Source: Octopus sinensis
Lineage: Eukaryota
DNA length: 64,000 nucleotides
Direction: 5' to 3'
Assembly: GCF_006345805.1 (NCBI RefSeq)
Contig: NC_042998.1
Coordinates: 94,178,001 to 94,242,000, forward strand
Part shown: positions 1-64,000 of the stretch, one piece after another
Numbering within the stretch: the stretch's first letter is position 1
Layout of the letters: the number at the start of each line of letters is the position of its first letter
Notes under the pieces: model-generated
What the model was told of the DNA's origin: nothing
What the model saw: the letters and a program-made list of their open reading frames with translations, nothing else
The model's database searches: none
Made by a program: the position numbers and the translations under genes

Positions 1-203
1 AAGCTCCACTGCCAGCTTTGTCACGGTTAACTTTACAGCTTAACTTAGAGTAACTAGTAGCATGAATTTGAAGAACATAAACAAATACAAGTATATCAAA
101 TACTGTACAACATAAATTCATGATTTATTAAAATCATTGCTGCTTCTAAAGTATATATCATAATTACCCAATGGGAGTTAAGACCAGCTCCATAGGAGAA
201 CAG

Positions 204-241
<38 letters not shown>

Positions 242-2345
242 GGAGAGAGACAGAGACAGAGAAAGAGAAGTTAGACAAGGCTGGTTTATGGGGTTACCCT
301 GGGTTTCACATCCATAAAGCACTTAGCTTTACAGTGTATCATCAGATCCCAAAACCTGTTGTCTGATGGCCTCTCTAGCAAGTGGCCTCTCTAGAAAATG
401 GACGAGGAAAAGGTTTTGTTACCTTATGTCAACATCCGGAGATTGTCTCCCTTTGGCTGTTGATCATAAATGACCCTGTTATCGTGTGGCTTCCAGTAGC
501 CCAGCAGGAATTTCCTGAAGTGCAAGCATGGTCCGAAGACCTCTACTCTGGAGTTAAGGATGTTCCCCGGTTGAGAACACACACACGCGCACACACTCAA
601 ATGCAGGCATGCATGGAAGATGAACATTAAACGATGATAATGATGATGACGATGATAATGATGATATATATATATATATGTATACACAATGAATTTCTTT
701 CAGTTTCTTATTTCTTTACTGCCCACAAGGGGCTACACACAGAGGGGACAGACAAGGACAGACAAAGAATTCTCCAAAGCTGACATGCCATTAAAGGAAA
801 GGACAAGTTTATTGCCTGGAGATAAGAGGATAGTCACAAACATATGTTCCTGCCTCTATAAATGTCATCAGTACAACCTTATTGTTCAACCTTATGTCCT
901 GTAGTCAAGTGACTTAGGCTTGTGGATTCATGTGTGTAATACATATTGAACTCTGTCTTTCATGCTGGTTGAGAATGCCTTCTCTACAATACTTCAATAC
1001 TTCAACCTACTCAACCCTTTGTCCCTTCATTTTTGAGGGTCTGTTTTCCTTAGATCTGATTTCTCCACTTCTTCATCCACTCTCTCATTTCTCTCTACTT
1101 TTCTGACCAACATCATTCACATCACATATTCATATTAGTAAAGCTGTTCTTCTTTCTCATATCAGCAGTGCTGTGTAGCTGTTATATGCAGTTGCCCCTC
1201 TCACACATGTCTATTCTAACATGATACTAAAAAACACTTAAGAAAAATAACATAAAAATCTTCTATATTACAAGACTTGTGTAATATCATTAATGAAAAA
1301 AAAGCCTTACACTGACAGCTGATGTGTTTAATCCCCAACTGCTTTCTTATCTCACTTACACTTTGCCTTTCCTGCATTGTAAATCTAAATAATCATGCTC
1401 GGTTCATTCTTCTTTGTTTGCCACAGGTGTCTTACATTCAATTTCCAAGTCTCACTAGTGTTCAATATCAATTTTCTTCCATATCCTTCAAATACACTGT
1501 CTTTTCGAATAGAGAGAGAATTTTTTAAATTCCGACTTTAGTAAGAGTTCTCTGATTAGTTCCCAACTTTTATATAGGAGTATCCCCAGTGACTTGCAAA
1601 AGCACTTGTTCCACATAAAAGCACCCACGACAGTGCCACACATGACCAACCATGCTGGTACCACCCAAAAGCACCTATGCTGCTGCCATGTATAATGAAC
1701 CTATGCTGGTGTCACTTAAAAGGCACCCAGTGCACTCTGTAAAGTGGTTGGCATTAGGAAGGGCATCCAGCTGTAGAAACCATGCCAAAACTGACAATTG
1801 GTGCCTAGTCAGCACTCCAGCTGGCCAGATCCTGTCAGTCTGTCCAGCCTGTGCAAGCAAGGAAAACGAAGGATAAATGATGATGATATTCATCTAAGTT
1901 TATTTCATTTTATCTTTTAATCAGAAGGGAAGGCAGTGCCCATGACTTTTTACAAGGCCCTCCACCAAAACTTCTGAGAGGGAGGAAGGTATCCTCAGAC
2001 TGGAGATCAGGTCCCTATGTTTACAACAGAGTGGATTCTGCTAAAGAAACCCTAGGTGCCAGATGGTTATGTGAAACTGAACAATAGATTAAGTCTACCA
2101 TTCAAGAGTCCATGGTGAGTTTTGAACCCAAAATGCATAGAAATGAAATAATTACTATAGGGCGTCTGGTTTGACATGCTTACAGCTCTGCCAATCCACA
2201 AATGTTGGTAAGTACTATTTTATCAACTCCATAAGAATAAAAGGTAAGGTTGACCTTGGTGGAATTTGAAGCCAGGAATTAGGAACTAGAACAAGATATC
2301 TGGTCCATTATTCTTATAGTTCTACTTATCCACTACCCTAGATTG

Positions 2346-2686
2346 TTACCTCTGACTTAGCAAAGGTGGAGGTATTGTTTTCAGTCATGTCTGTTTGTTT
2401 GTCCGTTGACAAGATACCTTGAGAACCACTGGATGGATTCAGATGAAACTGGCACAAACTATTTAGATGTTGGGATTGATTCAGTACTGGAGAAGGATTC
2501 TGGATTATTTTTCTAGTTTTTTTACTTAATTTTTGAGAGCAGTCAGATTCATTTTTAGTATTCTTGTTTGTGAGGGCAGTCAAGTTTATTTAAGATATTC
2601 TCACTTTAAAAATCATCTCTGACTAATTGTTGAGAGGACGTTGGTGTTGCCTTGGTGGAGGTTTGTGCTCTCTGAGTGCTCTTGTT
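2346..2686 (+). mobile_element. Helentron-associated non-autonomous element (HINE/DINE-1-like), degenerate
   Basis: 5' TTACCTCTGAC...GGAGGTATTGTTTTC, (GTYY)n tract, 3' GGTGGAGGT then GTGCTCTCTGAGTGC stem-loop and CTTGTT; same architecture as 28733-29127. Confidence 0.55.
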
Positions 2687-3246
2687 ATTTTTTGATCTAC
2701 CCAAAAGGATGAAAAGCAAAGTTGACCTTGGCAGGATTTGAACCCATAAAACAGCGAGTTAGAAGATATATAGCAAGACATTCTACTTGATTCCCTAATA
2801 ACTTTATCAGTTTGTCAACTTGATATTTTATGGTTATGAGTTTACTTAAATTGTTATTGCTACTGTTAGATACTGAAGTGGGTTTTTTTTATGTTGCTAG
2901 ACATTCAGACAGTTACAGAAATTATTTAAGGTAGGGGTTTTGCTGTGAGTTACTCTGAAAAAGAGAAATCTCATTGGACTGAACAAACTCTTGGATGACT
3001 GGCACCAAACATCACAAAGTAAAGTCTACAGTGGAATCCTCAGTACAAGACATCATTTGGAGGATCATGAATCACACAGAAATAAGGCAGGGCTAGAGGC
3101 AGAAATAAATGGATAGCAAAATCTGGAAGTTGTTAGTAAGGATTAAACAAGACAGAGGTACTTGTGAAGTATATATATTTATGCTCTGTTCTCTATAGCA
3201 AGCTGAAAGGCAGAGAAGTCCCTTAATATATATATATATATATATA

Positions 3247-3586
3247 CAAAATAAGAAAATGGAGAAATACATCTAAATCATTTATCAACTACCAGATAAT
3301 ACCCAATCACATACTTTATTAAACCACTACATAAGAACATTAAGGTTAAACATAAAAATATATAACAAAACAGCGTACATGAATGAGTAATACAATACAA
3401 TAAGTACAATCATTATAAGAGGATATAAATAAATGAATATAAATAGATATAAATATAAATATACACTATATCTTACAGCTGTTTCGGCCATGCAGATACG
3501 TATGTCTCATTTTACCCATATTAGCCATGTATAGTATGTCAATATGAAGTTATAAATGAGACATTTACAAATATATCTTAAGGCCT
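3247..3586 (-). mobile_element. Penelope-like pseudo-LTR fragment with the 3' half of a hammerhead motif, inserted in (TA)n
   Basis: Minus strand GGCC-long hairpin-GGCC-GAAA-CAGCTG-TA (TACAGCTGTTTC at 3474-3485); downstream AATAAA; (TA)n on both sides; CUGANGA box absent at the truncation point. Confidence 0.5.
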
Positions 3587-4719
3587 ATATATATATATAT
3601 TAAGGGACTTCTTTGCTTATATATATATATATACATATATATAAATGAGCATATATATAAATGAGCATATAGCAAGAAAATATATTAAAGTAAGCACATA
3701 ATGTACTTAGTTCTCCTTAGTAGATGATAGTAGTGACAATATCCAAGTAGATAAAGTATTAACTTACTAACTCAAAGGCGTTCAGTTCAAATCTACAGCT
3801 AGTATTTTGTTGTGTATTTGAGCAGTACATTTAATACTAAATGTCTTATTTCACTTAGCCATTTAGTAGAATAAGCACCAAACAAATTGGTGTATTCCCA
3901 ATATATTGGCATATCTTGGGAATGTCATTATGCCAATAATAAATACAAACACTGATTCTATTTTACTTCTTTTGTTATTATCAGCCAATATGTTAACCAT
4001 TTAACCAATTAACTAATTGACTGTTTGATTAATAATTTAGTGAATTAATTAACCAGTGAAGTTCATCAAAGCCTTATCACCATTTGCAACCTCATCTATT
4101 CTAAGTATGCTTCAAGATTGTCTGTCTGAATAAATTTGCATAATTCTATGGAATTAAAACTAAGTAGTGTTCTTTAATAATCTGTTGGAACTGAGATATT
4201 TTAAATTTTTATGTATTATGTGGTTCTTTGGTAACATTATCTAACACAGGTTCTAGATACATATGGTACAGTCTTTATCTTTTGTACGATTTTATCATGT
4301 GTAATTCTTTTGATTAATATTATCAAGGGATTAAAAGCAGTGTCAATTAAAGATGGATTTGTGTGAGTGCCATTAAAGAAGAAGTAATTTTTTTCCAAAC
4401 TAAATCCTTTCCCTAATAATAATTCCTACTTGAAGCCATTACTATCCACTTAAATTATGGATGTCCTTTAAAAAGATGTGTTCATGACAATTATTCTGTT
4501 AGCCTCCTAGAAATTTCTAGGTGTATGCTTATGTAAGATGTCAACTATAGTCCAATGCAAAATTAATACTCTAATTAACTAAAAAGCTGATTAACTACAG
4601 TTGATAATCCTTTATTCAAAATTCCAAGCCACCCCTAATAACTCCTAAATCACTTTTTTTAAAAATAAGAATGCATCATCGTCGTCGTCGTCGTCGTCGT
4701 CATCGTCGTCGTCGTCGTC

Positions 4720-4764
<45 letters not shown>

Positions 4765-5869
4765 TTATGACATCCATTTTCCATGATGGAATGGGTTGGA
4801 TGGTTCAATAGGAGCCAGTAAGCCAGAGGACTGAACCCAGCTTCAGTGTCTACTTTAGCATGAATGCCTTTCCTAATGCCAACCACTTTACAGAGAGTAC
4901 TTGGTGCTTTTTATGTGGTACCAGCACTAGTGAGGTCACCAAGTAATTCGTAAGTCAAGGTCCCTCAAATAAGGGGGAAAGCTCCAGAAAGGTGTCCAAA
5001 TTTTATGGCCATGTAATAATTTTAAAATAATTTTTACTCTCTATTTGACTTTTTAAAATATCAAATAATGCGAAATATGGTTTGTGAGAATTGCTGTATT
5101 TTAACATGTATAAAGAACCCATTTTTGCCAAAAATTAGGTTAAAAAAATATGAGAGTTTCTTATACATAGATAGTACTATAATCCATTACAAAACCTTTT
5201 TTTCCAGATTTTAAGTACAAAAAATGATGGGGTTTAAAATACAGTTTTTACATCTTTAGATCTTTTTGATAAATGCTTCACACTTATTTCAGCCATTTTG
5301 GAATATAACATACTGTTTCCATTTTACTAAAAGTGGTTTTCACATGAATTTGTTGCTCATAATGTAGTTTGATTTATTGTAACTTGCACAAATCAACTGG
5401 GTTGTAACCAGATATTGGTCACAAACAATATTTCTTTCATTTCTTTAAAAATGATTATTCTTATAAGTCTTCAGTTTTTATCAAAGTCTTATTGCTGGGA
5501 CGATATTATTAGAGAGAGCATTGTCCCAGCAACGAGACTTTAAAACAAATGAAGACTTATAACTAATAATTTTAAAAAAAAACTGGCAGTTATTTGTATG
5601 TTGGACAAAATGATCAGTGGTGTTTCGTCTGTCTTTATGTTCTGAGCTTGAATTCCATCGAAGCCAAATTTACCTTTTTATCTTTCATCCTTTCAGGGCT
5701 GGTAAAATAAATACCAGTTGAGTACTGGGGGTTGATGTAATCAACTATCCCCGTTCCTTAAAGTTTCGGGCACTGTGCCTATAGTAGAAAGGATTAGTTA
5801 TTATAGATAACTTTTGCAAACTTAATTTTTAAAATGAGAATATCTGAAATAAACTCAACTGCTTTCACA

Positions 5870-6128
5870 AACAAGAATACTAAACATGAACCCAATCGCT
5901 CTCAAAAATGAAGTAAAAAAAAACAGGAAAAATAAACCAGAATCCTTGTCCAGTACCAGATCAATCCTAAAATCTAATCAGTTTGTGCCAGTCATAAGGC
6001 CAAACATCCCTGAAAGTTTCATCCAAATCCATCTGGTGGTTCTTGGGGTATCTTGTCCATGGACAAACAAACAAACAAACAAACATGACTGAAAACAATA
6101 CCTTCACCTTCGCTAAGGCAAAGGTAAT
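5870..6128 (-). mobile_element. HINE/DINE-1-like non-autonomous element, partial
   Basis: Reverse complement of the TTACCT..GCCTTAGC..AGGTATTGTTTTCAGTCATGTTTGTTTG head seen at 2346. Confidence 0.5.
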
Positions 6129-7501
6129 AAGTACAAAACCAAGTTTTAGTTTAATAATTCTTTTATTACCAAATTTTTTGTGAAAAATCTCTCCACAACT
6201 AATATCCCTTGACTGTTTGTTTCCTTCAAAAGAATTTTAAAGTTTTCCTTCTTGTACAACTTAAGGCCACATAATGCTGGCTGTGACCAAATACAGAATA
6301 GAATAAGGATGGTAAATCTAATTAATACACTTATCAATGTTATCTAGTGGTTGTCTTTTGAGATGTGACATCGATTATCATTTGTTACTGAAACAACGCT
6401 GGTCCACACATACAAACATTCACATACTTCCCTTGTACACACACATACATACATACATATACTCACACAGAGCTGAAACACGGTTTGATTTTTCTTTTCA
6501 GCCCTGAATGTTCAGCATTCCACTTCCATTTTACAGACACACACATTCACATACATCCCTTTTACATATACTACATATACTCACACAGAGTTGAAACGCT
6601 CCCACTACCAGTCTGCCATCACCCCTTCTTTTCTCATTCATATGATGTGACTGAGAAAAACACAAGAGAATTAACATAGTAGATGTTTAAGACTAAAGGT
6701 GGGAGTAAGAGAGGGAGGAAAGTGAGCAACTTGATATTTTTATTATCTGTTCTTGGAGTCTTCTGTCTCTTTATGTTCTGAGTTCAAATATTGCTGAGGT
6801 CAACTTTGCTTTATCCTTTCTGAGTTGATCAAATAAATACCAGTTGAGCACTGGATTGATGTAATCAATGTCACCGTCACTTCATAATTGTTGGCCTTGT
6901 GCCAAATTTAGAATGAATTATTTGTTCAAGGAGTTTTAGTTGCTATTTCTAGCCAATTGAGAGACAATTCCTATTCAAAATTTTACGAACCATTATCAAA
7001 GAGCAGAAAGTGTATTTCCTTAAGATTATTTCCCTATTTTCATAATCTGTATATTTATCCGAGCATGATTGTTGCCAGGGCCGCTGACTGGCTCCTATGC
7101 CAGTGGCACATAAAAAGCATCATTCATTACCAGCATTGCCTTATGCATGATCATTACCAGCGTCACCTTACTGGCACTTGTGCTGGTGGCACGTGAAAAA
7201 CAGCATCCAAGTGAGGTTGTTGCCAGTGCCACTGGACTGGCTCCTGTGCAGGTGGCAGGTAAAAAACAACATTTGAGTGTGGCCATTGCCAGAACCGCCT
7301 GACTGGCCCTCATGCCAGTGGCAAGTAAAAGCACCCACTACACTCTCACAGTGGTTGGCATTAGGAAGGGCATCCAGCTGTAGAAATTCTGCCAGAGCAG
7401 ATTGGAGCCTGGTGCAGCCATCTGGTTTGCCAGTCCCCGGTCAAACCATCCAACCCATGCCAGCATGGAAAGCGGATGTTAAACAATGATGATACATTGT
7501 G

Positions 7502-7823
7502 AAGGCCCATGGCTTAATGGTTAGGGTATTCAGCTCATGATTGTAAGGTTGTGATTTCAATTCCTGGCAGCAAAATGTGTTCTTCAAGAAGAGACTTTAT
7601 TTCACATTGCTCCAGTCCACTCAGCTGGAAAAAATGAGTAGTACCTGCAATTCAAAGGGCCAGCCTTATCACATTCTGTGTCATGTTGAATCTCCCTGAG
7701 AATTATGTTAAGGGTACATGTATCTGTGGAGTGCTCAACCACTTGTATGTTAATTTCATGAGCAGGCTGTTCAGTTGATCAGATCAACTGAAACAATCAT
7801 CATCATAACCAACAGACTGCCAG
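7502..7823 (+). mobile_element. tRNA-derived SINE, family C (copies also at about 10640-10790, 22313-22560, 27533-27660, 33963-34270, 41430-41620 minus, 45225-45740 interrupted)
   Basis: A-box-like TGGCTTAATGG and B-box-like GATTTCAATTCC; shared body CTCCAGTCCACTCAGCTGG...TCAAAGGGCCAGCCTT...GAATCTCCCTGAGAA across copies. Confidence 0.7.
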
Positions 7824-8882
7824 TTATATGGGTTGGACGGTTTGACCGGGGCTGGCAAGCTGGAAGACTGCACCAGACTCCAGTCTGATTTGGCATGGTT
7901 CCTATGGTTGGGTGCCCTTCCTACCGCCAACCACTCAGAGAGTGTAATGGGTGCTTGTATGTGCCACTGGCCAGAGTGCCATTTGTGTGACACCAGTATC
8001 TGCCACAACTGATTTTACTTGGCTTGATGGGTCTTCTTATATATATGTATATATGTATGTATGTAAGTATGTATATGTGTGTGTGTGTGTGTGTGTGAGT
8101 GAGTATGTGTGTGTACATATATATACATACATATATGTAATACATACATATATGTGTGTATATATATATATATGCATATGGGTACGGGATGTCACAAAAC
8201 ATAAGCAACATGAAATATGAAAACAAATTTGGGTATGCAAACAACGAGAGAAACAAATGGAAAACAAAACAAGTAATGCATAGAACGAACCTTCATCAAT
8301 TGTCGGCTGTCTACTCCTCATTTTGAATTGCCAGCCTGCTCTGGCTCTTGTGCCGGTGGCTCGTAAAAAGCACCCACTACACTCACGGAGTGGTTGGCGT
8401 TAGGAAGGGCATCCAGCTGTAGAAACACTGCCAAATCAGACTAGAGCCTGGTGCAGCCTCCATGGTTTACTAGACCCCGGTCGAACCGTCCAACCCATGC
8501 TAGCATGGAAAACGGACGTTAAATGATGATGATGATGATGATGAATATGAGACTTCGAAAGGCAGTTGCTCCCGCAAACCAAAATAAAATTTGGGATTTG
8601 CGGAGGATCAAAGTTGGTAACAAAAACAGGACAGTGGAGGCATACAACAAATGAAAACAAACACAGAGGGCTGTTAGGCCAGACACGGTTAAGTTGTGAA
8701 TACTGGAGAAATATTGTCTCCGACAAGAAAAAAGATGGAAGAGGAGACAGATAAGAATACGTGTGGTCTGTACGACAGACTGAACGTAAAGAAAGATGAT
8801 CACATGAGGAAAAGAAAGATGGACGATGGTCATGAGTGTGAACGCCACACATCCATTTCCAAGTTAGGTTATATATATATAT

Positions 8883-9066
8883 TCTTTTATTTATTTCAGT
8901 CATTTGATTGTGGCCATGCTGGGGTACCACCTTTAGTCGAACAAATCGACACTAGTACTTATTCTATAGGTGTCTTTTGCCAAACTGCTAAGTTACTGGG
9001 ACGTGAACACACCAACATCGGTTGTCAAGCGAGTGTAGGGGGACAAACACAGACACACACACAAAT

Positions 9067-9128
<62 letters not shown>

Positions 9129-9297
9129 ATACAACAGGCTTCTTTCAGTTTCCATCTATCAAATCCACTCACAAGGCTTTGGTTGGCCCAAGGCTATAGT
9201 AGATAACACTTGCCCAAGGTGACAAGCAGTGATACTGAACCTGGAACCATGTGGTTGGTAAGCAAGCTACAATTACCATACAGCCACTCCTGCACCT
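8883..9297 (-). mobile_element. tRNA-derived SINE, family B (Meta-domain-like); copies at about 14450-14875, 15760-16150, 24305-24465, 25517-25675, 36548-36705, 37370-37532, 40940-41310, 46080-46340, 59335-59465
   Basis: Minus head AGGTGCAGGAGTGGCTGTATGG...GGTTCAGT; core CTTGGGCAAGTGT...CCAAAGCCTTGTGAGTGGATTTG...GAAACTGAAAGAAGCC; internal (TA)(TG)n; tail CCAGCATGGCC. Confidence 0.75.
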
Positions 9298-9832
9298 ATA
9301 TATTTATATAATATTAAAAATTACTTCAATCTTATATTAAAATATTACTTCAAAACCAGGAGAAAGATAAATACATTCCTTTGTTTCACTATTTCACTAT
9401 TTATTTTGAAGAGTTTATGAAAAGTGGAGCCAGCCATAGATGGATTCAAAATGAAAATGTTAAATGCAAAAATGATATGTAGATATTTTATGTATTTGAC
9501 AAGCTGAAGTCAAACACAAGGTAGTTTGTTCAGGTAAACATGAAGACATTGCCAAAGTCAAACCATTATATATGGAAACTGGACAAGTAGTAGATTTATA
9601 TAAAACTACCTTTGTGGTATATGTACGTGCAGTATTATAATATATAAATGGGGGATTTGTTAATGGTTGGAAGGTGAGAGATGACAATGTCATTGCTTGT
9701 CACTCAGTGATATTTGTAGAAGAGCAAATGTAAACAACACACATACAGATACACAACCATGTACACAACAATGCATGCATAAATATAGGACATACGTACA
9801 TACATACATACATAAACGTGCATTCATACATA

Positions 9833-10044
9833 CAAAGGGGTGCGGAAAAGCTCCTACCATTGGTTGAAATTAAAGGAGCATTAGTTAATTATGATTTTAT
9901 TCAACATATTTCACTCTCAGATTCACACACATACTGCAGCAGTCCTTCAGTTTTTCTAAGCCCTGTAAAAGAACCCAGAAGGTTGGATCTCCAGCCAGGC
10001 TTTTCACGATACACTTAAAACCAGGAACTTTTCAGCACCCCTTG
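9833..10044. mobile_element. Tc1/mariner-type MITE
   Basis: TIRs CAAAGGGGTGCGGAAAAGCTCCT and AGGAACTTTTCAGCACCCCTTG, flanked by TA on both sides; no coding capacity. Confidence 0.75.
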
Positions 10045-10058
10045 TATATACATACATA

Positions 10059-10545
10059 AGAAGAGAAACTGTGTACAATCGTAGAAATTAGCTGCCCAGT
10101 GGATGTTAACTCAAAGCTGAAGATGAGTTGAAAAGAGAACACCTATGCTGAGCTATTGAAAAATCTGCACTTACTCTATCCAGATTACAAGTTCAGGTTT
10201 ATACCTGTGATTATTGGGGCCCAGGGATCTGTAACATACTGCATAAATACCAATCTTGAGAAATTAGGCTTCTCAAAACCAGAAAGGAGAAAGATAATTC
10301 GAAGACTACAGATCCAATTCATCACAGGAAATGTAAAAATTTGTAAAATATGGGCATGTCTAGATATGCAACTATATGCATGAGAATACATACATGAAAC
10401 ATACCAATCTGCACATACATACAAAAATACCCTGTTGTTGATGTTGAAATTCCAATGAAGGAGACATGAATCTAGGTTAGAAACCGGTTCTTTCTCTTTT
10501 GGTAAGAAATCTTGAAATAAATTGAATAATGACATACATACATAT
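10059..10545 (+). mobile_element. 3' fragment of R4/Dong-like non-LTR retrotransposon (restriction-like endonuclease domain plus 3' UTR)
   Basis: Translates EEKLCTIVEISCPVDVN...YAELLKNLHLLYPDYKFRFIPVIIGAQG...GNVKICK with one stop; AATAAA then (CATA)n tail; CATACATA at the 5' junction. Confidence 0.7.
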
Positions 10546-11067
10546 GTACATACGTGTGTGTGTGTGTGTGTGTGGTGTGTGTGTGTGTGTGTGTGTGTGC
10601 ATGCGTGTGTGTGTGTGTGTGCACGTATCAAAGAACAGAAACTTGCAGTTAGGGCACTGAACTCTTAATTGCAAGATTGAGGCTTTGATTTCCTGACCAG
10701 GTGGTGAGTTGTTTCCTTGAGTACACTTTATTTCACAATGCTCCACTCTGCTCAGCTGTAAATGGGTAACCCTGAAATAGACTAGCCTTCTGATCAGTGG
10801 GAATGGTGCCACTTTGTTAGCCTAGCCAGCAGAGTGGCAGCATTCAAAAGCTAAAATAATGCGAAGTGCAGTTGTCTGGTAGATATCATGATACCATGGT
10901 ACCATGATGTATGTATGTGTGTGGGGAGTGGGAGGCATGACACAATGCTTTGGTCTGGCTAATTCTATATTAGGAAACACTTTCCCAAAGTGACATGCAG
11001 TGGAACTGAACCCAAAACGACATGGCTGGGAAGCAAGCTTCTTAACCACATAGCCATGCTTACAACA

Positions 11068-11098
<31 letters not shown>

Positions 11099-11190
11099 TT
11101 ACACGCACTCGCACACACAGACATGCTTATACACACACACATACACATATGATGGGCTTCTGACAGTTTCCACTTACGAAAATATATATG

Positions 11191-12690
11191 CATACCCAAT
11201 GACGGTGTAGCAGCATACTAGTCAACTGCTACAAAGGTAAAGGAGATGCCCTAGATACAAATAATTACAGAGGTATCAAGCTGTTGGATCAGGTAATGAA
11301 GGTTACAGGGAGGGTCATAGCCCAACTGATTAGGGAGAGAGTCAACTTGGATGAGATGCAGTTTGGTTTCATGCCAGGGAAAAGCACCACTGATGCCATA
11401 TTTCTGGTGAGACAGCTGTAGGAGAAATACCTAGCCAAAGATAAGCCCCTGTACCTGGCTTTCGTTGACATGGAGAAAGCCTTTGACAGGGTCCCCCGAT
11501 CCCTTATCTGGTGGTCAATGAGGAAACTAGGGATAGATGAATGGCTGGTGAGGGCTGTGCAAGCCATGTACAGGGATGCCGTAAGTAAGGTGAGGGTTGG
11601 CAACATGTACACAGAAGAATTCAAAGTAGAGGTTGGGGTCCACCAGGGTTCAGTACTCAGCCCCCTCCTATTTATCATAGTCCTCCAGGCAATTACAGAG
11701 GAATTCAAGACATGTTGCCCCTGGGAGCTCCTCTATGCTGACGACCTTGCTCTAATTGCTGAGTCACTATCAGAACTGGAGGGGAAGTTCCAGGTGTGGA
11801 AGGAGGGTTTAGAATCGAGGGGCCTTAGAGTCAACCTAGCTAAAACCAAAGTACAAATAAGTAGGAAAGTAGACAATCCACAAATGTCTTCAGGAAGATG
11901 GCCCTGCTAGATCTGTAGAAAAGGTGTAGGTAGAAACTCTATAAGATGTACCCAGTGTAAGCTATGGACACATAAGAGGTGCAGCAATGTCAAAGGAAGG
12001 CTAACTGGGAAGATAGTTTTTGTATGTGGCAGATGCTCAGGAGCAATAAACCCTGAAAATCTGCAGAAAACAACTTCCGTCACTTTCCAGGGAGAAAAAC
12101 TAGAAGTAGTTGATAGCTTCAGTTATCTAAGTGACCAAGTCAGTAGTGGGGGTGGGTGCGTTGAAAGTGTAACTGCTAGAGTAAGAATAGCCTGGGCAAA
12201 GTTTAGGGAGCTCTTACTTCTGCTGGTGACTAAAGGCCTCTCGCTCAGAGTAAAAGGCAGACTGTATGATGCATGTGTACGAACAGCCATGCTACATGGC
12301 AGTGAAACATGGGCCGTGACTGCTGAGGACATGCGTAAGCTGGCGAGGAATGAAGCCAGTATGCTCCGATGGATGTGTAATGTCAGTGTGCATACTCGAC
12401 AGAGCGTTAGTACCTTGAGAGAAATGTTGGACCTAAGAAGCATCAGTTGTGGTGTGCAAGAGAGACGATTGTGCTGGTATGGTCATGTGGCGAGAATAGA
12501 TGAAGATAGGTGTGTGAAAAAGTGCCAATCCCTAGCAGTTGAGGGAACCCATGGAAGAGGTAGACCCAGGAAAACCTGGGACAAGGTGGTGAAGCACGAC
12601 CTTCGAACTTTAGGCCTCACTAAGGAAATGACCAGCGACCGAGACCTTTGGAAATATGCTGTGCGTAAGAAGACCAGGCAGGACAAGTGA
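11191..12690 (+). pseudogene. RTE reverse transcriptase ORF remnant
   Basis: After a frameshift near 11205, one reading frame with premature TAG at 11419-11421 and 11908-11910 and the natural stop at 12688-12690. Confidence 0.9.
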
Positions 12691-13317
12691 GTCCAGCCCA
12701 CTTATGCATGCCTTTCCTCCCTTGGACACACAAAGACCTGTTGAGGCAAGCAAAGTCGATATCGAACCTCATCCGACGACAGGCACCCATGCCCCCTTTG
12801 CTTGCGAAGACCTGTTGGGTCAAGTGAAATCGAAATCAAAATCAAAATCAAAATCGAAATCGAAATCGAAATCGAAATTGAACCAATCCTATGACTGGCA
12901 CCCAGAAGATGCCTGGACACCTGGACTGGTGGTACGTAAAAAGTACTATCCAAATTGTGGCTGATGCCAGCACTGCCTCAACTGGCTTCCGTGCTGGTGG
13001 CACGTAAAAAGCACCATCCGAATCGTGGCCGATGCCAGTGCCACCTCGACTGGCTTCCGTGCCAGTGGCACATAAAATGCACCAATCCGACCGTGGCCAT
13101 TGCCAGCCTCGCCTGGCACCTGTGCAGGTGGCACATAAAAAGCACCCACTACACTCACGGAGTGGTTGGCATTAGGAAGGGCATCCAGCTGTAGAAACAT
13201 TGCCAGATAAGACTGGAGCCTGGTGCAGCCTTCTGGCTTCCTAGATCCCCGGTCGAATTGTCCAACCCATGCTAGCATGGAGAACGGACGTTAAACGATG
13301 ATGATGATGATGATGAT
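11191..13317 (+). mobile_element. 5'-truncated RTE-clade LINE (RT, C-terminal region and 3' UTR ending in (GAT)n)
   Basis: NYRGIKLL, QFGFMPGKSTTDAIF, FVDMEKAFDRV, GVHQGSVLSPLLF, LLYADDL, LHGSETW, WYGHV, RGRPRKTW; 3' UTR shared with many dispersed copies. Confidence 0.95.
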
Positions 13318-14657
13318 ATGATGAAGGAATAGGAGTTATTTATTCACTTCCAAAAGCTTACAGCTGTTACTGCTTTATGAAGCTTGCACACAGAGCTGAG
13401 TGCTTGTACAACATCTTGTAGCTTCCTTGGAGCCTTATGTAAGTGATTGCATAATTTCTGTTCTTTTTTTATTCATTAATTACTATTATATGCTTCACTC
13501 ATCTGATGGTTTACTCTAAAGCATAAGTAGATTGAGTTCTCACAACTGGTTATTAAAGGAGTGATGCCTAAGCAATCATTCCTTTTATATTCATCCCACT
13601 GAATCTGAGAGGGGACAGATCTTCCAACCAGGGTACCTTTGTATCTCCTCTACAGCAAGACACCTGTTCTTGTCCTTCTATCATACTGTAATCTCTCATC
13701 ATCTAGCATAAAACCACTTTCCTCTATGCTGCTCCCCACCCTCATTTGAGGAGTCCTGTCATGCAAGTTACATGGTAACCTCACTGGTGCTGGTACCACG
13801 TAAAAAGCTCACAATACACTCTGTAAAGTGGCTGGTGTTAGGAAGGACATCCAGCCATAGAAATCAAGCCAAAACAGACATATCTTGGTGTAGTTCTCTA
13901 GTTCGTAGGCTCCAGCTGAACCACATATTAGGATGGGAAGCGAACGTTAAATAATGGTGGTAATAACAACAACAATGACGATGATGATGATGGTGTGTGT
14001 GTGTGTGCATGTACCATTTTACAATATTCGCATAGCACTATTCTATCAAACGTTCTAACAACTTCACCAAGTATGTATATGGGCATGAGTGTATATGTGT
14101 TGTGCAAATGTCTACCTTGTGTTGTTGCATGAAAGCATTGATAGGAAAATCTATAGTGGCATTTGTTGATATTCGCTGCTAACAAAACCTGGCATAGTTT
14201 TGTAGTCTTGAAGATGAGTGAAATAAAATATTCATTACTTGAAAAAGAAGGAAAACGAAAGGGAGATAAGGGTTAATGACATGAAGGGCCTGGCATCCAG
14301 CAGTAAAACAGGGTCTTGATATGCATTCATCCATACCATGGAGAGATGTACAAAAAAACAAACAAAGAGATCAATGAATATGCAAATATCTATCTATATT
14401 TGTAAACATATCTACACAAAGCAGGTGCTCTTACATATTGTATTTTTTTATTCTTTTATTTTTTTCAGTCATTTGATGGTGGCCGGCCATGCTGGAACGT
14501 TGAAGAAATCGCCCCCAGGATTTATTCTCTGTAAGCCAAATACTTATTCTATCAGTCTCTTATGCCGAACTGCTAAGTTACAGGGATGTAAACACACCAA
14601 CGTCAGTTGTCAAGCAACAGTGGGGTGACAAACACAACCACTGACACATTCACATAA

Positions 14658-14700
<43 letters not shown>

Positions 14701-14885
14701 AATGTGTGTGTTTATGATAGGCTCCTTTCAGTTTCTGTCTACCAAATCTACTCACAAAGTTTCAGTTGGACCAAGGCTTTAGTAGAAGACAATTGCCCAA
14801 GATACCATATAGTAGGGAACCTGGAACCATGAGGCTGGGAAGCAAGCTTCTTACCACACATGTGCACCTGTGCCTATATATACAC

Positions 14886-15745
14886 ATCATCATCATCATC
14901 ATCATCATCGTCATCGTTTAACACCTGCTTTCCATGCTGGCATGGGCTGGATGGTTTGACTGAGGGCTGGCAAGCCGGAAGGCTGCACCAGGCTCCAATC
15001 TGATCTGGCAAAGTTTCTACAGCTAGATATCCTTCCTAATGCCAACCACTGTGAAAGTGTAGTGGGTTCTTTTTACATGCCACCAGCACAAGAACCAGTC
15101 AGGTGGTACTGGCATCGATCATGCTTGAATGGTGCTTTTTACGTGCCACTGTCATGTGACATGTCAGCTGACACTGGCATCGACCAGACTCGAATGGTGC
15201 TTTTTACATGCCACCAGCATGGGAGTGAGTCAGGTGGCACTGGCACCAATCACATTCGAATGGTGCTTTTTATGTGCCACCAGAACGGGTGCCAATCAGG
15301 TGGTACTGTCATCGACCATGACAACAACTTCACTTGACTCAACAGGTCTTTACAAGTACAGTTTATTGCCCAATGATTGAAGGATACTCTTAAATGGGCT
15401 GGTTATACTGCACTGGCATAGGGCACAGTTATGGTCTCACTTGGCTTGCCGAGTCTTTTCAAGCACAGCATATCTCCAAAGGTCTTGGTCACTTGTCATC
15501 ACCTTCCTGAGGCCCAACTTTCAAAGGTCATGCTTCACTACCTCATCCCAAGTCTTCCTGGGTCTACCTCTTCCACAGGTTCCCTCTACTGCTAGGGTAT
15601 GACACTTTTTCACACTGCTGTCTTCATCCATATGCAACACATGACCATACCAGCACAGTCGACTCTCTTGCACACCACATCTGATACTTCTTTTGTCCAA
15701 CTTACCTTTCAGGGTGCTTACACTCTGTTGTGTATTCATATAACA
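14886..15745 (-). mobile_element. RTE LINE 3' fragment with 3' UTR and (GAT)n tail
   Basis: RSIRCGVQESRLCWYGHV...GRGRPRKTWDEVVKHDL is nearly the same as the C-terminus at 12440-12610; tandem 3' UTR units at 15070-15320. Confidence 0.85.
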
Positions 15746-16534
15746 TATAAAAAATAATCTTTTATTTGTTTTCGGTCATGCTGAAGCACCATCTTGGAAG
15801 GTTTAGTTGAAGAAATCGATCCCAGTACTTATTCCATTGGTTTCTTTCACCACAGTGCTAAGTTGCAGAGACGTAATCAAACCAGCACCAGTTGTCAAGT
15901 GGAAGACAGATGAACAAGCAGAAACACAAAGACATGTGTATCCCCCCCCACACACACACAAACACACACATAGACACACACAAACACACACACACACACA
16001 CATATACCACACAGTTACCATCTACCAAGTTCATTCTCGAGGGATTGGTCTGGGGCTATAGTAGAAGACATTTGCCCAAAGCAGTGCAGAGTGGAATTGA
16101 ACCCAGAACCATGTAGTTGCAAAGTGAGCTTCTTAACCTCACAACCATCACAAAAAAGTATATAGCTTGTGTTTATGTGTGTGTGTGTATCTGGTATATA
16201 ATTAATTATTTCTTTGGCAAAGTAAAACTTCAGAGTTATAAAAAGATATAGAATTCTCTGTTAGTTACTTTTTACAAAATATCTGACTTAGTGCCTATGT
16301 TTAAACCAAGACATCTGCTTGTTAATTAAATACTGATTATTATTCTAAATATGAAATTCAATAATGCAGCTGAACATGTCTACATCTCTCTCTCTCTCTC
16401 CTTCTCTCTCTCTCTTCTCCCCCTCTTTTTTTTGCCAGGTAAACTTATTACCAACAAATGTTCATAATAATAATCATAATCATAATAATAATAATAATAA
16501 TCATAATCATAATCATAATAATAATCAAAATGAT

Positions 16535-16992
16535 AACAAGATGGGCTACAGCAAATATTCTGCTCAATACCACAGATTTGCTTGTCAGTTGTTAGACCTT
16601 AACCAGTTGTGCATGTCCCTTAGAGGCTGACGATATGTGCATCTCTGACCCTGAGCAGAAGTAGTGGGGGAGCATCATAGCCATATGTTGAGAAAAATTC
16701 TTTGGGGTTTGGATAATTCATCTTTGGAAGCAAGTGTGTTTCATTCAACCTCCTTAAACAACCCTTATTCAGGGACTTTTTGAGCAGGATGGGCTACTCA
16801 ACCTGAAGAAAATTCTAACTGCAAGGTCCTGCACTGTTAATCCTGATATGAGATCACCATGTCACGCACACATGGTTGTGATGCATGTGCCTGGTGTACC
16901 CTTATTAGATGAGTAGTCATGATGAGTATACTGGGCTTCGTATATTTTACCCCAGTGTCACTTTGATGGCATGCACTGCTCTCTCACTCAAT
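16535..16992 (+). mobile_element. Non-coding insert flanked by (AAT)n, probably a retrotransposon 3' UTR
   Basis: Complex, more GC-rich block between (AAT/CAT)n at 16464-16525 and an (AAT)n tail at 16990-17110. Confidence 0.4.
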
Positions 16993-18499
16993 AATAATAA
17001 TAATAATAATAATGATAATAATAATAATAATGATAATAATAATAATAATTATAATAATAATCATAATAATAATAATTAATTCTTTTAATAATAATAATAA
17101 TAATAATAATTTTGTTACATAATTTTGTTTTCTAACCAGAGGAATTTAAACATCACTAAAAACAGGCTAAATATCCTTTCTTGTCCCTTCTATAGTTTGC
17201 AGTATTTGATGCTACCAATCTAATTTTTGTGTCTTATATGACAAGAAGGAATTTTGTTTCAAGTAGAAATCTGATGAATGTTTTGGCAACAAAACCTGTT
17301 GTCAGTTGTTTACTTGTAATGTAATTTAATTTTTTTGTTTTTACTTGCATTAAATATGTTAAAAATAACTTTTATTTTTCACGTAACTGATGTTCCTATC
17401 TTAAGTATTTTGTAAGCGATTTTGTTGACCAATACCAGCAAATTTACACTCAAATTGTTGTTATTTAGCCCCAGGCCAACCTTGGCTGAGCTCTTTTATG
17501 ACCATGGACTTTCCAGCATTGACTATAGAATTAATGTACAATGTTATGTATTATTTAATGATTCCCTCATCACTCCTTTGACAAGTATGGGGAAAATGCT
17601 ATATTTCACTAAAAAGGTTAGAATAATACTGAAACACATCAGTAGTTGTCTCCCAAATTTGTAAAATAAATGAAAATAATAATAATGATATTTGACTAAT
17701 ATTAGTTTTTCTTTACTACAGAAGTCATTGAGTTCTGAAAGTAACATAACAAGTTGTAACACAACCAATAAAGAAGATAATTAACTAACTTAGATGAGAT
17801 GCAGTTCGTGGTTATACTAGTACAGGGGGCAACTAATACCTTTTTTCTAATGTGATACAGTCCAGGTTTTGAAATGAAAAATTACTGACACCCTCTTTCC
17901 AATGAGATAACTGCAGCAGAAGTTATTAGCATATATCAAGCCATTATACCTAGTATTTTTTGACTGTGTGCAGTGCTTTGTGAGAGCCATGCATGTCATG
18001 GACAGAAATACTGTCAGAAAGTGGGAGTTACTAGCTGTTTCAGTATGCAAGCATGTGTTCATTAAGGCTTGATTCTTGATCTCCATCTATTTATTAGAGT
18101 TTAATGGCCAAGACAGAGGATTTTAAGAACGCCTATCCATGAGAACATCTATACACACACACACAGATTAAGATTACTAACTAAGTGCAGTAGTGAAGTC
18201 TGGTGCTAGAACTAAGGGCACATGCTTTGTTCTATTTCCAGCATGTACAAGAGTCTAAGATTTGGAGACACTAGACTTTTTGCAATTTTAGCAATATTTC
18301 TAGTCTTTAGATAACTAACTCATAGTGTTAAGAACCTATTTCCATTGTGAAATTTCCCATGAATAAAGGTCTTTAACAATCAATGATATGATTTTGTGAA
18401 AATATAAAAAAAAGTAAACATCTGTTCAATTAGATGGATAATTTATTGAAAGTTTAAACACATTATCAAGAATAACTTTAATGAGTTTCCTAATGCAGA

Positions 18500-21480
18500 A
18501 CTGAAAATTCATATAGCTAAAGAAAACATGCTTTGTGTATCCTTTTCAAAGCAGAAATTTTTGCGTTTTTTCTTTATTTCATTGAAATCCGTTCTCCTTT
18601 AAGTTTGTTCTCAATTCTATGGACAGCTAGGTCATTCAGTCTTTCCTATGTCATCATGTTCCTCAAGAAGCTATTAATGAGCTTTAGTTTGTCAAAAATG
18701 CTCTCAGCAGATACTACAAAAACTGACAATATACAGAATATTTACAACACACAACTTTCAAAATATATCATCTCACTTGTACATTTCTATTGTATCTAAA
18801 AGTTTATGCGACCTCATATCTTCACCAAAGTATGATGCATGTATTGTCATAAGATGCTTTATTTCCTCTTCTGTTGATAGTTTCTGAAATTATCTGAGTA
18901 TTTGTCCAATAATATTAAGCATGTAAGCCTAAGGTCCTCTTCTGTTATGCTTCAGTATTACCACAGAACAATAAAAGACAGTGAGCTGGCAGAATTAGCA
19001 TACCTTGGAAAAACACTCAGCAACATTTCATCCATCTTTATGTTCTGAGTTCAAATGCTGCTGAGGTCGACTTTGCCTTTCATCCTCTTGGGGTTGATAA
19101 AAGAAGCACCAGATGAGAACTAGAGTTGATGTAATTGACTTACACTCTTCCAAGAAATTACTGGCCTTGTGCCAAAATTTGAAACCAATATTACCACAGA
19201 ACTTAGAAGAATCTATTAATTGTGTTTGCAACATCAAACTGCTTTACTGTTGTCTTAAGCCACCAGCTTTTGTTTTATTTAAATTGGATGAGTACAAGGA
19301 GAGACTATGATTGTGAATACAAGCAGATGAAAGGGAGTTCTTCCAAAGGATCTCTGGAATAACTTAACTTAACAGGGTGCATAGTTCAGAGATCAGGGAG
19401 TCTCTCCAAGTCAAGCTGTTACTTCTCCACATTGTGAAGTAACAGCTCTGATTCTAAAGTCATGTGATCAGAATGTTACTGGAAAGAATCACAAGACAGA
19501 TTTTTCAAGTTGAGCCAAATAGTAGGAGATCTAGGGGTAGACCAAGAATAAGATGGTTGGATAACATCCATAGTCTCAGTTGGTCATGTTTGGGGATCCA
19601 GCCACCAGGAAGTGTAATGACAGTTGCTTTTAGGACCATGTAGAAGAGACCCTCCTGAGAATAGTGGGCAGAGAAAGTGAATGGATGGCAGGCTGGCCGG
19701 CTGGCTTTGTGGTTGGTTGGGATGGATGGATGGATGAATGGATAGATGGATGAATGGATGGACGGACAGACGGACAGACAGACGGACAGACAGACGGACA
19801 GACAGACGGACAGACGGATGAACGGATGGATGGATGGATAAAATGGATAACCATCCCCCACAGTTAATTAAAGAACAATGCTACATTTGAGTCTCCTGTG
19901 TTCGCTGTTGCATCTCAGACCTGGTTAATGTTATTTCTAATGTTGATTTGTATGAGAACTTCAGCGACATTGATGTCAGTAGGATACAAATGAAGGAAGA
20001 CAGATATTTCATTACATCTTCAAATTCATTAGCAGTTTTTGACAAGGTTGAGAGGTAGAAATTTCTTTAGTACATATTGTAATCTTGCAAGATGGGCAGC
20101 AGATGGTTGCACACTTGACATTTGATCCACTCAACAATCACCTGACAGCATGGATGGATTCACCCACAAGTTCCTCAAAAATAGTCCAGCAGTGAAGACT
20201 GTAAGAAAGCAAATTCTAAACTGTTTGCACTACTCCAAGAAGGTTATTACCTCAGTGTAATATGCCATAGGATCTGACCAATAGACACACACACACACAC
20301 ATACACACACGTATGTATGTATGTATGTATGTATGTATGTATGTATGTATGTATGTGTGTGTGTGTATGTGTGTATATGTGTATATGTGTGTGTATATAT
20401 GTATGTATGTACATATAAATATGTGTGAGGGTTTAGCAAAAGGCCGACACAAGAATAATCATTGCCCAGTGGATTAACAGCAATAATGTCCTTTTAGGTA
20501 CGATTGTACATGCCAGACACGTTGGTGGTATAATCATAATTCAGTACATGACAATTTTTAATAAGCACCACAAAATATTTTGAATATCTCCAAAATTAGG
20601 TTTGTTAATTCAGCTCTCATCTTCTTGCAACAATCAACAAAGATTTTAAATCATTCTGAAACTGCAAATTGCATGTTACCTTTGGCTAAATAATGGATGA
20701 AAAACTGCTCCACGATGTTTGAATGGTTACCATAATTGCAGCTTTTATTTCACCGCAAAAATATTCCAAACTTAATCTGTGCAGTTACTGATTGTATCTT
20801 TTTGCATTTGGTTTGCAAGATTCTTGTTGTGAACTCATGTGTTGAAACAGATTTTATTGTATCTTGGAAGGGTCATTATGCAAATATAAAGGAGACAGAT
20901 AGCCCACAGCAGCCCTGAATAGAGAGTGCATATCACTGACCAGGTTGCAAATGGAGACAAAAAGAGTCTTATGAACCTAGGTGATTTATTGAGAGAAAAA
21001 ATGACTAGTCAAATAATTGATTAGTTTATTAGTTAAATTGATAACTAGCTGATGAAGGATAATAAAAGAAGTGAAATAAAAGCAGTATGTGTGTTTATAA
21101 TTGGCATAATGACCCTCCCAAGATACAACCTAAAAAAATGAAATGATTATTTTAATTTTAGATAACCCTAAGAGTAAGTGAATATGAAACCATCTATCTT
21201 TTCCTTGCAAAACTCTAATTTTCATAATACTTTCATCTAAAACTGGATCATAATGGACCAGGAGTTCCTTAATCCTCCAAGAAATTTCCATTATGATAGT
21301 CAGTGTTTGGCTGGGATGAGCCACAGAAAATATTCCTCTGTGTCAAGAAACATTAGCCACATCAATTATCTTGATAAATATATCTCACTATTCCTCAGCC
21401 TCACACATGGTTCCTTTGTAAGACATTACATCAATCTCATTGTTACTTTCTAACCTTCTTCTGCAACTCATGTCATGTTT
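18500..21480 (-). pseudogene. Fragmented hAT (Tip100/ZMYM1-like) transposase relic, interrupted by a SINE, an RTE piece, microsatellites and a MITE
   Basis: Colinear minus-strand peptides: HNGNFL..IKELLVHYDPVLDE (about 21230-21300); FVDCCKKMRAELTNLIL and CHVLNYDYTTNVSGMYN..IIAVNPLG (about 20430-20670); GVVQTV..SLHCWTIF (about 20150-20240); dimerisation motif SAESIFDKLKLINSFLRNMMT*ERLNDLAVHRIE (about 18610-18740). Confidence 0.8.
19330..19690 (+). mobile_element. Old RTE-like LINE C-terminal fragment
   Basis: EPNSRRSRGRPRIRWLDNI at about 19511-19568. Confidence 0.55.
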
Positions 21481-21752
21481 GTTTGTGTTTCTTTTCTGCT
21501 GTACTTTTTTTTTTTAATGTTCAAACAATTTCAGATAACCTGGTGGTAGCTTGAAATATTTACACTGGATCAGTTACTCTGTATCGCTGTCTAATAAAAT
21601 AATTAGATTTCACACCTGCATTGAGTCCTTTCACAGAGAATGTTTCTAGTTTCTATATTGCTTTTAAGACACCAACTTGTGTGTGTGTGCATGCATGCGC
21701 GCATGTATGTGTGGGTGTGCATGTGCATGGGTCTGTGTGTGGTGTGTGCATA

Positions 21753-22312
21753 TAGGAATAAGGTTCAAATTAAGTGAAAATGGAAATCATAGTCAACCTC
21801 AACATACACAAACATGCAGGAAGTAAATAGACATCTTTAATTTTCAAAATTTCTGATCTAAGCATCTTAATATGTTATCAGGGATGTAGAATTTACAATG
21901 TAATTATTCTTTTTCATTCCAGGTGCCATTATTAAACATTTGTGACGAGTAACCATACCATGCACAAAAAATTCAGTAGAACTGTCAGATTTTCAAAAAC
22001 GTCATATTGTTGGGCAATATGAGGCTGGTGTTAGCCAGCAGAAAGTTGCTGAAAATCTTCAAATTCCTCTTGCTACTGTTAATAGAATTATAGTGCAATT
22101 CAAAAGCCAAGGAAAAGAATCAACAAATTCTCATCCCAGCCTAGCTGGGCCCTCAGAAAGGAAACGTCACTGTTTGAAGAGAATTGTGGAAAATGAACCT
22201 GTTCAAAGGCTTCTGACATTGCAAAACAGCTAGAAGTTAGTCCAAGAATGTATGTTACATATCTGCATAAGCTTGGGTATTATGGATACATATCTGCATA
22301 AGCTTGGGTATT
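21753..22312 (+). mobile_element. Tc1-family transposon 5' fragment (paired-like HTH region)
   Basis: VELSDFQKRHIVGQYEAGVSQQKVAENLQIPLATVNRIIVQFKSQGK...(frameshift)SKASDIAKQLEVS..YLHKLGYYG; ends in a 25-bp direct duplication. Confidence 0.75.
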
Positions 22313-22556
22313 CCCAGTGTTGTGTTGTGTCCCAGAGCAAGACATTTTATTTCATGTGGCTCTCCTCCACTCAGCTGGCAAAGATGAGTTGAACCTGTAA
22401 TTCAAAATCTTCAGCCTTTTTACATTCTGTATCATACTGACTCTCCCTGAGAACTATGTCTGTCGAGCACTCAGCGACTTGCATGTCAATTTCGTGAGCA
22501 GGCTGTTCCATTGATCAGATCAATTGGAACACTCGCTGTTGTAACCAATGGAGTGC

Positions 22557-22594
<38 letters not shown>

Positions 22595-23525
22595 ACATGT
22601 GTCTCTGGTACACTCTGTAAAATGGTTGGAGAGCATTCAAAAGGGGAAACCATACCGAAGCAGATACAGGAGATCATTGTAACCCTTTGGCTTGGTGGTT
22701 TCTGTCAAACTAGCCGACCCATACCAGCATAGAAAAGGGGACATTAAATGATGACGACCACGACGCTGAGGAGGAGGACGACGACGACGACAACGACGAC
22801 GATGACAACGATGATGACAATGACGAGGACAACAACGAGGACAACAACAACGATGACAGTGGTGATGACAATGACAATGACAATGACACAGATACTGATG
22901 ATGATGATGACGAATACATTTTTGTTTATATTCTATATATAATATTTCTATGCTTGTTTTTGAATTGTATTTCATTCTATATTTCATGTTCTGTCATGTG
23001 ATTTTCTTATCTTCAATGTTATTCTCTATTCTCTGTTTTTCTTTTGAAAAAGCAAAGTCGTAGAAGACAACTTAGACTAAGAACACTGCCTTTTTCTGAT
23101 TGTCTAACTTTCAGCTTTATATTATTTGCCATTCTGTCATATTATTGTAGACAGTCAAATAAAACATCTTTCTATCTGTTATTGTTAAGAACCACAGAGA
23201 GAACAATTTCCTGCTAAATAGAAGTTTCAATTATTGTTACTGAGATACAGCTGCTATTGTAAAGGCCCTCAGAGAGTGAGAGTGAGAGAGAGATGGAGAG
23301 GGAGGGAGAGAGAGAAGAGGAGAGTGAGGAGAGCTCCCGTTAACAGGAATTTCAGTTCCAGTGAAAGAAAAACATTTCCCTGAATGAGCAAGAGGAGCTG
23401 TCTAAGAATAAGAATTTAGAAATAAAAACAGAATGTGAAGGTTGAAAACTCAAACAATTCCATTAATAGAAGATACTCTAGAATTAATATATATATATAT
23501 ATATACACAACAAAAGTACAAGAAT

Positions 23526-23572
<47 letters not shown>

Positions 23573-24230
23573 CATATATAATCATCATCATCATCATCAT
23601 CATTTAATATCTGTTGTCTATGCTGGCATGTGTTGGATGGTTTGACTGGGCTGGTATGCTGGAATGCTGCGCCAGGTTCCAGTCTGATTTGGCATGGTTT
23701 TCTATAGCTTGATGCCCTTCCTAACGCCAACCACTCCAAGAGTGTAATGGGTACTTTTATGTACCACCAGCACGGGTGTCACTTCTGTGACACCAGTATC
23801 TGCCAAGACTGCGATTTTGCTCAGCTTCATGGGTCTTCTTCTCAAGCACAGCATAATGGCAAAAGTCTTGTTCATTGCCTCCGTGAGGCCCAATACTCAA
23901 AAGGAACTCAGCCACTTTGCCTCCATTAGGCCCAATATATATATATACACGGATGTCAGTGTCACCTAACTGGCTCCCCGCACCAGTGGCACATAAAAAC
24001 CACAGTCCAAATGTGGTCAATGCAGGTACCGCTTGACTGGCACTCATGCCAGTGGCGCATAAAAAGCACGCACTACACTCTCGGAGTGGTTGGTGTTAGG
24101 AAGGGTATCCAGCTGTAGAAACCTTGCCAGATCAGACTGGAGCTAGGTGCAGCCTACTGGCTTGCCAGTCCTCAGTCAAAGCATCCAACCCATACCAGCA
24201 TGGAAAACGGGCATTAAATGACAACGACGA

Positions 24231-24295
<65 letters not shown>

Positions 24296-24774
24296 CATAT
24301 ATATAGGCTTGGCTGTGTAGTTAAGAAGCTCACTTCCCAAACACATGATTTTGGGTTCACTTCCACTTCATGACACCTTGGGCAAGTATCTTTTACTACA
24401 ATCCCAAGTTGAGCAATGCTTTGTGAGTGAATTTGGTCAATGGAAACCTGTGGAAGCTCATTGTATATATCAGCATCATCATCATCATTTAGCATCCATT
24501 TTCCATGCTGGCATGGATTAGATGGTTTGACAGGAACTGATAAACCAGAGAGCTGCACCCAGCTTTAGTCTGTTTTAGTGTAGTTTCTATGGCTAGATGC
24601 CCTTCCTAATGCCAACTACTCCATAGAGTGTACCAAGTACCTCTCTTGTGTCACTGGCACAGGTATCTTTTACGTGTCACCAGCACTGGCCATGATTACA
24701 ATTTTACTTAGATTGATGTGTCTTCTCAGGCACGGCAAATCATCAAAAGTCTTAGTCACTTGTCATTGCCTCTG

Positions 24775-25020
24775 AACAGTATTATGTTACAGATGTGGAA
24801 CTGGAAAATAACAACAATGGAAGAAAAAACAATTGCCAGCCTCCAATTCACATGCCTAAGGAGAATACCCGGCACCAAATGGCTGTAAAAAATCCAAAGT
24901 GACACAACTGACAACAAGTGCCAACAGGGTCAGCGATGATACAAGATGCAGACACTGGAGCTGGGTCATGCACATCTTCAGACAAGATAAAGAATGCAAT
25001 TGTATGATGTATCCTACACC
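24775..25020 (+). mobile_element. RTE-like LINE C-terminal fragment (second family)
   Basis: LQFTCLRRIPGTKW...RVSDDTRCRHWSWVMHIFRQDKECNC resembles the RTE CLRRIL..W / RRW.W.GH.LR motifs. Confidence 0.55.
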
Positions 25021-25829
25021 AGTTTTGCATAACCAGCCCCAGCCATTCAAAAGTACATTGGATCATAGGGCAACCTGCTGTGCTTACCTTGGATCATAGG
25101 GTTACCTGCTGTGCTTGAGGTGACCTATTGAGTCAAGTACATCAACATCAAAATAAAAATCAAATGGAAATTGTAGTTGTGATACCCATGCTGGTGGAAC
25201 TTAAAAAGCACAATTCGAACGTGGCCTTTGCTAGTGCCACCTTGACTGGCTTCCATGTCTGTGGCACATAAAAAGCACCAACTGATTGTGGCATTGCTAG
25301 CCTCCCCTGTCCCCTGTACTGGTGGCACATAAAAAGCACCCACTACACTCATGGAGTGGTTGGTATTAGGAAGGACATCCAGCTGTAGAAACGCTACCAG
25401 ATCAGACTGGAGCCTGGTGCAGCCTTCTGGCTTCCTAGATCCCGGTCGAACCATGCAACCCATGCTAGCATGGAAAACAGACGTTAAACGATGATGATGA
25501 TGATGATAATAACAACAAGCTTCTTTCAGTTTCTGCCTATCAAACCCACTCACAGGGCTTTTGGTTGGCTCAAGGCTATAGTAGAAAATGCTTGCCCAAA
25601 GTACCACACAGTGGGACTGAACCTAGAACCATGTGGCTGGCAAACAAACTTCTTACCACACAGCCACACTTGTGCATATTTGTTTATTTGTTTTTGATTT
25701 TAGAAAAAATGTTTGTATCTGTTGCATATCTCTTTAACTGCATATGATTTTTTTTCCTGTTCCATACAAATATCAGGCCTGTTATGCTTATAGTTGTTTT
25801 GATGAAACATTCAACCAATATTCCTTGTG

Positions 25830-26945
25830 TTGATAGGTATGTATATTTTCAGAACAGAGATGTTCCCTATATTTATCTCAGGGCAGTCTTTTCAATGGAT
25901 GGTATACCATACTGATTTCACAATAGCATCACGTTGCAATAGGAAATAGTAGCTAGATAATATTTTCAGCCAGTTGTTAATCATGTGTAATATCTTCTAC
26001 TGAATTTGTGTACAAATGATCTCTTCTCTTTTTGATTATTTGAATTCTTCCTCCAAGGAAGGAATCGTTTCTAACAAAAATTCAAAGTTCCATCATTAGA
26101 ATGCAAATAATAAAAACAAAGTATCATTTTAAACTTGAGAAATGTCTTGCATATTTTTATTGTACCACTTACAGATTGTATTTGTAACTAACTGGTTGAT
26201 TTTTTTTTCCGAAAGCCCTAGTTTTTCTAGATTGTCACTTAGGTATTGACTCACAAAATAAGTGCACCAATTATTATTGATATAAATGTGAATTTATAAT
26301 CTTGCTTTAGAATCTGGAGGTTTCGAAGTAACTGTTCATAGCTATCTTTTTTCTCTTTAATTTCTGAAGAGATATTGACATTTGCAGGACAGTTAACCTC
26401 TATAACAGTACATACATTTCCTTGTCTGAACCAAACAACAACATCTGGACTGTTATGTTTACACTTGAGAGTAGTTTTGATGGGAATGTCTATCAATATT
26501 CTTTGTATTGATGTTCTTGTATGTATTCAATAACAGTGGTGGTGGGAATTTCTATATTTAATCCAGGACAGTCTTCTTTCTGGATGGTATTGTCTATTGT
26601 TTTAGCAACAACATCATGTCACATAGAGAGGTAGTAACTTGATGACATTTTGGGGCAGCTGCTAATCAGTGTGATGTCTTCCACAGAAACTTGACATAAT
26701 CTACATTTTCAGTTGCATCTTGGAACTCCATTGGTTTCACTGTCTCTTTTGTTGATTAGGTATTTAGTAGCAATCTCCTGTTCTTGGATAGAAAATGTGA
26801 TGTGGCAGTCAGGAGTCCAAGAGAGGTAGGTTGTGCTTCATATCAATATTACTGTCTTCATCAAGCCTTTGGAAAACATGCCTGTGCGTAGTCATTTTTT
26901 GGAATACTGAGTTTTTCATACAGGCTTTCTTTTGGGGTATATCTA
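25830..26945 (-). mobile_element. R4/Dong-like retrotransposon fragments (zinc knuckle plus restriction-like endonuclease)
   Basis: SIQEQEIATKYL, KCRLCQVSVEDIT..SSCPKM..YYLSM*HDVVAK, HNSPDVVVW..CTVIEVNCPANVNI..KKDSYEQL..IIIGAL; a second knuckle remnant at about 25880-26025; 5' end abuts (CATA)n at 26948-27028. Confidence 0.75.
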
Positions 26946-27932
26946 TGCATGTATGTATGTATGTATGTATGTATGTATGTATGTATGTATGTATGTATGT
27001 ATGTATGTATGTATGTATGTATGTATGTAGGTATATAGGTAGGTAAGTAGGTAGGTAGGTAGGTAAGTAGGCAGGTAGATAAGCTGGTAGGTAGGTGTTA
27101 TGCAAGCTGTTATTGAGTTTAAATTTCAGCAAGAGCATTGCTGACAGCCATGGTCTTTAACATCTAGGAATGAAACAATATGTCAACAATGGTCATACTT
27201 ATGTTATGAGTCAACAGCCACCACCATATATGTATGTATGTGTGCCAACATTGATGTTGGCACACAAAGATAAAATATTGGCAATCTCTTGTCACTCATA
27301 CTATCAGAAATGCAGTGAACCAACAACCAGCCTTTTGGAAACTTGTAACCAACAATATGAATTGTTTACCAATTGTGAGTTAATAAACTAAATTGATAAA
27401 TAAACAAATAAAATGGGCTTGAACCCGTATATACCTGATATATGTGGGGGAAAGTTTGGTGACACAACAGATAAGATAAAATAGAGTGAAATGCAGGAAC
27501 TGATAATTAATGATTCTCTCACATTAGTGCTTGACGGCTTAATGGTTTGGATGTTGCACTCATGATCATGAGATTGTGGTTTCAATTCCTGGGCTAGGCA
27601 GTGTTGTGTTCTTGAGCAAAACACATCATCTCATGTTGATCCAGTCCATTCAGCTGGCAAAACAAATGATCCTGCTGTAGACCAGCATTCTCTCAAGTGG
27701 AGGAATCCAGGAAAACTGGCCTTATAAACCTATGGCTCAGAAGGAACTTTGATCCTTTTTCTGATAGTATATGGTGGTGAGGAAATCTAGGTTAAGCTGA
27801 AAGTCTTCAGAGAAGCTTCTACCTCCCCCACATGCAAGTGTTTTGGTCCTTAATTTCTTACACTCTAAGTGAGCTGGGACTTCAGCTGCCAAAATTCTGT
27901 GCTACCATCTGCATTACAACCTTTCTACATGT

Positions 27933-29299
27933 TTAACCCCTTTTGTTACCATATTTCTGTTGAAATACACTGCTTGTGTTTTAGTTCATTATGGAGGGTT
28001 TTAATTCAGGTTACTTTAAAACAGGAACTTTATGTCATAAAATCAGGAGCAGTTTCAAGTGGGATTATGTCAAATAGGCAACCACTTTTACCATGTTTCT
28101 GTTGAAATACACTGCTTGTGTTTTAATTCATTGTGGAAATAAGGAAGAATTTAATAAAATAACTTTTTGTCATTATTAAGATTGTGTTTGTGTCTAAGGT
28201 AGCAAGCCGGCAGAAGCATTAGCACACTGGGTAAAATGCTTAGCAGCATTTTGTTTGTCCTTACATTCTGTGTTCAAATTCCACCAAGGCCAATTTTGCC
28301 TTCCATCCTTTTGGAGTCAATATTAAGAACAAGTGAAACACTGGGGTCAATGTAATCAACTAGTAGCTTCCCCAAAAATTTCAGGCCTTGTTCCTGTAGC
28401 AGAAAGGATATATAAAGATTGTGTTAAGAACATGAATTAACATCAAATTTTGATGGGAGGTTTAGATCCCTTTAAAACAGGAATCTAATGTAATAAAACC
28501 AGGAGCAGTCTCAAGTGTGACTGTATCGAATGGATAACCCTTTGTTACCATATTTCTGTTGAAATACACTTTTTGTGTTTCAATTCCTTGTGATGGAAGA
28601 TTTAGTTTAGATCTCTTTAAAACAAGAACCTTGTGTGAAAACCAAGGGCAGTCTCAGGCAGGCTGGTATCAAATGGGTTAACCCTTTCATAACTGTATTT
28701 CTTTTGAGATACTCTGTGTTTCTTTCAATTAATTACCTCCGCCAAGGAAGGAGGTTATGTTTTCATCAACATTAGTTTGTCCGTCTGTCTGTCTGTGTGC
28801 AAAATAACTCAAAAAGTTGTGAACGGTATTTGATGAAACTTGCAGAAAATAACACAAGGAACAGATGACGAAATTTTGGTAGTGATCTGAGAATTTTTAT
28901 GGATTCTTGAAGGAGTTTTCAGTTGTTATATTTACTTTACATGAAGTATTACATTACATTCTTTGATTATCTCCCTTGAAAACACGTTCATTGTTTCCAT
29001 GTAACCTATGGTGGCATTGCTGTTTCCAAAGTTTATTTTCGTTTCTCTATTAGTAATTTTACTCATGTATCTATCTTAAAATGAGCTGCTTGGCAGAGGT
29101 CTGCACTCTCCGAGTGCTTTTCTAGTTTGAAATACAACAAAGAATTTAGTAAAATAACTTAGTTATCATTAAGCTAGTGTTAGGAACATAAATTGTGACC
29201 AAGGTTCAATCGAAGATTTTAATTCAAGACTGATGAAAACAAAACATTTGTACTACTAAGCCAGAGGTGGTTTTAGACAGTTTGGTATAGAAGGGACTA
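27933..29299. mobile_element. Tandem cluster of piggyBac-like MITEs with a nested SINE and a nested HINE
   Basis: Repeated units starting TTAACCC(C)TTTGTTACCATATTTCTGTTGAAATACACT and ending GGTATCAAATGGG; junction GGG-TTAA-CCC at 28675-28684. Confidence 0.6.
28733..29127 (+). mobile_element. Helentron-associated element (HINE/DINE-1-like)
   Basis: Subterminal IR TACCTCCGCCAAG / CTTGGCAGAGGT, (GTCY)n microsatellite, 3' hairpin GCACTC-TCC-GAGTGC, ends CTAGTT; inserted at TT inside a MITE. Confidence 0.65.
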
Positions 29300-30551
29300 A
29301 GGTGCCCTAGAGCTAAGATATTTTGAATGTTGTAACTAGTTTTCTCTCTAAGATGCTGGTTGACTACTTATGACTTCAGTAGGGTTTGAACTCAAAATGT
29401 AAAAGGACATGGTTGAATTACTACAATGTTTATTTACTTTGATGTTCCATTATTGTATTTCCTTAGTTGCCTGCTTGAAGGATATTTCTTTTAAAAAACT
29501 CTAAGAGAAGATTTGACCATCCATATGCTTCTCTCTGCATTCATAGAATCAACATAGCTGGAATATGACATAAAGACACCAATTTGCTGTTTACACAAGC
29601 CTGGAGGCTCTAGAATTGTCTCTGTCAAGAGACTGGTTGGTTCCATTCTATTCATGCCATCACTAATGATGATGGAGGGGCAGCTGGCAATGGTGGTGGT
29701 GGTGGTGGTGGTTTTGGTGGTGGTGGCGAAGATGGTGATGGTGGCAGCAGTGGTGGTGGTGATGATGACTACAATGATAGCAACAATAAGAGGGATAGTA
29801 TCAGTAGCTGTGGTGAAGATGACAATAGCAGCAGTCGTGGCTGTGATGATGAGAATAAAAGGGGGTGAGTGGGGGAAGGAATAAAAGGCGGAGGAGGGAC
29901 AGGGGGAGGGAGATGAAGAAGGAGGAGGAAATATGGAGGGGAATAAGATGGGGGAGGGAGAGGTAGCATGCAAGAGGGAGGATGAGAGGAGGAGGAGGAA
30001 GTGAGGAGATGAGGAGGAGGAGGACGACGACGACAACTGAGCTGCAATTCCTTAAATTAAACCAAGGTGAAACTTCCCTTTTTTTTGCTGGCATTTTTTG
30101 AAAATTATGTGGAAAATCTTTTAACATATTTGCAACCATATTTCCAAAGAAACAGTCCGTCCGTGTCTTTCAATTAATATTGAAATTAACTGGGAATTTG
30201 AAGATTGTAAAGGTTAAGAGAATAACCCATTCTTATAATCATTAAGCTATGCATTTGCAATATAACAAAAAATTCTTGGAATATCTTGTAAGATTTTGAT
30301 TTAGGAAAAGAACAATTCAACCCTTTATCACTCAAATTATTCTGGCAAATCTAATGCTTCTTTATTCACATTATTTTTTACGAATAATGCATTGTTTTAA
30401 CTTTAAGGTTTCTACCATGTGATTTTTTATTTTTGGAATGATACCATAGGGTAGGTGGATCTGGTCAGTTTGAACATAAAGCATGCAGAATATTTGGGCT
30501 GGACATGGTTGGTTTGAATGCTAAAGGGGAAAAACAGGAAGGTTTCAATTA

Positions 30552-32232
30552 CACTGTGCAATGCTCAGAAAAGTACAAGAGATCTGTGTCCATTTTTATA
30601 TGCAAAATGACATGGGAAATCCATTTCTGGCCTTCTTTTTGTTGAATTAGGCATGGTTTCTACAGAATTGTCACTGTATACCCTTTTTGTCATTATTATT
30701 AAATAAAATTCTCTACCGCATTGTAAAATGGGTTTCAACCGAGGGCTAGAGACCAATCTTAGTAACACCTACAATGTGATTCAAAGCTTGTGTTTAATGT
30801 TATTTTTATCTTTCAGATCTTTTTTGTGTTCAACAGTGAGTGCAAGACTACAAAAATGATCCAAACAGATTCTGTTATATCTGTGTGGAAATGACTTTTG
30901 CTAAAGACAAGCGCAATATCAAGAAAATATACAAGGCGTACTTCGATTGCTACTTAGGAGACCAGAATAAGTCATGGGCTCCTCACGTGTGTTGCCTTAC
31001 GTGTGTGAAGACATTGAATGCCTGGTATGCAGGAAAATATGTTCACATGAAGCTTGGTGTTCCAATGATTTGGCATGAGCAGAAAGATCATTCTAATGAT
31101 TGCTATTTCTGTCACCATGACTTTACAGGCTGTACTACAGCAAAGAAAAAGAAACACATTGTTTACCCAAATTTGCAATCAGCAATGCACCAAGTATAGT
31201 ACTCAAAAAATTTACCGGTGCCCAAACCTCCAGATCAAGAAATGCAGAGTTCCAGCAGTGCTGATGAACATTCCAGTGGTGAATGTGTGGAGCCCAATGA
31301 TCCAGAAAGCGAGAATAAACCAATACCATTTTCTCAAGAGGCTCTAAATGACTTATGCAGGGATCTTTATTTAACCAAAGAAAAAAGTGAGTTTCTGGCA
31401 TCAAGGCTTCAAGAACGTAATCTTCTTGAGAAAGGAGTGAAGATAACCCTGTACAGAAAACGTATAGAGGATCTGCTTGCATTATTCACAATGAAGGATG
31501 GATGACTTATGCTTTTGTAATGACATCACTGAACATTTTGAGCAACAGGAAATACCATATGATAAAACCAACTGGCAACTTTTCATGGATGCATCCAAGG
31601 ACAGCATCAAAGCTGTTCTGCTACACAATGGTAACACTGCCTTCTGTTCCCATAGCTTATAGCACAACCATAAAAAGGTCATATGAAAATCTGAAAGCAA
31701 TTCTAACAAGCACACAGTATGATGATCATACCTGGCATATATGTGCAGATTTTAAGGTTGTGGCCATGCTTACTGGCCTTCAGCTTGGCTATAATAAATT
31801 TTACTGCTTCTTGTGCTTATGGAATTCCAGGGGCAAGAGCTGAACATTATGTATGCAAGGATTGGCTGATCCGAGATGAAATTGAGCGAGGAAAACACAT
31901 CATGCACAAACCACTTGTGAAAAGTGATAGAATTTTTTTACCACCTTTGCATATTAAACTTGGTTTGTTTAAGCAATTTGTGAAAGCCTTGGACAAGGAA
32001 TCCTCCGCATTTGAATATCTTGCAGAAAAGTTCCCTTCCCTGAGTCAAGCTAAAATTAAAGAAGGTTTCTTCATAGGTCCCCAAATTCGAAAAATTGTAC
32101 TTGATGAAACCTTCATCACACATCTCAAGAGAAAAGAGAAGCTTGCCTTTGAGTCATTCAAGAAAGTTTGCGATAACTTCCTGGGCAACCATAGTTCAGA
32201 AGACTATGTGCAAGTTGTGAATGATCTGCTGG
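30552..32232 (+). mobile_element. Chapaev3-like (CMC superfamily) DNA transposon, frameshifted and 3'-truncated
   Basis: TTA then CACTG terminus; FCYIC, YFDCYLGDQNKSWAPHVCCLTC, VPMIW..DHSNDCYFC, FMDASKDSIKAVLLHNG, ICADFKVV, LPPLHIKLGLFKQFVKAL, AKIKEGFFIGPQIR; ends at an RTE-derived fragment before the catalytic Glu region. Confidence 0.8.
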
Positions 32233-32349
32233 TCATTGACTCTGTGAGGCCCAACACTCAAAAGGAACTCAGCCACTTTGCCTCCAATGTGTATATATAT
32301 ATATGTATGTGTGGTGTGTGTGTGTGTGTGTGGTGTGTGTGTGTGTAAG

Positions 32350-32648
32350 TACACATATGGTTCCCTTCTCTTTATGATTAAGAATGAATTTCGACTGGGC
32401 AACTGCTTGGTAGCAAGGTTGTGAAGTCAAGCATCTTTTTTTGTTTGTCATCCTTTGAATCTTAAGGTCTTGCTCATATTATAGTCCCAGATATTGTAGT
32501 CATTTGTAGAGTATGAAATAAGGATTTCAGTAGTTCATAAATGTCCTCTTCTTGTATTTTTTGAACCACATTGGTATCTAGAAGGCAGCTGATTTCCACA
32601 ACAGAACATATTATTTCCTTGTGGTCCTACACAACAATAGCTGGCCAA
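32350..32648 (-). mobile_element. R4/Dong-like endonuclease fragment
   Basis: PAIVV*DHKEIICSVVEISCLLDTNVVQKIQ; 5' end abuts (CATA)n at 32650-32708. Confidence 0.6.
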
Positions 32649-33454
32649 ATGTATGTATGTATGTATGTATGTATGTATGTATGTATGTATGTATGTATGT
32701 ATGTATGTATTATCATCATCATCATTTAGTGTCCATTTTCCATGGTGGCATGGGTTGGAGAGTTTGACAAGAACTGACAAGGCCTAGAGCCACACCAGGT
32801 TCCATTGTCTGTTTTGGTTCGTTTTCTACTGCTGGATGCCCTTTCTAACACCATCTGTTTTACAGAGTGTACTGGATGTTTTTTTATATGTGGCACTGGT
32901 ACCAGTGTGTCTTATGTTGTGCCATCACTAGTGCTCTGTTACATGACACCAGTACCCTTCATAGGCAAGTATTACCAAGGTGATATTGGGATGTCAGTTC
33001 TGTTCTGTTGTGGTGGGCCAGATGTCTTGAGTGCAGTAATGTACTCCTTTGTCATCTTCGTAAGGCTCATCATTTGGAGACCAGCCTTCAATATTCTCCC
33101 CCATGTCTTCCCAGGTCACCCTCTTCCACACATGCCATCTGCATATATGTATATATGTATATATGTTTGATTGTATCTGTGTACCTCTCTATCTGTCTAT
33201 ATGTATGTATGTAGGTAGGTATGTATGTATTTATGTATGTGGATGGGTAGGTAGGTAGGTAGGTGTGTAGATAGGTAAGTAGTAGATATGTCTGTATGTA
33301 TATGTGCATGTATGTATGGATGTATGTATGTACGTATGTATCTATGTGCATATGTATTATGTATGTATACGTAAGTACGTTGTATGTACATATGTACATA
33401 TGTACATATGTACATATGAACATATGTATGTATGTAAGTATGTATGTATGCATG

Positions 33455-33790
33455 TATGAACATTTCTTCTGTTTTTTAATTATAAATCTTCCATTGAGGA
33501 TGTAGTTAACACAGACAAATTCACATTTGGAACTTGAGAAAGTCTTGCATATTTTTACTGTTCCACTCATAGATTGCACTTATAATGTACAAACTATCCG
33601 GTTGATTTCTCTTTCTGAAAATCCCAGTTTATCCAGATTAGTAGTTCTGTTTTCATTCGTAGTGACGTTGTTAGCTTCATCTGTGGTGGTGTTAGTGTCA
33701 GCCATAATCGTGTTAGCGAGATTTCACATGGTGTAGATGTATATTTTAAAATCTCTTCAGGATAACACTACATTGGTGAGTAAAATATGC
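33455..33790 (-). mobile_element. R4/Dong-like 3' end fragment
   Basis: LDKLGFSEREINRIVCTL*VQSMSGTVKICKTF followed by a (CATA)n tail. Confidence 0.6.
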
Positions 33791-34291
33791 TTCTCTTATT
33801 AATTATTGAAGAAATAAACCAGTTACCAATTTAGGCTGGAGAAATTGGCATATTTCTAGTGGAAGGCATTCAAAATAGACTTTTAAATGGTTCCCTACAC
33901 CTGCATGTCCAACGTTGATGGTGCCATATGTATGTGTGTATGTATGTCTTTACCATCTAGCAAGGTACATAGCTTAGTGGTTAGGGTAGTCATTGTCATA
34001 AGGTCATGAGTTCAATTCCTGGTAGTGGGTTGTCCTTGAGCAAGATACTTTATTTCACATTGCTCCAGTCCACTCAGCTGGCAAAAATGAGTTGTACTTG
34101 TATTTCAAAGGGCCAGCCTTGTCACACCTGTGTCACACTGAATCTCCCTGAGAACTACATTAAAGGTACGTGTGTTTGTGGAGTGCTCAACCACTTGCAC
34201 GTTAATTTCACAAGCAATTTCATGAACAGGCTGTTCCATTGATCAGATCAACTGGAACCCTCATCGTTGTATAGGCATGAGGGCCTATAAT

Positions 34292-34702
34292 TGTATGTAT
34301 GTCATTATTCAGTTTTATTTCAAGGTTTCTTACCAATAGAGAAAGAATTGGTTTCTAACCTAGATCCAAGGCTCCTTCATTGAAATTTCAACATCAACAA
34401 CAGGGTATGTATGTATGTATGTATGTATGTAGATGTGCAGATTTATGTATATATTTTCATTGCATATAGTTACATATCTAGACATGCTCATATATAATAT
34501 ATATATAAAATGATAAAATTCTGGAAAGTTTTACTGATTTTTACAGTTCCACTGATGGCTTAAATCTGTAGTCTTCGAATCAGCTTTCTCCTTTCTGGTT
34601 TTGAGAAGTCTAATTTCTCAAGATTGGTATATAGCAGAGAATCCCAGTGCTCCAGTAATTACAGGTATAAACCTGAACTTGTAATCTGGATAGAGTAACT
34701 TT
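34292..34702 (-). mobile_element. R4/Dong-like 3' end plus UTR, close relative of 10059-10545
   Basis: Reverse complement of TTACTCTATCCAGATTACAAGTTCAGGTTTATACCTGT...CCCTGTTGTTGATGTTGAAATT..CAATGAAGGAG...GAATAATGACATACATAC; CATA repeats at both ends. Confidence 0.7.
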
Positions 34703-35462
34703 AGGTATGTATGTGCTTGAATATTTGTCTCCATGAGTTGGATGGATTATCACAGTTAGTACTTTACTCTGTCTCATCACCTTGATAAAAACATCTCTCT
34801 CTCTCTCATTCTCTCTCTCATTCTCTCTCTCTCTCTCTCTCATTCTCTCTCTCTCATTCTCTCTCTCTCTCTCTTTCTCCCTCTATCTATATCTCTTCTA
34901 TTCTCTGTCTGTAATAAGGACATAAAGAGGCCCTTAAGTCATGCAAGTTTCAAGGTGAGCTCATGAGTGCTGGTTCCACATGAGCAGTGGAGAATGTTTC
35001 TGTATGTTCCACACGGGCAGTTATAACTTGCAGATCAGTGGTTTCAATGTGCAACAGTCAGATGAATAACACTTTACATGATTAAAAATAAGACAAGGGT
35101 TAGCAACAGGAAAGGCATCCAGTTGTTAAATGCAACTTCAAGATTTTACTTTCAGCCCAGAAAGCATAGAAAATGTGGGACACACAAATGAGGAACAAAC
35201 TAAAGAGACATTATTTTATTAAGAAACAATAAATTTGCTTTATAATTCTTTCTTTGGTGACCAACTTTTCATTTTTGCTGACTGAAAATTTCTCTCAAAG
35301 TATACCATCTGGCAAGAGGCCAGCTAGCAACTTGTCTTCAGGTGAACCAATAGATCTTGATATTATTAAATCAGAAGTTTTTAACTTTTATATCTGTGAC
35401 CTAATTTGAAGTAGATTGAAGGTTGCTGCTTTTAAAAGGGATCAAGTAGACAATTGTGTATC

Positions 35463-35502
<40 letters not shown>

Positions 35503-35885
35503 ATGGGTGTGTGCATGTGTGTGTGTGCGTGCTTGTGTGTGTATATGTGTGTGAAATGGCTAGATATCGATAGTGACATAGATAAACAAACAGACAGACA
35601 GATGCACATATACATACATACATGCATACATACATACATATATTCTTTTACTTGTTTTACTCACTTGAGTGCGGCCATGCTGGAGTACTGCCTTTTAGTT
35701 GAACTAAATGACTCCATGGCTTATTCTTTATAAACTTGGTACTTATTTTATCAGTCTCCTTTGCCGAAATGCTAGTTTATGGGGAGATAAACACATCAGG
35801 ATCAGTTGTCAAGTGACAGGGGGGGACAAGCGATGGTGGGGGGGATAAACACAGACAAAAATATATACATCATCATCATCATCAT

Positions 35886-36101
35886 CTCTTTTTACTCTTT
35901 TACTTATTTCAGTCATTTGACTCTGGCCATGCTGGAGCACTGCCTTTAGTCGAGCAAATTGACCCCAGTACTTATTTTTGTAAGCCTAGTAGTTATTCTA
36001 TCTGTCTCTTTTGCCGAACTGCTAAGTTATGGGGACGTAAACACACCAGCATCGGTTGTCAAGCGATGTTGGGGGGACAAACACAGACACACACACACAC
36101 A

Positions 36102-36141
<40 letters not shown>

Positions 36142-36317
36142 TATACATATATACAATGGGCTTCTTTCAGTTTCTGACTACCAAATCCACCCACAAGGCT
36201 TTGGTCAGCCTGAGGCTATAGTAGAAGACACTTGCCCAAAGTGCCACGCAGTAGGATTGAACCCAGAACCATGTGGTTCGTAAGCAAGCTACTTACCACA
36301 CAGCCACTCCTATGCCT
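35886..36317 (-). mobile_element. Full-length SINE family B copy
   Basis: Complete head, core, (TG)n and tail as at 8883-9297; a partial tail copy lies adjacent at 35645-35860. Confidence 0.75.
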
Positions 36318-37075
36318 ATAACATCCGCTTTCCATGCTATCATAGGTTGGATGGTTTGACTGAGGACTGGCAAGCCAGACTGCAGCAGGCTCCAATCTGA
36401 TCTAGCAAGGTTTCTACAGCTGGATGCCCTTCCTAATGCCAGCCACTCAAAGAATGTAGTGGGTACTTTTTACATGCCACTTGCATGGGAGCCAGTCAGG
36501 GGGCACTGGCACCAACCACGTTCGGATGGTGCTTTTTATGTGCACTGACAAGCTTCTTTCAGTTTCTGTCTACCAAATCCACTCACAAGGCTTTAGCCAG
36601 CCCAAGGCTATAGTAGAAGACACTTGCACAAGGTGCTATGCAATAGGACTGAACCCAGAACCATGTGGTTGGGCAGCAAGCTTTTTACCACATAGTCACA
36701 CCTGAGCTTATACACACATATGCACATATATTCATAAATAGATATAGGGAGAGAGAGAGGGGGGAATTCTTTAATTTAAATGCACCTGCATCAAAATAAT
36801 ACACATCTGTTCAATAGAAGTGTCAAACTGTAAATATATATTGGTATTGGCATAGACTTGCATGTAAGTTTTGATCCCTGTAAGCAAGGATGGATGTAAA
36901 TATACACCATATCATCTTCATCATCATCATCATCATTGTCGTCATCAATCTCACCACTATCATCATCATTGTCGTCATCATTTTACATTTGCTGTCCATG
37001 CTGACATGGGTTGGATGGATTATCACAGTTTCTCATCACCTTGCCAAAAACATCACTCACTCTCTTTCTCTCTCT

Positions 37076-37115
<40 letters not shown>

Positions 37116-39928
37116 TCTATCTATCTATCTCTCTCCCTCCATCTATATCTCTTCTATTCTCCTTCTGTAATAAGGACATAAAGAGGCCCTTAAGTCATGC
37201 AAGTTTCAAGGTGAGCTCACTAGTGGTGGTTTCATGAAAAAGTGCCCACTACACTTGGCAAAGCGGTTAGTACTAGGTAAGATATCCAGTCATACAAACC
37301 ATGCCAAAGAAGACACTGGAGTTCAACACAATCCTACAGATGGCCAAATGTGTGTGTGGTATATACAACACAAGCTTCTTTCAGTTTTCATCTACTAAAT
37401 CTACTCACAAGGCTTTGATTGACCTGAGGCTATAGTAGAAGACACTTGCACAAGGTGCCATGCAGTGGGACTGAACCCAGAACCATGAGGTAGGAAAGCA
37501 AACTTCTTACAAAACAGCAACACCTGCACCTATGCTAAATGTGTCTATACTTTAGTTTTATTTATCACAGAAATATAATTTTCAGGAAACATTCTATGAT
37601 GGCACTACAGGTCTTCCTAGAAGATGGCAATGAAAAGGTAAAACAGATGCATTTTCAGAAATTATATTGAAAATTTTATTTGGAATAATAACATTATGGA
37701 AAATTATTAAATTATTTTCTTTAATAGTCAGCAACAACAATTGGTTCCTTGGAACTGCCAGAGCTATATTCTTGCCAAAATCGTCAAGGTATTCCTTGAA
37801 TGTCTTCTTATGTGATATAAAGGCATGCAGAAGTGAAGTAGTTTGTATTTCCCAGGCAACACACAAGTGTTTCAGCAAATGTATTGAATACAGTCTTGAT
37901 ATTCTTTTGTCAACATCCAGCAAAGAATTCTATGGCATTTTCAAGGAAATTCTTTCTACAGAATGTGTCAGTCATATTAATAATTGTTTCTTAATTTGAC
38001 ATAAAGTTACATTGCAATAGATTAGCAGAAAGCATTGTAAACTTTTCATATCTTGTCTCTCCCAAGAGCATTAAAGATATGATTGATACAGTTACAATCA
38101 AATATTGAAACTGAATTGTCAGATTTGTTTCAGAGAATTTACTGCCAAGCCACAACAGCTACCTTATAACAAACCCTCTTTTGTCAACATATGATGTTTC
38201 GGGTTTATACAGAAGAAAATGTATAGTTCTTGAATATTCATTCTTTTTCCAGGAGATTGTACAACCTAACTGATGGAACACCAACTAGAAATCAAAACCA
38301 AATTATGGATTCAATTCACAAGTATTTTACTCCCATACCATTGAGTCAACTATCACTAATCCTCCTCCTCCTCCTCCTCCTCCCCCTCCTCCTCCTCATC
38401 ATCATCATTTAATTATTACTTTCCATGCTGGCACTGGTAGAACGATTTGACAGGGAGCCAGTGAGCTTCAGAGCTGCATCAAGCTTCAGTGTCCTCTTTG
38501 GCATGGTTTCTATGGCTAGATACCCTTCCTATTGCTAACCACTTTACAAAGTGTACTGGGTACTTTTTTATGTAGCACCAGCACAAGTGAGGTTGCCATG
38601 TAATATGCAAAATAGAAAAAAAAACAGAGGAAAAGGGAAAGGGTCCCACTGCTAAGAAGAAGTGTTTGGGAGAAGGAGGGAGGTGGAGGTGGGTAGTAGT
38701 ATATCAGGTGTTGAAAACCTAAAATATGATAGAAGGGACAAGCACAGATGTCTTGCTATAGAGGAGATATATGACTAGAGGAGATAAAAGGGAGGTAGTG
38801 GAGGAGTACTAGAGTAAACAACTCCCAAAGAACAAGGGGATGACTATTAGAGAGGATATGGATGGTGAATCAGGAGAGGGGGATGCTTTCGTAAGAGTGT
38901 GAGTGGGGAGCAAATAGGTGGAAGTAGGGGTTAATATTGTGAGTGATGGACAAGTTTGATGGTGCAGATGATGGAAAATACCATGTGTAGAGGGGTAAGG
39001 TGGAAGATATTGGAGTGATACTAAATTACTTTATTTTCCCAATTATAACAGCTCTCAGTAAGACAGGCCAAGACTTATAGATGTCTACATCCAGAATCTC
39101 ATAGAAATAAGTTGCTATTTTGTTTTGTTTTGCTTTTTTTTGTTTTTTGTTTGTTTGTTTGTTTTTTTTTGTTTTTCCCCAATGTTGTTCCAATTTATTT
39201 TATTCTGTGCACAAGAAAATATTCAGAAAGTTTTTTTGGTAGGTTATTTCAATCATTGACTACCTTTACCTTTTTGAAGACTTTTATGCCAAAACAGTGA
39301 AAGAAACTATTTCCCATTTTAAATAAATTGCTATCATAGGTAATGGAATACGGTGAGAATTTCCTTAACATAATTAACCTCTCAAGAGAATCACAGAAAT
39401 GAAACAGTTGTTACAGAATCCACACAAATAACATTGTAACTCTTCTCTATTCATTGCTAGGAAGTCATGCATTAGTTTTCTTCACATCAAACAGGTATTT
39501 TGCAATTATTTCTCCATTTATGTTGTGCCAGACCGAAGGACAAAACACTGCAGTAAAGAACAAATTAATTAGTAAGTATAGAAATATTAGAATAATTTGT
39601 GGTCTTCAAGCTCAAACAAATAATCATTTAAAATAGTGGTTCTCAACCATTTCTTATTCAGCACCACCCACTTTCACTAAATGGTGTTTTTCAGATGCCT
39701 TCATTGTATGTTTTGCAAGAAAAAGAAAATCAGCACAAAAACAGCAGGTTATTTTAATCAAAGAGAAATTAATTATCCATAGTAGTTAATTATCCGTATT
39801 TTCTTTTACTATCCCATCCAGTAGGTGTTGCTGTTTAGATATTTATACGGACAAGTGCTCTCTATAATAAATATTTGTGGAAATTCTTAGAAATGTTGAC
39901 AACTTATAATTTCCTTATATTGGACCTG

Positions 39929-40560
39929 AAGGCAGTGAGCTGGCAGAAATGTTAGCACGCTGGGCGAAATGCTTAGGGTACTTTGTCTGTCTTCACATTC
40001 TGAGTTCAAATTCTGCTGAGATTGACTTTGCCTTTCAGGGTCAATAAATTAAGTACCAGTTGCATACTGAGATTAATCTAATTGACTGACCCTGCTCCCC
40101 AAAAATTTTGGGCTTTGTGCCAAGAGTAGAAATGAATATTTTTAAGGTGGCGCGCTGGCAGAAACGTTAGCACGCTGGGCAAAATGCTTAGCAGTATTTC
40201 ATCTGTTTTGACGTTCTGAGTTCAAATTCCGCCGAGGTCTACTTTGACTTTCAGCCTTTCGGAGTCAATAAATTAAGTACCAGTTGCATACTGGGTCAAT
40301 CTAATCAACTGACCCCACTCACCCAAAATTTCAGGCCTTGTGCCTAAAGTAGAAAAGAAATGTTAGCACACTGGACAAAATGCTGTGGCATTTTGCCTGT
40401 ATTTAAGTGCTGAGTTCAAATTCTGCTAAGGTTGACTTTGCCTTTCATCCTTTCAGGGTTGATAAAATAAGTACCTGCCAAGCACTGGGGTTGATGTAAC
40501 TGACTAGCCCCCAACCACCACCACCAAATTTCAAGTCTTGTGTCTATAGAAGAAAGAATT
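39929..40560 (+). mobile_element. Three tandem tRNA-derived Nin-domain-like SINEs (family A; other copies at about 5583-5795, 6765-6920, 18977-19190, 28197-28408, 47660-47875 minus, 53562-53770)
   Basis: GAGCTGGCAGAA..GTTAGCA head, B-box GAGTTCAAATTC, core GACTTTGCCTTTCATCCTTTC.GGGT.GATAAA.TAAGTACC. Confidence 0.75.
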
Positions 40561-41619
40561 ATAATTGACCTTGGTTAATCATCAGTCATGTTTCTGTTCA
40601 GGGATTCTGTTCAACACAATTTTCTATTCTTATTTCAATCTCAAATGCAATTTCTTATTTTAATTTATTTTGCTTATCCATTTATTTACTGTAAAAAATG
40701 TATATAAAACATTTATATTGCACCTAGTTTAAATATTTTATTTCTGAGAAAAATCACAGATCCTCTGAACATCAGTTTCTTCCATAGCATCATTCTGACA
40801 GTTGCCGTCTTGATTTGAGTTTGCAATCAATACTGTTACCCAACTTATCATCCACTGATTTAACGTATAAAAATATTGGAATTTTCTTCAGCCATTCCCT
40901 ACATTATATTAAATTATATTAGCCTAAACAATGTAGGACATCTTGGGCAAGTATTTTCTACCATTGCCCTGAGCTGACTAATTGAATTTGATTGATGGAA
41001 ATTGTGTGAAAGCTTGTTATACATATCTGTGTGCATGCATATATGTGCGTATGGATGTGTGTGTGTCATATGTCAACATGTGTTTGTGCCTTCGTGTCTA
41101 TGTTTGTCACTCCTGCCCTTACCATTTGACAATCAATGTTGATTTGCTTACATCCCTGTAACATAGTAGTTCAGCAAAAGAGACTGATAAAATAAGTACC
41201 AGACTTAAGAAAAATTGTAAATATTGGGATTGATTTGTTCAGGTAAAACCCACCAACACAGTGCTCCAGCATGGCCATAGATCTATGAGTAAAACAAATA
41301 GAAGATAAAAGATGAAGACTCTAACATACATAGTAAAATCACAAAAGATGTGGTTCTTAGACTGAAACATCAGATTTCTTCATCTACTGAACCATGACAA
41401 TTAACTGACATTCCATCGTTTATGGCAATGAGGGTTCATGTTGATTCAATCAATGGAACAACCTGTTCATGAAATCAATGTGCAAGGGACTGAGCATTCC
41501 GCTGACACACATACTCTTAATGTAGTTCTCAGGAAGATTCAGTGTATCACAAGATGTGACAAAGCTGGCCCTTTGAAATACAGGTACTACTCATTTTTGC
41601 CAGTTGAGTGAACTGGAGC

Positions 41620-41632
41620 ATCATTATTATCA

Positions 41633-41663
<31 letters not shown>

Positions 41664-42240
41664 TTAATGTTCATTTTCCATGCTGGCATGGGATGAACGG
41701 TTTGACTGAGGACTGGCAAGCCAGGAGGCTTCACCAGCCTCCAATCTGATCTGGCAAGGTTTCTACAGCTGGATGCCCTTCCTAACACCAACCACTCTGA
41801 GAGTGTAGTGGGTGCGTTTTATGTGCCACCGGCACAGGAACCAATCAGGCAGTACTGGCATCAACCACGTTCAGATGATGCTTTTTATGTGCCACCAACA
41901 CAGGAGCCAGACAGGGGGTACTGGCATCGACCACATTCAGAAGGTACTTTTTATGTGTCACTGGCACAAGAGCCAGTCCAGTAGCACTGGCATCGACCAC
42001 GTCCGGATGGTGCTTTTTACATGCCACCGACATGAGAAGTCAGTCAGGCAGTACTGGGATTAATTCACGCTTTAATAGTGCTTCTTACGTGCCACCGGCA
42101 TGGGTGCCAATCAGGTGGCACTAGCATCGGCCACAACTACGATTTGCATTTTGATTTCAATTTTGATTTTACTTGACACAATATGTCTTCTCAAGCCCAG
42201 CGTATCGCCCAATGATTCAAGGGTAGTTTTAAATGGGCTA
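41620..42240 (-). mobile_element. RTE 3'-UTR-derived repeat with an internal array of about 52-bp units (same tail at about 7070-7495, 8330-8543, 23580-24232, 25115-25506, 44278-44555, 51535-51730, 58340-58908)
   Basis: Reverse complement of AAAAGCACCCACTACACTC..GTGGTTGG..TTAGGAAGGGCATCCAGCTGTAGAAAC..CCCATGCCAGCATGGAAA..GTTAAACGATGAT. Confidence 0.8.
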
Positions 42241-42539
42241 ACATGAACTAGAGTGTCTCACCCGAGGACATGATGCACTGTTGGAAATCGAACACATGAT
42301 CTTACAACCAAGAGTCAAATACCCTAACCACTAAGCCATGTGCTTTCATTTATGACAGTTAGTAAATCTGACAACATAGAATTGGTTGACTTTGAGACTG
42401 GGGTTGTACAGACTCTGAGCATTTGTAAATGTACTTTCTCTAATATCATCTGTTATATGAAGGACAGAGTTAAAACTGCCTGACATACCGTTGATTAAGA
42501 AAAATGGATTGTAATGTTTCTTGTTATGAATATGTATGT

Positions 42540-42908
42540 GTCCTCAAACACTTGTGAATGCACATATAGATATATGTGTATGTGTGTGTGTATGCACGTA
42601 TGTGTGTGTCTGTGTATGTGTGTGAGGAGATCTGTTACTGACTACCTGTCAATATAATATATGTGTATGTACACTAACATGCTCATGCATGCACACACAC
42701 ATGTACACATGCACACATGGACACACATCAACACACACACTCACATGCACATACATATATATGTATATATGTGTGTGTGTGTGTGTGTATGTATGTATAC
42801 ATATAAATATATATATGTAGAGAGAGATATAGATACATATTTTGATCAAATGATTGTATATATATAAACGTATATGTATGTCTGTATGTATGTGTGTGCG
42901 TATATATA

Positions 42909-42973
<65 letters not shown>

Positions 42974-43038
42974 CATATATATGTACACACATACATATAT
43001 ATATAAATATATATGTGTGTGTGTGTGTATTATGCATA

Positions 43039-43074
<36 letters not shown>

Positions 43075-43652
43075 AATATGTATATATATATGTGTTTGTA
43101 TGTATATATGCATAATATATATATATATATATATATAAAGCAGATGTTAAATGATAATGATACATACATACATGAATGTGTGTAGATGTGTAGATGTGTG
43201 TGTATGTGTGTATGTGTGTATGTGTGTGTGTATGTGTGTGTGTATGTGTGTGTGTGTGTGTGTGTTTGTAGATGTGTGTATATGTAGACACATTTATTAT
43301 TATTCTGTGTTTACTTGCAAATATTATGCTTGCTTAGAGGAACGTTCTGTCTGTATACCTAATCCATACTTGAACAGAATGAATAAATTGTGCATATGTA
43401 CATACATACATACATATATATAAATATATATATACATATACAAAATATACATATATACATATACACATACATATGTATGTATATACATACATACATATAC
43501 ACATACATACGTACATACATGCAGACATATATGCATGCATACATACATACATGCATACATACATACATACATACATACATACATACATACATACATACAT
43601 ACATACATACATACATACATACATACATACATACATACATACATACATACAT
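42540..43652. repeat. Compound microsatellite (TA, TG/CA, TACA)
   Basis: More than 1 kb of low-complexity repeats, including a long perfect (CATA)n run at about 43554-43652. Confidence 0.95.
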
Positions 43653-46504
43653 ACTCTGTCTAAGCTGTTCTCTGAGTTACAGTCAATTTCTGAATCAATA
43701 TTCTTGGCATAATATATTACAACTCATGCTTTTTGGTAGACACAGGTAAAATATTTCATCTTCCATGACATTTTAACATATCTAACTGGACAATCTCATC
43801 CCACTGGATTTTTCAGACAGTTATACCACTACCAGGTCTTATCCAGTGTTATTGCTGTTATTGTTTTTGAGGTTGTTTAGCCCCAAGCCACCTCTGAGTG
43901 AGCAAACCTATAATGAAAGTTATAATGTGTCCAGGATGATATCATATCTTCCTAGATACACATTTCCTTTATGCTTATTTAAGATGGCGGGGATGTGATT
44001 TGGGGAATATTTGGTTGCTATTTCTAACAAATCAGTTTACCACATAGAGGCATCCTCGTTGACCAATTTTGTTAGTACTCAGTTGGCATACTGGTTTATC
44101 TTTATGTCTATCACTGTGTTTACAACCTGTTATATATCATATATTATACACTAACATCGTGTTTATGTAATAAAGCACTGGAAGAGAATGACTCTCCCCA
44201 GAAAATATGCTTCAACACACGAATTCACATAAAGAATCTTGCAAACCATATACAAAAATTATATATATATATATATCAGCGTCGCCTTACTGGCACGTGA
44301 ACAAAACATTCGAGCAAGGTCGTTGCCAGTGCCACTGGACTGGCTCTCATGCTAGTGGCACATAAAAGCACCCACTACACTCTTGGAGTGGTTAGCGTTA
44401 AGAGGTTAGCGTTAAGAGGTGTATCCAGCTGTAGAAACTCTGCCAGATCAGATTGGAGCCTGGCACAGCCATCTGGTTCGCCAGTCCTCAGTCAAATCGT
44501 CCAACCCATGATAGCATGGAAAGCAGACGTTAAAGGATGATGACGATGATGATGATTTATAACTCTGAAGCCTTTAAAATAGCAGCCACATCTCCCTCAA
44601 ATAATATACCTGCTTCAATCCCATTTTTTATATTGTTCTAAAACGTGATCTCCTGACACCAACATGGCTCCAACAGCCAAGCTGGGAAACTGCAGGCCAG
44701 CCCAGCAAGCCAACTTGCTGAGAGAACTTGCAGAAGAAGTACTTGTATATGGCTGGTTGTCTTGTGTAAAGTAATTCTTTGTCGCTCAAGTTCATGCCAA
44801 CCATAGTTCTTTGTCACCTGGCTTCACATTAACTGTTCACATCACCGAATGACCACACATGTTCCTTTGCTAATTTTGATAATCCACCTCATGGTAAAAA
44901 CACGCAAAAAAAACCATGCACCATGCTTTAAATTGGTCATTTTATCAATGAACATTATTTCCCATTAGAAGTAATTATGGATCCATTATTTGTTTTCTTT
45001 TGTAGAACTAGAGAACAGTATTTTGATTTCAAATAGTACCGTTTAAAATTATATTTATTAAAATATTTTTTCCATTTGCTGCAGATGATTGACTTTATAC
45101 ACTCCTTCATAACAATACTTTAGCCTCTCAACACCAAACATAAAGCTTCCTCCACTTTTACTCTACTCCCACACAATCAAGGAGGCTTGTTTGTCGTGCA
45201 AGTTTCTTGTTCACCTCAGGCACATTGCTAAGTGGTTAGGGTATTCTACTCCCAATCATAAGGCCATGAGTTCAATTTTTGCCAACGTGTTGTGTCTTAA
45301 GCAAGACACTTTATTTCACATTGCCCCAGTCCATTCAGCTGTCAAAAATGAGTAGTACCTGTATTTCAAAGGGCCAGCCTTGTCATATTCTGTGTCTCGC
45401 TGAGAACAACATTTTTTTCATCAAAAATTAATTTCAAATAAATAAAATAGAGACAGTACAATTTTCATCAAACCATTCATTCTAGCCCTAATTTATTGAG
45501 CAAATTATTATGCTACCTTAGTATAGTTAAGATACCATAGCTGTTAAATATTAATCACCGAGCAGGCCCAACTCTCTATTATAAAAATTCAGAGACATGT
45601 TTTCGATAAACAGGCAAACAACATTAAGGATACTCATGTCTGTGGAGTGCTCAGCCACTTGCATGTTAATTTCTTGAGTAAGCTGTTCTTCTGATCGGTC
45701 CAACTAGAACACTCATTGTTTGTTAACCAATGGAGTATCAGTTAATGTTGACCTCACTAGTGTTGATGCCATGAAAAAAGTACCCTGTACACTCTGTAGA
45801 GCGGTTAGCATCAAGAAAGGCATCAAGCTGTAGAAACCATGATAAAGTAGAAGACTGGAGTATGGCAGTCCTCTGACTCATCGGAACCTGTCAAACCATC
45901 TAACCTGTGCCAGCATGGCAGATGGACTGTTAAATAATGATGATGATGATGATGATGATGACGATGATGACGACGACGACGACGACGATGATGATGATGA
46001 GGATTATGATGTGGATGACGATGCTGCTGCTGCTGCTGCTGATGATGATGATGATGACGACGACATCAATGACATCATTGATATATGTGTGTGCATATGT
46101 GCATATCTATGTGCATGTGCAATTGTGTGTGCGTGTGTTTTTGCATTTGTCTTTGCTCCTCACAACCTGTCAATCCACGTTTGTCTATTCACATCTCCAG
46201 AAGTTCATTGAAAAGCAACTGTTGAAATATGAACCAGACTTTTAAAAAGTAAGTTCTTAGATTGATTTGATTGCTTAAGTCCTTCAAGGTGGCACCCCAG
46301 CATGGCCACAGTCCAATAAACAAGTAAACAAGTAAAAGAATTTATTTACTTATTTATGGTTTAGACAGAAGAGGTGGGTCCCCCCACCACCACCAGGAAC
46401 TTTTTTGAACTGAAGATAGGTAAAAATGGATGAAGAAACTGGTTGCCAGGTTCAAATGGCTGCAATAGCCCAAGTCCACCAAATTATTACAGATCTAGTT
46501 AAGT

Positions 46505-47006
46505 CAGAGGTGGGGAAACTTTTTAGTGCGGCAGGCAAAAATTTCCCAAAAAAAGTCTATGGGTGGACCACAAGTTCTAACTCTTATATCTGTGTAAATC
46601 TTGTACATATCTGTGTATTATTTGGTATAGATTAATAAAGATAAGTTTAACACATTGAATTAAGGCATAACATCTTCATTAATGCCGCCACTGAATTTAG
46701 GATGTATATATTACTTATACGGTATTCTATATTTTTCAGCTAGAGTGTAATTGGGTCTCAAGGGGGTTTGTAACCTAGCAATTTCCATTCAAATAGCAAT
46801 TACTGGACAATTTCTGTTCAAGTCTAATTGTTTTAAGTCGTAGTGGAAATGTGACCTGTGTCACAAATAGGAATACAAATATTGTATAAATTTTAAAATT
46901 GAAAAATTTATTATATTTTGTACATATGAGTATATTGGCCTATGGGTGCAATAGAATGTGCTCACAGGCACAATTGCACCTGTGGGTAAGGGTTTCCCCA
47001 CCCCTG
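46505..47006. mobile_element. hAT-superfamily MITE
   Basis: 15-bp TIRs CAGAGGTGGGGAAAC / GTTTCCCCACCCCTG and a perfect 8-bp target duplication AGTTAAGT at 46497-46504 and 47007-47014. Confidence 0.9.
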
Positions 47007-47949
47007 AGTTAAGTGAACCTAATCTGAATCTAAATAACAATTTGGCGCAGCCTAACATTGAAACCTTACATAGCTTTGTCAAATGTTACTATTTTATGTC
47101 AGTGATTTAATCATTTTTGTTGAATTGACATAGTTATTCTCTGTAAAACAGTTATGCTACAAAGAATAAAGTTTTCTGATTTGACAAATGTCATGCATTT
47201 TTTTTTTTTTTTTTTTTTTTTGTAGGATTTCAGTGACAAGAATTTGGGTTGATGTTTAGCTTAGCATCAGAAATACACGTTAACCAACAAAGTGAAAATA
47301 CTCAATCAAATAATTCATAAAGCTATTATGAATTATAATATTAATGAAGGATGACAATGAAATTTATTAAAATATCATTTTTATTTGATATGGAAGCATT
47401 CATGAAACTACGATAACTATGTAGTTGGTGAGAGAAAGCCATATTTGTTTATGAGAGAAACACAAAAGTTAAAAACTAAAAGTACTTTTTTAAAAAAATC
47501 AAAAATAATTAGCACAAAAAGAAAATGTATCAAAATGAAATTACAAAAAAGTAGTGAAACAAGCAAATATTCCAATTAATTATAATTTAATGATGGATTG
47601 AAATATCAACTTCAAATAAACCAATGAACATAAATATTAGTTCATTGAGTACCTTATATATTGATTTCAAATTTTGCCACAAGGCCAGCAATTTAGAGGA
47701 AGGGAGTAAATTAATTACATCAACCCCAGTGCTCAACTGGTACTCATTTTATGGATCTTGAAAGGATGAAAGGCAAAGTCGACTTCAGCCTGAATTTGAA
47801 CTCAGAACATGAAGATGGGAGAAATGCCACTTAGCATTTTGTCTGGTGTGCTAATGATTCTGCCAGTTTACCACCTGATAAGTACCATATATATTATTGA
47901 CCGTTATTGTAACAGAGAATTTTGAACTGAGGAAATAATAAGTTCTCAT

Positions 47950-48200
47950 TGCACATCCAATATAGTTATGATGTCTTTGTTTTCCTTTATACCACTAGTT
48001 AGTCTAGTAGAGTCCCCAAATTCTGTTTCCAAGCCCAGCTCAGAGCTATACTCCTCCACTGCTCCATTTCCCCAAATACTTGGGAGACAATTGCCAAAGA
48101 CTGCCCAAAGTGGTGGCATGTCATCAACAAAGTAACAAACTGGATGGAAAATAACAGATGTCGAGAGGCAGAGATCAAATGTCGAAGACACAAAGAGAAA
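47950..48200 (+). mobile_element. Decayed RTE/BovB-like C-terminal fragment
   Basis: PKFCFQAQLRAILLHCSISPNTWETIAKDCPKWW resembles the RTE terminal W..LA.DR..WR motif. Confidence 0.45.
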
Positions 48201-48370
48201 TTTGGAATTTCCCCAGCTCTTCTATATTGCTCTTGGTCTGAGCATTCACCTCAGGCACAAGCACCTTTCCCACCCAATAAGATGAAAACGCTCAATCACT
48301 AGCTACAGATCTACGACTTGGATACAAGTTAACGCCAATGACAAGTCTTGTAGAAAAACAAGATAATGAG

Positions 48371-48715
48371 TTGTGTCTGAGGAGAGTCATTCTCTTTTAG
48401 TGCCTTATTATTTAACACACTCACTGGTAAAGTTTCCTCTCATTTACCTATTTCTTATATCTAAAATCTTTGTTGCAGCTCGGATAATGGACAGAGTCAA
48501 CAACTATTGAAAAGGCTGCATGACACAATGAAAATTTTAGGAAAAATAAATAAGTAAATGAGTGGAAACTTTACCAGTGAGTGTGTTGAATAATAAGGCA
48601 CTAAAAGAGGATGATTCTGTCCATAATCTGTTGTGTCTCCCCAGACACAACAAAATATGCTTCAACACACGAACTCACATAAAGAATCTTGCAAACCAAA
48701 TCCAAAAACGAAGAT
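48371..48715. mobile_element. Fold-back MITE-like element
   Basis: Arms TCATTCTCTTTTAGTGCCTTATTATTTAACACACTCACTGGTAAAGTTTCC and its near reverse complement at about 48563-48615; related terminal sequence at 20790-20881, 21104-21128 and 44186-44255. Confidence 0.65.
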
Positions 48716-49198
48716 AATGAGTACTTAGAGGAAATTTACAAGCAGGAATAATGAGCTATTATCGATACCTAATTAAAATAATGTTTTCATCATTAGACAA
48801 AGATTCAAAATTAATTTTGGGTTTAAGGGTAAGTCCAAAATTTAACAAACATATCCTTTGTTTCCTGCATATAGGATAAAGACAGGATAGTCATGACTGG
48901 AATGTCTTTGACTATAAGTCCACTTGATGAGGGATGACCTGAGGCTAGAAAAGAACAGCAAATATTTTCATTCATTTCAATATTTCAGTTTTTATTAGTT
49001 AAATAAGAAACTGACCTGGATTTTATCCTGTCTCAACAAAACACTTTATCTTTTGTATCTTACAGTGTTTCAGTATCATATAGAATTTTACATTCACCTT
49101 TGCCCAGGAAGTCTTTTAATTCTCCCTGCATTAAATATTTTAACATTAACTTGACAATACTGTATTCACTCCAAACTTAATTATCTGATAAAGGCAAA

Positions 49199-49241
<43 letters not shown>

Positions 49242-50024
49242 TAAAATTTAATAAGGGTAGAAATTGATATTAGTCAATTAAAACCAGTGGCCCAGGATAT
49301 TAAAAAAATCCGAAGATTAAAATATTTTTACATACAAAATTTAAAGGACTGACCTCTAAAAGTGGATGGTCAACATGCTAGATATAGACGTCAAATCGCT
49401 ATTTTCCACAAAGAATATGTTCTCAAATAAAAACTCAGCAACAAACCAAAGCATTAAAAATAAGTCGTCAGTCCTTTATATATATATATATAAATATATA
49501 TATGTATATATATTTATTTATTTATTTATTATCATTATCATCACCATTTAATGTCCACTTTCCATGCTGGCATGGTTTCTATAGCTCGATGCCCTCCATA
49601 AATCAAACCACTCCAAGAGTGTAACAGGTGCTTTTTACATGTCACTGGCATGGGTGCTTTTATGTGTCACCAGTACAGGTGAGAGATATAGGAATGGCTC
49701 AGGGAAGATGAGGGTCATGTTAGATATGTGAGGGCATTGGAAGAGATAGGGTATGAAAGACGTGTAAGGATTAAGTTCAACAAAGGGGAGAAAGCATGAC
49801 TGGAGTAAGATAATGAGAAATGGAAGCAGTCCTGGAAGGGGAAGAAAGGGGAAAGTAAAGAAGAGTGGGGTGTAGTATGTGTCTGTTATGCTCTCATGTG
49901 ATGATGATAGTTGGACAATATCAGAGATAAAAAAAGATGAGCGTAGGGAATGAGATACAGAGGAATCTTCGTAGGTACAAGCATTTACCAAGGTAGTTTT
50001 TGGATATCAATTCTGATGTGGTGG

Positions 50025-50474
50025 GCAAGTTTTCTCAAGCACAGCAAAGTGCCAGGTATTTCTGTCCTTTATCATTGTCTCCTTAAGGTTCAACACCTTG
50101 AGATTACTCCTCAATACTTTCTCCTGTGTCTTTCTGGGTTTCCCTCTTCCATAAGTTCCTCCCAGTTTAAGTGATTGGCTATTCTTTATACAACTGTCCT
50201 TGTCCATACACATCACATGACTGAACCGCTAGTTTTCTCCTTTGCACACTACATCTAATTCCTCTTATGCCTAACTTTCTTCTCAGTACACAAGCACTTA
50301 GTCATAAATGTACATTGATACTGCACAACAAATGGAACATACTAGCTTCATTCCTCTCTAGTCTTTACATGTTCTCTGCACTTAGGGCCCATGTCTCACA
50401 ACCATATAGCATTACAGTTCATACATAAACATCATACAATCTTCCTTTCACTCAAAAAGAGAGAGAGACCTTTG
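50025..50474 (-). mobile_element. RTE LINE C-terminal fragment
   Basis: KGLS..VKGRLYDV, VMCMDKDSCIK, GRGKPRKT, DRNTWHFAVLEKT. Confidence 0.75.
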
Positions 50475-51375
50475 CATTTCCCTCTGGAAACAGTTCCTCA
50501 ACAATAGGATGAATTTGATGAGATAAAATCCTTAAATAGTTTTGGCTATTAATTCTGCCATGAAGGGAAACCATTGGGCCAGTGGATTTCCAAGATATAG
50601 CCCCCACAGATCATCACAGATCCTCCTCCATGTTTAGCAGTTGGAAGAAGGTAGTCTGGGTCAAATGCTTCTTTTGGATGTCTCCACATGTATACTTGAC
50701 CAGTGGTCAGAAATAAGGTAAAGGATGACTCGTCTGAGAAAATACATTCTTCCACTGCTCTAGGGACCAATTCTGTAGGTTTTTACTTCACTCTAAATGC
50801 TTTGCAACGTTTGTTTTTGAAAGTAGTGGTTTTCTGATTGCAGCCCTCTCATTAAATCCAGCTTTGTGCAGCTCCCAGCAAACAGTTTTTGTGGAAACTG
50901 AGTTCATGAGGTGGTCATTAGGCTCTGCAGTAATTTTAGGAGCTATACCTTTGTGATCCTTTCTAACAATTCGCGTAAGAGTCTGACAGTCCCTATCTGA
51001 AAGTTTTGGTTTTCTTCAAGAGTTTTGTTTCGACAAGGAGGTTTTTCCCTTTTTCTTAAAGGCTGTCATTACTTTTGAGACAGTACTTCTAGAAAAACTG
51101 AACATTTCAGCTATTTTCATTACGCTAGTGCCTGCCATACAAGCACCAACAATTTGACCATTTTGAAAGTCCGATAGATCTGTCATTTTAATGAATTTTA
51201 ATTACCTTTTTCTGATGATATCTGAAAAGAAACAACAATTTTAGCAAAACATATTAAGTAATGCTAATAATAAATCAAAAAACATAAAAATAAACAATCT
51301 TTTGACGGTTTTATAGATATTTCAAAATTATGATGCTATGATGCTAGGTGTTTACATTATTTTGTTTAATCCCTG
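50475..51375 (-). mobile_element. Tc1-family transposon, 5' two-thirds, degenerate
   Basis: TA then CAGGGATTAAACAAAATAATGTAAACACC TIR at 51375; ATG at 51186 MTDLSDFQNGQIVGA; FSDESSFTLF, PTAKHGGGSVMI; truncated before the second catalytic Asp. Confidence 0.85.
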
Positions 51376-51751
51376 TATATATATATATATATATATATAT
51401 TTATACACACATACATACATACATACATACATACGCACACATATATATAGATACATACATGCATACACACACACACATATAGATATACATATATACACAA
51501 ATATAAAATAGATATCTATATTTATATATCTTATCATCATCATTTAGTATCCCTTTTCTGTGCTGGCATGGGTTAGATGGTTTGACTGGAATTGATAAGC
51601 TAGAGAGCTGCACCAGGTTCCAGTCTGATTTGGCTTGGTTTTTACAGCTGGATGCTCTTCCCACCACCAACCACTCCAAGAATGTAGTGGGTGCCTTTTA
51701 CATGTCACCAGCACGGGTGCCTTTTATGTGTCATATATATATATATAGATA

Positions 51752-51841
<90 letters not shown>

Positions 51842-54194
51842 GACAGAGAGAGACAGAGAGAGAGACAGAGGCAGAGACATACAGAGACAGACAGACAGAT
51901 GAAGATATATGTTTTTCATTTGTATATATACATACCTATATATATATATATACATATGTGTGTGTGTGTGTGTGTGCGCGTGTGTGTGTACATTTATAAA
52001 ACAATGTATTTATATATGTAAAGTCTATCTATCTATCAATATATATATAAACACATACATATATATACATATATATATATACACACACACTTCCATCCAT
52101 CCATCCATCCATACATACATCCATCCATCCATCCATACATACATACATACATACATACATACATACATACAACATACATACATACATATATTAGCCTTTC
52201 CTTAATATAATTGATTAACTACAGCTTATCTCTTGTTCAAACCTTTACATTCAGAACGATCATGCTGTGTTGTTTAAAACACATTAACATTGCATGTTTA
52301 GTTATTTTGATCAGAAACCTCTTTAATGTAATTTGTTGTAAAATTACAGGTTTCCGCTTGAAGTTTCTATTTGTTTTGAATTGTTTTTTTTTCTTTCTTT
52401 CTTTCTTTAACCTTTTTGAATTGATTGATTGATTGAATAACCTTGAATGTTTGTATCTTTACAGGTTTTTGAATGCTTAAAGATACCAGAAACTAGTCAT
52501 CCTTCTTTATAGTTAGTGATGTTTGTGGATAGCAAAATAAAATTACAATCACCTACACCAGTTTCATTATTTTATAACTGCAACCATTATTTAAAAAATA
52601 ATAGCTTTGTGATTTTCTTTTTCTTCAAACACCATTTTTGTTGTATTTTGTTTTATTTGTAACTTGTGTAAATTGACATTTATTCATTTTCTGGAACTAG
52701 AGATATATTTGTAAGTGATTCTAACTTTTATGGAACTTAAGGCAATGTCCTTTTAGATTTTCTTTTTCTATAAACCTTCTAAACCTTTTTGATAATAACC
52801 CATTTGAGACCACTTCTGGTTCTATGATGCAAACTTTCTGCTTTGAAGTTTTCTAAACTAGAATATTCTTAGAAACGGACAAACCTTATAAATTCTTCAT
52901 TATTTTCAAAATTGATTGTAAGAAATGTTGTGTACTTTTACACATATATAGTAATGATAAGTTAAAATGATAACGTTTTTTTTTTCTAAGAGATGGATTT
53001 GAGGAAAATTTTGTCTGGTGCATTGTAGTACTCAAGAAGGCCTGTCTACAACTGCAGAATTGATACCGGTACTGGTGCCATATACAAAGCACTTGTACTG
53101 GTGCCATATTAAAAGCAATGGTGCTGGTGCCACATAAAATGCACTTTGTACACTCTATGAAGCGGTTGGCATTAGGAAGTGCATCCAACCATACAAACCA
53201 TGCCAGAACAGACACTGGAGCCTCATGTGGCCCCTAGCCTTACCAGCTCCAGTCAAACCATTCAAGCCATGCCAGCATGGAAAACAGACATTAAATGACC
53301 TGGCTTAGAAATTTTAAATTATTAATTCTGTATAAAACTGTTCTTAGTTCAATTCATAAACTCCCTGATATTATTTCAAATACCTGTAATATACAAGAAA
53401 CAACCCAATCAAGAAAATCTTTTCTTTAACAACAGAACCTTGTACTTTGTCAAAAGAAAAATTCTTAATCTATTATGATTTACTGTTTTTAGAAAATCTG
53501 GTCTCAATAACCCAATTATAACAGCTTTACCTCACTAATCTGTATTTTTGAAAAAAAGCAGCTAGCTAGCAGAATCAGTACCACACCAGGCAAAATGCTT
53601 TGTGGCATTTTGTCTGTTTTTTATTCCGATCTCAAATTCTACTGAGGCTGATTTTGCCTTTCATCCTTTCGGGGTCAATAAAATAAAGTACCAGTTAAGC
53701 ACTAAAATCAATGTAATTGGCTTACTCCTCTCACGAAATTGCTGGCCTAGTGCCAAAATTTGAAACCAGTAAGTATTTTTGGATAATTATGGAGAAGACA
53801 ATGTCTATTTGACTCTAATCTCAGACATCGTCCTTTTGTCGGAAACAATTATTATTAGTGACCGTCCAATATGGAAGGTGGACATTAAACAATGATGAAG
53901 ATGATGATGATCTATTAACTAGAAATGAAAGGAAAAAATGTGTCACCTCTCTTCAGTTATTCAGAGAATATTATGATTTAATTCATTGAAAACCTCAATG
54001 AGGGAATTCATTTTGTCCTCCCTTCAGTTCAGCAGCTTTTCTCACTGCATGATTGGCGAGCAAATACAGCACACTTTATTCTATTGGATGTAAATTCAAT
54101 GTTCCTATTGGTCTAATTCCAGGTCATTTTCTAGTTGTGAATGATTAAATTACAAATTCCATATCTCCAACAAGCAGCAGTTCTTCGAATATGA

Positions 54195-54227
54195 GTTATA
54201 TAAATAACAACAACAACAATAAAATAA

Positions 54228-54290
<63 letters not shown>
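54195..54290. repeat. (AAT)n microsatellite
   Basis: Long perfect AAT run. Confidence 0.95.
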
Positions 54291-54579
54291 TTGCTGCCCT
54301 GCAAACCCTAATATCAACTCAAATTCAGAGAACCCATATATGACAGTAATTGAATGAGGGGTACAATTTACTTACTTAACCTCTTCACTCCTACTGAGAT
54401 AAACTCCTATTTGAGATGTAACAATAACCATATATTTAATATGATAAACCTTGCTTTCTGGCTGCATTTAATAAAAGCGGTGTCAATTCTAGATGTGTTT
54501 AAGATATTGTTTCAATTATATAAAAGGACATAACCATTTATAAAATAAATATCTGTGTGTGTGTGTGTGTGTGTTTATG

Positions 54580-54617
<38 letters not shown>

Positions 54618-55911
54618 TGAGGGGAAGTCAAAAATTAACTGCACTTTTGCCATAACATATCTTTATTATTGTCACACTACCTTCACATGTCTGCTTATAG
54701 CTGGTACTATTGTGGTCATGTGTTCGCAGTTTGAGCTTGATCACACCATTTTTTTTTTTCTGGCTTTACATGGCTGCTCCACTAGTAATGTGCACTAAAG
54801 AAGAACAAAAAGCAGTGATCTAACTTCCCTGGTCGGAAGATGTGTCAGGTGCTGAAATTCATCAGAAGCTTTTAGCATTATACAGGGATAGTGCACTACT
54901 GCATAGAAGTGTGTATGAGTGGATTGAGAAGTTTAAAAGTGGCTGTGCAAACATGACATACAAAGAGGGAGCAGGACGCCCACCACCCTCCACCACTGAT
55001 GAGAAATTCAGCAAGCTTGAGAGAGGTAATGGTGAACCAGTGAGTTATCATCAATGTGGTAGCTCATTCTCTGCAGATTTGTCATGGTTCTCCATATCAA
55101 ATCATCCGTGATGAGCTCAGCTTCCATAAAGTCTGTGCAAGATGGGTACCAAGATAGCTTACTGCAGAGTACAAACAGAAACATCTTGTGGTCTGCCAAC
55201 ATCTTAAGGTCTACCAATGAGGGCAAGAAATTTCTGAACAGAATAGTCACAGGAGATGAAATGTGGGTTCATTGCTATGAAGCAGAATCCAAAAGACAGA
55301 GTATGGAGTGGAGACATCCTGGCTTGCCAGCAACAAAGAAATTCAAGTCTCAGTCTTCCATGGGTAAAGTGATGTTAACCCTTTTTGGGGACTCAAAAAG
55401 GCCTATACTAGAAGGCTACTTGGAAAGGTGGTGTACAGTCAACAGTGCAAGATACAGCCCTTTGCTGGCCAACAAACTGAAGCCAGCAATTTGCACCAAA
55501 CACCAAAGCCTATTGTTGAAGAAAGTTTTGTTGTTGCATAATAATGCATGCCTACACACGGCCACCCAGACTGATCAAATCATTAACCAGTTGGATTTTG
55601 AGGTGCTGGAACACTCTGCTTACAGCCAAGATCTTGTCCCTTCAAACTATCATATCTTTGGACTCCTCAAAGATAGCTTACTAGGTCATCTATTTCCTAC
55701 AAATGAAGATGTAAAGGAAGCGGTGCATAAATGGTTGCATGACCAACTGAAAACCTTCTTCTTCAAGGGAATATGCAAGTTTGTGGATCGCTGGACCAAG
55801 TGCATCAGAAAGGAAGGAGACTATATAGAAAAATGACATACTCGTTTATCCCCTACTTTTGTGCAGATACATTGAAAAACAAGAATGCATATAACTTTTG
55901 ACTCTAACTCA
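54618..55911 (+). mobile_element. Full-length mariner element, inactive
   Basis: About 1.29 kb; imperfect TIRs TGAGGGGAAGTCAAAAATTAACTGCA / TGCATATAACTTTTGACTCTAACTCA; transposase from ATG 54770 to 55836 with stops and frameshifts; IVTGDEMW, ESKRQSMEW; second and third catalytic Asp replaced (LHNNA, YSQDLVPSNY). Confidence 0.92.
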
Positions 55912-56141
55912 TTTATATACACACACACACACACACACACACATGAGTAAACACTTAAATGCAAAACAAGTTGGGAAAAAGTACTCGAATACTGGTGGTA
56001 GAGTACTTGCCAATGAATGGGAACATGAAACTCTGAGTAGCAGTTTTTCTGTGGTGTTCTTGCAGCTTTAATAAAAAAAAGTATGTGTGTATGTATGTAT
56101 GTATGTATGTATGTATGTATGTATGTATGTATGTATATATA

Positions 56142-56172
<31 letters not shown>

Positions 56173-56415
56173 CATATATGCATATAGATAATGTGTGTTA
56201 TACATTCATTTGTACTTTATAGACCTACAATTGTTTCAAATATTAATTTTGGGTATGTTCTTACTTCAATTTAATCAATCAATTGATTAATAGATTGAAA
56301 ATATATTGAACAAACCACTGGAAAACAAACCACCAGAATCCACCACACCGATATATATGTATATGTGTGTATATCTACCTGTCTGTCTATCTATCTATCT
56401 ATCTATATATATATA

Positions 56416-56482
<67 letters not shown>

Positions 56483-56699
56483 ATTTGTTGAAATAGAAAG
56501 ATGAATTTTCTTGTAACAGATTATTCAAAGGTTTAACCGATACCTGGGTAGCAAAAATCACAGCGGAAAACAGCACTGTTGGAGATAAGACCATTTGGTG
56601 TTGCAACCGTGCGTTGGAGCGGATAATTGAAGTTTAATATTATTAGTGAATGGAATAAATGGAGTTGAACGAAGATTGTACAGAATACCTTTTATTACA

Positions 56700-56779
56700 T
56701 TCTACACATGTTTCAAAGGCCACAAATTTCCAAATTCTGTTTAAATAAGGGTACCATATTGCGGCTTTCTCTTCAGGAA
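56700..56779 (-). ncRNA. Hammerhead motif, mirror copy
   Basis: Reverse complement of 57283-57362 with a G-U pair at the base of stem II. Confidence 0.55.
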
Positions 56780-57282
56780 AAAAAACAGGAATTCCGTTGA
56801 CAGGACAAAACAAAACAGAGGCACAGCAATTCGAACGAAGATGCTCCTTAGGAGCCCATGGCTGAACTGTTTATCAATGTATGTTGAAATCGGGGATTTG
56901 GTGCGTTGATGATATCTACAGGTCAGGTGGCGGTCAGATCCAGTCGGTGGAAGCAAGGGGTGTGGGGATGCTCTGTGTGACTAACACTAATGTTCTGAAG
57001 AATTTAAGAATACTGGGTGTATTTAAGGGGCGAGACAAAAGCCTCCTATAAGCAAGTATGTGTGTGATGGCCTATGTGTTAGTCACACAGAGCATCCCCA
57101 CACCCCTTGCTTCCACCGACTGGATCTGACCGCCGCCTGACCTGTAGATATCATCAACGCACCAAATCCCCGATTTCAACATACATTGATAAACAGTTCA
57201 GCCATGGGCTCCTAAGGAGCATCTTCGTTCGAATTGCTGTGCCTCTGTTTTGTTTTGTCCTGTCAACGGAATTCCTGTTTTT

Positions 57283-57362
57283 TTCCTGAAGAGAAAGCCG
57301 CAATATGGTACCCTTATTTAAACAGAATTTGGAAATTTGTGGCCTTCGAAACATGTGTAGAA
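57283..57362 (+). ncRNA. Type I minimal hammerhead ribozyme motif
   Basis: CTGAAGA 57286-57292; stem II GAAAGCCGCAA / TTGTGGCCTTC; GAAA 57348-57351; stem III with palindromic ACATGT; GUA site ending at 57359; stem I only TTC/GAA; AATAAA follows. Confidence 0.6.
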
Positions 57363-58054
57363 TGTAATAAAAGGTATTCTGTACAATCTTCATTCAACTC
57401 CATTTATTCCATTCACTAATAATATATATATATATATATAAAGTAACAAACTGAGGAAAAGCAAGCCTTCAAAGGGATATGTTAAACATCCAATTCACTG
57501 GTACTTCAGTTGGATACCATATATATATATATAATGATATGTAATTGTAAGATCCAAGCATCTAGGTGTAGGAAGCTGGTAAGCTTTGAGCAGTCCATGG
57601 TAGGTACAAGAAGCAATTTTCAGGAATAATAATAGTTTATTGGCATAGAAGGTTGGAGGCTTTCCCCATATTGAAGTTTGATATAGTTCACAGTTAGCAA
57701 CTAGGTTGCTATGAATGTGAATAAAAATTCATACTGAGCAACTAAAATCCAAGCTACATATGTTTCCAAGCTAGCAGATCCTTGGAAGTATTAATTACTC
57801 AGTAAGGGGTACTCCACTAGCTGGCCGAATATACCTTTGCTAAATGAAGGTTACATTGTCATTATGGAATCCCGAGTTAACTCACCAGAAATATAATTTA
57901 AAATTTGGACAAATCAGAATGTCTCTAAATCTCTGACTATATGAAGGGTCGGTGTTCACTCTGTGGGATCTCGTTGCAAGCGTTCATGCCAACCGACAGC
58001 AGTTGCGTAGACGGCAGCAGCAGCAATTGCCAGATCATGATCACTTAAACATGC

Positions 58055-58124
58055 TGCCCTTGACTCGGACGAGATTACCCGCCAAACTTAAGCATATCGC
58101 TAAGTGGAGGAAAAGAAACCAACC
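58055..58124 (+). pseudogene. 28S rRNA 5'-end fragment
   Basis: TCGGACGAGATTACCCGCCAAACTTAAGCATATCGCTAAGTGGAGGAAAAGAAACCAAC matches the conserved LSU start ACCCGCTGAAYTTAAGCATAT..TAAGCGGAGGAAAAGAAAC with a few substitutions. Confidence 0.85.
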
Positions 58125-58418
58125 GTTGTTCTTCTTGGCATCCTTCTAGCCTGGAGTCTACAATCACTAGTGGCTAGTCTATGCTGGTGGAGCACATTAT
58201 TCACCAGGGAGGGTCTTTGTATTTAAGAGTAACCATGCACCCCACTGTCTGGTGAAAGTATAATCAATCTGGCTAGCACAGTCACCTGATTGGTTGGTTA
58301 TTGGGTGGCTGGCTGGCTTCCTGAAGTTGGTGTTGCAGATCAAGCCAGGTGAAATCGTAGTCATGGCTGATGCTGGTGTCATGTGACTGACGCCTGTGCT
58401 GGTGGCACATAAAGACCA

Positions 58419-58632
58419 CCTTTTGAGCATTAGGCCTCATGGAGGCAAAGTAGTTGAGTTCCTTTTGAGCATTGGGTCTCACGGAGGCTAAATGGCTGAG
58501 TTCCTGTTAAGCATTGGGCTTCACAGAGGCAAAATGGCTGAATTCCTCTTGTGTGTTGGGTGCCACAGAGGCAAAGTGGTCAAGTTCCTTTCGAGCATTG
58601 GGCACCAAGGAGGCAATGATTGAGACCTTTGG
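58419..58632 (+). repeat. Five diverged 42-bp tandem units derived from the end of the RTE ORF
   Basis: Unit TTTTGAGCATTGGGYCTCACGGAGGCAAAGTGGCTGAGTTCC; resembles 12601-12650. Confidence 0.8.
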
Positions 58633-58906
58633 TATTATATCATGCTTGAGAAGACCCATTAAGCCAAGCAAAATAGCAGTTGTGGCAGATACTAGTGTCG
58701 TGCAAATGGCACCCATGTTGATAGCATGTAAAAACATCCATTACACTCTCAGAGGGGTTGACATTGGGCGGGGAATCCAGCTGTAGAAAACCATGCCAAA
58801 TCAGACTGGAGCCTGGCACAGCCTTCCAGCTCACCATCCTTGGTCAAACCATCAAACCCATGCCAGCATGGACAATGGACGTTAAATGATGATGATGATG
58901 ATGATG

Positions 58907-58941
<35 letters not shown>

Positions 58942-60398
58942 TGTATGTATGTATAGGGAGAATTCACAAAAAAACAAAAGACAAAGACAGGTGGTGTAGA
59001 CAACAAACATATGTATTAATATAGTGCTTGGGAAGTGAAAAAGTCTTTAACCTTTCAAGCCTATGCTCTTCCAGAGAAAGAAACAAGGAGAGAAAATAAA
59101 GAATATGTAGTGGCTAGCGATCTGTCATGGCGATATATATATATACATATAATACGAACTGGTGAATGAATGTGTTGAAAAACAGACCAAACCTTACTCA
59201 ACACTCAATACAGTAAGAGGAGTATATGTTATTAGGAGTTGTGGCTTTTTTTACATGGTAAATGAGAATTTCAAATTTCTAATTGTCGAAATTGTTTAAT
59301 CGATTCGGTATGTAAAACTCAGAGTTGCACATCAGGAAGCTTCATCTTTGCTCCCCAACTACATGGTTTTAGGTTCAGTCCCACAGCACATCATCCTAGG
59401 CAAGTGTCTTCTATTTAGTTGTAGGCCAGCTAAAGTCTTGTGAGTGGATTTCATAGATGAAAATTTTTACAAAAACCTATAATGCTGAAACCATATTGAT
59501 ATCTGTTAGGCACTGATGATGGAGTTATATGGTCAAAGAGCTTGTTTATTTCTATGTGTTCTTGACAGTGAACCTTTTGTATCTTTTGTCCTCTTTAATT
59601 CAGATGTCTTTCATGAAGTTTCTGTTTCTGATAAGGGATAAACTAGTTTAGGGAGATTATAATATCTAGGGAGAGGATGGGGATTATTGCATGTGTGTTT
59701 GTGTGTGTGTATGTGTAAGTGTGTGCGTGTGTAAGTGGTGTTTATATATATATCACATTAGCACTGACCACTTCCCAGTACCCACACCACACACCATCAT
59801 GCGCACTTCCACACCCACAGAAGCACATAATACCTGAACACAGGCTATATATACATACACACACAACATGCATTAACACACACACACAACATACATAGAC
59901 AAAGATAACTTTTGCCCACATATATACACCATGCACATGCACACTGTTTGGTCACAGACACACACACACACACACACACATACGTGCACATACCATGTAA
60001 AAAAGCATGCATCAACTGCTACACACAGCACACACACACACACACACACTCACACACATCAGAGTCACTCACCCCTATTCACACACACACACACACATTT
60101 ACACACTCACATACACCATTCTCACATACACACACATGCACGCACACCTTCTCTTGTAATCACTAGTACTTTCTTATCTTCCTTTCTTTCAACCTCTTTT
60201 TTTACCAATAATTCACCATGCTAAACCACTGAAGTTTTTTTTTTTTCTGTTCTCTCTGTTTATTTTCTCTTATTTCTTTCTTTTGAAGAACATAGGCTCG
60301 AAAGGTAACAGACTTCCTCATTTTTCCTGAGCATCAACTAATACACCTGCTTGTTGTTCATACACATCTTTGTCTTTTGTTTTTCTATAAATTTCAAC

Positions 60399-60430
<32 letters not shown>

Positions 60431-60681
60431 TGCACATACACATACACACATACACATGCACGCGCACACACACACACACACATAGTGCTGGGCGCCACGG
60501 AGACAATGACAAATGACTAAGACCTTTGGCAATATGTTGTGCTTGAGCAGAAAACCCATCAAGCCATAGAAACCATGCCAAATCAGACTGGAGCTAGTAA
60601 AGGCCCTCAGCTTACCAGACCTGGTCAAACCATCCAACCCATGCCAGCATGGTCAACGGATGTTAAATGATGATGATGATG

Positions 60682-60737
<56 letters not shown>

Positions 60738-60759
60738 TAAAATATATATATGTGTGTCA

Positions 60760-60831
60760 TCCTCTGTTGTCTAGTGGTTAGGATTCCTGGCTTTCACACA
60801 GGTGGCCCGGGTTCAGTTCCTGCCATGGGAA
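60760..60831 (+). pseudogene. tRNA-Glu(TTC) pseudogene
   Basis: 72 nt TCCTCTGTTGTCTAGTGGTTAGGATTCCTGGCTTTCACACAGGTGGCCCGGGTTCAGTTCCTGCCATGGGAA; anticodon TTC at 60793-60795; mismatches in the acceptor, anticodon and T stems; altered B box. Confidence 0.85.
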
Positions 60832-60931
60832 TGGCATAAATGTTTGTTCAACACATGCCAGCATGGAAAATGGACGTTAAATGATGATGATGATGATGAT
60901 ATATATATATATATATTTTTTCATACTATCT

Positions 60932-60973
<42 letters not shown>

Positions 60974-61679
60974 CAAAATAAGCAACAAGGATATCCAGAG
61001 GTAATGCAGTGCAATCGTTTCATGCAACTCCATTTAATTTAACAATGCAATCATTATATCAATTTAAATGCAGAGCAATCCTCAGCTGCACAAAGACATA
61101 GAATTTAATTAGGAGGACGTAACACTTTAAGAAAGGGATAAACAACTTAGTTACTAAAACTATTTTAAACAATATATCCATATTGTATAAAGTTAAAATT
61201 TAGGGTTATCAGGAAGATTTATCATTGAGGTGAGAGAACAAATTTACTAAAAATTAGTTGAATTATATCTAAGCAGTTTCATTTTAAGTTGTGAAGACAC
61301 CCATATTGTTTTCTATAAGCTAAGTATGAATTTATAGGGGTACAAAAATCTAGGTTTATCTAAAGGCAATTATAAAGTATTAAAATGATCAGGTAGGGTT
61401 GAACACCATAGAAAAGGATATAAAATAGCTTAATCCCTAAAATCATGATGAAGTATATATACAACTTAGTAACTTCAATAGAGAAGATTTATAGAAAATA
61501 TGTAATAATTCAAGTATTTAAAACTAAAAATTATTTATTTACTTAATTAGCTTGTATCTATAATGACTGATATCCTGTATTAACTAAAGGAAAATTAATG
61601 CTGTAGGGCATGCTACCTATGCACTGATTATAAACTAAGAGGTATATTATAGGTTTTAAATCACAAGATCAATAAAGTG

Positions 61680-62099
61680 CTACTTTCTAAAATATTTAAA
61701 GGTATGATTGGCACTATGTACACATGATACCCTAAGGTCTAATTAATTATTAATTAGGTTGCCATTATCTTTATGCTTAAAAATTTCATATGTTTCCATA
61801 GAGCACAGCTCACACCCATATCTGCTATTTCTATAAGGCTGAGCTTTTCTTATTATTTCCCATTTGAGGCTAAACCCAATTCTACTTTCTTTCAATTCCC
61901 AAATCTTACTGGATAATCACGTACAATTCACCTTACGTTTAAGTTTAAAGAACGATACGTGATTGTATATACACTGTTTCAAATTAATCAAACAACCAAA
62001 GTAAATATAATTATTAGTGGTAGTTATTATTGTGCATTTATATGCTACGTTCTGGGTAAGACATTGTCCTAATAATGGACAGCAGGATTTAACTCTACC
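61680..62099 (-). pseudogene. GIY-YIG endonuclease remnant of a Penelope-like element
   Basis: CPLLGQCLTQNVAYKCTI..NYIYFG..LKQCIYNHVSF..T*LSSKIWELKE..LKWEIIRKAQPY..CELCSME..NLINN*LDLRVSCVH; two internal stops; absent from the ORF track. Confidence 0.85.
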
Positions 62100-62496
62100 C
62101 CCTTAATTGTCTGCTAATATCTTGTTTTAAGTTTTCCTTTACCAAGCCTCATGATATTGCTTCAAATAAATCTTGATTTTTATGACTATACCAACTATGA
62201 TTTCTGTCTGTTCCCTCAGCCCTACCCCTAACAGATACTGCCCCTTTGTTCTCTCAACCTTAGATATACAAGGATTTGATAAACTAGTCTATAAATTAAA
62301 ACTGACCCCATAAAAACAAAAAAATCAGTGACAGGCAGAGTCTGTAACAATGTACATCTTCTTGATACCTTAGTAGCTTCTATGCTGGAGTGAAGGCAGA
62401 ATGTTCTTTGTCTATCTCCTTAACTTCTTGGAGATTTCAGGTATAATTATACTAATGTGTCCATCTGTTTTAATTTAATTAAATTCTATGTCTTTG

Positions 62497-62582
62497 TGCA
62501 GCTGAGGATTGCTCTGCATTTAAATTGATGTAATGATTGCATTGTTAAATTAAATGGAGTTGCATGAAACGATCGCACTGCA
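62497..62582 (+). ncRNA. Hammerhead-like motif with long stem II and non-canonical GCA triplet (mirror copy 61005-61090, minus)
   Basis: Stem I TGCAG/CTGCA; CTGAGGA 62502-62508; hairpin CATTTAA/TTAAATG; GAAA 62566-62569; palindrome CGATCG; then CA in place of TH. Confidence 0.55.
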
Positions 62583-62725
62583 TTACCTCTGGATATCCTT
62601 GTTGCTTATTTTGATTTTAATCACCTTACTTTGAAATAGTATGGATGATACTAAATTGTACTAAATTCTGGTGCCTCAACTTAGGTACCATATTCATCTG
62701 AATCTCTCTCTCTCTCTCTCTCTCT

Positions 62726-62771
<46 letters not shown>

Positions 62772-62772
<1 letters not shown>

Positions 62773-64000
62773 TAGCACTATGACCTGGCGTTGCCGGGTC
62801 TAGTGCTAGTGCTTGTTGTTCGTTGCCGGGTCGCAGTAAAAATTTCTCACTAAATCAAGAGCTAGGTTTCTTATCATATTTCAGCCTGGGCCAGTTTTGT
62901 TGCTTATGAGTTAGTTGGAGCTTTTTATGAGAGTAATTAATATTCATTGGACTTCGGTTTTCACACCTGGAATGGCATAATCATGGAAAATTAGCAGGAC
63001 TGTGCACATGCCATTAGTCAGACAAAAAAGGAGGCAGAAGAAAGCAAAAAACTTGAATTTGGCCACAAAATAGCATGATTTTGAAAAAAACACATAAATC
63101 TCATTTGTTGAGTTTCGTTTCACACCCAACCCAGTTCTGCACAATAAGTGTCGCGACGGGAACGCATGGGTTGGGAGTTTGACTGGCAGAGATGATGAAG
63201 TTGCACATGCCAGCCCTTTTGACAACAACCCCCCTCATCTAACCACCTCGTCCTATGAGTGCATAGCAATGGTGGGAAGAAAAATGCTGATTTCGGCAAA
63301 AAGGCAGAGCAATTAGAGCACAAAAAACAGCATTCAAAGTGATTTTATGAGTATGACGCATTGAAGCAAGTAACGCAGTAAGGTCAATAGTTATAAGTTC
63401 ATGACACATAGAAGCACGTAAGACATCAAGGTTAACTAAGGTATAAATAATAGGTATGCCTTTTCGCCGGAAGGCTAATTGGGCTCCCGATCCACTGAAA
63501 CGGAGGAGGTTAGGTTTGGAACACAACTAAGCCTTCAACTACAACCTAGACTAACCTTACAGAAGGGGGCTCGGGAGCCTCTAATAGGCAGCTTTTAATC
63601 CTGATCTGTCGCTAACCCATCCTAGGGATTCTAAATGACATGGCTGTGGAGATGTGCATAGTGGGTTTGTTTCGGGGGAGGACGACTGCATTGGATTAAG
63701 GACCATTGAAGAATGTAGCTTTGGAGATCGGCATTGGCAAAACTTACAAAAATTTACCGACAGCCTTCACAAAAAGGGACCTAGCCCTTTAACCTAACTT
63801 AATAAACATCTGACAAAGTGAGAATTGTTTTCATTGAGGATAGCATTGGTATACCAATGCATTTATAAATGCTTATCCAAAATCTCGTAAACAATATTGC
63901 GGGTTTTACCCTCAGGGGCGTATACAAACAGGGCATTCCTACTTCCAATATGGGAGCAGGCAATATTAAGTTGCCCATGCAAAAAGCAGGGCTCGCCCAG
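62772..64000 (-). mobile_element. Helitron 3' end (continues beyond the window)
   Basis: Minus strand ends in hairpin GACCCGGC-AAC-GCCAGGTC then CTAG followed by T; helicase C-terminus upstream. Confidence 0.88.
63863..64000 (-). pseudogene. Helitron Rep/helicase (PIF1-like) C-terminus
   Basis: LGEPCFLHGQLNIACSHIGSRNALFVYAPEGKTRNIVYEILDKHL* matches FSHGQLYVA.SRV...T.N.VY with substitutions in conserved motif VI. Confidence 0.85.

What the first reader, a model, noticed from the sequence alone, without database searches (positions are those of the whole stretch)
56637..57425. Young 350-bp fold-back carrying two outward-facing hammerhead ribozymes
Seen: arms about 99 percent identical, an 88-bp spacer with TATA-like TATTTAA and TATAA, no ORF of substance, and in each arm CUGAAGA-stem II-GAAA-CAUGUG-UA followed by AATAAA. 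Established: PLE pseudo-LTRs and non-autonomous retrozymes carry type I hammerheads, and PLE insertions often have an inverted pseudo-LTR. Inference: a non-coding PLE or retrozyme unit. Divergent transcripts from the spacer could self-cleave, whereas read-through RNA would form a 350-bp duplex masking the ribozyme and feeding ADAR or siRNA pathways. Stem I is only 3 bp, so activity is uncertain.
Basis: partly seen in the sequence, partly recalled or inferred. Interest (0 to 1): 0.75.

Follow-up and report, generated by a model that had tools for sequence, protein, structure and literature searches.

The report
Mirror-image stub of a Penelope retrotransposon
The hairpin is two back-to-back, cut-short copies of the end of a protein-coding Penelope-like jumping gene with thousands of copies in this genome, each carrying a predicted self-cutting RNA motif; this layout is already known, and here it likely arose when both strands of the target DNA primed a copy from two fixed start points.

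Summary
In detail: the arms match at 347 of 351 columns and each holds a type I hammerhead core. The interpretation needs correcting. The 88-bp spacer is not a promoter between two units; it is the element's own 3' UTR. The left copy also continues 153 bp past the reported start (a one-sided tail). The true insertion is 56484-57425, set in (TA)n. [quoted passage not shown] The fold-back is the family's usual form: 53 of 70 sampled loci. In 51 of 54 junctions one arm ends at a short end and the other at the tail end; 38 of 44 gap-free junctions share 2 nt or more. That fits priming from both target strands. The hammerhead's stem III loop stays self-complementary, as in dimeric PLE hammerheads; its activity is untested. 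Small new points: 5' ends pile up at an initiator-like site inside each arm, and the lineage lacks the Hydra cysteine linker yet targets (TA)n. The scan found this layout before on other octopus DNA. New member of a known kind.

The parts
56484..57079 (-). 5'-truncated copy A of the Penelope-like element: part of the 3' UTR (the 'spacer'), pseudo-LTR with hammerhead, and tail
   Evidence: The 592-bp stretch 57075-56484 matches relatives end to end at 85-97%; maps to r3091-3693 of reference copy L069
57076..57425 (+). Inverted 5'-truncated copy B, ending at the short 3' end
   Evidence: Maps to r3186-3540; 347 of 351 columns identical to copy A
57076..57079 (.). 4-nt junction microhomology (GTGT), shared by both copies
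   Evidence: Overlap of 4; family contigs of runs X2, X3, X6 follow the window to 57079 and then go on into upstream element sequence (table 7)
56988..57075 (-). 'Spacer' = element 3' UTR of copy A, not a separate promoter
   Evidence: Its reverse complement lies directly upstream of the arm in other copies
56484..56636 (-). 153-bp one-sided tail; in tandem full-length copies it is the 5' leader ending about 49 nt before the ORF start codon; holds a conserved 9-bp hairpin (one pair broken in this copy)
57276..57369 (+). Predicted type I hammerhead, right arm (core 57286; GAAA 57348-57351; cut after A57359)
56693..56786 (-). Predicted type I hammerhead, left arm (core 56776; cut after A56703); first stem II pair G-U instead of G-C
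57193..57198 (+). Initiator-like site (ACAGTT here, TCAGTT in an older subfamily), predicted transcription start of the pseudo-LTR; mirror copy at 56865-56870 (-)
   Evidence: 31 of 125 sampled 5' ends lie at r3294-3317, 14 of them at r3303-3307; initiator consensus recalled
57426..57440 (.). (TA)n target, right side
   Evidence: Sequence; 56 of 56 true short ends are followed by a TA run
56372..56483 (.). (TA)n/(TATG)n target microsatellite, left side

Best explanation
This is one recent insertion of a high-copy, protein-coding Penelope-like retrotransposon resembling the Hydra clade: two 5'-truncated copies of the element's 3' end joined head to head inside a TA repeat, likely made when both strands of the target primed a cDNA. 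Shown: identity of the element, its boundaries, the one-sided tail, the 4-nt shared junction and the frequency of this layout in the family. Inferred mechanism: the GIY-YIG endonuclease nicks both strands of (TA)n; one nick primes reverse transcription at the short end (57425 equivalent), the other at the tail end 153 nt further on; both cDNAs stop early and anneal by a few complementary bases. At this locus both arms reach upstream of the predicted transcription start and overlap, so two copies of the 3' end were needed as templates (two RNAs or a tandem transcript). The hammerhead is a passenger part of the pseudo-LTR, kept by selection in the active family and predicted to fold as a dimer through its self-complementary stem III loop. 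At this locus the two motifs lie on opposite strands, so one transcript cannot form that dimer in cis, and read-through RNA would bury the motif in a 350-bp duplex. The locus itself is most likely inert.
For: Family copies continue upstream into an RT+GIY-YIG ORF; 13 of the 20 loci, picked for long frames, hold open frames of 850-925 codons, several flanked by direct and inverted pseudo-LTRs. 4,501 exact hits of a 23-nt marker, 0 for the reversed control; 511 for the window's subfamily marker. Of the 70 loci behind the first 100 listed hits, 53 have a head-to-head junction (54 junctions). 51 of 54 pair a short end with a tail end; 38 of 44 gap-free junctions overlap by 2 nt or more against 16% expected. 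In 33 of those 51 the short arm reaches further 5', and 11 tail arms do not overlap the short arm at all, which self-copying cannot give. Hammerhead core invariant in 20 of 20 aligned copies while N7 varies; stem II 90% paired with two-sided changes at 2 of 9 pairs; stem III centre U-G 13, C-G 5, U-A 2, never unpaired. PMC8557442 and PMC3846280 describe inverted truncated copies and one-sided tails; PMC11167929 shows both strands cut and extended, with two RT start sites bracketing the tail; PMC4209133 notes hammerhead pairs 100-700 bp apart on opposite strands.
Against: No listed short-read contig spans the junction 57075/57076 of this locus (the table is cut). Pfam finds nothing in the ORF, no tree against published Hydra proteins was built, and the clade's cysteine linker is missing. 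One junction pairs two tail ends and two could not be classed. Junction overlaps come from BLAST ends against several references and are inflated by natural palindromes (15 and 12 nt cases). The hammerhead fold is 5.5 kcal/mol (right) and 9 kcal/mol (left) above the minimum-energy fold. The mechanism rests on genomic end points, not on biochemistry.
Confidence: 0.85

Rival explanations
1. Same element, but the inverted arm arises by self-priming or copy-back of one cDNA, or by priming on an antisense transcript (the proposal in PMC3846280).
For: Microhomology and some short palindromes at junctions; in this window copy B is a sub-sequence of copy A, so copy-back could build it.
Against: In 33 of 51 short/tail pairs the arm that reaches further 5' lacks the tail that the other arm carries, and 11 tail arms share no sequence with the short arm; copy-back would also have to stop exactly at the short end.
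Confidence: 0.15
2. A non-autonomous retrozyme or other non-coding unit that moves as a fold-back, with divergent promoters in the spacer.
For: No ORF in the window; hammerheads conserved; many short copies.
Against: The spacer is 3' UTR of a coding element; junction points differ from locus to locus, so the fold-back is not a unit that was copied; no head-to-tail arrays of the short unit were seen in the loci examined; TATA-like words are not conserved.
Confidence: 0.03
3. The locus has been, or acts as, a host regulatory hairpin (ADAR substrate or siRNA source).
For: Near-perfect 350-bp duplex if transcribed through; small RNAs against Penelope are reported in a rotifer (PMC3846280); one probable RNA contig of the family spans another head-to-head junction (X17 record 20).
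Against: No host exon among 83 window frames tested; thousands of equivalent insertions exist; the locus is young.
Confidence: 0.05
4. Assembly artefact (fold-back chimeric read).
For: No listed contig bridges this junction.
Against: The arms differ at 3 sites, all CpG transitions away from the family state; the tail is on one side only and the flanks differ; head-to-head joints at other positions appear in short-read contigs of X1, X2, X6, X13, X14 and X17.
Confidence: 0.02

Closest known systems
Hydra clade of C-terminal EN+ Penelope-like elements, including Hydra-1_Obim of Octopus bimaculoides (Craig et al. 2021, PMC8557442)
   Same: Single ORF with RT and C-terminal GIY-YIG-type nuclease, DKT motif, CxxC and CxH around the nuclease, no CCHH, hammerhead in the pseudo-LTR, (TA)n targets; RT motifs match the paper's Fig. 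S7 rows by eye.
   Different: RWL instead of RWK; no CxCX5C linker, replaced by an Asn/Ser-rich stretch; ORF about 900 aa and element about 3.6 kb, against under 3 kb; hammerhead unlike that of Hydra-1_Obim (55-nt stem II region, palindromic stem III loop); tail 153 bp against the usual 30-40 bp.
Inverted, 5'-truncated pseudo-LTR insertions with one-sided tail in EN+ PLEs (PMC8557442 Fig. 2 legend; Adineta vaga Pen2a, PMC3846280)
   Same: Head-to-head copies, tail on one end, junction overlap.
   Different: Here counted as a near-strict rule: one short end plus one tail end in 51 of 54 junctions.
Minimal and dimeric type I hammerheads of metazoan PLEs (Cervera and De la Pena 2014, PMC4209133)
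   Same: Long helix II, short helix I, small palindromic helix III, pairs on opposite strands 100-700 bp apart.
   Different: Loop II is long and structured (about 37 nt); no extra base between core position 9 and stem II in my pairing.
Poseidon element PAc of Anolis (Frangieh et al. 2024, PMC11167929)
   Same: Two RT start sites bracket the tail; both target strands are cut and extended in vitro; AT-rich targets.
   Different: Different clade; here both start sites end in TA-like sequence that could pair with the target, and the tail lies before the start codon.
Animal non-LTR retrozymes (bioRxiv 10.64898/2026.07.22.740005)
   Same: Type I hammerhead of PLE origin.
   Different: Retrozymes are head-to-tail tandem, non-coding units; this is a head-to-head stub of a coding element.

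Membership tests
EN+ Penelope-like elements | Single ORF with RT and GIY-YIG endonuclease | tested here: met
   ORFs of about 900 aa with YRDD and a C-terminal nuclease region; 32-44% identity to 28 unnamed database proteins; Pfam silent
EN+ Penelope-like elements | Pseudo-LTRs from partial tandems, inverted 5' copy, optional tail | tested here: met
   L072, L075, L076, L077, L078, L081
EN+ Penelope-like elements | Type I hammerhead motif in the pseudo-LTR | tested here: met
   (motif and covariation only)
Hydra clade | DKG modified to DKT | tested here: met
   DKT in 6 of 7 copies covering the site, DMT in one
Hydra clade | N-terminal RWK motif | tested here: inconclusive
   RWL at the aligned site in 5 of 5 copies covering it; relatives have RWK, RWR, RWE or RWT
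Hydra clade | No CCHH; CxxC and CxH around conserved E and N | tested here: met
   CxxC..E..N..CxH in 8 of 8
Hydra clade | CxCX5C linker before GIY-YIG | tested here: not met
   Absent in 8 of 8 family ORFs; a cysteine linker is present in 8 of 9 database relatives aligned, the ninth being cut short, and in all 9 Hydra rows of Fig. S7 seen. Hence 'Hydra-like'.
Hydra clade | Insertion into (TA)n | tested here: met
   56 of 56 true short ends (59 captured, 3 were tail-bearing arms); 20 of 21 captured tail ends
Hydra clade | Falls in the Hydra clade in an RT tree | not tested
   Published reference proteins were seen only as text in the supplement; comparison by eye
Type I hammerhead ribozyme | Conserved core CUGANGA, GAAA, UH with helices I-III | tested here: met
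Type I hammerhead ribozyme | Self-cleavage at the predicted site | not testable with these tools
   No raw RNA reads; genomic 5'-end test inconclusive
Non-LTR retrozyme | Head-to-tail tandem units each with a hammerhead, non-coding | tested here: not met
   Head-to-head layout; parent encodes RT

The most novel reading that the evidence does not exclude
In this lineage fold-back insertions are the normal product of a two-template, two-nick reaction: two RNAs are copied at once from two fixed start sites, possibly held together by the self-complementary stem III of their hammerheads, and many cDNAs run off at a transcription start about 95 nt before the ribozyme. The thousands of stubs would then be a fossil map of the element's RNA ends, and TA targeting would not need the cysteine linker proposed for it.
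Probability: 0.25. Interest if true: 0.6.

Novelty: new member of a known kind. Interest (0 to 1): 0.27.

Why it matters
The locus itself is ordinary. The family is useful because it is young, abundant and has near-intact ORFs, so it gives counts for an open question, how Penelope-like elements make their inverted ends and one-sided tails. The one-short, one-tail rule and the junction microhomology give a direct prediction for an in vitro assay. The missing linker with retained TA targeting speaks against the linker as the only targeting part. Thousands of near-perfect hairpins could matter for RNA editing in a cephalopod if they are transcribed, which is not shown here.

Tried and rejected
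Rfam found no hammerhead in the window region or in four relatives' loci. Pfam found no domain in the family ORF. In vivo cleavage footprint: 7 of 125 arms begin at r3473-3475, but that sample was selected on sequence starting at the cut. Genome-wide, markers preceded by two non-family letters gave 23 hits at the cut, 7 at +3 and 34 at -2. Of the 23, 14 look like true boundaries and 9 like indels or other changes (by eye); the controls were not inspected. No sharp peak, so inconclusive. Sequencing runs: no RNA holder listed; four runs guessed to be RNA hold family contigs, mostly under 95% alike, and cannot show strand, ends or editing. No listed contig bridges this locus's junction. My first recall of the clade (Nematis) was wrong once the paper's alignment was seen. 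TATA-like words in the spacer are not conserved. RT stalling at the hairpin near r3316-3332 was considered for the 5'-end hot spot: the stops lie beyond the hairpin, not before it, but it is not excluded. The hot spot was seen mainly in one sample; other subfamilies gave 4 ends at -91 to -98 from the core among loci chosen for other reasons. No host exon among 83 of 186 candidate frames. The constrained energy printed was off by one base and was redone. Literature searches showed no paper on this family or on the short/tail rule; most subscription papers and Repbase are not covered.

Full report
Observation. The two arms (56637-56987, 57076-57425) align at 347 of 351 columns around an 88-bp spacer, and each carries CUGAAGA, a 55-nt stem II region, GAAA, CAUGUG and UA, followed by AATAAA. 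The predicted cut lies after A57359 and its mirror A56703. Rfam does not detect the motif. The three substitutions between the arms are all CpG transitions away from the family state, which points to a real, young, probably methylated insertion.

What it is. The arm has many relatives in the own genome G000 (2.72 Gb; octopus-like by my inference from the repeats and from PMC8557442): 1,601 candidates, 40 scored. In the relatives the reverse complement of the spacer lies directly upstream of the arm (25 of the other 28 loci; 3 are truncated before it), and 153 bp beyond the reported left end are also family sequence. So the insertion is copy A on the minus strand (57079 to 56484: 3' UTR, pseudo-LTR, tail) plus inverted copy B (57076-57425), sharing 4 nt at the junction. 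[quoted passage not shown] A search with its N-terminal 205 residues gave 151 matches from 150 scored of 4,786 candidates. Twenty loci picked for long frames show pseudo-LTR, ORF, pseudo-LTR layouts with inverted 5' copies. The tail is the leader that ends about 49 nt before the start codon in tandem copies.

Family. PMC8557442 (passages, section 11 in full, supplement tables and part of Fig. S7) defines the Hydra clade and lists Hydra-1_Obim, whose hammerhead differs from this one. The ORF here has DKT, CxxC and CxH, lacks CCHH and targets (TA)n, but has RWL for RWK and no CxCX5C linker in 8 of 8 copies, whereas 8 of 9 aligned database relatives have a cysteine linker. I therefore call it Hydra-like; no tree was built.

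How common is the fold-back. A 23-nt marker for the window's subfamilies has 511 exact hits and a broader one 4,501, with 0 for reversed controls. The first 100 listed hits (contigs C1-C3) fall in 70 loci, all fetched. 53 have a head-to-head junction (54 junctions) and 17 show one arm. Of the 54, 51 pair a short end (r3540, 57425 here) with a tail end (r3693, 56484 here), 1 pairs two tails and 2 could not be classed. 38 of 44 gap-free junctions overlap by 2 nt or more against 16% by chance; 10 others have inserted bases. Five values in that tally were taken or set by hand (L120, L144 twice, L172, L175; two overlaps are off by one), and extra distant pieces in L154, L170 and L174 were not counted. 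Ends sit in TA runs: 56 of 56 true short ends and 20 of 21 captured tail ends.

Mechanism. Self-copying of one cDNA cannot explain most pairs: in 33 of 51 the arm that reaches further 5' lacks the tail, and 11 tail arms do not overlap the other arm. Two primings, one from each target strand at two fixed RNA sites, followed by annealing of the cDNA ends, fit all classes. This is inference. It agrees with PMC11167929 (passages), where a Poseidon protein cuts and extends both strands and starts at two sites bracketing the tail, and it resembles L1 twin priming (recalled). PMC3846280 (passages) instead proposes self-priming on an antisense template. 31 of 125 arms stop at r3294-3317 against about 4 expected from the downstream rate, 14 of them within 5 nt, at an initiator-like CAGTT (57194-57198; consensus recalled). 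I read this as the RNA's 5' end, so the promoter is likely inside each arm. The window's arms both pass this site, so they were copied from 3' ends.

Ribozyme. In 20 aligned copies (picked for diversity from 43 distinct variants) the core is invariant, N7 varies, stem II covaries and the stem III loop stays self-complementary (U-G 13, C-G 5, U-A 2). PMC4209133 (first two of four parts) describes such motifs as dimeric with low activity, and notes pairs on opposite strands 100-700 bp apart. The hammerhead fold is 5.5 and 9 kcal/mol above the minimum in the two arms. A test for 5' ends at the cut site was inconclusive. In PMC11167929 cleavage needed protein and was not required for insertion. 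Activity here is untested.

Artefact and expression. No listed contig bridges this junction (table cut), but head-to-head joints at other positions occur in short-read contigs of six runs, and the asymmetry of the arms argues against a chimeric read. No RNA holder is on record. No host exon was found. The retrozyme preprint (10.64898/2026.07.22.740005, first of five parts; supplements closed) defines retrozymes as head-to-tail tandems, which this is not. PMC6962438 (passages) only counts hammerheads in squid.

Verdict. A new member of a known kind; interest 0.27. Earlier notes of this scan reached the same layout on other octopus DNA; I saw them after my own analysis, and only the tail hairpin was taken from them as a lead.

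Noticed in passing
window 60968-62619: A second, unrelated fold-back of the same design: 144-bp arms 99% complementary, hammerhead-like cores CUGAGGA at 62502 (+) and 61085 (-), and a broken Hydra-type nuclease with a cysteine linker on the minus strand between the arms.
   Followed up: partly
window 54824-55836: Decayed mariner-type transposase (Pfam Transposase_1 and HTH_48).
   Followed up: partly
window 50552-51201 and 21946-22230: Tc1-like transposase remnants (HTH_Tnp_Tc3_2, HTH_SB).
   Followed up: no
window 11422-12687: LINE-type reverse transcriptase remnant (RVT_1).
   Followed up: no
L031:1501-6795 (G000:C1): Near-perfect 5-kb palindrome of the same family with 615-codon ORF pieces in both arms, one arm short-ended and one tailed.
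   Followed up: partly
L039:2850-5282: An 811-codon open frame of a different, Neptune-like Penelope element (label by eye) next to a copy of this family; only 20% local identity to the family ORF.
   Followed up: no
L085:5315-5444: 130-bp palindrome with short hammerhead-like cores just 5' of the most divergent ORF (59% identity), which has the shortest linker and no cysteines there.
   Followed up: no
L077 ORF, between thumb and nuclease: Two Asn/Ser-rich stretches absent from database relatives, recalling the N-rich inserts of Adineta vaga Penelopes.
   Followed up: partly
L146 and an X1 contig joint 56703-57359: Junctions at or next to the predicted cut site with short inserts copied from neighbouring sequence.
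   Followed up: partly
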